A stretch of DNA of 60,169 bases, filler included, from Porpidia crustulata (taxonomy: Eukaryota): assembly GCA_964255105.1 (NCBI GenBank). It is 7 parts of 7 records of this genome, joined end to end, with 100 filler letters (N's around TTAATTAATTAA, not from the genome) between each part and the next. Parts side by side here need not be neighbours in the genome. Positions count along the whole stretch, not along the records: positions 17,279 to 25,804 come from CAXUWE010001102.1; 6 more parts are not named here. One strand, written 5' to 3'. Below are positions 1-60,169 of this stretch, piece by piece (the first letter of the stretch is position 1; the number at the start of each line of letters is the position of its first letter). The notes beneath the pieces were generated by a model. The model was not told where the DNA came from, ran no database searches, and saw only the letters and a list, made by a program, of their open reading frames with translations. A program made the translations under genes and the position numbers.

Positions 1-173
1 AGTTCAAATTGCGGTTTAGACAATTCTGATGCTTTTGCTAGGCCCGTCATAATGCATTGATGGGATCGAAGCTTCAGATTTTTTACTTTGCTCCACGACT
101 TTATTCTGCCTTACCGTCTCGTCTTGTCTTTCTACATCATATCAAAAAGCGGGATTCAGTATTGATCAGGAAC

Positions 174-320
174 ACAACGGCACATTGTTTTCCCGAAAAC
201 ATAACGTTGATTTTTGAAGCTACCGAATGCGAATGCGTCTGTTGTACAAAACGACTTCTTACAACGGCGCGTGTTTTTCCCGAAAACATGACATTGAATT
301 CCTGAAGCTGACCGAATGCG
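174..320. repeat. Imperfect direct repeat of about 60 bp, two copies, period about 87 bp
   Basis: acaacggc..tgtttt.cccgaaaacat.ac.ttga.tt..tgaagct.accgaatgcg at 174 and 261. Confidence 0.7.
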
Positions 321-592
321 CTGGGTGTAAAAAAAGAACTCCTACACGTATGCTCATAAAGGAAAGCTGGAAAGATAGCTTATGTAGTCGGCCGAGCTTT
401 TGAAAACTCCGTCCGGTAGAGGACTCCATACATCGACTAAAAAAAGCTATCTTTTGATTACCTCCCACTGCCGTCCCGCGACCAGTGGTACCGATATCGA
501 TACGGGTCCTGAACGAAATCAGCACGCGGTCAAGAACCAAAGACGCCCTATATGGGACAGAGGGTTAAGAAACATACCATCTAGCAGCGTAT

Positions 593-907
593 CTATTTGA
601 TATGCTGGGCGACAATGTGTTGCATATCCTGGACCTCCTCGCTGGCCTTGCCCTTGGACGCGGCGATGGCGACGTTGGTGATCTGGATGATGTTGTGCTT
701 GCTCTTGGAGGCTTCGTATTTGTCGCTGGACCATTCCTTCATGTTGTCGAGGATGAGCTGCTCCTTGTCGTCGGGGACGTTGCCGTTCTTGGAGGTGCGC
801 GCGGTCTTGTCGCCGTCTTTGTATTTGGCGCTGTAGTTGATGCGGGCAGCGAAGACGTCGGCGGCGAGGAGGAGTAAGGCGAAGATGAGGACTTTGAGGT
901 TTAGCAT
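593..907 (-). CDS. Small secreted protein, 104 aa, no cysteine, unknown function
   Basis: ATG-to-stop ORF, hydrophobic signal peptide MLNLKVLIFALLLLAADVFA, codons biased to C/G third positions. Confidence 0.75.
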   Translation of the reverse strand: MLNLKVLIFALLLLAADVFAARINYSAKYKDGDKTARTSKNGNVPDDKEQLILDNMKEWSSDKYEASKSKHNIIQITNVAIAASKGKASEEVQDMQHIVAQHIK

Positions 908-1030
908 TTTGGGCGGGTGTGATAGGGGGCGTCTGGTGTGGGGTGGTTAGTGGTGAGGAGGTGGATCTGGATGTTGGTGATACGAACGGTGGTTTGGGTT
1001 TGGGGTTTGTCTTGGGGATTGGTGCGGTAG

Positions 1031-1093
1031 GTTCTTGTGAGTGTTGTTATGGATGTTCTTGTGAGTGTTGTTATGGATGTTCTTGTGAGTGTG
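1031..1093. repeat. 24-bp tandem repeat, about 2.6 copies
   Basis: gttcttgtgagtgttgttatggat starting at 1031, 1055 and (partial) 1079. Confidence 0.9.
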
Positions 1094-1140
1094 CTATTGA
1101 ATGGTCTTACAACAGGTCTTGGAACGGTTCTTATATACTA

Positions 1141-1932
1141 CTTCTCCTCCCTTCGTCTAGATCATATGACTCTGCAACGATCCCTTGAACCAACGCTTAC
1201 ACTGCTCGAGCTTGAGGCTATGTCGTTCCAACACTCATGTTTGTTTGAGACTATGTCGTTTCGAAGCGATCCATTGAATCGACATCGAAGGTACTCACAT
1301 GGAATTTTGTCACGATTCGTCGTTATAGCCTTGTTCGGCTTTCTTCACCTTGATTGTGTCATCGTGAAGCGATCATATTAAGTGATGTTTATATTGCTTG
1401 AGGCTGGGTTATCCTGAAATGATTATTCGAAACAATACTTGCGTGGCTAGAGATTATATTGCTTTGAAGTGATTCTTTGAACCAACACTCAAGATGCTTG
1501 ATTTGTCCTGTAGCCTTGTTCTTCTTTCTTCATCTCCATCATCTAATTCTGGAGCGATTTCTTGAACCAACTCTTACGTTATTGAGAGCTGTGCCGTCCT
1601 GAAATAATTATTGGAAACAACGCTTAGCTTGGTTGAGGTCGTATAATTCTCGAGTGATCCTTTGGACCGACGTTGGAGGTCCTTGCGTTGAGTCTTGTGA
1701 TGATTCATGTATCCTTATCCTCCTGTCTTCATCTCGGCCATCCCGATCATCTCATTCTCAGGCGATTTTTTGAAAGACGCTTGCGCCATTTGAGGATATT
1801 TCATCACGTAATGTCTATTTGAAACAACGCTCACGTTGCTGGAGGCTGTGTCATTCTCGAGCGGTTTGTTTGACCAACGCTCATGTCGCTTGGAGCGGTG
1901 GCATTTTAAAGCGAATCTTCCAACCAACACTT
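1141..1932. repeat. Degenerate higher-order tandem repeat (about 185-bp units containing about 48-bp subunits)
   Basis: tagccttgttc..ctttcttca at 1326 and 1511; recurrent gat..cttgaaccaac.ctt/ctc and tcctgaaat.attatt.gaaacaa motifs. Confidence 0.6.
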
Positions 1933-2217
1933 CATTTGGTAAGGACCATCAGCACCGGGCAGTGCAAGAGGTGGGCAAACCAACACAAAATGTGCGAGAG
2001 TAGAAGGTGAGAAGTAGATCAGGACAACCAGGAGGCTGAAACGTCCGCGGTGCGGATCTGCGGCGGAGCTAGTAAGCGCTACCCGTACTCAATGAGCTGA
2101 CGAGAGCCGCAGTACGCAAGTCTAATGCTCAAGACCTCTCGTCCTCATACATCACCCCCATAAGGGAATTTTCATTTACTCACGCACAGCCGCATAATTC
2201 AAGTCTTCCCAAAGACC

Positions 2218-3063
2218 ATGGCAGCAGCAGTAACCAACTCTTCTACATTTCCGCTCTTCTCGAGCCTCGCCCCAGAGCTACGCAACCAGATATGGGGCGA
2301 CGCCCTGCCTGACAAAGTCGGGCCAGCCTTGCATTTCTATAGAAAGGGGTGTTGGTGTCCCCGACGCCTATCAGAATCCGACGAGGGGTATGATCTAGAA
2401 AATGACGAAAACAATCTGAACTTCGAGTTCTGCCACGGCTTGTTGGACGATGTGCTATTCGAGGTACCGATAATCTTCGTCAATCGCGAGGCCCGTGGTA
2501 TCGCCATAGCCTGGGTTCTCGAGCAGGGTATCGAGATACGTTCCGGAGAGGATGGACAGTACCCAGTCTTTGTGCGCCCTTTTGACCCAGTACGTGATGC
2601 GCTATACATTGAACTTGACAAATGGAACGACTTTCTCCGGGAGCCTGATGATCGACAAGATCAACCAGATATCTTTGGACAGCTTGTCGACGTCAAACCC
2701 AATCTCACACGAATTGCCATACCTGAGGCGCTACTTCGGAATCAGGTCGACACACTATCCGAGATGTTTCGCTATTTCTTTCATCTAGAAGTGTTATTCA
2801 TTATCGTCGACGCGCAACCGGATCTGCAGTCCTTGGATAGTGACGCGAAGGCGCAGCGGCGATGGGAGTTTGAAAGCACTCAGGGAGGGGCGTTCTTTTG
2901 GAACGAAGATCGTGGCGGCTTTGACTTTCAGGGTAGCAAGTACATCGGCAACGAAGCCCTGTACAGGCTGATAGAAGAGGCCAGCAAAGAGTTAGGCGAT
3001 GGACTTGCCAAGAACCACATCCACAGTTTTGAGATCAGGCCTGTCTTTGCCGTCAGAAGGTGA
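2218..3063 (+). CDS. 2EXR (F-box-like N-terminal) domain protein
   Basis: 281-aa ORF beginning with the characteristic FPLFSSLAPELRNQIW motif and a later VNREAR motif. Confidence 0.8.
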   Translation: MAAAVTNSSTFPLFSSLAPELRNQIWGDALPDKVGPALHFYRKGCWCPRRLSESDEGYDLENDENNLNFEFCHGLLDDVLFEVPIIFVNREARGIAIAWVLEQGIEIRSGEDGQYPVFVRPFDPVRDALYIELDKWNDFLREPDDRQDQPDIFGQLVDVKPNLTRIAIPEALLRNQVDTLSEMFRYFFHLEVLFIIVDAQPDLQSLDSDAKAQRRWEFESTQGGAFFWNEDRGGFDFQGSKYIGNEALYRLIEEASKELGDGLAKNHIHSFEIRPVFAVRR

Positions 3064-4749
3064 TTGGGGTTCGCTTGCGTCGGACCTAAACGAGGTGGGT
3101 TCGAATGAGAGGGGCCTAAGCCAGCCGGATAAGTTGAGCATGAATGAAATTGGCGCGAGCAGCATGAGCTCGGAGCAGGCATCATTATTACCGTGCGATA
3201 AAGAGAAACACAATGAGCCCCCCTGGCAGGCTGAATCGGATTTGTCTGGCTGTATTATACATGACTTTTGCAGCCCTATTCTCGAATGTGTGGCCCACCT
3301 CCCTATCTGAGTTGAGTGATGTGGTTATAATAGAGAGCGAAGCGTCTCTGCAGCCCTGCCTGCTCCTTGAAAAGACAGCTTATCTGCTGACTGGACCGAT
3401 TCGCTCCTTTCTTTACAGCATGCTAGATCGCTGGTGAAAGGCTGAGCGGATGGAAGTGGGCTGAGGATAGCCGTGGGCCTCGCTGCTGCGCATTTGCTCA
3501 TATCTCGAGGTACTACGAGTGAAGGAGAGGTGTGAGAAGGCTTGGGAGGATGTTTCGGGCGTTGCTGTCGAGCAGTTTCCTAGTTCCGAGCGTTTGTATA
3601 AGGACTCTGGCTACGGGGAGAGGAAGCTGGTCGTAGAACAGGGGATTCGGCGCTTCATCTGCCTAGCTAGCCGGCTGGCTAGCAAAAGCTGGACAGAATG
3701 TACTAGTGGCTACTCGCTACCGTGCTACTCCTTCGTTCGGTAGCATATTCGTATATCCGTTGCTGTTGTTGATGCAACTGCCATCACTTTCTGCTGCCAA
3801 CTAGTGCTGGTGTCCTCAAATTCCACTTGAAGATGCGAAACCTCCTCGTTCTACACGAACAAGAGCATCGCCTTCAGCTATTAGCTAGATGAGGGTGAGT
3901 GGGGCCTCATTAATAGCCAGAAGAAGGCGGCCACGAAGGCCACTTGCAGGGCTGGTCTCGACGCAAGGTGGAGTACTCCAAGAACGCTCCGAGATACTCA
4001 AACAGCAAGCTCATCTCACGCCCCTCTGCCAATACAGCATGGGCCATTCAATGACTGAATCCAGCACCATCCTGCTTTGTTCCAAAGGTAAGCTTACCTG
4101 ACGATCGGACCGTCATTGGACGCTATTTTATCGGCGACACCCACGCGAAGTACCGCAAGGCTTCCCATTGAAGAAAAGCATCTGGCCGCTGTCGCCGTTA
4201 GGCTAGTTCAGTAATAACTGTTTTCAGGCCGCCCAGAACGAGTTAGAATGAAAGCAGTGGTGAAGTTTGAAAGGAAGTCCACGCCGTTCAACAACAATAC
4301 GGCGTCCGTATCGTCGTTTCAAAAACACACACATCTAGATCCAACAGTGGCGTGAAGAAGGCGAGTGGCTAGCTTAGAGGGGAGTATTCGCTTTTGGTTT
4401 TCTTGCAATGCCTCGGACATGTTTCGAGTCCAAGCGCTTCGACGAGTTCAAGTTGGACTGTCTAGTCTCTGCACTAATTGAGCATGAGCTGGTCCAAATT
4501 ATCGAACATCAGCTTAGTTCTGGAAGGAAGTGTTGTCTTGACGGTCGCAATGACTGCAACTCTCCACCCCGTCCGTGGCACGATCCTCAGCCCCAGCCCG
4601 CTGGACGTTGAAGCCGGTAGCAATTTTGATAGCCAATGGTCTACAGCAGCCATCAAATCTTTCCGAAAAATTACTGACTAACTACAGCGCTAGCGATAAA
4701 CCGTGAGCAGTTTTCGTTTTCAAAACCAATCGCGAACCGGGCGCGTCCG

Positions 4750-4864
4750 TAGTCATACATACCCCTAGTTCGGCCACACCCTTAGTTCGGTCACCAGAGT
4801 AAAGGATTAGGGTCACGTGATCAATCAGGAGTCAGTATGACCGAACTAGGGGCATGTATGAGTA
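4750..4864. mobile_element. MITE, Tc1/mariner-pogo-like, TA-flanked
   Basis: About 27-bp terminal inverted repeats tagtcatacatacccctagttcggcca / tgaccgaactaggggcatgtatgagta; duplicated subterminal ccc.tagttcgg.ca. Confidence 0.8.
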
Positions 4865-5536
4865 CCTACACACAAACTGTCCGCGTCGTAAGGTGCTGCT
4901 CTCCCCCCAGGTTTAGGCTGCCGTCACAACACTTGAACGCTCTCTCCCCGTTAGTGTAAATGCACCTCCGTATCCTGCTCTCCTGGTAATCTTCGCAATG
5001 TTTCCATCCTTACCGGACCTCGAGCAGGCTCCTACAGAGCGAGGCGGTGCAACGGTCCATGGCGCCTGACAAGTTGAAGGCCTCCTCCTAGCCTTTCCCT
5101 CTCCCTCTTTTTACTTCCTCTTTACCTTCAAAATATCGCTTTTGTTGTTTGTGCGATATATGTATTGAGAGTATTCGAGCCCAGGATCATCCGCATTGTC
5201 GATAATTAAAAGTCAGCGTTCGCTTTTACGGACCAGCGATGACGTTACGTTTTCAACATTCGGCTCGAATATACCACATCATTGTCCAATATCGATATAT
5301 TCGCAAAGGCCGAGTGAACAGACATGATTGGATCGACTAGTCGGCCAGTGGAGTTCAAAGATTTCGTTACCCAGATAGGTGTGAAGTCAATGCTCTAGAA
5401 GTAATCTATTGTAGCGAGGAAGGGGGGGGCTTATGCACTCGAGAAGGTGTCAAGGTAAAGCCTTCTATATTAAATAGAGTTAATTACGAATGGGTTGTCT
5501 TTGGAGGGATAAATCTCTTGCCTGAACAGTAGTCTT

Positions 5537-7996
5537 CTATACAAGTTCCTTGGGGCCAGAGCCGGAGTCTACCGCATGCAAAAGCTGCTGAGCAAGCTTC
5601 TCGCAGCGGGTGAACCATTGATCTGGATTTTCCGACAAAATGAACACCGAGTCGAATCCCCCATGTGCCAGCTCGCTATCCTTATTCTTGTCTCGTCTAA
5701 ATCTTGCTCTCTCGAGCATTCCATCAATGGCCGCCTGTCTGATAGGAATGTTTTTTTGAACGGAGGATAATATCCCTAATATTACTCCATCGCCGAACCC
5801 AGCCACCATGTTGAGGAAACCTGGATCGGCTAAAATCTGGATTTGGTCAGGGGCCTTGGAAAGTAGTAAAGTGTGCAAAGCCCGATAATTTTTGTAGCAG
5901 ACTGTATAATAAAAAACGGTGGCCCCGTAATCGTCAGATATATTCATGTTTGCCCCGTTTTCAACTAGAACTCTGATATTTTGAGGGCAATCCGTTTTCG
6001 CGTGGCAATATGAAGCTGTCAGCCTAGCGGCACATTTGGCTTCGAAGACTGCTCCACTTCGGATTAGAGTTTTTAGAGTAGCCGGTCCACCCCTCACGCA
6101 TCCGGCTGCAATAATAAGTGGTGTTTGGCCTTGGTGATCTTTGGAATCAATATGGGCTTTCGCATCAATTAAAAGCTGCACACATTGCCAATTTGCAGCT
6201 CCAGCAGACCAATCTAAAGGAGTCATACTCTCTTGATCTGCTTTGTTAGGATTGGCGCCACAAATGAGTAGAGTGTTCATTGTATCAAAGTCTCCTTTGT
6301 TTGCTGCCCATGACAATGTCGTTCTGCCATAATGATCGACCGAATCGATTTCTGATCTGTCAATTGAGTTTAAGACTGTATCGAATGTCACTTTGGAAAG
6401 CCGGAAGTATGCTCTGTGTAAGTCTGGGAAGCCAAATATGCTTAAATGTGATTGATCGAAGAGGTTTGAGAACCTTTCTTGTAAGAAAGTTTGGCCCCTA
6501 ATAAGTGCCTCGCTCCAGAAGATTGAGTAGGGCGATCTAAACAAAATTCAGTAATGAAACACGATGAGTGGACATTGGAGACGATCATCCACAGGCCATA
6601 TCTGTCTTGATAGAACATGTCCGCTCCTAAAGTCATAAGCATTTCCGCCATCTCATACTGCTTGGCAAGGACTGCAGCCTGATTTCAATTAGCTGTTTTA
6701 AGCCTCGAAAGTATCAAATTGAGATCTAAGCAAAACGATATAGACTATGTGTCATACATGAAGAAGGGTCCGTCCGTCGTTTGTAACATCAAGCACAGAT
6801 GCTTCAGCGTTATCCATAAGCCCTTTTAAAACCGACTGACACGGATTGCTCTCTCCGAAACAATCATAAACCCAAGAAAACGCAGGCGCTCTTAAGGATC
6901 GTACTCTCATGATCCTGAGGACTAATTCTGGGCCACTTGAATAGGTATATGTGATAGACGCAAATAAAGCTCGTTTGATTAACCACGGTGGGAAAGCATA
7001 GATATAAGTGAAACAAGCATTCCCAGCCCGACATTGCGGATCGTTACAAGCTTGAGTACACCAAGGTCTAATTCTGTAACCGATGAACAATGAACCTATA
7101 GTGTTATTCAGAAATGATGGACTCCGCGCAAATTTAATTTTGTGGCAAACGCAAAGGCAGTCGAGGCTGCAAGATCTTGATGAAGTTACCGAGAAAAGGG
7201 TTCGACTTGGTAAAGCATCGCCTACTTGGTCAACGTATTTAGTGTCTCGTGACAAAGACGCGGAGTCTTTGTCTGTTACTGCATCATCGAAGGTTTCAGA
7301 AGCCTTTATTTCGCCATCCGATGGGCTTACCCGAGTGATACAACTTTGGTTTGACAAAGGATGGTAATGAGTCAGTCGCCTCTGCTTGACGCCAGACCCC
7401 CGTTGTCTAACCTCAGGATATGTCAGCTGGTCAACAAGGTTCTTAAATACCCCTTTTATTTGGCAACCGAAATCTTCCATAGATACAACCACCTGGCGAG
7501 CGTGGGTATCGGCTTCGAGACCACAGGATCTTATAGATTGGTTTGTGAAACCTAATTTTTACCGTTAATCGGCTCACGATGCCAAAATATTTAAAGATAC
7601 GGACAAAGCAAGCCTATCGGATTTCATGCTTTTTTTCAGTATTTTTACCTTCTCTTTCGCGCGAATCCATCTTGATTTGTCGATTCGAAGCGTCCCATCT
7701 GATGTAATGACAGTCAAATCATACGCAACAAAGCTTTCGACAGCTAAAATTGTAGTCTTAGTTTGCTCAAATGCCATTTTCAAGCTTATTGGGGGCGTTA
7801 TATTTGCTGTATAAAGTTGCTCCAAAAGTACCTGAACATCTTGTATAATGAGCTCAACCTCGTTGACTTCATTATTGAGTGCGAGTAAGGCATCTGGGGC
7901 AGTCTTCAATTCAAGTACACGCTTTAGGCCTCTAGCCAAGTTTCCGCCTGCACCAGCAACGGCCAATATACTAGCCGTAATTGAGAGTGGGTCCAT
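5537..7996 (-). CDS. Multi-exon protein: HeLo-like/fungal N-terminal domain + Cys-rich central region + ankyrin repeats
   Basis: N-terminus MDPLSITASILAVAG; middle exon CSLDCLCVCH..CNDPQC..YAFPPWL; C-terminal ankyrin motifs GRTTLSWAA, TPLDWSA, GQTPLIIAA; GT-AG introns join ORFs 7574-7996, 6752-7492, 6442-6651 and 5537-6544. Confidence 0.8.
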
Positions 7997-8407
7997 AGAG
8001 AGCTGGTTACGCTGAGGACTAGTTCCCAGCGATGAAATATGTGTGCCCGCAGAATTCGACAGAGTAGGTTCTTCGATGAAAAGAAAGCTTGAAAAGGAGG
8101 ATGTGACATATTGCGGTGAGGCTTAGCGTTAAGCTTGCATAACACACAGAAGCCACGCCTCATACGCCGTACTTGAGATGGAAGTGTTAAGCTGGGGGAT
8201 TTGATGTTGAATTCAACTCCTCAATAGTTAGTCTATAACTGTAGATACACCTTGGTATTCAGTATTCAGTATTCTTCACATCACTATATACCTTCTAGAG
8301 TTACTATTCGATAACCCTAACAATTGGTTCTCGGGAGCGAATTCTCTGCAGAACATCCGGGCTACAGTCCAGGCAGCCATCAAATCCTTCTGAAAATTAC
8401 CGATCAA

Positions 8408-8520
8408 TACACGTATACACCCCTCAAATGGTCAACCCAACTCTAATTTCAAAATTAACCCTAACCCTAGGCCGGTTGACCATTTGAGGGGTGTGACCAT
8501 TTGAGGGGTATATACGAGTA
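8408..8520. mobile_element. MITE, TA-flanked, with internal telomere-like CCCTAACCCTAGG
   Basis: TIRs tacacgtatacacccctcaaatggtca / tgaccatttgaggggtatatacgagta; subterminal repeat doubled at the right end. Confidence 0.85.
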
Positions 8521-8539
8521 AAGACAAATCAGACGTCGG

Positions 8540-8639
8540 NNNNNNNNNNNNNNNNNNNNNNNNNNNNNNNNNNNNNNNNNNNNTTAATTAATTAANNNNN
8601 NNNNNNNNNNNNNNNNNNNNNNNNNNNNNNNNNNNNNNN
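8540..8639. other. Artificial contig spacer
   Basis: 44 N + TTAATTAATTAA (stops in all six frames) + 44 N. Confidence 0.98.
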
Positions 8640-10344
8640 GGCGGGGGAGGATGCGGGACTCGGCGATGCCTTCTTCGTCGGAGACGCCGCTGAAGGTATT
8701 GAGCGGGGGCCCACCGCGCGATTCGCCGACGATGTACTCTTCCCAGCTCGGGACGCGACCGTCAGCGCGGAAGAAGTGGGATCGGTTCTGCGGGAAGTGC
8801 TTGTTGCCAAACTCCTCGTTGGAGATCGTAAACATGGCCGGCGTGAAATGCTTATTATACGGCTGGCCTTTGCCACCGACGTTGCCGGCGCCCCAGCAGC
8901 AGTCGATAAGCTTCCATTCGCCGTTGTCGATTTTGACGGCGTTCCAGGCGTGGCCTTGGGATTCGCGGGGAAGAGGAGCACCAGGGGGTAAAGTAGAGAA
9001 GCCGTAGCCTTTGCCATGGCCGCCTACTACGACGGATTCCAGACCGGCTTTTGAGGCGATGGCCGTGAAGAGACCAGCATAGCCTTCGCAAACCGCGAGA
9101 CCTGTGGAGAGGGTGGAGCCAGGGGTGGAGGGCTTGACGGCATTGTTGAAAAAGGCAACGACGTCGTAGGATATATTGTGGTGAAGCCAGGTAAAGATTG
9201 CACGGGCTTTGTCGGTTAGGGATGGGAATGGGGCTGTCAATTGGGCTGCCAGCCAGTCAATTGAGGGGACGGAATGACGAGGAAACTTCGCGGCGTGGGT
9301 GTCTGGGCCTGAAAAGTCACGACATTGCAAGCATGACTGGGCGGGGGGTTGCGCTTGGATTCCGGCTTGTGCTTTCGGCTTGGTGCTCTGCAATTTTGAA
9401 AGATCCGGTCGAGATGACAGAGGAATTGGAGGAGGAGCTCCATTTGTATATGGAGCTGTTTGACCCGGGATATTGCCGTTCGTTCCAGAGGTCCCTTGGC
9501 CTTTGTTCATTCCATAGGATAGAGCAGACCTTCTTGCTGGCATTGGGGGAGGCTGTTCAAGTCTTTCTGGAGCCCCTCCAGAATCCTTCCGGGCCGGTCT
9601 TCGCGGAGGAAGTGAAGGCGTGGTGGGCGGAGTTGGCTTTTCCACCAACGCAACGCTAGGCGTTGATTTCGAGCTCCTATAAGGCACCCTTGACTTTTCT
9701 ATGTCATTATACCGTCTCTCTATGTCTGCTTTTGTACGCTTGGGAGGGAGAGGCGGTAACGCATTGGCATCGAAGACTGGGGGCACCATCCTTCCCGAGT
9801 CTATAGAAGAAGTCCTGGACTTTGCCGTCCTCGAGGTTCCGTTTGATAATGTAGATATCGACGCTCCTCTTGACGTCGATGTCCTCGCGGTTCCGTTTGA
9901 CAGTGCAGAGATTGAAGATATATTTGACTTCAAAGATGATATGGATTCTGTGGAGTCTCGCCTAGTAAGCTGCTGTTCTGGCGGTCTTCTTGGTGGCAAC
10001 GCGGGAGTAGCTTGACTGCATCGTTCTCGAGGAGGTAGCCTAGGTGGAGGTGGAGGTTTTGCTTTTGGATGAGGTTCTGCTTGTCCAGTGCGGGTAATTC
10101 CAGGAGGGGGAAGTATGCCTTCACGTCTAGGTCCGTGGGGCTCATTGCCAATTCCATCTTTTGTGTGGTCGTTGTGAGTCGAAGTCGGAGGTAAGTTGGC
10201 AGTTTTCCTTCGATCAAGTGAAGGTCTTTCCAAGCTTGACTCATTCGTAGCTGACGCAGTGATGGGCGCTCTACCGAGATGACCTACATTCAGGGCTGCA
10301 ATGCGTGCGTGAATGGACTGGACTTGGAGGCCTTCTTCAGCCAT
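8640..10344 (-). CDS. Transglutaminase-like (Cyk3/kyphoscoliosis peptidase-type) domain protein with Pro-rich N-terminus; 3'-truncated by contig end
   Basis: KARAIFTWLHHNISYD, AVCEGYAGLF (Cys), GHAWNAVKI (His), WKLIDCCWGAG (Asp). Confidence 0.88.
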
Positions 10345-11492
10345 TGCGTCAGCTTAAATAGAACTTAATAGGATTGCCTTAAACTGATCGCTAGCAAAGT
10401 GCCTGCAACTAACGAGCGTGGTGGATTGAAGTATGAGTGTAATGTAGGTGCAAACGAGTGAAAGGCGACCGATCAGGTTATCTATCCAGACGAGGCAGGC
10501 TGTGCATGCCCAATCCTTCCGAATTTACAGGAACATCGGAACGTTTCCATCACACGACGTGACGACCTAGGCCCGCCGTTGCACACACGGCAGCAAGGTC
10601 ATCTCGATGAGTTGCTCTCATAAAAATGGGTTGATTTAAGGACTATAAATTTATAATAATTATGGCTGAAGACTCAGGCTTTGGCATCTTGTAGGGCTGA
10701 CTAGCGTCCCCAATTTCTATTACTCTCCACTCTCTGATATATCCTTTATACAGTGCTGATAGTAAACGATGTATCAATCTCACGAGGAGTGATATATGGC
10801 CACTGGAACTATCTCTCGGCTCCTTCCATCCCTGTTTGGGGTGTAACATGGGTTCTGCGTAAAGTTGACCTCGAGGAAACAGATACTCTACACAACAAAG
10901 TATCACTGATAACCGCACACACGATTATGGAAAGGTTTGAGAGCAGGAAAGATAAATATCGTCTGTGCTTAAATTCCAAGCTGGATGAGCCGGTGCTGCA
11001 ATTCTTATGGTTGTGTTTGAGATCGGCTGTGTCAAACGACATGAATGCAAATACGCCGCCAGTCCTGGACTAGCACCCTATAGACACAAGTTCTAACGAG
11101 TAAAATGGTCGACAATTGCTTTTACTAGGACGACCATCGAACCGCAACCATTCCAATATGTTCGTTCCAAATATTCTTGACCGTCCCTGGACAAGGGTTC
11201 ATAGAATGTAATAGACACTCTTCGTAATTCGTGAAAGCGTATCAAAGCAGATCCAAACCCTAAACCCCAGGTATAAAGTATGTAAGTAGAAGAGGATTTT
11301 TTGTCGCAACTTTTCGAAATATGCAAGAATTATACAAGCGTCGAATCAATAGAAAACGATCCGCCCGACTGGCAAAATCCTAAAGCGGAAACATGCACGG
11401 TCGAAGGGCCAAACGCATCGGGGTATAGGGTCACATAGGTCATTGGTGCCGTGTCGTATATGCTGGAGACATGTGCAATTGGACTGTGGTGA

Positions 11493-14400
11493 TTATGAGA
11501 CGGTATGGACGGAACTTTCTGCTCTTGCTTTCATATGTGCAGCTTGTGTCTCAAGGGATTGAGCCATCTCGAGGGTTACTTATTGTTGTCAGCATAAAGA
11601 CTCCGCGTCCCTATTCAGGACACTTACCAGGCCAGACAGCCGCATTCTCTAGCATGCGAGCTGTAACCATGAGTATTTTACTACCGTATCCACGATCATG
11701 TATAGTCGGCATGCCATTCGTTGCTGTCAAAGCTGCCGTAGCGCTCATGTTGCTGCTATCCCCCAACTTTACTTCTGCACTATTCAAGACCTCTTCGATC
11801 TTCCTCAGGAGCAGACAATCTTCATCATCCAAGAGCATTATTCCAGGGACTTGGCCAAAGTCGATTTCATCCTTTCCGAGTATTCCTAAGTAGCGGCCAA
11901 CCCTTCGCTGCACAGTCGAGACCCATTCCGCTAGCACCTGAGCACAATCAAACGCGCACATTGCCGACTGAATTGGTAATTCACGAGAATTGAAGTCCGC
12001 AAAGGTCACCCCAAGTTTATCCGCCATAGACAATGACGTTGCCGCGCAGAAAGCTGCTTTCCGCAGATGTCTCTCTCGCTTGGAGCACTGTCCGGATGAT
12101 TGAGGTGCTGCTTGTTCGTGTTGCACTGGCACAGCAGGGATTGATTGCTCGGCTTTGATGTATGTACCGTCAAGCATTGGAGAGCTGCTATTCGTACTCG
12201 CGGAAGCCATTGTGGAGCCATCATTACTGGGACTGGTGTCAGACGAGTGATCGGCATGCTGGATGATTTCTGACCCCTGGGCTAACTCATCGGCCATGCC
12301 ATCAAAGTCACGCTGCCAGAAAGCCTCTTTCGAGCGTCCCAGGTTGACGAACAGGCGGACATATGCAAGATCCAAAAGCGGGATGCAGTCCGCGGAAAGT
12401 GAGCTAATACCGAAGGGATTCGGTCTCTCAAAGCTGTGCTGTGGATTACTTGCCCAAGCTGCCTGCCAAGCTCTCAGGGCAGGCTCAACGTGGGCATGCA
12501 TAGCTTCCGTCTCTTGTGTTGTCCATTGTCTGCCTATGTGTCTTTGTCGTGTCTCCCAGATATAGTTGTGCAAGGCATTGATAAGCACGAGACAGCCAAA
12601 GGTACTTGGTCCAATCTCACTCTCGGGGAGGTCCTCCAACTTCAGGCTCGATCCGAATGGTTGATTGTATTGAGCGAAAATGTGAAGCTGCTGTTGCTGC
12701 TGCCGCTGGCTAGCCGTAAGTAGAGAACTTAATGCAGATGCAAATGGGACTGCTTTTTGCTCTGCTAGGGCAACCCCGCCAAGAGCATACCATGTCTCGG
12801 CAGTATCAGCAGCCCATAAGCCTTCGTCACAAGGAAGATCAAGACGTATTTCTGAATTCATTAGTGCCGGGGCGTGGTTGTACGCTGAAACTAATAGGCT
12901 CGATAATATGAACACTGCATAAAGCGTCCTTTTCCGTTCTTCAGCCAGCTTCCAATCGTACCATTCGTTTTGATAGCCGGAAATGTTGTACTGGGTCGAG
13001 GCGTTCCAGCCGCTTGCTTGCCGGTCATCTCCACCCATCTGAACGTCTTCGGGCACGGTGGAATGTGGTGCTCTTTGAAATGATCCAGCTCTAGCAGAGT
13101 ATCCATACGGTAAGGGTTTTGCAAGTTCAGCTGCTCGAGCTAAGCTCACTAGAGCAGCGCAATGGGTGCTTGCAATTCCTGCGGACGTTCGATCACCACA
13201 ATTATGGCCATAGATGACATTCAAGAGCATTGCCTGCACCAGCCACAACGGTGTGTTCTGTGCGGAAGTTTCACTGGCATTGGCGGACCCATTCAGAGCC
13301 GCAGACATGTCACCTTTACGCCTTTCTTCGAGATACAATTGGATCATCTTTTTGGCCATCTCGAAGAGATCCTTGGAAGTATTAAGTTCATACTCATACA
13401 GGGCACCGATTGCGGCCATTGCGAGGATGAGGGAGCCCCCGCCGCCTACAACGCCGGATTGGCCAAAGTTCATTTGTCCGCTCGATGCTCTTAGGCTGTT
13501 AGTGTAGGCCGGTGAGTCGAATGATAAAGATGCGATGTGCAGAAATGGAAGATGGGGATGAAAGTATTGAATATAAGCGGCAACGTAACGTTGGAGGTCA
13601 TATGTGCTTGGTAAAGGTACCCCACTTATGCTGCGCGACCTTGCAGCAAAAGCCGGCGACAAAGGTGAGCTCACTTGAGGTTGGGATGTGTTTAGATGGT
13701 TATGACCGAACAGTGAAGAGTGGGAAAGACTGTTCAGGAGGGCTTGCCGAGTGGCGTCAGTAATGGAGTCTGTGGAAATAGAGGTCACTGAGCTTTGCCT
13801 ATTACTGCTGCTTATTGACGTGGCGGAATTGCTCGGCGTTTCGGAATGTGACACCATGGGAGGGTGGAAGTACTGATTGTTCAGCCCATGCATCATGGCT
13901 ACCGGTGTCTGGGACGTCAACGGTGATGGTGTAGAGAAGAACCCGTCGACAGTTGCCATGGGATCATGGAGCGATTTCGGTGATAAGGGCCCTGTAGGTA
14001 GAAGCTCTGGAAAAGGCGCACCCGATAAGTCCATCGAGTAGCCTGCTGCCAGTGGTACTTGAGACATCATTGGATTTTGCCATATGGACGATGTGTGCAC
14101 TGGATTGTTCGACCCATCCAGCATCACTTCACTCAGTCCGCTGTGGCTGCCTGTACTGTGTGCGGACGGGGAAGAGCCATCAATAGCTTGCTCCTTCGCA
14201 GGGTCGAACGAGAGTTGGTGCTCAAAGCCTGGTAGCCACCCAAAATTACCTTGGTCTTCCATGGAACCCTGGGCTGCTGGCAAACCATGGAAGCCGTGAT
14301 GAAAGGGTGATGCTGGCGCATCAAAGGCAAAAGTCTGTGGCGAGTTGGAGAAATGCAGCTGGGCCGGGTTTATCGTCGATCCTGGCCCATACCACAGCTG

Positions 14401-15290
14401 CTCCATATCGATTTCACCACCCAAGCCCCCATACGGAGGAGCTGTGCGGAGGCTTGCGCTCACGTCACTACTCAAACCATTGGTGTCGAGTTTGGGCAAA
14501 ACATGTGGATTGCCATGATGGCCGCTAGCTGTTGACATGCCTCGAAAATGATAGCCTCCGACTCCGGGTAAAGAATTCGAATTGGAGTGTGTACCAAAGC
14601 TCAGCGGCATTCCATCGTGCCGAGACACAGATGAGTTAGCAGCCGCAATCATTCCGAGTGTTGTGTTATCCACATGGCTGATTGTATTGGCCCTCGGGCG
14701 CATGGAGCCGGCTCCAGTGCCACCAGAACCACTTACTGCGCTATTGACTATTGAGGATTTGCGAACTCTGGCAGGGCCGCCAGTAGCAGCGCTGCTAGCA
14801 CTTTCTCTCCTTGTTCCTCTTTGCCGCGAACTTGGCATTGCGGTCATGTGGAGTTTCTGTTGATGCCGAAGAAGCAGATCCCGCCGGGCAAAGCACCTGG
14901 TGCATTCTGGACACTCGAACGGCTTTTCCTTAGTGTGTGATCGCTCATGTCTTTTGAGGTGCTCGAGTCGAGCAAAGGATCGAGTACATGTAGCGCAAAT
15001 ATGGGGTCTTGGTTTGTCGGTTTTTGGGGGTGGGAAGTTGGCGTTGCTGTTTTGGCCACCATTCAAGGACTTTGCATGGGGACGTGCTATTCAAAGGGTC
15101 AGTTTTGATGGCTGAAGGAGACCAGGTGAGAAGATCAAAGGGTTTTCGCAGGCGGGCCTTCAAGTAGCTTACCATTCACGTTTCCCCCGTTTGTCGTGCT
15201 CTTGGGCCCGACGGCTCCATTGGGAGGGCCAACCGGAGTGGAGGCAGGCGCCACTGCCGAATCTTGGCTCATTATCGTATCTGCTACCAT
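11493..15290 (-). CDS. amdX: C2H2 zinc-finger transcription factor with fungal-specific TF domain (AmdX/Adr1/Tda9-like)
   Basis: Two C2H2 fingers HICATCTRSFARLEHLKRHERSH / FECPECTRCFARRDLLLRHQQKLH; YFHPHLPFLH and EERKRT motifs; introns at about 15172-15087 and 11627-11579 give an in-frame start at 15290 (or 15272) and stop at 11493. Confidence 0.85.
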
Positions 15291-17178
15291 CCAGAGTATC
15301 GTTCCGAGAAGCGCATGAAGATTTGGAGTGTGGTAGAGCGTTTCGAAGTGTCGAGGGTCGGGTATAAAGAGGCAATTCAACTGCAAGACCACTCAGTGGT
15401 TCGAACTTGCTATTTGGCTCCACGTATTCCAAGCTGCACAAACCGACGTCGATCGGCTCGTGGTATACAGGGCCAGCGACCGTCGGGGCGTATGTGAAGG
15501 TCTAGAATCGTAGTGGTGAACGCGATCTAAGTCGAAACAAGTGCTACCTCTATCATATTGAAATATCAGTCTCAAGATCGTTTGGAGAGCATTGGCGCTT
15601 GAGTCGAGTCTCGCTGCTCACCGTGCCCACTTGACCCAGGCGGGTAAAAGTAATATGCAGCAAGCCGATGTTGACTTCCGACTTTGAAGGATAGGCAATT
15701 GAGCAGCCTTAGATTGCTCAGGCAATAAAAATGAAGTTTGGAGTCGCTTTCTAACCAAGGCGATTCCAGGGAACCTTTTGCAATACTGGCGTGTCTCAAA
15801 TATCTCCCGCGCCTCTGCTTGCAGATGGCAAGTCCGTGGCGATTTCGCTTTTCCCAACGAAACAATCCACTTAAATGGGGTGCCCTGGTTTCAGAACGTA
15901 GCGACCACTGCTAAGCTTTTATATTGCTTCGTAAGGCCACTGGGATCGTGTAGATATATCAATCGCAACTGTTGGTAGTAAATGCGAGTAGCAGAAGCAA
16001 TCCGTCAGTGAAGAGGATGCCGAACCAGGATTACCGTCAGGCGACGAAGCCAAGAGCAATGGGCCTTTCACGAGCCGCTCGCTGTAGAAACAGAAGTAAA
16101 TGCGATGCGCTCTATGTACTGGGTAGGATGTTGGGGGGGAGGGGGTCCTGTCGGAAGAAAAATGATCCAACAGCAGCAGCAACGACAACAATTACCACGG
16201 CCGCGATGAGAGTTGAAAGAGAAGACAGGCTCCAGATCTGGAGATTTGGATGCGTTTGGTCTGGCGTTGGTTTGTTTGGTTTGGTATCGGCGTATACTCT
16301 AGAGTAAGTATGGCAAGTATGGACTGGGGATTCGACGTCACCCGAGGCCATGGTTCTACCGCCCCCAGCTAATTGGGCCAGGGAACGTGATGCCGACCCT
16401 CGAACGGTCGATAATCAGAAATCGGGTGCGATCAGCCTATGGAAATACGTTGATTGGCGGAAATTAATTGGCTGCATGTTGGACTCGGTAACGTTATTCT
16501 ACGCAACTAATCTACTCTACTCGTATCATAGGAAAAAGATTTATCCTTCGTGGTGTGTGTGTGGGGACTCTGGGAGCCTGTTGGTGATCTGATACATACC
16601 TTAACGATAGAAGAAGAATATCTCCGGAATATCAATAGTAATAAGTGAAGATATCTCTTCTTGCTGTGAGAGCGGCGCACGAAGACGATGTCTTACTCAT
16701 AAAACAATTTCGAATACCGTGATTCCATCACATCAATCTTGGTATTTAACTTTCATTTCGGTACGCAGATTTGTTATTGACCCAACAAGTATTTCAACAA
16801 TCAAATTTACTACACTCCCATGACTCCCTCCTCGATGTAGACTGATGTGTTTACAACGCTCTATCTCGGCGGCCGTGGCTGGTACAGCCGGTCGTCTGTA
16901 CGGTGATAGTGCTCTTTCGAGCAGAAGTACTTATACCTAGTATGAACCTAGTTGAGGGTACTGTAGTAGTCGTAGCGGTGGTAGAAGTAGTAAAGTAATT
17001 TGCAGCAGCAGGCCTTTTTGGTCGTTCCCGGCATGGGGGAACCCTGATTCTGCCGCGCAATTTACTACGTAGAACCTCGAAGCTCCAGGATCAGCGATGA
17101 TCTGAGAGTAAAAGATGTGTAGGTCGCTGGTGGTAGTGGTAAGGCGACGGCGTTGTGGTCCTTGTGGCGGCCCTCCCT

Positions 17179-17278
17179 NNNNNNNNNNNNNNNNNNNNNN
17201 NNNNNNNNNNNNNNNNNNNNNNTTAATTAATTAANNNNNNNNNNNNNNNNNNNNNNNNNNNNNNNNNNNNNNNNNNNN
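17179..17278. other. Artificial contig spacer
   Basis: N44-TTAATTAATTAA-N44. Confidence 0.98.
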
Positions 17279-17902
17279 ACCCTCCTCCCCCAACAACCCC
17301 TCTACTTCCGCTTCGACACAATCTGCCTCCTCGTCCTCCTCCGGCCCAGCCAAACCTTCCGACTCGCCCTCCTCCACCTATCCAGCCGCTTCGCCCCACA
17401 GCGGCCGCCTACAATCCAAGCCACAACATCGACGTCCTGCAGCATCAATCGTAGCAGATGCACCAACGCCAGCCTTCATTCCAGGTACCGGTTCAGCTAC
17501 CCCAGCGGCCTCCGCAACAAGCTCCACTTCAGGGGCAGAATCAATTCCATCCCCAGCAGCAGCCTGAGTTCCATGGCCAATTCCCGCAGCAGCGCCAGAC
17601 TCAATATCCGGGACAGAATCAGCGGTGCCAAATCAGCCAAACCAGTGGAGTCAGCGTCGGTTTTGAGGGATTTAATTTAGTTTTTGCAAAATATGTAGAG
17701 TAGGGTAATCTCATAGGGGATCAGCCTTATCGCTCTTCTAGCTGTGAGCGGCCAGGGCTGATTATTAAGCTGACGTTGCCGTCGCTAAGGAATATGATTG
17801 GCTTACTTACTCAAGTCAACTTCAACATCTTCAATTGCAACTAAAATTGTTACACCTTGCTTCGAATTCTTTCCTCTTAGGCTAGATATTCTACTGCCCA
17901 CA

Positions 17903-18568
17903 ATGGTACGTATTCAGCCCGCTTTCCAAGCTTCATTGGCAACAAAACCACTGACTGCCTTGCGCGGCGCAGGTTCAAGGCCATCACGGGGTAGGCGGGT
18001 GGACCCAGAAACCAAATTACGACACCTACAAATCACCCTATGGACCTGCGTAAGTCGCTACACTCGGCTTTCTATATGCGACATGACTGCAATAATCAAA
18101 GGGAAATGCTGACTTGCTTTGTCCACCTACAGCTACAGAGTACAACCCAACTTCCATGGCATTGGGCCTAGCAGAGCAATGAGATTGTATTACCCCCAGT
18201 CTCCCCTTTATACCTCAATCGCCTTGGTGTCTCTGTATTCCGAGCTGGGTCAGCTGCGATGTACTGTTATCTCAGTCAACGAGCGATACCCCGTTTCCCC
18301 AAGCCCCGCCTCCCTGAACTCTCCCAACCCTTGGCTAATTCCGCCTCACTAGTGGCATAACGGCCGGATCCTTTGGTGCCGTCGCGGGCATCTTCGCTCT
18401 CTTCTTCTTCGGTGAGGTTCCTAAGGTTCGGAAGGACATAATGCAGAAGCTCCCGGTGATTGGCGATTACTTTGTGAGGGATGTACCTCCGGAGGATAAT
18501 GTGAGTGAAATGATGCCCACAAATACTGCTTTGAGGGCGTGGGTTGATGATTCTGGTAGCCGTTCTGA
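17903..18568 (+). CDS. QCR10: Cytochrome bc1 complex subunit 10 (five exons; not recovered as one ORF in the track)
   Basis: Spliced product MVQGHHGVGGWTQKPNYDTYKSPYGPAYRVQPNFHGIGPSRAMRFGITAGSFGAVAGIFALFFFGEVPKVRKDIMQKLPVIGDYFVRDVPPEDNPF; canonical GT-AG introns; typical C-terminal PPEDNPF. Confidence 0.9.
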
Positions 18569-19378
18569 TTCAAGCATATCTGTGGGCAGGAGGATGATTT
18601 GGGAGGAGGTGGAGGGCAGGTATAGATAAAGTTAGATTATACTGCAGCATCAACACAAACGGCGTTTTGCATAGTGCACTGGCCCTGGAGGGAGATGTAG
18701 ATAGGTGAAGTTTATCAAAACCATCCTTCAACCCGCATTATTTCTCATTGAGCTCCTTCACAATCATATTGCTCTATATGGGTCTTAACGGAAATACACC
18801 GATGGATGAAATCAAAGAGATGAAGAACACGATCTAGCAAATCCTCATGCCGTTTTTCCTCGCGTGAGGACGCCAAATTTGGTGCCATGTGATTTATCAA
18901 GGCCAAATGGGTTTTCGGAAAATGGTATCTGTAAAGCTTCATTTCTCCGAATTGAATTCCCTTAGGTCCGATAGTTATCTAGTGCCGAGAGTACCCTGAT
19001 GTTAGAGTAGCGTTGACAAGGATCTACGGGATCTTTAGGCTACAATAATATATGTTGATATTAATCGTCACCGCAGAATTGTAAATACAGTCCTTGATAA
19101 AGCATGCGGTCTGACAAACCCAATTAGATGATTTATCGTTTACATTGAACATACCGTAACGGTCTTCCATCAATTAGACATGAATCTACACCGGCAGCCT
19201 TAATGTCGATTTCCTACAAAGCTGAAGCCTTTCTAGGCTGCAATTCACCATAACATCCTATCTCACATCCCACCTAAGCGAATTGTTTTCAATTGGCGAC
19301 CCCATCGCAACAGATTTTCGTCAATCATACCTCTCTTACTTTTGTTGTCACAGATTCCCATCACCCACCGCAAGAGCC

Positions 19379-20059
19379 ATGTCTACAACCCAAACTCCAA
19401 TCTCTCTCAACATCCCCCCATTCCTTTCTCACCTCCGCGTACCTCTCTCCACTTTCCTTGCCCGCAATCCTCGCTACCAAGCCCTTGCGGTAGGCGCCTG
19501 TATATTCTTTCCCCCCGTCTCTCAAGAACCCTTACCAGCCTCCTCTCAACCCCCACGTCTTCTTCTCGTCCAGCGCGCGGCAACCGAATTCGCCTTCCCT
19601 AACCTCTGGGAATTTCCGGGCGGCTCCTCCGAGGCTTCCGATCCCACGGTGCTACACAGTGTTGCGCGCGAAGTCTTCGAGGAAACAGGCCTACTGGTCC
19701 GCCGTCTCAACAACCTTGTCGGCGAGGGTGTGGAGTTCGTCACCGGCACCGGCGACAACAAGAATACATGGCTGAAATTGACCATTGAGGTCGAAGTGGT
19801 TGAGATCCCTAACCACTCGCACCGTGATGGACCTACGAATGGCGCTAGTGGTGAGACAGCGGTAGATGAGGTGAGGATTACGTTGGACCCCGAGGAACAT
19901 CAACAATACGCGTGGGTGACGGAAGAGGACGTGAGACGGACGCCGGAGGAGGGGGGATATGAGATTATGACGGAGGAGCAGAGGGAGGTTATGCTACAGG
20001 CTTTTGGGATGAGGAAGGGTGGTGGGAAGGGGAGATTCTTGCCGCTGACGGCGGGATAG
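19379..20059 (+). CDS. Nudix hydrolase
   Basis: Nudix box WEFPGGSSEASDPTVLHSVAREVFEETGL; C-terminal LDPEEHQQYAWVT; first ATG at 19379. Confidence 0.9.
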   Translation: MSTTQTPISLNIPPFLSHLRVPLSTFLARNPRYQALAVGACIFFPPVSQEPLPASSQPPRLLLVQRAATEFAFPNLWEFPGGSSEASDPTVLHSVAREVFEETGLLVRRLNNLVGEGVEFVTGTGDNKNTWLKLTIEVEVVEIPNHSHRDGPTNGASGETAVDEVRITLDPEEHQQYAWVTEEDVRRTPEEGGYEIMTEEQREVMLQAFGMRKGGGKGRFLPLTAG

Positions 20060-20806
20060 GGGGTTTGCAATTAAATGGCATCATTGCAGGTTGAGAGTCT
20101 GCTTGGGTCGAGGTGTAGAGAGCGAGCTTAGCGGGAGGGACATGGAATCATTTGAACCCTAGAACAGCTGTCCTGAACCCTTGAACTATCTAGCTGCAAA
20201 AATTTGTCTTGCCCCTCAAATTTTGTTCAATTATCCAGTTGCAAGCTGTCCACTAGCACCTTTAAAGCGGCGGCCTCAAACCAGTCCAGAGTAGAACCTC
20301 CTAGTGCTCCTCATTTTAAGGACCTCAACCCTTTCCAACGACAACAAGGTGCGACTTGATCAAGTCGCAACGAGCTCAGGTGGTCAAGCTTTTCTCAGAA
20401 CAACGTGTGCAAGGGATGAAGAGAATAGTTCCCAATCGATGGCTTGTATTACGATCGGTCTCCTGAAGCACCACCAGCTCTCGCCTAATGCATCTTCGTT
20501 CTAAGACTGACAGCACGACCTGATGCAAGTGCTGGTAATATGCATGCCGCGTACCGCATGAGAAAGTCTCCTACACGAGTTGTGACATTTCATTGATAGC
20601 AAGCCAACCAGTCGGAGCTGTACAGTGGTTTACCAGGTCGATTCCGCCCATGAATGGCCATGAATGGGTGTAACGAAGCAAGACATTCGGCAAGTACAAT
20701 GTAATCCCTCTTCTACCTTGATTATGTTCCAACTTTGCCCGATCTTATACGACAGACTGTTGAACACTTTTGCCTCAAATTTCTAAGCAAGCCGTTCTAT
20801 TCAACA

Positions 20807-21502
20807 ATGAATCGTAAAAGCTACCAGTCTCTCAAATATTGGAGAATTCTAGTCCTGCCACTCGTGTTTGGACCACTCTTTTTGACGCTCCTTTACGCAA
20901 TCTTCGGTCCCTATATTGGCCTACGCTTCTCTAACTTGATCACAACGGTCCGATCTCACACTTGCGTTTCAGACCCTAGAACAACAATTTCATTTTCGGA
21001 CTACGAGGAATTCCAAAGCATAAGGACGGAGGCCAACCAGGTCTGGGATGCCATCTTAACACCGAATGGTGGACGCCTCTATCAAACCGACAGCAACGGC
21101 CGTAGATACGGCTCTGGGATATCCATGTTTCATCAATTACACTGCCTTCAAATGATTCGAACAAAGCTTCAAAACTTATCTTTCTCCAATGAGAGCTATG
21201 GCGATCCAGGAACAAGGCAGGCACAAGCACACCAGCATCATCTTGACGATGATCATGTGATGCACTGTCTGGACTACGTGAGGCAGGTAAGTAGACTAGC
21301 GAATTGGCTAAATTTTGAGCTCAAATAGGGAAATCGCTAATAGGGAAAGGGTATTTTGTGCTGCGCTGATGGCACCATTGAGCCTCCTAAGAGAACCAAG
21401 GATGGACGTGATATTGCCAACTACAAGCAACCGCATGTGTGCGGCAGTCCGGAGCGCCTATACTCGCTTTCTTTATTGTCAGATAACGACAACGGCCACT
21501 GA
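20807..21502 (+). CDS. DUF3328 / UstYa-like oxidase #1 (two exons)
   Basis: N-terminal TM segment; SMFHQLHCL and HVMHCLDYVRQ|GILCCADGTIE (two HxxHC motifs); intron about 21287-21349; C-terminal HVC motif. Confidence 0.92.
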
Positions 21503-23229
21503 AGCAGCAGCGTTTTTGGGGCATTATGCGATGATACCTGTTGCACCTTAGACGGTACACTACAAACAATAGCTTACTCCACTTTCAATATCACTGATCT
21601 AGATGGCCTACAGCAGTCGTATGCTCTGCAACAGTGCCTAGTATCTACGATCAGTCCCAATCAGGAAGGACATCTTGATTTCCATCCGGACAAGATAATG
21701 AACTATGTCCGGAACCCGCCGAGCTTTTCTGCGTGTCACCGCTGTGATGCAGCAAAATTTCTTTGCTGCTTTACTCAAAGGTTCTTGGCGCTACGAGTTC
21801 AGCTGCAAGGTTTTCTGCAAGTACGTTTCTTCACAGAGCGCTTGCGTGTCACCTGCCTGCAGTCCAGGCCTCGCCCTTTAGGAATGAGCATACAAAAGCA
21901 TGCATAAAGTATGTGTTGTTACTTGCGAAGGTTCCACGGTCTGAAAGTAAGTGATATACGGTAATCCGCCCTGTTGGTACCAGCTGGCAAGGACGACTAT
22001 ACGGCAAGATCCTTGGTATTACACTGCAGCTCTAGTATTGTTACTCAACCGATAGGACCTGCTATTTTGTGCTGCGTCAACTAGCTTAGCTAGGTTGCAC
22101 GATGAAGCTTACCTCAACGACTGACTGTCTCTCTGCATCTTTTCATAGCATCAAGCTACTTCTACGAGGTCACCGTCTGTATCCTGCAGGAGTCGTCAAC
22201 TGTTCATCGTTAAAGGCTTGCCTGCGATCTATGTTGTGTTATCTGCATGCAACTCAGGCTACTAATATTGCGGCCGTGCTGTTTCGTATTCTACTATTCA
22301 ATAGCGTACCACAAGTACCAAGAATCTGAAAGCTGTTACGCTGGTGCAGCCTGAAAGTTCATCGCACATTGGACTTCGAGGATTATCCAAAGCATGGGCA
22401 GTCACGCAGTCAAATGACGGTTGCTAAAGATCCTATGCATGTGGATAAGCGAGACATCTCAACTCGCCATGCATTAGCACCCGAGAGCTGTATGCGCTCA
22501 ATGCAATACCTCGTGCCTCGGTCCTAGACACTGATGTCCCACTACCCTTCCATCTCCCTCTGCCAAATTGGCGTTAAGATGATTCCGATAATGTGTCGAG
22601 GATTGGATTATGTGTAAGCTGCACTCTCGACGAGTTCCTCATTACTTGCATTCGAAATGCTAGGCTATTAGACACAATCGTCGTTACCACTGAAGACTAT
22701 AGTATTCTACGATGGGACACGCCGGAACAGCAGATCTAGTAATCTGAAGCGAACTTGAAGCGAACTGAACCTACCCGCATGGAGTAGCGTCATCTTCATA
22801 GTGAACCTATATTAAGGTAGGCAGGTACCTGACCATCTATGTTCACTCGGCTGGGAAGCAGTGCAAGCTGGTCGGCACCACGTCCGAGGCTGCAGCAGAT
22901 CAAAGCTTCAGAGCAAAGCATGCGGGCAATATAAAGAAGACGATATGCAGCTTCTGCAGCTGCACTCGTTGTGCAAGCACAGAGAAATAATTTGTAGCGG
23001 AGAACATATGACGTTACTAAACTATCACTAGACAAAGCAAAAACTCTTCAACGCCCGAACCTGCCGCTCCTCTCGAGTAGAATCCCCAGGCCTCGACAAC
23101 CGATTGTCGGGATCCTACGCCTCCCTCACTACCTTACTCATCTTCGAAGTCGGCATTCAGGCGCTTAACCTGAGAGAGTCTAAGCCAAACCGCTGTTAGA
23201 AGATATCCGAGTGCTTAGAGTTTGACGGC

Positions 23230-23594
23230 TCACACATTGGGATTTGCCTCGCGCTTAGCTTTGTCGTGTTCGTAGAGAACCATGCTGACGTCGTCTGCTC
23301 GTTTGGCCTTGTCGTGTTCGTAGAGTTTCATAACTAAATCTTCTGCTCGTTTGGCCTTGTCGTGTTCATAAAGGACCATGCTGGAATCTTCTGCGCGTTT
23401 GGCCTTGTCATGTTCATAGAGGACCATACTGGAATCCTCGGCGCGCTTGGCCAGATCTGCAGAGGTGTCAGAAGGTTCTGAGTTGAAAAAACCCGGCATA
23501 ACGAGATGAATGGATGACCTGTTGCTTGCAATGGAGCCGCTTGGATGAAGGGGCCAAGCATGGCCACAAAGGCCAGAATGAGCTTTGTCTGCAT
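23230..23594 (-). CDS. Kex2-processed repeat protein; putative dikaritin RiPP precursor, 100 aa, two exons (23594-23519, 23456-23230)
   Basis: Signal peptide MQTKLILAFVAMLGPFIQA; a 62-nt GT..CTGAC..CAG intron joins the two ORF-track frames; then four 16-aa units AEDSSMVLYEHDKAKR x2, AEDLVMKLYEHDKAKR, ADDVSMVLYEHDKAKR, and tail EANPNV. Confidence 0.9.
23251..23442 (-). repeat. 48-bp coding tandem repeat x4 (precursor core units)
   Basis: Four in-frame copies differing mostly at synonymous positions. Confidence 0.95.
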
Positions 23595-24983
23595 GACAGC
23601 TTGCTGGGCGGTTGAATATGTGTGGTTTCTGGCTAATGTTGAAGTAAGTGAAGACTGTTTATTTGATAAGCTGTTTGAAGAGACAAAGAAACATTGGAGA
23701 AATTCGATGATCTTGTACTTTGCTTTGAGTCATGCTTGAACCTTTCTGGGAACGATCTTGATCTCGTTTCTCTTGGCATGTAACCTTGCCAACACATATC
23801 CTAAAGGCCTGCGGAAATGGTACAATATTTGCATTTCAATCATGCATTTCATGCAGAAATTTCTCAGCTGCATGGTTGCAAGTTCTCGGAGGTCTCGTCT
23901 CATTGATTCCAAGCAGCTCCCTCTGTGATCATGCTGGAACATACAGCTTGTGCTGCAGTACGCATACATGCAAGATGGACTTCAAGAACTATGTCTGGAC
24001 ATGTTCGCTGATATGTATGTAGAGCATCTTGTGCTTAGCGAGCGCTACCGTGATGTCTTCAGACAAGAGACTACAGCATGTCAGGCCACGCTGTACGAGC
24101 AAAGCTATTCATTTCAGGAGACCAGCGCTGAAGGGACTAGGTCAATGTGCTCGAGAAGGTGATACGAGAATCCATATTTTTCGACCTATTTCACAATCAT
24201 GACGGCTAATACGAGTGGGGGGGTAAGGGTCGGAAGACTATTCATTCACTGCTAATACGATGCAAGTTGACAAACATTGAATCACTATTGATCCTTGGGA
24301 CCGGATACTTGACTTTGAGCTCCTAAATGAAGCAGACATTTCATATGTCTTTGTGGCACTTTGTTTCTATTCTTGGTTACCTCGCATCGTCCCAATTAGC
24401 TTTCACTTTTTTCAGCAGATCTGTTTCCCTTGAATGCTTTTTTCGAGTCTTTCTGCGGTCTATCTATGAAACGTTCGACTATCAGCAAACGTTCTTGTCC
24501 AGACATCATCAACGATAGAGACAGAAAAGCGGAAAGCAATACAACCGTAGGCATTCCCAGTAGCTTCTGTTCCAGAGGACGACGGAAAAACCACAAGCCG
24601 AATTTCCAAATATCATCTGCAGCTCGACTAATCGGGGAACTATTTGCAGGCTCTGGCCCACACAAGGGGAAGTGACACAGCCTAGCCAAATAAGGAGTAT
24701 CCGAACGTCAGTAGCCGAGACATGCACTGCAAGTCCACCAAGTATCGAGACCACAAGACCATATTAGCGTTGAGATCTCCTGTGGCCAAGGCGTTGCACA
24801 GATTCAGCATGCAGGCTCATAGTGTCGCAGGTCGTAGAGTTGTACTTGCATAAGACTTGCGACGTGGATGCTGCCCAAGACTTGACCATGTCGTCCGAGT
24901 CCAGCTCTGTGCCAGATATTTGACCAGTTCCATCTTCTTTGTCGGCATCTCATATCAACAGTTCACTGGAAAAACTCATACCG

Positions 24984-25804
24984 ATGTCGTTTTTCAAGTA
25001 CTTTGGCAATGGATTTCCTCAAAAGAATTATGACTTACTAGAAGAAATGTCTCGGGATCCATTTGATGAATCCCATTCCGTCAAAGCTCTTTATGATGAC
25101 GATGCCGTGCCTCTGAACCCGGATAAGTCGCCCGACCTGCTGCCACGATACGAAGAGAAGAAACCCAGGCGTGCTCACAAGCTGATCTACTGTTTCAACA
25201 TCGCTCTGTTCTGCTTCTCCCTCGTTCTTTTCTCGTTTTCCAGACCAGATCTCCTAGGATCTACAGATCCATTCAATAACACCCTGATCCGGGCAACGTC
25301 GAGGTACTGTGAGTCTTGCCACCAAATCCTCACTCAATGGCACCGATTAATGTTGGAACAGCACCAATTCTGGATCAAATCCACATCCCCCTCACGACAG
25401 TCAAAAGAAACGGCTCGTTCAGCCCAAGAGATCCTCCCTCCATCTACCGCCAAGATCCGAGTCCAGAAGTCGACGCCGCGTGGAAAAAGCTCTCGAACAT
25501 CAACACCATCCCCCTCAGCACCGCCGACGTCCTGAAGCGAGGTGCAGACCCATCCCAAACAGCAAGATTCCCCGAGCAATTCGGCTTTGGCCCGGATGCC
25601 CATATCGCAAGGATCGATGTTTTTCACCAGATCCACTGCTTGGTAATGAGCGCCCTGTTTCACCGCGTGACCGTTTTTCTGATATTGACGGTGCTAATAA
25701 CCCGCGCCAGAACGCCTTGCGAATGGAATTGTTCACAAACTTCCACCACTACTACGGCGGCAAATTCCCCTCCGACATCCCCACCCCATCGCACAAAGCC
25801 CACG
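24984..25804 (+). CDS. DUF3328 / UstYa-like oxidase #2, 3'-truncated by contig end
   Basis: TM segment (LIYCFNIALFCFSLVLFSF), YRQDPSPEVDAAW, DVFHQIHCL|NALR; ends at ...HKAH just where the second HxxHC motif is expected; two GT-AG introns. Confidence 0.92.
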
Positions 25805-25904
25805 NNNNNNNNNNNNNNNNNNNNNNNNNNNNNNNNNNNNNNNNNNNNTTAATTAATTAANNNNNNNNNNNNNNNNNNNNNNNNNNNNNNNNNNNNNNNN
25901 NNNN
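25805..25904. other. Artificial contig spacer
   Basis: N44-TTAATTAATTAA-N44. Confidence 0.98.
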
Positions 25905-25957
25905 GGGGGGCGCTGGCCAACTAGAGGGTTTGGCCAACTAGGGGGTAGATCACGTTA
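25905..25957. mobile_element. One terminus of a pogo/Fot1-like DNA transposon or MITE at contig edge
   Basis: Doubled subrepeat tggccaactag.gggt ending in ...cacgtTA; resembles the TIR of the 4750 element. Confidence 0.55.
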
Positions 25958-26237
25958 GTTAAAGCACTGAATGAGGCACTGAATAAGGTATGACGTCTAA
26001 ACCGATAGCTTTCAGCGCTAAGTACGCAATGGCCCGCCGTAATCGTATAATTCTGGATTAAATTTTTTAGCTTCTCTCTGATTGAGCGTGTCATCCTTAG
26101 TGCAGGGGCCATGCTAATTAAATCAACTCCAATTCACGTCCCAGTTCAATCGATTATTACTATCCATATATTTATAGTCGCGCTTCCGTTCTATGTCTTT
26201 CGTACATGCAGTCTCCAATACCTTGTTGGGCTTAAGC

Positions 26238-26368
26238 TACTCGTATACAGCCCTCGAATGGTCAAACCCCTCAAATGGTCAGCTAGCCTAGGGTAAGGGT
26301 TATATTTTATCAGTTTAAGCCTAGTTAACCATGTAGGGGTTTAATCATTCGTTGAGTGTATACGAGTA
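26238..26368. mobile_element. MITE, same family as 8408-8520, opposite orientation and more decayed
   Basis: tactcgtatac...gtatacgagta ends; doubled ccctc.aatggtca; internal cctagggtaagggtt. Confidence 0.8.
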
Positions 26369-27534
26369 TTGTTCATGAAGCCGATGCGTGACATGATGCT
26401 CCATATCGCAAAAGAATGAATCCGAGTTTAGCCTTGGACTTTCCGGTGCTGTCATTTCCCCAATTTGACCTTGAAGTAACTGTCAGGTTTGTTGTTCACG
26501 ATAATTCAATGCAGTACTCTGTGTTGTCATTGTTTCTATCGGTCTAAAGGGTCTTTCCACGCGACGTTGATCTCACTGACTTTGAAGACGTGCGATTTCT
26601 TTAATTATGTTTATGGTTTCGGGGCCCCACCGATTGGCTTCCAAACCGCTACTCTAGCTCATTACTCTACTCTACATCCATCTAATCGTTTTGACAAAGT
26701 CTGATATCCACGTTCATTTTGTTCGAGCTCAGTGCGCAGCTGCACGTAAAGAATGTTTAATTTCCTCGTATAATGAATGTTTGGGTATCGAGAATCCGCA
26801 TTTGAGAATTCGCTAATGTGAAGAGAAAAAAAATCTATCTAATAGACGTGATTCTTACAGAGGGGAATTGATTTTTTGTTGCGAGGAAAGTATATGTCTG
26901 ATGAACGTGAAACCGATACGTTGTGCTCAGCTGAAGGGATACAATCATCTTCCCCCCACACAAGAAAGCAAGCTCACTGGACCTTTCTCGTCATCGACAT
27001 CACACGCTCCGTCCTCCATATAGCTACGTCTGCTAACCCGCCCTCAGCTCGGTTTGAAATGCTACTCCATCCGCCACCAACCAAGCCATCGCAATCCTGA
27101 CCGTTGTTTCAACCAGCCCAAAGAGTCTTCCCACGCGACGTTGTTCTCATTTATCATGAATGCTTCTATTAACAAAAGCTCATGTTCTGTCATATCACTA
27201 AAATTGTAGAATTCTCGCGTTAAAGTCAGCCTGGGCAGGAACTACTCGCCAATAGTCTTTATCGCTCGAGCTCAGCAGGATACTTTCCTATCGTAGAAGA
27301 GTAGCAAGTGACGTTTTAATATTCCAGACTAGCCAGTGAATGTGTGTTGAACACTCGCTTAGCTTGATGTTGACCTATAAAGACTATAAACTTTCCTCAC
27401 CTTTCCTTCTTCCTCCTTCGCGTCAACAGCAAACAACGTACTGAACGATAAGCACGAGCTACCCACGTTCGTCATACATCCAATCAGTCTTCATAATTGC
27501 AATCAAATACCTCAGGTAAGATAGATCGAGCATC

Positions 27535-28496
27535 ATGTATGCTGATAGGTTTTGTAGAGAGTGCCACAACCCCCAGCATCCAGGTATGCCATGCATGCCA
27601 CAATGCTCTACCTGCGACGGACGGCATCGTGGGCAATGCAGCTTCCTGTGCCGAGCATGTGGCCAGACCGGTCATTCTGACCGCCACTGCACTGCTGTAG
27701 CGTCGGGCTACCAGGGTCGGGTTCAGGGTCGTGGTCGTGCTCGTAGTCGTGGCGGGCACGTTCAAGGTGAGCACGGACCGAACTATGAGAGGAACCGCGA
27801 AAGTGTAAGTTTTCCTACATAACCTTTGCGACACGAGCATCGTTGACGTCTCTGCTACAGCGGCAGCGGAAGAAGGAGAAGAGAGATGTGCGTACGCAGC
27901 AGCAAGGGATCGCGCCACCAGGATTTCAGCAGCAGCAGCCTCTTCCGGCCCTGGGTCCTATCGGACATTTTCAACGGCAGCTGGGGATCGTGCAAGCTGG
28001 CCTCCAAGGTCCAGCTACTTCGACAGCCCTGGTTCCCACAGGACCTCAGCAGCAGCAGATATTTCTGGCTGCCGCATCGGCTCGGGAGGTCATGATCCCG
28101 GCGGCTGCTGGCCAGGCAATGTTGAACGAATTCCCTGGTCACTTGACCAGAATAAGACTGGCAATTGCGAACCATGGTCTACCACCTGTCTTGGACCAGC
28201 TACCAGCGCGGGAGACCTTGGTGCACGGAGGGCCGATGGATGAAGAGGAGGTCGGGGAGTATCTCGGAGAGCTAGAGTATCAACCATTGGACTGGGACCG
28301 AGAAGAGCCTGGCCAGACCATTGGTGGAATCACTGACATTGACCGACCCGGCCGTACCGCCGGTCATCCTCTCGCCGAACCTCTCCGCCGTCGAGCAGCA
28401 CGCATTGAAGCAGGTCTGGAGACTGAGGTTGGTGTTGAAGTAGTACGTCGAGATACCGAGTCTTCGAGTCTCGAGAATCCCGACAAGAAGATGTAA
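27535..28496 (+). CDS. Zinc-knuckle (CCHC x3) + RG-rich protein, about 300 aa; start uncertain
   Basis: CRECHNPQHPGMPC, CSTCDGRHRGQC, CRACGQTGHSDRHC, then GRVQGRGRARSRGG; phase-0 intron 27805-27860 joins ORFs 27535 and 27843. Confidence 0.65.
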
Positions 28497-28587
28497 GAGG
28501 ATCCACCGTCAAAGGTGGCGGGAATCAAAAGCCAGAACACAGCGTCGTAGAATTCCTGCGTGGCCTGCTACCTAGGCCGTTGTGCTA

Positions 28588-28782
28588 TTTCTTTCCTGAC
28601 AGTCTTCCTCTGGGCATGTTTTAGACATGTAAGCCTCCTTGCTTAGACTTCTTTTTTCCTGGCAGTCTTCTTCCGGGCATGTTTCTAGACATGTAAGCCT
28701 CCGTGCTTAGACTTCTTTTCTCCTGGCAGTCTTCTTCCGGGCATGTTTTTATAAATGTAAGCCTTTGTGCTTAGGCTTCTTA
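28588..28782. repeat. 63-64-bp tandem repeat x3
   Basis: tcctggcagtcttcttccgggcatgttt.tagacatgtaagcctcc.tgcttagacttctt at 28594, 28657 and 28721. Confidence 0.92.
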
Positions 28783-31070
28783 TTCGCCCGCGTGCAATAT
28801 TGTCTGCCAGTATCACATAAGTCTTTAAGAGCTTATTATTGCTGCAGTTTGATAGATCAATAGTAGATATCAAATAATTTGATTGCCTATAACAACGTGC
28901 TTCATGAGTTCTCACCGTGCCTGTCCTTACCTGTCACTACAATAAATATGTGAATCCACACTGTCTCAAATCTAGAAATACCCACCCTCGTAGAGCGTAG
29001 AACACAATTACAATTCTCTTCCATCAACCTGGAAGTGAGCATCTGTCAAAAAACACTCCCTCCTTTACCAAACTCTCATGCAACACTTCTCAACAGGACG
29101 CAACTCATCGACCACATAATCCTTTAAAAAAACCCCCCCAGCAGAATATCCCCTACATTTTTCATCTTCCCGCCAACTACTCCGCTTCCCTGCATAGCCG
29201 GCCCTGGATATATTTCTCTCTCTCATGCAAAAAGGGGTAATGCACAGCTAGAGGGAGGTCGAAAGGATATCCGAGGAGAACGTATGGTGGGTGTATGGAT
29301 ATGGAATCATTTTTTTCGTCTCTTTGGAATTTTGGGTAGGTAGGGGGTTTTTTGGAGGATATACGCTTTTGCTGGCTCGGCCAACCCCTGGCCTAGTTAT
29401 CTATATTCGGACATCCGACGGCTTGGTTTCGAAACCGCTAGCTCGTAAGATGCATGGAAACGTTTTGAAAAAACCCTAATCTCCACGTTCTTTCGTTCGA
29501 GCCTGCGTACCTGCATATCGTTTACCGTTTATCATAATCATAATAGGTTCGATTCCTATTGGCGCTAGTATAGTTGGTGTTGTGGTTTTATATGGCATGG
29601 AGATAATTTTTTTCTTCATATACTCACGGCTGTGGGGATCAATGTGGTAGCGTTGGGGGAGAGAGTGATGGGTATGGTCATTTGCAAAGAGGAGGGAAGT
29701 GGGATTTTTTTGGGGAAGGGAAGGTGAGTATATATGTACTAGAGGGTCGCCATCTCGATGCGATATGAGCATCATTGCCGTCAAAATTTTGGTCCAGATT
29801 TCAACATTTAGCGAAAACGATCACGAAAACAGTCAGATTTGATGCCCCATCCAGTGCTTTATTGAATACTTCACTCAATCAATTTTCCATTCAATGCTTC
29901 ATTCAGTACTTCAATTCGAAAAAAAACATCTTGATAAAATAAAAATTAGATAAAAATCAAAAAATGAAAATCAGTCACTTGGTGGAAGATGCTTGGCAGC
30001 GGACGTTAACGCTTCTCGTCTTCGACACCTCCGAAACCTCACTACTCTAATGGCGAAAGAATCTACACAACCGTTGCATCATCCAACCAAGGTAGATTTC
30101 CATCACTAGAACATTGACATAGTTGGTACTTTATCTAGATCCTAAAAATCCTACAGTCTAGATGGAAAGATCTCGCGGTATCGTTTTTGGTAACAATTTC
30201 TTTCTTTTCTTTTCGTATCGATGATAAATGGAGAGGTAGTAGGTTCCAGTCGTTATCCGATCTCAATCTTAAAATCCGAAAAGCTCGACGAGCGGATTTC
30301 CGTTATCAATATGAAAAAAAACCACAGTCGCTCAAAATCCTTGCCTAGTGGTGCTAAGTATATATCTCTACCAGCATACATCCACCTTTCATAACATATC
30401 ATTGTTCCTTTACCATTGTTCTCCACGCTCGATTCCAATATTTCGCAGTTGAACTCCTTTTTTGTATGGCTCTTACCATAATCCGCAAATAAAAGCAACA
30501 ACTACGCGGTAGTCAATTGATTGTATCTAGAATAGTAATATCATGAACAAAACCAAAAAATCCCCATAACGCATAAATGCGCCCTGTCACGAGTCAACGC
30601 TACTGCTGACTCTTCACCTCTCAGTCTAATTTTGAAGAGGAATAGAGCTAAATTGAGCAGATTTCGGCGGCGGATAAAGAGGCTTAATTTTGTTGTCAAG
30701 GTGCGGATTGCCCTTTTTGGGTTGAGTTGGTATGTGTTTGGGTTTCATGGGTTTTCTAGATTGGTTGTGGTGATGAGAAGTTATTTTCTGGGAATTTCAC
30801 ACCTTGGGGGAATATGTGAAAAGGGGCTCTTTCACGAGATTGGCGTCAGTTGGACTGACGGGTACGCGAGTTCTGGTTTTGAGGTGATAAGTCCCATGTC
30901 GAAATTTAGATGAGAATTTGACTACGAAAATGGGAATCTTCCCCCAAAGCGACCTGACACCCTGCAGCCTATATCAATCGGAAAGAATCTTCATTTAGAT
31001 GAAGCCTAGTCCACCTTTCGACGCCTCCGGGAATCCGAAATAGCCCTGCCTCCTGAACCTGATCCCCGTT

Positions 31071-34000
31071 TCACTCTTGCTCCCTCATCCCCTTCTCCAC
31101 CCACCCCATCAAATCCGCTACAAACCCCACCAGTGGCCGATTATGCGCCATGACAAACAGCAACCTCTGTCTCAAAGGCCCAAACAGCTTCTCCATCGTG
31201 CCCTCGCGATCTTCTCCCACGCCACCAGCAACCCCGTTCATGACCAACCCCTCCGCCTTGGGGATATTCCTCGCCAGATTCCGAAGTACGAGCACGCTCG
31301 TCAGAGGCAGCCCCGCAGCCTCCCCGCGCTCATCGACGGCCGTATTATGCCAGACCTGGTAGGTGTAGCTGGCTTCCCGGCCGTGTTCGGGATCGAGCCG
31401 CATCGTGCGGGCCTGACCGGGAATCATAGTTGCAGTTGCGGGGGTGCGGTTATGCTTTGCGCGCAACGCCGCTTTTCTCGACACATCTGGTAAGTGAGTC
31501 TTGACATGCATGCCGACTTCAAAGGGGGAGGGCTTGGTGCCGGGAGCGAAGCGTGAAAAGTGAAGGCAGCCTGCCCAATGGCAATCCAGGAGATCGGGAG
31601 TGGGAAGTACGGCAGAAAATTCCCATTTCCCCTCGGAGGTACGTGGAATAAGCAGATGCGATGTTGAAATGTGGTCATACATGTGTTTTGGCTTCAAAAA
31701 GAATTGCCCGCATCGGTCTTGGCCTCGGGGCTGCCAGAGACAGCGACTGTAGGGACGTTCTTTAAGGTCCAGGGGTACGTGACGAGGACGGATACCTTTG
31801 ATGATGAACTTGCTACTTGGTCCATTAACGACTTGAGCGTTGGCGCCAGCGAAGATGGTGCTGACGTTTTTGATAAATTCGGCGGCGGGCAGAGAGGGAT
31901 GATCGAGGTCGGCGTATTTGTTAAAGCGGTCTTGATAAGCTTGCCAAAGTGCAATTTGTGTGATTTCGCTTTCAGGATCTTCTTCAAAAACGGCTTTGAG
32001 CCAACAATTGGATCGATCTGGTTCTGCAAGTCTCAAGAATTGTTCCAAGAGGTCGGTGGGAACGGCAGGAATCGCCGTCGCAGGTGTAGAGGGAATCGCG
32101 GGTAGGACGAGCTTTTTTGTGATTGATTCTTGGGCGTGATTTTGGAGTAGGCGAGTCAATTGGCCAAGGAAAGAAGGAAGAGATAGGTCGGAAGCTTTGG
32201 AAAGAAGAAGAGCGACGTTGTCGGGGACGGCAGTAAATTGGTATAGAAAGTCAAGACATGCAGAGACAAGCTCTTCATCTTCGAGTAGAATCCAATCAAA
32301 TATCTTCGTAAGGGTCGAAACCTTCACTCCGCGCAAAAGATTAGATTGTTCCAGGTTCATCGAAATCCGGCTGATCGCGCGTAAAGCAGTAAGAATTGCG
32401 CCGCGATCTAGGCCTTCGTCAACTTGATCGAGCAGCGATCTATACAGAGGATCTTCAACATTCATGATCCAGTATCTCGTAACTTGCTCGGCGATTTCCA
32501 ATGCGTAATGCTTTAGCTCCGTGACAATGGGAGATTTTGGAAGGTTTAGCGCTATTGACAGAAAATCTCGGAGTTGAGGTAATTCTGATAGATATATGGC
32601 ATTATCTTCCAATAGAGATAAATTCCGGAGAGTCAGACCAGTCTCGTGGATCTTTGTAAGTTTATGAGCCAATTCCTCAGACTCCATTTCATCCGCTGTG
32701 TCTATACGTTTCAGACACTGAATGCGTTGAAGAATATCCGGGGTGCCGTTGATCCCATCCAGAACATTGATTTCATGCTGATCTTCGGTGTAGCAAATTT
32801 CCCAACACACGTCGTAGAATAAAGAGCTGACTCCGAGTGCATAATCGATGAGAGCCTCTGCTAGGTTAGGGAATGCGTCGAATCTGTACTTGTCACCACG
32901 CTCGTGCGAGATTTTGACAAGATGGTGTAGCGCATAGTCTTGCTCTTCGGATATACCAGACCGAAGTCCTTGGAGTGTTCGTACGTAAATATTGGGACCA
33001 TCAAAGCCAGCTAATCAACGTTAAATGAGTAATAATTGCCCAAGACCGCAAGGAAATGGGATATGTACCGCCGGGTTTTATCATGCCTTTATGGGATACA
33101 ATTTTTGCATGCTGACTTGATCTACCCTCACGCTGAAGTCTCTGCTTCTCCTTGAACAAGCTCGGGTTGTTTGAAGGAGTGACGACGCCGCGCAATGTCA
33201 GCGGCATTGGTTGGCGAGGCTCATAGTTGGCTACACTAAAGTTGATGCTACCAGGGTTCGACGAAGCGGAATAATTGTATCCGGTAGTAGGCGGCGCAGC
33301 TGTAGGCGTAGGAGAAGGTAGATGGCCAGATGAGTGCCGTACTTGCCGCGAAGAAGATAGATCTGGTTGGAATAGTACACGCTGGGGAGGAGCTTGACGA
33401 AGCCCTAGAACAATATTCAGTCCACAAAAAGCCACGGCCGCTCTAGTCACCCAATGCTCACCTCTTGTTGTCCGACCTCCCCCACTGCCTGGATCATCAA
33501 TGTCCATTTTTTCTGCTTTTGGAGTCACCGTTTCTTCGCCTCCAGAACCTTCACTATCTTGACCGTTCGCTAGACTTTCGCGTATGAGTGGAGGCTTAAA
33601 GTTGTCTAGTGTACGCTTTCGAAGATCGCCTCCTTTAGCCGTTATCTTTTCAAGTATTTCCGGTGGAGGGGGTTCTTCGTTGTACAGTGTTTTAATTTCA
33701 TACGCACTACGTACTTGTGAGCAAAATAACTCAGTAGAAGAAAAACAACTTACGCAAGATTCTTATAATAAACCGTCTTGAGAGCAAATGCATATGCGGC
33801 TGCGTTTGTTGCTCCCAGGTTAAATTCTTGTCCTACCCTCCTCCACGCTAATTTCTCTTGACTTATCAGGTCGTAACCTCCACGTTCAGCGACGATGTTC
33901 CACAGCTTATACAAATCGATGTGTTTTCCATTCACACGCGCCTGAAGGTCAAGAGCTGTCCTATTCAAAAGTGGGAATTAGTAGATGATCATTGCTCGTG

Positions 34001-34128
34001 ATCATGTTTCAAGATATGAAGGGCGAGTACCCCCTGCTTTCATGGAATGCTGTCAAGGATTCAATGAACTCATCATAACCTTCAGGGTGGTCTGAAGACA
34101 TCTGGAGAGTAGCCCTTGGGGGCGCCAT
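31071..34128 (-). CDS. RSC9: RSC chromatin-remodelling complex subunit Rsc9 (ARID + RFX-like winged helix), multi-exon
   Basis: ARID exon VNGKHIDLYKLWNIVAERGGYD..LAWRRVG..LKTVYYKNL; GPNIYVRTLQGLRSG; EITQIALWQAYQ..AAEFIKNVS..FIIKGIRPR; LTSVLVLRNLARN; ATG at 34128. Confidence 0.9.
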
Positions 34129-34427
34129 AGCTTTTGTTGGAATTCTGACGTGTAATTTGCTTTTACGTTAACAGCCAGTAAGCTACGTTAATGACTCCTG
34201 ATTCTCACCCAGCGAATACTGTGAAATAATGTATGGCTTGTACATTTGTTCATACCTTGCAGCAACGGATACCTTGCTGAGGCTCTTAGAGCTATGCGAT
34301 TCAAGTACGAGCTCAGTATGGCGGGAACTAAACGCAAGAACCCTGCGGCAACTCCCGAGCCCTACAGCCCTGTAACGTAATCCGACACTAAACGCACACC
34401 CCACCAAAATCAATCATCACCTCTATA

Positions 34428-34527
34428 NNNNNNNNNNNNNNNNNNNNNNNNNNNNNNNNNNNNNNNNNNNNTTAATTAATTAANNNNNNNNNNNNNNNNN
34501 NNNNNNNNNNNNNNNNNNNNNNNNNNN
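34428..34527. other. Artificial contig spacer
   Basis: N44-TTAATTAATTAA-N44. Confidence 0.98.
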
Positions 34528-34761
34528 GGGTTTGGGGTGTGCACGGGACCGGAACGTGCACGGGCCCGGGAATACTCCTACGGCTAATCAAATACTAGCG
34601 CTCTATAAACTTTGTCCTTCGTTTTAAAGTAGTAACATGGGTACAAACACCAAGACTGGCATGATTTCATGTTTCTGACCCCAAAATTCTGATGGAATTA
34701 CGCTCTACCTACGACTGAAAGCTATTGAACTTCCGTGGCTGAGCTTGGGAGGCCAATCGAG

Positions 34762-37301
34762 ATGGATATTTTCCTGGGAAAGGTGTGTCGCGAAGAAGGG
34801 ACAGAATGGCATACCTGACGAGTTTCAGGTCACGCAGCAGGCGATGAACTATGCCATCAGGTATTACTGCAATACTGCGACTTTTTGTTTTATTTTTGAT
34901 AGCCTTATAGATCTGGAATAACCATAACCGCTGGCTATGCCATACGACAATCGTCGAGGCTCCTCAAGGTACTATCCATATCCTGCTCTTATCAGCTCTT
35001 GTATTGACCCTGATTCAGACAGTTGAAGGGAGCGAAAAAGAGGAGCTTCAAGACCTACAAGAGCGCCTAGATAGTAAAATAAAGGTCAGTCCTTTCCGAA
35101 GAGCCTCTTCTATGATTCCACATACTTGCGTCTTGGATCTATCATTACTCTCTGGGAAGCCCATATTCCTAATTTTATGGTTTTTTATCGGTAAAAATAT
35201 CTGATCTGCTGATCACAGATTATCTCTCCCGCAATCGATATGATTGAGTTGATGTATGTAAACGTATGTCCTCTATATATAGCTCTAGACTTTAATGTAA
35301 ACTAGCTCCGCTCGTGGGAACACGTCTCTAGAATCCGCCGTGACCCTTACCAAGTCCCTCCGATGGGAAATTCAGGCCTTGGGTCAACGTGTCGCCGCCG
35401 CAGCGAATGCAGAGGAATTAGTCCGTAGCAGAAGTCCGAAGGCCAAAGACAAGGCTTTGCACGCCTTTGAGTTGAAGCTAATAGTTACTGCCATCAAGAA
35501 GTTACTAAATCGAATTGAAGATGCGGTTCCCCTCATCAACCTTGCTATCACAGCTTCGGGGGCTAGTCTTTCCTCAAGCCTGCCTACTACAGTATCCCCT
35601 TCTCGACTATTGCAGGCTAGTACTTTTCTAACGGCGGGTGATTCGCAATACTCCGTATCATCCTCACAGGAAGTACAGATTGGCCCCAGTTTCGTCCTCT
35701 CACTGTACATGCTTTTCATGGGGCACCTCCGTCCGCAAAACGAAGAAGACGTCAGAGAGAGCACTTGGAAAGAAGTCATACACAAAGCTCGTGTCAAACT
35801 GGTTAGAGTTCCGATTGATGCACTACATGATATGCCGGGTACACGTCGAATGAAAGAGCGAGAAGGCACGGCAAACCGGAAGAACCCCGAATCAAGCTCG
35901 TCCGTCGAGGAAAATGGCTATACTCCGTCGAGCCTCGATGGTGAAGCTAAAGCAGACGAATACGCATATCAACTGATTATTATTGAAGATCTTGACGATG
36001 ATCGTGTGCACACTTTTGAGGACGATGAATCTCAACCTGGGCCGTATGAGGACGTTGAGTTGGCGGGGATACGGGACGCCATACCGATACATGAAATATC
36101 AAAGATCTTCTACGCTGATACAGGCAAGATCTTGAATATTGGCACAGACGGAGAAACGAACAATCCTGTGCTTCTGCTGAAAAGGGACGTAAACGCAATA
36201 CCTCCACGACGTTTGATGCAAAGGCTTGGTGGAGAAAGTATGCAAGAAGATTACGATGGTAGAGCGAATGGCATACTGCAGTCAATTGAAACCAATGGAG
36301 GCGATATTCACCAGTCCCAGGTTGCTCGACTTGATTACGATCGTTCAACTCCGTCCCAAACTCCAACACCTGAGAATCAGCCGAATGACATACCTGATCC
36401 CTGGCGAATCCCACCGGATCTTGATTCCGAATGGATCGCCTTCGAAGTCTACACCGAATCCTCGGATTCGGACGCCGAATCCGAGCCCGAACCTAGCAGA
36501 ACCTCTCGCACCCCCTCCATCGATCCTCAAACAACCTCAGCCCTCTCCCATCTTCAACTTCAAAGTCCTCCAAACGCGCCATCGCCACCACAGCAGCCTA
36601 ATACTTCGCTTCGCGCCTCTCTACCACCCATTCGTACGTCCCTCTCCCTCCTTGAAACTTTGCTGCGCCTCCTTTCCCTCCAGCAGTTCCAACAAGCACC
36701 CCACCTTTCCATTCCCGACGAACTGCTCACGTTCTTCCTATCCGAATCTGCGTCAACCGGCGCCGCCAACGGCGACTCTCAAGAACGAAAGCGTCTGCGG
36801 ACCGAAGCTCGGCGACGTGTGGGCTTTGATCCGTACGACGAAAGCCCCGTAAAACGCCGCGGTGAAGAATACCAGTACCAGGGCGGCGAGCACCAAAACC
36901 AAGCTGCGTGGGAAGATGGACAAAGCCACGAAAACTACGAGAGCTACGAAGGCAATAGCTACGCCTCCCCGCTCGGCTACCGCAGTCACCGCTACGACGA
37001 AGGTTACGACACCAACAGATGGAGTCCTGCACCACGCACGCCGCAATCGCCAAGAAATGCAACCCCGCCTCTCCTTCTCAAGGATAATTCACAATCACGA
37101 CGTAGCGGCACACCCGAGCGATCTCTCAGCGGCGGAGGCGGACGGCATACCTCAGCTCCGCCACTTCGCTGGCGGGGTGGCAGGAGAGACGACGGTACTG
37201 ATGGGATCAAAAGGGGAAGTCCGTTAAGGCCGACCACGGGCGTCATGGATGAGGGCATAGGCACGAGTCCCATCTCTGGTGCGGAGGAAAAGTCGGCGTG
37301 A
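34762..37301 (+). CDS. YRB30: RanGTP-binding protein (Yrb30 family), several 5' micro-exons
   Basis: Spliced N-terminus MDIFLGK|VTQQAMNYAIR|SGITITAGYAIRQ..IISPAIDMIELI|SARGNTSLESAV; LLNRIEDAVPLINLAITASG, VSPSRLLQAS. Confidence 0.85.
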
Positions 37302-37985
37302 AGTTACTTTTTTGGCAGTAGGAGCGGAGATACCCCAAAGTTCTACTGAACGTAGTGATAGTGCAGCTAAATGATGGCGTTCAAATGTGTGTATAGGTAA
37401 TATGAATCGATGAGGAATTTCGATACCGGGTAGAAGCCCCTCTTCCAATTTCACCAGAGCGGGCGGGTTTTCCAACATTGAAACCACTCCCATTTGACCT
37501 TCTCCAGTCTATCGTCATGAAAAACAACAACGATTAAAGGTGCCTCTTGTTTGCTGTCCCGAGGAACCAGCATGCTGACCATTCCACAGTGTGCACCAGC
37601 TCAAGAGACCCCTAACTGGCCTTGTTCTCGTAAAGAATGGCACCTTCTTCATTGGTAAGATTCTCTCAGAGGAAAGGGGAGGGCAAACTAAGTCTTTAGA
37701 TCTGAACACCACTGTCTTTTCTTACTAGAATCTTGCGCCCAGTCTAAAATGTCTCATTTTCTATTTCGACCAAATTTGAAATGATAGTCGAGGGAACTAA
37801 GCGAGTCTAGTATATCCTGGGGAGTATGAGATCATACCAAGACCGATGAATTGTGGATATCCTAAGCGATCATACAAGAACAGGACCAATACACTCCCAT
37901 TCTAACCTTCTACCTCTATATAACCCTTCCGATGAGTCAAACGACTTACATCTCCAGTATTCGCAGCCCCTCCAGCTCAATTCAA

Positions 37986-38937
37986 TCACCTCCCCAACGC
38001 CTGCCGACTCCACCGCCGCAAATGCGGCGCCAACTGCCACATCTCTGGCCGCTCCCTCGGATCCAGAGACATCATCATTTCCACAATAACATCCAACTCC
38101 GGCGAATAGCTCGACCCAACGCCCCAATAGACCCTCCCCCGCGCCTGTGGGTTCGGTACCATCGGCACCTCCTCGTTCTCTAACCGGCACGCTGCCTGCA
38201 CGACTGCGCCGACGGCCCACACGTCGGCGAAGTACTCGTAGCCAAAGGTCCGCGTCTCGGGGGCCGCCCAGTGCGGGTCACCGCCGACGATAAGGCGGTT
38301 CCAATGGCCCAAGTCGTCCTCGCGGATGGCTTGACCGAAGTCGCCGAGGACAACGTTGGGGAAGAGAGTGTCGTTGCCGTCGCGGCGGCGGCGGCGGAGG
38401 AAGATGTTGGCCGGTTTGATGTCACGATGGACGACCCCGATCCAGTTCCGCGCGTCGCGGGTGTGGACACGGGTGACGGAGAGGGCGTCTTGGATGCCGT
38501 ATTGCAGGTAGGTGAGGGCGTTGCCCAGCTGCTTAAAGATGCTCCAGATGGAGGCTTCGCCGATGGGGCGGGCGCGTCTGCCGCGCCCATGGGCTAGGGC
38601 GACTTTCTGAATGTATTCTTCCAGAGTTCCGAGCTGGCAGTATTCCATACAGGCTCGCCTTTGGGGTATGTCTGCCGTCGTCGACAATGAATGCATCTAG
38701 GTAATTGACGATATTTCGATGCTTGAGCCCCCGGTGGATAAACATTTCGAATTCGGCGGATCCCTCAATGATATCTTTGGGCTTCATCCGTTTCTGGACA
38801 AATTTTTTGCCGTCGAGGCGCCGTCTCACGATAAAGACTCCCGCGTTGTAGTTTCCGCCGCTTGCGATTGAGGTGCTGGCTGGCTCATAATCCTTCTCCA
38901 AGGAGTCGGGACAGATTGATGGGCGTCCAAAAGGCAT
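37986..38937 (-). pseudogene. Ser/Thr protein kinase (NEK/NIMA-like) split by a frameshift
   Basis: N-lobe (FVQKRM, LKHRNIVNYLDAF) in ORF 38533-38937; MEYC, HRDIKPANIFL, GDFG and APE in ORF 37986-38696; junction ctgtatggaatac lacks 2 nt of the expected ctg-tat-atg-gaa-tac. Confidence 0.75.
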
Positions 38938-40724
38938 CGTGATCTAACGACTTGGATTGTAATAGCCACGACTTATGAAATTTTGCTGATTGATCCGTAG
39001 ATTTGTTGCAGAGAGGTAGGATTTTGCTAAATTCTTTCCAAACCTCCCGGGCTAGCTTTCTCGATCTTCATCGAGTGACTAAATAAAGTAATGTGGCTTA
39101 TGTGAGAAATGGGACATATGAAGAGAGATCAAGGGAACAGTGTTCTCGATATAACGCGACTTGGATCCATAAGAGTATGGGTCACAAGACACAAATAGAG
39201 GGGACTTTTTTGATCATATCTAACTATATCCTACAGCGAAAGGGAAGTGACCGCAAAGACTTAGTCAAGATAAGAAACGACTTTCTCATTGTTTCCATAG
39301 GTGAATCATCGTGGGACTCGGTCAAAATAAAGAAGAGTTTCCCCTTCTCTGCACGCCCTATGACCCATACTTTATGTGCAAAGAAGTAGTAAAGTGAAGT
39401 CAAAAACAGAACATGATGAACAGAGGCCAGTAGTGATCTTAACATAACGATCAAGGCCAAGGTTTCCCCTTCAAAGTCGAGACACACCACAACATCAAAC
39501 CCTCGACACCTCCTCGGAATCCGTGAGGTCTGAGAACTTCATCCCAATGCCATCATCACTCAGAACACAAATGTCAAAGCATAATCATTCTTACTATTGA
39601 CCTCTTTAGCTCCATGTGATATAACCCCCTTACGACTCTCCGCATAGCCGGCCACCTTGACGGTGCCAATTCAAATCCAGTCAACTCCATCCACTTTCCT
39701 TGCCTTGCCTTGCCGTTGCAGCCCGGTTTAGCTCGACAGCACTGTGACAGGAAGTAACATTTTCAGCCTTTAAGCGAACGAGATGGTTTGATCGCACTAT
39801 GCCGGTGTTTCTTTGCCATTTTTAGGCAAGATTTCATGGATACATATTGAACATCGTTGCCGTCATATCAAATGCTGATGAAATCTTCCACGACTTAATC
39901 TAACCAAAGGGATGAGATCTTGAAGAAGGGAATGATATCTTTATATACCGTGATGTAAGCGTAAGGGTCATCGTATTCGAATGTGCATTCATTTATTTTG
40001 GCTAAGAGCCAATATAATCTTCTCAGTCAAGAATAGCCAGAGCAGGTGTATCTTTCAAATAGAAAAAGAGAAAATCTTGCCGAGCCACGACTTTTGACCC
40101 ATCCTCCTACCGTCTGGAGGAGATAGCTCAACCGCTAGGGGCCATTATTCTAAAGCCTGCATGGTCTTACCACTGGGTATACACAATGACCAGATTGGTG
40201 TATACATCCAATCTCTATCGCATTGCATAAATGTAAGCCAACTTGTACTGGCACAGGAAAGAGCTCTTGCTCATCGACTAGTCCAGGAGAGCAGACCCGT
40301 AAGTCTATATAGTGCGATAAGACCACGGAGAATTACCATGGCGAGAATTCGCAGTCAGGTTGTCTTCGTTTGTTGCTATGTGTTGAAGTCGATGATTCGA
40401 CACTGTCAATACGTTGAGTCGGGGACTACTTACCTAATCTGGAGACGCTCACGTGACCCTTGGCGTCTATCAGCCTCATCTTACCCGATCGAGACATATC
40501 CGCACTAGTGTCTTGGCAAAGAATCAAAAAACACTTCACTCAGCATAAGAGCTCACCAAGCGTAAAGCACCTTCCACACATTCTCACCTCGTCTTCCTTT
40601 TTTCCATCTACCCAAACATACCCCACTCTTCATCCTGTACCTATTACACCGTCGAGCAGCCTGTCTGTGATCCATTCCCTCGCTTTCTACAGCTCCCCGT
40701 TTACACCTTAATACTTCAATATCT

Positions 40725-43026
40725 ATGGCCTCCGTAAGTCCTCATCTCGCTGCACAATTGAAATTCGACGTGCATATACGACCTTGATCCTGGACTTAGG
40801 CTGACAAAGATACTAGCCACGCCCTTACACCTACAACCAAGGTCATCTACCCAATGGCGCAACCGGGCCTCAAAGTTCGGGCCCGGCAGGTGGCGCTGGT
40901 ACAAACTTTTTACCAAATAACGGGCGCGTAGTCCAGACTGGCGGAGTTCGTATACTATGTGTTGCCGATGTTCGAGGTGTGTTTGATCCCTCGTTGGTTG
41001 CTATAACAGCACGTTCTTACTCATTGAGCCCCTGTTAGGAAATCTGAAATCGTTGAATGAATTAGCGAAACAAGCTCGCGCAGACTATATCATACATACT
41101 GGTGATTTCGGATTCTACGATGAAAGTTCTTTAGAGCGAATTGCCGATAAGTGCGTTGGTCATCAAGCTGCGTTTTCACAAGCTAACTCCCTCTAGGACC
41201 TTGAAGCATGTCGCGCAATACTCGCCGCTTTTGTCAGAGAATACGAAACGCATTATTCAAACCACACAACCACAAAATCTTAATGCAAAGCAGCGCTTCT
41301 CCCCGCAGGAGTTGGCGCTCTCAGAGTTATCAATGTTTATCAACAAGCAGTACACGCTGGATGTTCCAGTCTACACTGTGTGGGGGGCCTGTGAGGATGT
41401 CCGTGTTCTTGAAAAGTTTCGATCAGGCGAATATAAGGTCGACAAGCTACACATTATTGACGAGGCAAATTCAAGACTCTTGGAAGTTGGCGGTGTGAAA
41501 CTTCGTTTACTTGGTCTTGGAGGAGCCGTGGTGATGCACAAACTTTTTGACAATGGTGAAGGAAGAACGACAATTGCCGGAGGTCAAGGCACAATGTGGA
41601 CAACGCTGCTGCAGATGGGAGAACTAGTCGACACGGCCAACCGTGTCTATGACCCTACGGAAACTCGAGTCTTCGTGACCCACGCTTCCCCTGCGCGTGA
41701 GGGTTTGCTGAATCAGCTCTCCGTCACTTTGAAAGCGGATTTTTCAGTATCTGCAGGACTCCATTTCCGATACGGTAGCTCATACAATGAGTTTAGTGTC
41801 AATCCTACATTGGATCACTACCGGGGGAAACTAGCTGCGTCAAAGGCTTCATTCAATGACGTCTGGGAGACCGTCAAGAGTGAAGTTGAACCGGCAGTAT
41901 CACAAAATGATGCACAACAAACTCTGCTCAATAATGCCTTGGACATTGTCACAAAGATGCCGACTGTTGCCAATGGCGGCAACCCGTTCGGCGGATCAGT
42001 ACCTGGGCAAGGGCAAGGAGGCGGAGTTGTTGATGAGAGCGCCTTCAAGAACATGTGGAACTTCAACCTGGCGGATGCGGCGTTTGGTTACCTGGTACTG
42101 GAAATTGAAGCTGGACGGATTGGTACCGAAATGCGAGCTCAGGGTTTCAACTTTGCTCATCGAGGTACCGGTGGTAAGCAAAATCCGGCACAGCCCGTAC
42201 AATCCCCAATTCAGGGTGGGTACGTCAATACGGGCGTACATGGCGGTAATAACATGGGCGCTGCCGTAGGACCAGGACAAAATCGTCCTCCAGTTGCACC
42301 GTCTTCCCAAACTAGCCAGCAAATCAATCAGAGTCAACAGCCCAACCAGCAGCCACGAAGCCAACAGCCGCCTGTCCAACCAAAGGCAGCTGCCCCTCCC
42401 CAGCAACAACCCCAACCGTCTCAAGAAAAGGCCGCTCCTGCTTCGTCACGTACTGGTCCCTCGCCAAGCCCGGCCGTTGCCCCCGCCACTCAGGCTAAAC
42501 CTGCGACGCCACAGCCTACAGGGACAAATGTAAACATTCCGGCGGCACCCAAAAACGACAAGCCTGTAGCCCCGACGCCTGAAGCGCGTAACGGGACAGC
42601 GTCAAACGACAAAGCAACCGCGCCTCCAACCACAAAGCCAGCTTCACCGAGCGTCGAGAAGAAGCTGAGTACAGGTCTTTTCGTCCATAATCTTGAGAAT
42701 GAGGAAGCGGTTCGGGCCATTTTTTCGGAAGAAGACAAGTGGAAAATTACACGAATTGAGAAATACGGCAAGTCCAATCATGTCGTTCACTTCGGTAGCC
42801 ATGAGGAAGCTCGTGGCGCACTGGAACACCAGCCCATTGAACACAAGAAAGGTGGTGGCCCACCACAACCTGGGCAACCTCGTAAGCCAAATGTTAAATG
42901 GTATGACGAACGCGGCCCACCGCGGAACAACTATCAACGCGACACGCAGGGTGGGCAAGGGGCTGGCGCATGGCAGGCGAGTAACCGAGGAGGAGCAAAT
43001 GCTGGTCCACGAGGAGGATATCAGAG
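40725..43026 (+). CDS. Calcineurin-like metallophosphoesterase-fold protein (DUF2433-type) with Q/P-rich linker and C-terminal RRM-like region; 3'-truncated
   Basis: Spliced MAS|PRPY..VRILCVADVR|GNL..IIHTGDFGFYD; VWGACED; FVTHASP; SAGLHFRYG. Confidence 0.82.
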
Positions 43027-43126
43027 NNNNNNNNNNNNNNNNNNNNNNNNNNNNNNNNNNNNNNNNNNNNTTAATTAATTAANNNNNNNNNNNNNNNNNN
43101 NNNNNNNNNNNNNNNNNNNNNNNNNN
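43027..43126. other. Artificial contig spacer
   Basis: N44-TTAATTAATTAA-N44. Confidence 0.98.
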
Positions 43127-43249
43127 GGCCGGGAGGTGGTGTAGATTGGAGGTCATGGTAACCCACGACTCGATCCATCCCTGATCATCGGACGCAACGA
43201 CCTCAACGACACACACGCACTCACGACGGAATCCACGACTCACGATCGC

Positions 43250-43530
43250 ATATATATATGTATATATATTATATACACCCCGAACTTAAGATTTGTGATT
43301 ACCGTTTCTGATCAGGAAAGGGAGCAGCGAGGGAGCACGGGAGAGCAATAAGGGAGCACGGGCGAGCACCAAGGGAGCAGGCGGGAGCATTAAGGGAGCA
43401 CTATGGGGCAGTGTTGGGGCGTAGCAGGTCGGTGCCTGAATTGGCTGCCTCGTACCCGGCTATAGCTGCTCACGTTATTTAGAACAGCATTCGTGAACAC
43501 TTTTGCCCGGCTCAGCCTCCTGCTGTCTAG
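43250..43530 (+). repeat. Dispersed repeat, copy A: (TA)n head, GGGAGCA array, CTAG end
   Basis: tatata..caccccgaactta.gattt, about six gggagca units, cctgaattggctgc, cagcctcctgctgtctag. Confidence 0.7.
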
Positions 43531-45338
43531 ACTCAACCTCTCACCAGTGGCCTGCGATTGTGCTTGCATAATTGTACCAGACCGAGCGTAAAAAGTACGC
43601 CTTGCATCGGTGATGGCAGGTTGCGATATAAGAGCGGTAATCGATAATGGGAGGGCTCTCGGCAGCAGCGGGCGCCGATATCAGCGAACCGCTCGACCAT
43701 CGAGGATATCAGATGAGGAAACAGTATCCATCCAACACCGAACTGACTTCCCATAGCGAGCTCAGAGGCTGGGTGGGACCGGACCCAGAGACGTTGTTCC
43801 GTAGTCCGTGGCTCGAGCGGCATAAGGAACTATAATATGTTTAAATATGGTGTAACCGACAGGAGGAGGAGTCTTGGGTGGGGCAGCATGGGACGCAGCC
43901 AGATGGCAGCGATGGCAATTGAGGGACGTCTCCTGAAAGATGCAATAAATGATAGGGAAACAATTTCCAGAGCTCAGAGTGGGGATGGACATCAAATGAC
44001 AAATGTTTTGCTGAAAATTGGCATCTAGCATTTTTTGTCACAACCCGTATCCAAACTTCTGCCACGATTGCTCTTTGCTTCCGTAACCGGCTTAACCAAT
44101 CTTCATGGGGCCTTCTCCCTTTTTGCCTGACATGTCCACTGTGCCTTTTGCTACAGGAAAGTCATATAACGACCGAACTCTCCCGATCACCTGAATTTCC
44201 TTCCTCCGTTCTATTTCGGTCCGACTTTGCTGAAAGCATCGGTGCGTTTCCGATGAAGAAGAAGAAAAAATCATCTCCCTCCTCAGTTTCCTTGACTCTT
44301 ATAATCTCCTCATCATCTATTCCACTCACCACGTCCAATGTCTCAAGACTAGGATCGAATTCCTGATGTTGACTACGTCAGGGACCAGAGCCTTCGCGAA
44401 GAGACCGAACGGACTGTTTGGTAGAACACGCTCGGGGCCCTGGCTTTCGACGGAGTAGACTCCTAGCTTAGGGAGACGGGGAAGAGACTCCAGACCGAGG
44501 GATATCCGGGGGGCAAATGGAGCGAGCATGTCACCGGACGCTCTTTCGTAGTTTGTTGGACTCTTATGTAGACCCCAAGGATACATAAATGTTATATGCG
44601 GTTACCAATCTTGTTTGCCTCTTTCCACTGATTTACGGATGGGGATGTGAGAGTGGCTCACGGAAATACAAGGAGTCATCTGTGACCATACGAGAAGACT
44701 TTCAAGAGAGCTCATCACGAATTGACAATAGACACATGTCATGAACCAAGGGTCTACACCTCGAGCCCTCGTATGTAAAAATGACCTGTTAGAACCAAAG
44801 ACGGCGTTCACAGACAGTAGTAAAAACTTATAGGATGTTTTTCCCAAAATACCGACATTTTAGCTTTTGAAATTGCGAGTAGAATGATTTTCTCCCGTTG
44901 CACACAGATATCACAAGCCCAATATATATATGAGACCCACACACACCAAGTTGAGTGCAAAAAAGTCAGGGGGTTGGCCAACTTTCCATTAGATATGGAC
45001 GACGAGGACGGAGGAAAGCCATGACGAATAGTTTGAACGGCGGGCGTTTGCAAATCAGTGGTATAAGCTGACCGATGAATAGCAAGTCACTGTTTCTTTC
45101 AAAGCCGATAATAAAATTCGAGGAAACACCGATCATGCATCTTCTCGAGTCGGCTCAAATCGTAGAGTCCTTAATTCTACAGCAAGGTGGACAATTGCCA
45201 ACATGACAAGTGATGAGATGTGAGTCGTGATAGCAATAGTCGAGCCCTACCAACCACGAAGAGTGGTTGCAATCGTCGGTGAAAATCGAGAAAGCAACTT
45301 ACTGATGCAGGAGAACGTTGATTGGGAACCCTGCTAGA

Positions 45339-46728
45339 TTATGGAACAGTATCAGCAGAATTCCTCCCTATATCTAGCATTTGCTGCGGCCAGATTAGAA
45401 GGCTGCGAACATCGCGGTCGGCATCAGAACATCTTGCGATGATATCACGTATCCCGGCTTGTCCCATATCATCGATCCACCAGAGATCCTCCACCAGGAC
45501 CATTAACATAAGCCAATGCGCATACACCGCAAGTGCAGGAGGGGATTCAGCCACCAGCATGTCAACGAAGCCACTGGGAATATCAGCTGGCCAGGTGCAG
45601 ATGGTGCGGAGTAGGCTCTGTAACTGTTGCGAGCAAATTTGCTTGGTGACTTGATGCAGGAGATCGATTGCAGCGCCTAGGTCTTCAATCTTTTGATCTC
45701 CAAGGGAGCTCCAATCTCTGTGGAGTGTGGATCGTAAAGCGTCAATGAAGCCTCGCCATGACTGTTGGACGTAACGAAAGCAGGGATTTTTGCAGCCCAC
45801 ACCCATCCGTGGAATTAGCTGATGGTAGCGGAGTGGAGGAGTCATGTCTTTCATAAACATCTCATCGACAGGTCGGCCAGCTTCAACAACTGCAACGTAG
45901 CTCGTCTTCACGCCTCGTAGCAAGTGGAGCCAAGTCCACGCCGCGGGATCGGCAAGCGTTGTGCCGTTCTGACGATGAGTCCGGAAGAAGGCAAACCCGA
46001 GCACACACAATAATCTAGAGCAAGCCAGGAGAGAGTCTTGATCTTGCGTGTTCAGCCCCTCTTGGAAATCCTGCACTTTCTGCCGGCTCTCCTTCACAAA
46101 AGTCTTGCCGTGCGCTTCCGCTGCCTCTAGATATTCCAAGCAATGCTCACCTGAGTGATCAGGGAAGGACTCATAATGCAAGCACATTGCCGCAAGGGTA
46201 AGCATACCCTGGCGTACTACTGGACAAGTAAGAGCCACGGCCGGAATAAGAATCCGCCACATATCGGGCTGATCTTCCCATATGTCGCCTCCTGCAAATG
46301 TCTGCACGGTGTGTGTAAGATAGTGTTTTGCAAGCTCGTTATCTCGAATGCCGCCCAGGTTTCGTAAAGTGGTCGTGGATGGACACTCCTGAGCCACCGG
46401 GTTTCGTGAGCTCTCCGAACTGACATACTCTGAGTTTCTATGATTGTCTAGGTCACATGAGTCCGGCGGAGACGAAGTTGTCCTTGGTCCATCGAGATAG
46501 TTACACTCGATTGTCTTGCGGTGACATCTTGTACAGCGAGGTCGCCTTTCATCACACTTAAGCAGTCGTTAAACGATAGTTTTCGTTTAGAGAATCCAAA
46601 CCACTAACCTTAACCCTAGCCCTTTTACAGGTGGCACACCCTGACCTAACCTTTCTGTGCGGCCGTTTGATTCGCAAAGTAGGTGTCTCGACATCTTCAA
46701 TCATCAATTCGTTCCTCATTGTCTTCAT
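45339..46728 (-). CDS. Zn(II)2Cys6 transcription factor (Upc2/Ecm22-like architecture), two exons
   Basis: RPHRKVRSGCATCKRARVK|CDERRPRCTRCHRKTIECNY with the intron at the usual K|C position; ELAKHYLTHT, WLHLLRGV, WPADIPSGF, WWIDD. Confidence 0.9.
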
Positions 46729-47281
46729 TCAGGGTCTTGTGTGCAGGAGCGGTCTATTTCGGAAATCGTGTAGCGAACGATGCAAGGTCTTCACCACTCC
46801 AGGACCAAATATTGGGATTAAATTCGCATGAGGTTGCATCGCAGAGTCCACTCCGCATCATGAGCCCAGGCTCCGTCGTTGATTGATTATTCAGCTTAGC
46901 GTCTTGAAGCACCAAAGTATACACCGCCAAGACCGCCTACCTTCTTGGATTTCCTTGGATCTGGCTAGGTAGGTAAGCGTGCAGCCTGAGTAAGCTTGAA
47001 GGCTGAACGAGAACGAGAACGAGGTTTTTAATCGAACGTTGAACTGGTGAACATTCCAACCAGGTTATCCCTAATACTGGTTTATTCAAGTCTTCAAATG
47101 GTAGTGCTGGTGGTGCGAGGGACTATGCGAGTGCGAGTGCGAGCTGCGACTTTTTCAACAGGCTCCACGAGCGCCAGAAGTTCTAGGAGAAGGCGATGGA
47201 GCTCTATAAATGGTGATGCCTTCTCCCTGCTTTCCCTGGTCAACAGACTTCGTCAATCCTAACTACTAAACTTGCTTCAGA

Positions 47282-48517
47282 ATGGCTATCGCTACCCTTA
47301 TCGCGCTCACCTTGCTCTTCAACCGCCTAGAAGCGGGACCTGTCCCCTATCCCGCCAGCGACAGGCCGTGTGTGAACTTCATGCTTCCAGTACCGGCTAC
47401 GGCGCAAAATGCAGAGTACGATATAGTTCACGTCAATGACAACATCAATGCGACTGCGTATGCGGTGGATCTAGACACTTGGTCTTTCAACGCATCAAGT
47501 CGCGTCCTTCGAAACATCACAGTATCAGAAACGTTCGATATCAGTGTTCAACTGTGTGTCCCACCAAACGGAATCAAAAAGCAGAACCTCTTTATCGCAA
47601 CCCATGGTGGCCTCTTTGACAAGCGATATTGGGACCCTGCTATCAATCCATCGGAATATTCATTCGTCGATGCCGCCCTCGCAGGAGGTTACAGCATATT
47701 GACATACGATCGTCTAGGTACTGGCTTGTCCGATAAACCAGACGCTTACACCATCGTACAAGCACCCCTCCAACTCGAAATCTTACGCAGTATCACCAAC
47801 ATGGCACGCAGTGGGGAGCTTCTCAAGCATACTGCAGGTAACGCCGATTCAGCGGGTACCACAGTCTCAGCCGCATCCACAAACACCTTCAAGGGTTTCG
47901 ACGTGTCCATTGACAAAATAATCCATGTTGGCCACAGTTTCGGCAGTGTTCTGACCACCGCTTTTCTCGCCACGTACGGTAATCTATCCGACGCGGCCGT
48001 GATCACGGGATATATCCGGAACGAGCATTTCGCCGAGATGCGGAAAGCGGCATTCGGTCTCGAATACGCCCCGCAGAACAATAGGACTTTGTTCGGCGAT
48101 CGACCATCTGGTTACATGGTCGGCGGGACGCTGGGCGGCCTTCAGACCGTGTTCTTCTCAATCCAAACTGATGCTACCACGGGGATAGGAGGCTTCGACA
48201 CGGAAATGCTAGACTACGCCTTCTCTATACGGCAGACCATCACGACGTCCGAGTTCTTACCACCCACGGTGAACCTCGGCGCAGCGCCTCAGTTCAAAGG
48301 ACCATTGCAGTTCATGCTAGCCGAATTTGACTATCCGGTCTGTCGCGGTGACTGTAATCTTCCTTTCGATCCTGCCACTTTCCGAAACTTGTATCCGAAG
48401 GCCACGGATATTGATATCTACACACAACAGGGCAACGGGCACGCGCTGACCATGCATCGGAAGGCGAATCTGGGATATAAGGCAACCCTAGATTGGCTAG
48501 ATAGGAACGGTTTTTGA
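47282..48517 (+). CDS. Secreted alpha/beta-fold hydrolase
   Basis: Signal peptide; THGGLFDKRYW, YDRLGTGLS, nucleophile GHSFG, AEFD, GHALTMH. Confidence 0.88.
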   Translation: MAIATLIALTLLFNRLEAGPVPYPASDRPCVNFMLPVPATAQNAEYDIVHVNDNINATAYAVDLDTWSFNASSRVLRNITVSETFDISVQLCVPPNGIKKQNLFIATHGGLFDKRYWDPAINPSEYSFVDAALAGGYSILTYDRLGTGLSDKPDAYTIVQAPLQLEILRSITNMARSGELLKHTAGNADSAGTTVSAASTNTFKGFDVSIDKIIHVGHSFGSVLTTAFLATYGNLSDAAVITGYIRNEHFAEMRKAAFGLEYAPQNNRTLFGDRPSGYMVGGTLGGLQTVFFSIQTDATTGIGGFDTEMLDYAFSIRQTITTSEFLPPTVNLGAAPQFKGPLQFMLAEFDYPVCRGDCNLPFDPATFRNLYPKATDIDIYTQQGNGHALTMHRKANLGYKATLDWLDRNGF

Positions 48518-48724
48518 GTCATCGGCGAGGAAGCGAGGCATTCGGTCTTTGAGAGTGAACTTTCTGTCTAGGTCGCGAAAGCAAATGCAATTACCACCCT
48601 TCAAGCCGTCCCCTTTATGTGCTCATAGAGAACGATGTGGTCAAATGGGACTTTTTTGGCAACGTTGCACCCATATCTACTTTCGGTAGGCGATAGACAA
48701 ATCACCAATTCCCACAGAAATCTT

Positions 48725-49237
48725 TTTGACAGCCGAAGCGATCATGGGACTTCCAGCTGTGTTATTTGTTTCGAAAAATCATGCAAGCAATCATAGCCGT
48801 TTATATGGAGCAGCCAATTCAGGCTTCCTCTGTACTGCGCCTCCTAATGGGAGCCAGAACAGGCTCGTTACTACCCCTTGGCTCCCTTTACTGGCTATTC
48901 ATTTCTCTCTTACTTGCTCCCCTTATGCTTCCCCAAGTACTTTTTCATTATACTTTGTTGCGCTCTTTTACCCCCTTTCCTGATTTGAAACGTTCACCCT
49001 TAATCCTAAGTTCAAAGTTTATATATATATATATTATATGCACCCCGAACTTAGGATTTACGATCACCATTCCGGGTCGGGGAAGGGAGCGGGGCCGCTT
49101 TCGAGGGAGCAACGAGGGAGTAAGGGGGAGCACTGTAGGGCAGTGCTAGGCGGTGCAGGGGCGAAGCTGGTGGGAGCTTGACATGGCTTCTTCCCTGTCG
49201 GCTTAAGCTGCCCTTGTTATTTTTCTGCTGCCTAGAC
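48725..49237. repeat. Two head-to-head copies (B on minus, C on plus) of the dispersed GGGAGCA repeat sharing a central (TA)n tract
   Basis: cagccaattcagg...ctttcctgattt...cctaagttc | tatatatatat | caccccgaacttaggattt...gggagca...ctgctgcctag. Confidence 0.65.
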
Positions 49238-49585
49238 TTCGTCACTTCCTACAGGATTCCTTGCTGTATTCTAGAGACTTGTGTTCCCTTGTGAAGTGAT
49301 TGACAAAAAACTGCAATGATACTTCGTGTCGAGCAAGTTTCAAAACGGCAATATTCTTTCGACTGTTGAACGTGCAGAGGTCGGAAGAGACTTTAAGCAT
49401 GTTTCGAATTTACGCAAGATATAGAGAGAGAGAGGCCAATTCAAGAGGAGCAAGGATCGCAATGCTGCGTATTCAAGCACACAATCTGATCCGAAACTAG
49501 ATTGCACAAGATGAACGAGAGATTTCATTATCTTTGAATGATGCTTGCATGGACTTCGAGAGTATTCGGGAGCAAGGGGGCTTGA

Positions 49586-50605
49586 GTGACTTCATGTATA
49601 ATTAAGCTGCGGCTGCGGGATACTTCCGCCGGTTCAATTTCCGACAATCCCTATCTTATGCTGGCGTGGAATGCCGCATGCCGGGACTACTCTCGGCGCA
49701 AGCTCATATACCAGACTGACAAGCTTCCCGCGCTCTCGGGTCTTGCTCGCCACTTTGGGTCCCGGTGCCGGGAGGATACGTATGTCGCCGGCGAGTGGCT
49801 CTCACAGCTGCCGCGCGCTCTGTTTTGGAATGTACCCGCAAGAGAGCGACCCGAGGTCCGCCCGCCGCCCACCGAATCCGGTGCGCCATCGTGGTCGTGA
49901 ATGTCGTGCGCTGCCCCTGTGGAACCCTCCAAAGTGGAAGACTCGTATTATGTCGCCGACGTGGCCACGATCCTGGCCGACGATCAACACAAAACGGCCG
50001 GTCAGTACGGCGAGATGGCAAGGGTTTGCATTCACGTGTGCGGCTTCGTGCGCTGTATCATCTCGGTCATGAAGCAAATAATCAACGAGCCCGACGGTGA
50101 CGTCTACAGGAGTCTCTCGCAGCTCGACGTATCGAGGAGGTACCGTCATCTTTACGTGAACGGGCAGCTGGACCGCGATATCGGCTATGGGGCGCACGGC
50201 TTCGAGGACTTTGGCGAAATGCCCGACTGGTTCCACGGCTTCGTGCCAGTCGAGTACTACTGCCTGTTCCTGACCGTGTCGCAGGAGGGCGCTCGGGACG
50301 ACCGCGTGCTGCGGGGCCTGCTGCTCGAGTCCGCAGGGGAGGAAGGCACTTTCCGGCGTGTAAAACATATCTTCTCCCACGGCCGGTGCGCGCTGAAAAT
50401 GGGGTATCAACTGCAACCGGACGAGATGGACAAGCACGGTGCCTGGGAACGGCTTCGGGAACTCGTGGCGCCGTACTGGGAGGAGGTCGAAACGGATGTT
50501 GAGATGGCTCGAAGGCCGACGGGGCCGGTGCCTGAGTTTGACGGCCACGCGGCGGATGACGCTAGCTTCTTGAAGCTGGAGCCACGAGTAATTACCCTAG
50601 TATAA
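49586..50605 (+). pseudogene. C-terminal half of a HET-domain protein with an in-frame stop; HET domain itself absent
   Basis: YSRRKL..DKLPALSGLA..YVAGEW..LFW..APSWS* with TGA at 49898-49900 replacing the conserved W of APSWSW; continues in frame to GLLLE..FRRV. Confidence 0.78.
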
Positions 50606-51442
50606 GCGGTTCGTCGAGCGACTTGGATTCCTGGTAGCCATTTCTCATGTTCTCCATACCTACCGAAGGCTCACCGCAGTGACGTCTTATGCCGCGTGAT
50701 TTTTCACGCCAGATTACTTCCGTTGTAGGGAATCAACAGGTATAACCCTCTAGCGCAATGAGCAAGCTATAACAGAGATCACATCCCGTATGGTAGAGCT
50801 GCCGTAAGTGCGTCATGGCAGCTATGAGACCACATTAATGTTCAGCATTGGAACTGGTAGCCAGGACGTCTCCGTCAGAGCGACGCCAATCTCCTTGGCC
50901 TGGACTCTTCACGACTAGTCCCCATGCTATCCAAGCACGCGAGCGAGCTTAGCACGTCAAAGGCTATCTAGTATCGCCATTGTGAATTTTGGGGGCCTTG
51001 GTGTCATGAATGCAGTCATTGAATATCCCGCGCCTCGGGCCAACAGGATGGGGCGCGGGACCCAGTTCACTGCAGTGAGCAGAAACGGACGAGGCTCTCA
51101 TCATGCACGGCGTAGGCTGACTGGTGGCTTCGCGGTATGATGATGCATAAACCTTTGCCGGGAGCTATCGACGACTTCAAGAACATTCTCAGCGATAAAT
51201 AACGGAGCGAGCTGCATGGAACCACAGCCGTTCCCGGACCCCACGCCATACTTGTCTTCATCGTCCAGCTAGATGCGACTCATAGAATTAAAAAAGGAAA
51301 AGTATCGCTAGCAGGCTCTACTTCATCTTACTATCAGTTTTGGATTTTTGTAGCATCATTAATGTCTTCGTATTATCTCATTCGGAAATTGTCGTTCTGA
51401 TTCGAGCAGCGTTAGTGCAACGATGGTTTCTTTATCAACAAA

Positions 51443-51553
51443 TACTCGTTTCCACCCCTCATCGGCCCAGTACGCCTAGGGTTAGGGCGCTGAAAATTTA
51501 CAGCCCTAACCCTAGGTGTAGTGGGCCGATGCGATGAGGGGTGGAAACGAGTA
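51443..51553. mobile_element. Fold-back MITE, TA-flanked, with inverted telomere-like motifs
   Basis: tactcgtttccacccctcatcggccca..cctagggttaggg / ccctaaccctagg..tgggccgatg..gatgaggggtggaaacgagta; almost the whole element is a hairpin. Confidence 0.88.
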
Positions 51554-51598
51554 ATATATTCAGAGATTAAACAGCAACTTCTTGCTACTAGATTATGA

Positions 51599-51698
51599 NN
51601 NNNNNNNNNNNNNNNNNNNNNNNNNNNNNNNNNNNNNNNNNNTTAATTAATTAANNNNNNNNNNNNNNNNNNNNNNNNNNNNNNNNNNNNNNNNNNNN
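51599..51698. other. Artificial contig spacer
   Basis: N44-TTAATTAATTAA-N44. Confidence 0.98.
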
Positions 51699-52280
51699 AT
51701 ACCCCCCCTATCCCTCTACCTTCCCTAATCTTCTTACGTCTTCCCTGTCCTCTCTACTCCACCTCTACTTCCTGTTCTCCTTGTTTCGCTGCTTGCTCAT
51801 GCTGCACCTCTTCTGCTTGCGCCCGCGGTAGAATATGTTCAAATTGAGAAGCAATTTGATAAGAGAGAGGTTTGTAACCCTAGTACTAGGTCTTATTACG
51901 GAGGCGCTAAACCCCATATGGGGGGGTGTACGAGCATGCAAAAGGGGATGTACGATTAGTATTTCCCTAACACTGAGATTAATTTCTTAGTGAGTCGATT
52001 TAGAATTGCTTTTACTATTGACAACGCACGAACAACAGATATGAAATACAACATAGTACAAAGTCATAATGAATTCATCAGAAGAGATTCCGTGTACAAA
52101 AGTTAAAAGTTAATCGATCGTTGTTGCAAAAGAATACTCTTTACCATGACGTTAACACTGGATGGTGTCAACTATATCAACCTTCAACATCCCGCAGTCC
52201 TCTGTACATCCGTCTAAACCCATGCAGAACCTCTAGTGAAATCGTATGCACTAGTGCCATTTACCGAATCTTTGCTGAGA

Positions 52281-53370
52281 ATGCCAGTCTTTCTACAGCA
52301 AAGTGAAGCAGGAAACATATCATTCAAGACCTGCGACACCGTATCATAGACGTTAAATGTTGAAAGATATTCGTGCGAAATGAGAAGATTTAGAACGTCT
52401 GCAGTAAAGTCGTCTACTTCCGAATGCTCGATTTCTTATCGATTCCTCGACTCAATTATTTCAATGATCTCGTCTGTCAAGTCAAATCATCGCAGCAAGA
52501 AATCGATATTCCATCGCTGAGCCTTTCGCGCTGCAAAGGGTCAGATTGAGGATTTCCAATGAGGCAAATGACTACATCAATGATTCGCCAATCCAGCTTG
52601 GTACAACGAGGTACATTGCGGCACAAGGGCTGAAATCTACAACTGTCAACCACTTCTACCGAATGCTAGCCACGGAAGCTCGAAGCTCAGTCATTGTTGT
52701 AATGCTCACGCGGACACACGAAAATGGGAGTGAGAAGTGCTTCCCTTACTTCCCAGCCACGGAATTAGAGTCTCCAGTAGCTATACCAGTGGACAAGGAA
52801 TTCCAAGATGGTTTCCAAGGTTCGGTAATCTTAAAAGACCTCGTCAATGACTCTTCAACTCAGAGCCAGATCAGGCGTCTATGTCTGCGAGCATCTTGGG
52901 ACAGTGTCACCTTTCGGGAGCTAGAGATCGTCCACTTGCTCTTTGAAGCGTGGCCGGACCACTCCGCGCCTGACGGACAGTCTCAAGAGGCGCTTGTGCG
53001 ACTAATTAAATCATCTGCTTCTTGGAACTCAATGTGCTTAGGTGGCGGTAGCCTTTCGGAAGGTGGTGGCGGTCGCATCGCACCATCATGCGAATGGGAT
53101 GACTTTGAGGCGCCTCAAAATCCTGTCATCGTCCACTGTTCAGCTGGATGTGGTAGAACTGGAACTTTTATAGCATTGGATTATTTGCTCTCGCTCGTGG
53201 ATGCAGGCAAGCTAGATGATCTTCCGCGAGACAAAGATCCCGTAGCCGAAATCGTTGGCGACCTCAGGAGGCAACGTATGGCGATGGTCTGGAAGGAGCA
53301 GCAGTTTCATTTTATCTACGATGTCTTGCGAGAGCAGATGGAAGCACGGCAGCAGCAACGACAAGCCTGA
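52281..53370 (+). pseudogene. Classical protein tyrosine phosphatase (Ptp1-like), disrupted 5' part, intact catalytic domain
   Basis: RNRY, DYIN, YIAAQG, KCFPYF, WPDH, VHCSAGCGRTG, QR..MV..Q; in-frame stops at 52381, 52405 and 52465 upstream. Confidence 0.75.
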
Positions 53371-53599
53371 AGGCATGGCAGCCGGTTTGCCGCTTGAAGG
53401 CAAGGGTGGTTGTCTGCATTCCTAGCGAATGGACATACTTCAAGATTTGCTTCTGAAATGCCGCCTAGCTGCTTCCATTTGGCCATCCATATGCTGATCA
53501 GGACCGCTATTACAGACGTGTCGTGCTTGGATAGTCGCCCGACGTACATGAGACAACATGATACGACTTCTTGCATTTTGAGTCAGTCCGATACGTGGC

Positions 53600-53890
53600 G
53601 TTCAGCCTTGAGTATAGACGCAGGTTACCTCCGTTGGCGACAAAAATCTCGCGGCAGGTATCAGCAAGTTCGACGCGGCGCTGCCGGGCGTGGTGGAGGA
53701 GACGGAACCGGACGCGAAGATCATGATTAAAGATTTTCAGGGGTGGTTGGTGGAGTGGAAGGATTATGATAATGATAGGGAGGGGCCGAACGATACGCGG
53801 TGTATCAAGCTCGCGGGCGTGTGGTTCGATGCGCTGGCGGATGCGGCGGGGAAGGGGTAGTTACAGGAGATTGTCGGAGAAGATGTTTGA
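53600..53890 (+). pseudogene. Remnant of an SGNH/GDSL (CE3-like) esterase C-terminus
   Basis: FDAALPGVV..PNDTRCIKLAGVWFDALADAAGKG*L resembles the terminal HPND.GY.K.A..W..A...A..KGW helix; catalytic His not present, TAG in place of W. Confidence 0.45.
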
Positions 53891-54876
53891 GGGGGTTGGG
53901 GTGAAGAGCATTGGGAAAGGGCTTTGAAATTGGGGCCGACGGTCAATGGCTTGGAGTTTATAGTGACACTGTAAGGGAGGTTCTGGACCGAGGTATCCGT
54001 GTGAGAGGTATAGGAAGCGTTTTTAGGCACGAAGCTGGAAACGACTGGGTATTTGGTATTCCGGTAGAGTTTGTTCCTCGAATTCTTACAGGTAGGAGTG
54101 GTGAGTTACTTCTTTTCTTGATTATATCATGTTTGATCATACATTTTACTGTTCGTATGCTCCCATATTCGATGGCGACATATCATGACGCAAGTTCAAT
54201 CAGTCCTATATCTATGTCCTGGATTCGGTATCATGATGCTGCAACTGCGTGTCAAGACTAGTCTAGTATCAGGGGCTCATCAGACTGTGGGCTTTCTCTG
54301 TAGAGCATAAGATGATCAACGAGAGCGTAAGAGAGAGAACAGTAGTCTCGATCACTACTATAGCTCAATAGCTATCACTAGTACGCTAGTAACGAGTGAG
54401 TAAGTGAACCCGTAGGATTGAACACGATGCCGCATAAAAGCGTCGTCTTCGTTCCTTATCATCTCCCATAATGCTCAAGACACCCAAGTCTCAATTTCCC
54501 ATCATGAACTTCCCTTGAAACTTTCTGCTTACACCTGAAACTGATCGGTCAATTTACTAGGGTGTGTCAAAACCAAAAGTCAGCCCTATCGACATATCTC
54601 CAGCCAAAACATTTAATTCAAGTAGTTGGGAATTTTTTCAAGTTTCCCACCACTTGCAACCACCCTATGGTGGAAATACGGACGCGCAAGTGAGGGGTAT
54701 TTTCATGGCGCTGTGATCAGCGATGTTGGAATTTGGTGGTAAATCTATCAAATCGGATTTTATGATAATGGCTTCATGTAATTAGCAGAATTCGATGTTG
54801 TGGTGGGGCTGGAGATGCCATGCCCTGGTGGTGGTAGGGCTGACACCATTGACTTTTAGCACCCCCTTGTGATTGA

Positions 54877-55085
54877 ATATCGGAACTTCAGAATTAATCA
54901 TTGTCGTTTTCGATCGAGAAAGGACGCACGGCCGCTTTTTGGGGAATGCAACGTGGGGAACTTTGAGGGAGCACCGAGGGAGCAAAGAGGAGCATGTTGC
55001 CAGCTTTGATTATTGTCCGCATTATCTAAAATAAACATTTGTGAGCTGTTACTCTACCCGGGCAGTTCAGCCTCCTGCTGCCTAG
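54877..55085 (+). repeat. Dispersed GGGAGCA repeat, copy D (decayed)
   Basis: gaactt head, ggccgcttt, gggagcaccgagggagca, end cagcctcctgctgcctag matching copy A. Confidence 0.6.
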
Positions 55086-56198
55086 CCTTAGCCCCGCACC
55101 AGTGGTTTTGCAGTTGATTTTCTGTCAAGCTGTCAGCAGCAGCAACACCCATTATCTACGACTGCTTGATTTCTGGCCAAGCACACTGGTGACTGATCCC
55201 TGATACACCTTATTCGGATAAAAATCCGCACATCACAGACAAGTCAGCAGATCAGCCATAAGCATGCATGTATAAAGATTATTCATTATTCCTTGCCGTT
55301 TCCTTCTTTTCCCTTCATATTTCCTTTATCATTTCTTTGCTTTTCTTTCCACCCACCCACCTCATAGCTGTTTCTTTCAGTCATGTCATTGTTGATAACG
55401 CTGCCACAAATCATGCACAAGGCATTTTGCCTGATCACAAATCCCTGAACCTGCATCCTTTGACTTTCCGGATCAGATGCATGGTGTTTAGTGATGCCTT
55501 ATTCACCCTCGTACTCCCACATGTGTGCCTTTGCCGTGTTGACGTGAAAATTCCACCTAAACAGTGATTGGATGATCCAGCACCACAGGGTCGCAGCTCT
55601 TATCCATTATTGAAGCCTCAATTTTGATCCTTGGAGGCATCCACATCCGTCATGCCACATCAGCTATACCGTGCCCCATGAGAAGGTATCTTGTTTAAAG
55701 GTGATATTTTTGTGAAAAAGGCAAGCCTGTTTCACCTGGGCATACGTGTTGAAGCGTTCATCTCATTACCAGAGGTGAAATAGTTCAAATGATTTTCAAA
55801 CCTTGATATAGACTGGGACCAGTAGACATCTCTATGCCGTTGCAGTGGCATGTCCGAAGAAATACAATATGCTGATTCTTACCCTTTCTGGTAAATCCAA
55901 AAATGTCGTGCCTTAGTGCGATAAAGCTGGAGCGCAAAGTGAAAGCCGATAGTGGCGCAGCTTTAATAGGGATTCATTGGGGGTGAAAATGGGCGTTGCA
56001 CGGCGCTTGATCAGTGATTACCAACTAGGTCAAACGGTACAACAGTGCCAGCTGTTTGAGTGTTGGTAGAATTGAAATGAAAGATTACCGAGAAACTGGG
56101 CTCAATATACTTCAATACGGCACACCTTCCCCAACCATCTCACAGGGGTGAAGTTATCTTACTAAACACCCTGGTAGAACCATAACAATTATGCTCTC

Positions 56199-56912
56199 CT
56201 ATACACTCAAAATGACTTCCAAAAATGCCAAAACAGCATAGACCCCTATCATCACAGAAACATCCGTGATCTGATCCGCTACTGGGTACTTGCTGCCCTT
56301 TCGTGCACCAGTCCCCTCTTTGGTTTCCTCGGCAATCTTGACTCCGTTTGTGACTGCAAACGCAATCCACATCGCTAGATTTAGATATACCCAGCCGTAT
56401 ATCCTACCTTGCAGCCCCTTTGAATAGCGCACAGCTGCAGCCGTAACAAGGGCGATCAATGTGAAGGGTAGAAGGCCGACATCTAGATCCGTAAGGGACA
56501 GACGTACGATCTCGAGGATACACATCAGGATCTGTGCCAGTACGAGGAGATAGAAGAGAATCGAAAGTGCCTTGCGAATCTTTGTGCATCGACGAGTCTG
56601 GTCTCCCGTCCCCAGCTGATTGATCTCGATCTCGATCTCTCGAGTAGTTTTGCTACCACGAGATCGACTGCCGAGGATAGCATTTGAGGATTTAGAAGGG
56701 GACAGTCTTGTGCCTGCGATTGTAAGGACACCGAGTGCTGTTAGGTATAGCCAGGTGCAGAGAGGGATGAGGATGGTGTCAAGGAAGCAGGAGGTAACGA
56801 TGTGACTGTAGAGGTGAGAGTGCGGTCCCTGTCAAAGATTAGCAAGATGCTCGATCTCAATTTCGCGAGCTTCGCATACGAAACCTTCTGGTCGATTGGC
56901 ACAAAGCATCAT
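56199..56912 (-). CDS. Multi-pass membrane protein, two exons, N-terminus resembling an ABCC TMD0 start
   Basis: MMLCANRPEGF|GPHSHLYSHIVTSCFLDTILIPL.. continues in frame into ORF 56199-56525; intron gtatgc..gctaat..acag. Confidence 0.72.
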
Positions 56913-58066
56913 GAAAATCAAGTTATGATCTCTACAGTATACTCGGCAGGCAATGTCGCTGCAAGTTGCTCAAGCTCGATTTGATAGTTCTGAGGGACAA
57001 ACCCATTCATATGAAAGTTATCATCAGCATTGTTCTATGCCGCTGAGACATTCTGGCTGGAACTGAGCCGGTCAAATCATTCAATGCCATGCAATGCAGA
57101 GAATCACATGGCTGTTATTGGACTAGAGTGTCTATCAATTGCTGGAAACAGTTGCAGATCATCATCGCATGCCCAACTCGGGTTTCAGGCAACCGGATAT
57201 TGTCGATCCCGTCTCGCTAGTCTCGAAGAAGAGATCGTTGCGTCCCGTGCCGTTAGAGTGTTATGAGCGCTTAGCCTTTTTAGACTGACATACTGATTCC
57301 CGCTCGCTAGGCTTCTTCGAGTTAACACCTTCTGCTTGTCAAAAATCCATCTTTGAAAAACATATTAATAATCATCGCGCATGCGAGATATTATTAAGGA
57401 TTGAAAAGGCAATTCGGTCTTTTCTTGGATGGTGTCAATCAATAATGCGTAATATTGCTCTTAATGGTCTGGAGACATGCTAAGACGCCGCTGTGGTTTT
57501 TCAAGTACATCGGATGTTATGCGCTGTGCCATATTGTGAGACATGCGTCCATCTGGATTGGTTTTCTCTGGAAGCGATCGACTTCCCTCTCCATCCTCCT
57601 GCACGCATCCCACCACATCAGGCTGGCTCCAGATACTGCCATTCTTGCATATTACAGGACCGGGTTGCAGCTCCACGATTGCAAGCCCAATGAAGCCTTC
57701 GAACGATGCAAGAGATAATCCCCGCCGCTGGCTTGCAGGCAAGACTATCCTCTCGAGATACATCCGTGGTCTACGAGCGAAAAGGGAAACGCAGAGCCTG
57801 ACAAACACTGACACATAGGTCGATCATTGTCCTGACAAAGCAATATATTCTCACGATGCCTCTCAGCTATATGGTTACACAACATCCGAAGCTGAATAAA
57901 GGTTTCCACCTCAGTTTTTCGAGTCGTCAGGGCCAATGTGCGCAAAAATTTGCCTTCATCATGTGTCAGCGTCAAATGTGACACAGTCCCTCGACCTCAA
58001 ATATTTGTCTTTGGAGTGTAGCTGGTCTGAACTCTTTCATCGTCAGAACCGGTCAACGTATTGAGA

Positions 58067-59377
58067 ATGGCAGCTCCATCACATACACAGGACAGCAATC
58101 TTCGAAGCATGAATGTCTCATCGATTTCCTTGGTAACCTTTGCAATCGGTGCTAATCTTGTCTTTTTGCGCATGTACGTTCGCATGAAACGCCACATCAC
58201 TGGATGGGATGACTATACCATTTGTGTTGCTTTGGTAAATTCAATCGTCTATTCTCCCGCCATAGAAAGCTAGCCTTTACTGACCAGGTCAGGCACTTTC
58301 TCTTTTAGGAACGGTGGCCAACGTTTACCAAGTTGCGAACGGCGCTGGCAGGCATATGAAAACTTTGACACCCGCACAGCTGTCCGAGCTCATCAAGTGG
58401 ACCTTTATTCAGGGGGTTGGATTCGTCATCGGCACTTGCTTTGTTAAGATCTCTGTGTGTCTCTTCATTCTGCGCTTCATTAACAGGACTCGATGGGTTC
58501 TGCGCTACCTCATCCATGTTCTTATGGGGTTCTTGATCGTCTCGACCCTTAGTCTGGTCATCGCCCTGTTGGCTCAGTGCAGACCACTAAAAGCTCTTTA
58601 TGTCTTCAATATTAAGGGAAAGTGCTATTCGAAAAATGTTTTAATGGCTGTTGCATACGTGCAGGCCGGTAGATGCTCTCTCTCTCCATACCAAGTGTGA
58701 CATTTTTGACAATAATTCAGCTATCAACGTATTCACAGACTTCACTTGCGCCGGCTTACCTTTCTTCATTATACGAAAGCTCCAGATGAAGAGATCGTTA
58801 AAAGTAGGACTCTCGATAATCATGGGACTCGGAGTTTTGTAAGCTCCTGACCCTTTGATTGAGAATAGGTAAGCTACGGCGACGCTTATGTTGCTGACTT
58901 GCTTTGATCAAGTACCGCATCTTTCTCGGTCCTCCGAATTGGATTTTTATACACCAACAACTCCAAGGATGTCACTTGTAAGTCCTTGCAAACAACGCAT
59001 TTGCGAAGATAGGCTCTGACGGTTATTTCAGATGATATTTTAGCCAACGCCATGTTCGCCGTGTGAGTACTTGCAGGAGCACATTTATGTGTCGTTGCGG
59101 CTCAAATAAAGACAGACTCGAGATGAATCTTGGAATCATCGCTGCCTCTATCGCTACCATACGGCCCTTATTCGTCAACTTAGGATCCATGGTCCGAGTT
59201 GCTTCCGACCCTACTCGGGAGCCATATGACTCGGATCGACCTTTTTTCAGGGACCCGAAAGCGTCAAAGGCTAGTACAAAGCTCAGAGGCATTCTGTTGA
59301 ATCCCACGGGTATCACGAAGACGACCGACGTTGAAGTCTCACAGGAAATCCGACAAGCGTCGGGAGAACGAGTGTAG
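58067..59377 (+). CDS. PTH11-like fungal rhodopsin-domain integral membrane protein, multi-exon
   Basis: LRMYVR..GWDDY, GAGRH, VKISVCLFILR, QCRPL, INVFTDF..LP, LEMNLGIIAASIATIRPLF. Confidence 0.88.
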
Positions 59378-60169
59378 TGATTGAGAGAGTCACGGAATGC
59401 TCTTGTGGTTACAGAACGCAGTTGTCGCCGTTTCAGTCTAAAGATGCGCAATAGAAATCTAACTTCTGAGCATCACCCTCGCACAGAAGAACACCTCTTC
59501 GCTTTAGGGATAACGAAGAGACCAAAAGACCATCTCAGACTTCTCGGCCGCAAGAGTGTTTATTTTGCTCAACATCGTCCATTAGAGGACTTGTAAGCAA
59601 GATATTTCCTTTTCGGTTATTATTTTGCAAGAGAAGAGGCGCGACATTGCTTCTCAAATACGTAGAATACAGTTATATTCCAAATTCCTCCACCGCTCTC
59701 AGAAAACCTTCGTCGGTCTCCCATCAAGAAACATCAGGATCCAATTTCTGCGCCTCGGATCTTGCAGTTGTATAAACTTTGTTTGTCACGAGTCACGAAA
59801 GCACAACGTCCCAGTCGAAGCGTCAATCTCAAGCCCTGATATCACGCTTACGAAAAAAAAATTGGCTTAATCGCGCCGGTGGCGCATCGAGTGATTGAAA
59901 CGCGAAACGCGAGCTGAAAACGCAGTGCGTTGATAGAGGTAAGGAAAAGACTTCAGCAGGCAACGACTCCATGCGTAATACTTTACATGACTTCTTTCCG
60001 CACATACTAGATCCCGCTCCATTGGACTTTTGGTACGCGCTTTCTTATCTATTTGACATTTTGTCAGCTTTCCATTTCTATGTAGACGAATTCCTTTATC
60101 ACCGATTTCCAGGAGCCATAGAACTTCATCGAATTTCGGCGTGCTTTTTCAGTGGGCATCTAGCAGGGG

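What the first reader, a model, noticed from the sequence alone, without database searches (positions are those of the whole stretch)
20807..25804. Candidate new dikaritin RiPP cluster: repeat precursor flanked by two DUF3328 oxidases
Seen: a secreted precursor with four KR-delimited repeats lies between two genes with HxxHC motifs and a membrane anchor, and is divergent from the second. Established: signal peptide + Kex2 repeats + UstYa/DUF3328 neighbours is the architecture of the ustiloxin (YAIG), phomopsin (YVIPID), asperipin-2a (FYYTGY) and victorin (GLKLAF) clusters. The ED...DK..KR flanks here echo those of UstA/PhomA. Inference: the core (about SSMVLYEH / LVMKLYEH / VSMVLYEH) matches none of these, so the product may be an undescribed cyclic peptide. 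The precursor is split by an intron across two frames, so it is easy to miss. The contig ends inside the second oxidase, and further tailoring or transport genes may lie beyond it.
Basis: partly seen in the sequence, partly recalled or inferred. Interest (0 to 1): 0.92.

Follow-up and report, generated by a model that had tools for sequence, protein, structure and literature searches.

The report
Fungal repeat-peptide gene with two copper oxidases
A small fungal gene encoding a secreted string of four near-identical short peptides sits between two membrane-bound copper-oxidase genes, which is the known layout for making ustiloxin-type modified peptides, but the peptide sequence here has not been described before.

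Summary
On one 8.5-kb fungal contig (window 17279-25804), a spliced gene for a 107-residue secreted precursor lies between two UstYa/DUF3328 genes. The precursor carries four 16-residue units of the form A-[E/D]-D-x-x-M-x-L-Y-E-H-D-K-A-K-R. Both flanking genes pass Pfam PF11807 above its cut-off.

A second, clearly diverged fungus keeps the same three genes together (synonymous sites saturated, dS about 1 or more). It is represented by eight near-identical metagenome loci. Its flanking DNA and genes are unrelated to the window's, and one oxidase gene is inverted.

L-Y-E-H-D-K-A-K-R is almost unchanged between the two fungi (pN 0.01 against pS 0.74). Copy number ranges from 4 to 13 among the eight loci. 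The frame-shifting 41-nt intron is supported by comparison: the relative has a 39-nt intron at the same GT and AG sites.

Within 10 kb in the relative I found no tyrosinase, methyltransferase, transporter or peptidase.

My reading is a minimal three-gene dikaritin-type (Kex2-repeat plus DUF3328) RiPP module with an unreported core. The product and its chemistry are untested, and no RNA data were found. It is a new member of a known kind: a published survey already counts 1758 repeat precursors with DUF3328 neighbours.

The parts
20807..21286 (+). Y1 (UstYa/DUF3328 oxidase 1), exon 1: 160 codons with a hydrophobic anchor at about residues 14-32, HQLHC at 109 and HVMHC at 150
   Evidence: PF11807 at 44.1 bits, E 2.9e-11. 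Motifs and hydropathy. 70% identical to the relative, dN/dS 0.19.
21287..21349 (+). Y1 intron, 63 nt (GTAAGT ... CTAAT ... AG). An alternative AG at 21343 would add two in-frame codons.
   Evidence: Read from the sequence. In L002 a 63-nt gap separates the two exon matches at the same place.
21350..21502 (+). Y1 exon 2, Cys-rich C-terminus and stop codon. The whole protein is 210 residues.
   Evidence: 74% identical to the relative, dN/dS 0.16.
23519..23594 (-). Precursor exon 1: signal-peptide-like N-terminus MQTKLILAFVAMLGPFIQAAPLQAT
   Evidence: 19 of 23 residues identical to P0001 and the loci; hydropathy; dN/dS 0.11. No signal-peptide predictor was available.
23478..23518 (-). Precursor intron, 41 nt (GTCATC ... 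CTCAG). Splicing is needed to join the signal peptide to the repeat frame.
   Evidence: The relative has a 39-nt intron at the same G|GTC and AG| sites, and the peptide after it is conserved (EPSDTSADLAKR against ENSNTAVDVATR). No RNA evidence.
23230..23477 (-). Precursor exon 2: short spacer ending in KR, four 16-residue units, tail EANPNV and stop codon
23251..23442 (-). The four 48-nt repeat units, each ending in a Kex2-type KR site
   Evidence: TRF period 48, 4.0 copies. Synonymous-only variation in 9 of 16 codon columns. Positions 8-16 give pN 0.01 against pS 0.74 versus the relative.
23595..24983 (.). Shared upstream region (1.39 kb) between the divergently transcribed precursor and Y2
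   Evidence: Gene orientation. No DNA similarity to the relative at E 1e-5. Its role as a common promoter is inferred.
24984..25308 (+). Y2 (UstYa/DUF3328 oxidase 2), exon 1: N-terminal region and hydrophobic anchor at about residues 67-85
   Evidence: 59-60% identical to the relative; hydropathy.
25362..25642 (+). Y2 exon 2, ending in HQIHCL
   Evidence: PF11807 at 69.1 bits, E 6.3e-19. 90% identical to the relative, dN/dS 0.04.
25711..25804 (+). Y2 exon 3, cut by the contig end at the first His of the second HxxHC motif
   Evidence: In L002 the exon continues with HVTHC, followed by an intron and a last exon matching PF11807 positions 170-220.

Best explanation
This is a minimal three-gene RiPP module of the dikaritin / ustiloxin type, in which a Kex2-processed repeat protein is paired with DUF3328 enzymes.

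Shown:
- The precursor gene is under purifying selection.
- It encodes a signal-peptide-like N-terminus followed by four KR-terminated 16-residue units.
- It is flanked by two mutually very divergent UstYa/DUF3328 genes. Each has an N-terminal membrane anchor and the copper-binding HxxHC motifs.
- The three genes stay together in a second, diverged fungus in which nothing else around them is shared.

Inferred steps:
1. The precursor enters the ER.
2. In the Golgi, Kex2 cuts after each KR and a carboxypeptidase removes the basic pair. This leaves A-[E/D]-D-x-x-M-x-L-Y-E-H-D-K-A.
3. The lumenal, O2-dependent binuclear-copper domains of Y1 and Y2 oxidise C-H bonds of the core. The most likely reaction is an ether cross-link from the invariant Tyr to a nearby beta-carbon. 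By analogy with Tyr(i)-Ile(i+2) in ustiloxin and phomopsin, the invariant His at +2 is the favoured partner.
4. The second enzyme adds a further cross-link, hydroxylation or desaturation.
5. Exopeptidases encoded elsewhere trim the ED and DKA flanks, and the small modified peptide is secreted.
For: Architecture:
- PF11807 is matched above cut-off on both neighbours.
- Motifs and membrane anchors are present.
- The 48-nt unit is present in four copies.

Selection:
- Within the window, 9 of 16 codon columns vary only synonymously.
- Against the relative, dS is about 1.0-1.7 while dN/dS is 0.19 and 0.16 (Y1), 0.04 (Y2 exon 2) and 0.11 (precursor exon 1).
- For repeat positions 8-16, pN is 0.01 against pS 0.74.

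Linkage:
- blastn of the whole 8.5-kb contig against the loci aligns only the three genes and the precursor's 3' end (rows read for L002 and L008).
- The window's NUDIX neighbour is in 0 of 8 loci.
- Y1 is inverted relative to the other two genes, yet still adjacent.

Literature:
- DUF3328 genes peak at the position next to KEP genes, and 65.6% of DUF3328-linked KEP repeats contain Tyr (PMC7329392, passages).
- UstA cores are flanked by ED and KR. UstYa/UstYb are mutual homologues that are both required, and AprY alone makes asperipin-2a (PMC6514808, passages).
- The DUF3328 protein GigB is needed for epichloecyclins (PMC10540207, abstract and passages).
- CctR shows that DUF3328 is a membrane-anchored, lumenal, O2-dependent binuclear-copper enzyme using HxxHC(x)nHxxHC (PMC12435403, abstract and passages).
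Against: - There is no chemical evidence and no RNA evidence, so the product is unknown.
- Only two independent lineages carry the module. The eight loci are 95-99.98% identical to each other (4 of the 7 other loci compared with L002), so they count as one lineage.
- The precursor intron is very short (41 nt) and has an atypical GTCATC donor.
- No tyrosinase, transporter, peptidase or methyltransferase was seen on the contig or within 10 kb in the relative. Only ORFs of 75 residues or more were screened.
- Tyrosinase is required for ustiloxin and phomopsin cyclisation.
- The Y2 subfamily is widespread at about 55-72% identity in many Ascomycota, so Y2 may have a role that is not specific to this peptide.
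- DUF3328 enzymes also hydroxylate, halogenate and act in NRPS and PKS pathways, so cyclisation is not assured.
- Y2 is incomplete in the window.
Confidence: 0.65

Rival explanations
1. The module is a RiPP module, but the two DUF3328 enzymes do not make a macrocycle. They hydroxylate, halogenate or desaturate side chains of a peptide that stays linear.
For: DUF3328 members catalyse hydroxylation (CctR), halogenation and isomerisation as well as macrocyclisation (PMC12435403; PMC12048977 section 22). No tyrosinase is nearby.
Against: In every characterised KEP-linked case that I read about, the DUF3328 protein is tied to cyclisation through Tyr: ustiloxin, asperipin-2a, phomopsin and epichloecyclin. 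The core also has an invariant Tyr.
Confidence: 0.2
2. The precursor is an ordinary Kex2-processed repeat protein giving unmodified linear peptides (signal or pheromone-like). The two DUF3328 genes act on another substrate and are neighbours for other reasons.
For: 78% of surveyed KEPs have no DUF3328 neighbour, and many are pheromones (PMC7329392). The protein-atlas feature search lists an alpha-factor-type cluster among its near hits at 0.84, which is below the tool's 0.9 bar and so only a lead. The Y2 subfamily is widespread.
Against: The three genes are the only DNA shared between two fungi whose synonymous sites are saturated, and they stay adjacent despite an inversion and different flanks. 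No MF_alpha Pfam match was found. Y1 is a rare subfamily whose closest relatives come from the same module.
Confidence: 0.12
3. The locus is a decaying or silent relic, or a gene-model artefact, and makes no product.
For: No RNA holder was listed. The donor site is atypical. Y2 cannot be read to its end in the window.
Against: All three genes show low dN/dS, and all exons are intact in both fungi. Repeat arrays are expanded (4 to 13 units) without loss of frame in the relative.
Confidence: 0.03

Closest known systems
Asperipin-2a cluster of Aspergillus flavus (aprA, aprY, aprR, aprT)
   Same: A small cluster in which a KR-repeat precursor is modified by DUF3328 enzyme(s) without a tyrosinase. 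The core is rich in Tyr (PMC6514808).
   Different: It has one DUF3328 gene rather than two, and it also has a reductase and a transporter, which were not found here. Its core is FYYTGY, against x-x-M-x-L-Y-E-H here.
Ustiloxin B cluster (ustA, ustYa, ustYb, ustQ and others)
   Same: It has two mutually divergent DUF3328 paralogues next to the precursor. The repeat units have an acidic ED before the core and KR at the end. The precursor has a signal peptide (PMC6514808; PMC7329392).
   Different: Ustiloxin needs the tyrosinase UstQ and has many tailoring genes (P450, FMOs, PLP enzyme, methyltransferase). It has 16 units and the four-residue core YAIG. None of these accessory genes was seen on the contig or within 10 kb in the relative. 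The only flavin monooxygenase lies 5.6 kb beyond Y1 in L008.
Epichloecyclin cluster (gigA, gigB, gigC, kexB) of Epichloe festucae
   Same: A compact cluster of about 7.7 kb with a multi-core secreted precursor and a DUF3328 protein required for the cyclic product (PMC10540207).
   Different: It has a dedicated subtilisin (KexB) and a SET-domain methyltransferase and only one DUF3328 gene. Its core is unrelated (for example INFKIPYT).
CctR, the DUF3328 hydroxylase of cyclochlorotine
   Same: It has an N-terminal disordered region, a single transmembrane helix and a lumenal helical domain with HxxHC(x)nHxxHC binding two coppers (PMC12435403). Y1 and Y2 show the same layout.
   Different: CctR acts on a non-ribosomal cyclic peptide and hydroxylates it.
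Kex2-processed repeat proteins (KEPs) in general, including yeast alpha-factor
   Same: They share a signal peptide and tandem units ending in KR (PMC7329392).
   Different: Pheromone-type KEPs almost never have DUF3328 neighbours. No MF_alpha Pfam match was found here.

Membership tests
Dikaritin / ust-RiPS type cluster (KEP precursor plus DUF3328) | Precursor with an N-terminal ER signal peptide | tested here: inconclusive
   A hydrophobic N-terminus (MQTK + LILAFVAMLGPFI + QAAP) is conserved at 19 of 23 residues in the relative. No signal-peptide predictor was available, so this rests on inspection.
Dikaritin / ust-RiPS type cluster (KEP precursor plus DUF3328) | Tandem repeated core units, each bounded by a dibasic Kex2 site (KR) | tested here: met
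   Four 16-residue units each end in KR, and a KR precedes the first unit. The relative has 4-13 such units.
Dikaritin / ust-RiPS type cluster (KEP precursor plus DUF3328) | At least one DUF3328/UstYa gene close to the precursor gene | tested here: met
   There are two, at 1.7 kb and 1.4 kb, both above the PF11807 cut-off. The same pair is present in the relative.
Dikaritin / ust-RiPS type cluster (KEP precursor plus DUF3328) | Macrocyclic product with a side-chain cross-link from an aromatic residue | not testable with these tools
   This needs LC-MS/NMR of the product. Only the invariant Tyr in the core is shown.
Ustiloxin / phomopsin subtype | Tyrosinase (UstQ/PhomQ) in the cluster and a Y-x-I core | tested here: not met
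   No tyrosinase domain was found among ORFs of 75 residues or more in L002 (76 of 81 ORFs scanned; the 5 left out overlap the precursor repeats) or in the 36 of 88 L008 ORFs scanned. The core has Y-E-H, not Y-x-I. The genome outside these stretches could not be searched.
DUF3328 / UstYa (Pfam PF11807) copper enzymes | Score above the Pfam gathering cut-off | tested here: met
   Y1 scores 44.1 bits and Y2 scores 69.1 bits against a cut-off of 25.
DUF3328 / UstYa (Pfam PF11807) copper enzymes | HxxHC(x)nHxxHC motif and a single N-terminal transmembrane helix | tested here: met
   Y1 has HQLHC at 109, HVMHC at 150 and an anchor at 14-32. Y2 has HQIHC at 197 and an anchor at 67-85. Y2's second motif is cut by the contig end in the window, but HVTHC is present in L002.
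Yeast alpha-factor / fungal pheromone KEPs | MF_alpha / MF_alpha_N Pfam domains, no DUF3328 neighbour | tested here: not met
   No MF_alpha match at E up to 1. Two DUF3328 neighbours are present.

The most novel reading that the evidence does not exclude
The product may be a structurally new fungal RiPP whose ring or rings involve the invariant Tyr together with His, and possibly Met. That would be a Tyr-His or Tyr-C-beta(His) link not seen in ustiloxins, phomopsins or asperipin. It would be made by two copper enzymes alone, without a tyrosinase. The conserved core M-x-L-Y-E-H-D is a run of metal-ligand residues, so the peptide could serve in metal (copper) binding or uptake in rock-dwelling or lichen-type fungi rather than as a toxin. 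The eight related loci come from Antarctic cryptoendolithic metagenomes, where the gene's copy number is polymorphic.
Probability: 0.15. Interest if true: 0.75.

Novelty: new member of a known kind. Interest (0 to 1): 0.45.

Why it matters
- Only a handful of the many predicted KEP-plus-DUF3328 loci have a known product. This one is unusually small (three genes) and has a conserved core with an acidic, His- and Met-containing sequence unlike the known cores. That makes it a practical target for heterologous expression and for asking what two DUF3328 copper enzymes can do without a tyrosinase.
- Its best named enzyme relatives include lichen-forming fungi (Xylographa, Umbilicaria). A recent survey of lichen RiPP clusters reported that no repeat precursor could be found in its two conserved clans (PMC12048977, section 22).
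- If the window's fungus is of that group, which I could not establish, this would be a clear example of a precursor-bearing dikaritin-type cluster there.
- The case also shows that such precursors are missed when a short frame-shifting intron splits them.

Tried and rejected
- **Whole genome.** None is held for this window, so tyrosinase, Kex2, transporters or further copies elsewhere could not be sought.
- **Cluster members of P0001.** The database was switched off.
- **Sequencing runs.** One holder, X1, has 0.99 of the words. No RNA holder was listed, so there is no expression evidence either way.
- **Extending the contig with X1.** Its two contig pieces (17300-25566 and 25539-25770) do not run past the contig end, so the contig could not be extended.
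- **Solved structures.** Zero matches for Y1 exon 1 and Y2 exon 2 at E up to 10.
- **Protein atlas.** It was busy twice and does not hold the window's peptide. For the stored homologue P0001, all feature scores are under 0.9 (0.86-0.84) and all structural TM-scores under 0.5 on a pLDDT 0.49 model. These are leads only.
- **Pfam on precursor exon 2.** It gave five hits, all below their cut-offs (Prp19, RNase_H2_suC, TPR_15, YueH, Fer4_RLI). I treat them as noise from the repeats.
- **A longer 62-nt intron ending at the next AG, with a good CTGAC branch site.** I considered it and rejected it, because the 21 nt it would remove encode a stretch conserved at protein level in the relative.
- **Unspliced reading from the ATG.** It stays open for 108 codons in another frame of the repeats. 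I rejected it because in the relative the ATG frame runs into the LYEH frame, and the other frames there carry stops.
- **Y2 exon 1 dN/dS.** Not computed; my coordinates gave unequal lengths (error) and I dropped it. Y2 exon 3 has too few sites (pS above 0.75).
- **Ding et al. 2016 (PNAS, dikaritins).** Not held, so its list of predicted cores was not checked.
- **Earlier findings of this scan.** Nothing on this genome or sequence. The word search returned only unrelated bacterial and archaeal repeat peptides.


Full report
**1. What the window is**

The 60,169-base window is not one stretch of genome. It consists of seven contigs of 8,539 to 8,471 bases in order of falling length, joined by N44-TTAATTAATTAA-N44 linkers. 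Genes on the other six pieces are therefore not neighbours of the finding. Those pieces carry fungal-specific Pfam families (Fungal_trans, RRM_fung), so the assembly is from a fungus. The finding lies on the third contig, 17279-25804. No whole genome is held for the window.

**2. The observation**

*Precursor.* On the minus strand an ATG at 23594 opens MQTKLILAFVAMLGPFIQAAPLQAT. A 41-nt stretch, GTCATC...CTCAG (23518-23478), then has to be removed to reach the frame that reads EPSDTSADLAKR. Four 16-residue units, the tail EANPNV and a stop at 23230 follow. The spliced protein has 107 residues.

Tandem Repeats Finder reports a 48-nt period with 4.0 copies and 82% matches. The units are AEDSSMVLYEHDKAKR (twice), AEDLVMKLYEHDKAKR and ADDVSMVLYEHDKAKR. 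In 9 of the 16 codon columns the copies differ only synonymously, and amino-acid differences are confined to positions 2, 4, 5 and 7. That pattern is expected for a translated, selected peptide. It is not expected for a chance repeat or for another reading frame.

*Flanking genes.* Y1 runs 20807-21286 and 21350-21502 on the plus strand and has 210 residues. Y2 runs 24984-25308, 25362-25642 and 25711 onward on the plus strand. Of the seven exon translations I gave to Pfam, two matched PF11807 (UstYa) above its 25-bit cut-off: Y1 exon 1 at 44.1 bits and Y2 exon 2 at 69.1 bits. The other five had nothing above cut-off.

- Y1 has a hydrophobic anchor at about residues 14-32, with HQLHC at residue 109 and HVMHC at residue 150.
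- Y2 has an anchor at about residues 67-85 and HQIHC at residue 197.
- The contig ends at the first His of what should be Y2's second motif.
- Y1 and Y2 are only faintly alike, with 12 of 34 residues identical around the first motif.
- The precursor and Y2 are transcribed divergently, 1.39 kb apart. Y1 converges on the precursor's 3' end.

**3. Relatives**

A search of the 5.8-billion-protein collection with precursor exon 2 found one relative among 2,686 candidates. It is P0001, 120 residues and 72% identical. A scan of metagenome contigs with the pattern YEHDKAK gave 160 pattern matches, of which 8 encode a relative (L001-L008, contigs up to 334 kb).

These eight loci are 95-99.98% identical to one another (L002 was compared with 4 of the other 7). 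They therefore stand for one fungal species or population, not eight independent cases. Their accession prefixes appear in an announcement of Antarctic cryptoendolithic metagenomes (PMC7171226; I saw the search listing only).

tblastn with the window's exons finds the precursor in 8 of 8 loci, Y2 in 7 of 8 and Y1 in 7 of 8. The two misses (L007 for Y2, L004 for Y1) are places where the contig ends. The window's NUDIX neighbour is in 0 of 8 loci.

blastn of the entire 8.5-kb contig against the loci aligns only the three genes, at 70-82% identity, plus about 130 nt after the precursor's stop. No intergenic or flanking DNA aligns (rows read for L002 and L008). Y1 is inverted relative to the precursor-Y2 pair when the two fungi are compared, yet it remains the next gene.

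**4. Selection**

| Region (window against L002) | dS | dN/dS |
|---|---|---|
| Y1 exon 1 | 1.03 | 0.19 |
| Y1 exon 2 | 1.01 | 0.16 |
| Y2 exon 2 | 1.67 | 0.04 |
| Precursor exon 1 | 0.92 | 0.11 |

Synonymous sites are close to saturation throughout. Over all pairs of repeat units (4 by 10), mean pS is 0.74 and mean pN is 0.12. For positions 8-16 (LYEHDKAKR), pN is 0.01. Two fungi that have diverged this far have therefore kept M-x-L-Y-E-H-D-K-[A/V]-K-R intact.

The relative's units are mostly GEDASMALYEHDKAKR and AEEASMALYEHDKAKR. Unit number varies among the eight loci: 4, 5, 11, 11, 11, 12 and 13, with at least 11 in the cut L004.

**5. The intron**

In the relative, the stretch between the homologous G|GTC donor and AG| acceptor is 39 nt. 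It happens to be in frame and free of stops, which is why P0001 was called as one ORF. In the window the stretch is 41 nt and shifts the frame. Exon 1 is one codon longer in the relative.

Splicing at the homologous sites gives matching proteins (...APLQAT-E-PSDTSADLAKR against ...APLRVAE-E-NSNTAVDVATR), and no other reading does. The peptide after the acceptor is conserved. This argues against a longer 62-nt intron ending at the next AG. The relative has a further intron inside its last unit (RLYE | HDKTKSKREANLNA) that the window lacks.

The Y1 and Y2 intron positions are also shared, and their lengths differ by numbers that are not multiples of three (Y2: 53 and 68 nt against 52 and 52 nt). 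This is good comparative support for the gene models, but it is not RNA evidence. The one public run that holds the DNA is not RNA.

**6. What lies beyond**

In L002, Y2 continues with HVTHC, an intron and a last exon that matches PF11807 positions 170-220. Beyond Y2 come a 570-residue ORF with no Pfam family and a mitochondrial-type release factor (PCRF/RF-1).

Beyond Y1, none of the scanned ORFs of 75 residues or more has a Pfam match in L002. I scanned 76 of its 81 ORFs; the five left out overlap the precursor repeats. In L008, where I scanned 36 of 88 ORFs, the first recognisable gene is a flavin monooxygenase 5.6 kb away. No tyrosinase, methyltransferase, transporter or peptidase was seen. 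Small exons would escape this screen. The module therefore appears to be three genes.

**7. The enzymes' families**

The Y2 subfamily is widespread: 49 proteins at E 1e-5 or better among 113 candidates. The best named hit is from Xylographa parallela at 72%. Umbilicaria vellea, Pseudogymnoascus, Botrytis, Alternaria and Aspergillus follow at about 45-63%.

Y1 is rarer. The word-based search gave 5 proteins among 18 candidates: the window's own protein, then 70%, 65%, 43% and 41%. The exhaustive search of 1.84 billion representatives gave 359 hits at E 0.001 or better, but only one at E 1e-30 or better, with listed identities of at most 50% (47% for the best-scoring hit). Neither protein has a solved relative.

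The named hits hint at Lecanoromycetes or Leotiomycetes, but I could not establish the taxon.

**8. Mechanism**

The architecture is that of ustiloxin-type RiPPs.

- UstA has a signal peptide and cores flanked by ED and KR. UstYa and UstYb are mutual DUF3328 homologues that are both needed, and AprY alone builds asperipin-2a (PMC6514808, passages).
- GigB (DUF3328) is required for epichloecyclins (PMC10540207, abstract and passages).
- CctR shows the family to be membrane-anchored, lumenal, O2-dependent binuclear-copper enzymes that use HxxHC(x)nHxxHC (PMC12435403, abstract and passages).

I therefore infer the following sequence: ER entry, Kex2 cleavage after KR, oxidative modification of the unit by Y1 and Y2 in the secretory pathway, trimming and secretion. 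The most likely reaction is a Tyr-based ether macrocycle. By analogy with Y(i)-I(i+2), the invariant His at +2 is the favoured partner. Position -2 is variable (V, K, A or R) and so is a poor candidate. None of these steps is shown.

**9. Comparison and novelty**

The module meets the defining genomic features of the KEP-plus-DUF3328 (dikaritin-type) class. It fails the ustiloxin/phomopsin subtype, having no tyrosinase and no Y-x-I core. In gene content it is closest to the asperipin-2a and epichloecyclin clusters, but it has two DUF3328 genes and nothing else.

The core strings were not found in the full-text library (0 papers) or in the three held supplement files of the KEP survey (0 files). 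Long files may have been cut when stored. Ding et al. 2016 was not available.

Genome mining has already counted 1758 KEPs with DUF3328 neighbours among 7878, in 838 types plus 2560 singletons (PMC7329392). This is therefore a new member of a known kind. It is of moderate interest for its compactness, its unusual metal-ligand-rich core and its occurrence in a rock-dwelling community fungus.

Noticed in passing
window 8540-8639, 17179-17278, 25805-25904, 34428-34527, 43027-43126, 51599-51698: The window is seven separate contigs of about 8.5 kb, sorted by falling length and joined by N44-TTAATTAATTAA-N44 linkers. Genes on different pieces are not neighbours.
   Followed up: yes
L001-L008, precursor gene (for example L002:9719-10560): Repeat number is polymorphic among near-identical metagenome loci (4, 5, 11, 11, 11, 12 and 13 units). 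L004-L007 carry an aberrant 22-residue unit (GEDASMVLYDNMALYEHDKAKR) that looks like a partial internal duplication.
   Followed up: partly
L002:10400-10560 and the same place in the other loci: The relative has an extra intron inside its last repeat unit (after RLYE). The window's gene lacks it, so an intron has been gained or lost within a repeat.
   Followed up: partly
window 20807-21502 against L002:12539-13231: Y1 is inverted relative to the precursor-Y2 pair between the two fungi, but it stays the adjacent gene.
   Followed up: yes
L007:2841-3319: The N-terminus of Y1 matches in two different frames in this locus. This suggests a frameshift or an assembly error in that one metagenome contig.
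   Followed up: no
L002:13985-17279: An insertion or deletion of about 3.3 kb just beyond Y1 distinguishes L002 from L008 and L003. No Pfam family was found in its ORFs.
   Followed up: partly
L008:18698-20296: A flavin-containing monooxygenase (FMO-like / Pyr_redox_3) lies 5.6 kb beyond Y1 in the relative. Ustiloxin clusters contain FMOs, but this one is not present on the window's contig, and its link to the module is unknown.
   Followed up: no
L002:4680-6389 (minus strand), P0002: A 570-residue ORF with no Pfam family lies directly beyond Y2 in the relative, on the same strand. The atlas query for it did not complete.
   Followed up: partly
window 19379-20059: A NUDIX hydrolase gene lies upstream of Y1 on the same contig. 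It has no counterpart in the related loci. The start of the contig (17279-17700) reads as Pro/Gln-rich low-complexity ORFs.
   Followed up: partly
window 23334-23594 (minus strand): Without splicing, the ATG frame stays open for 108 codons through another frame of the repeats (...PAWSFMNTTRPN...). A gene caller that ignores introns would therefore report a wrong protein here.
   Followed up: yes
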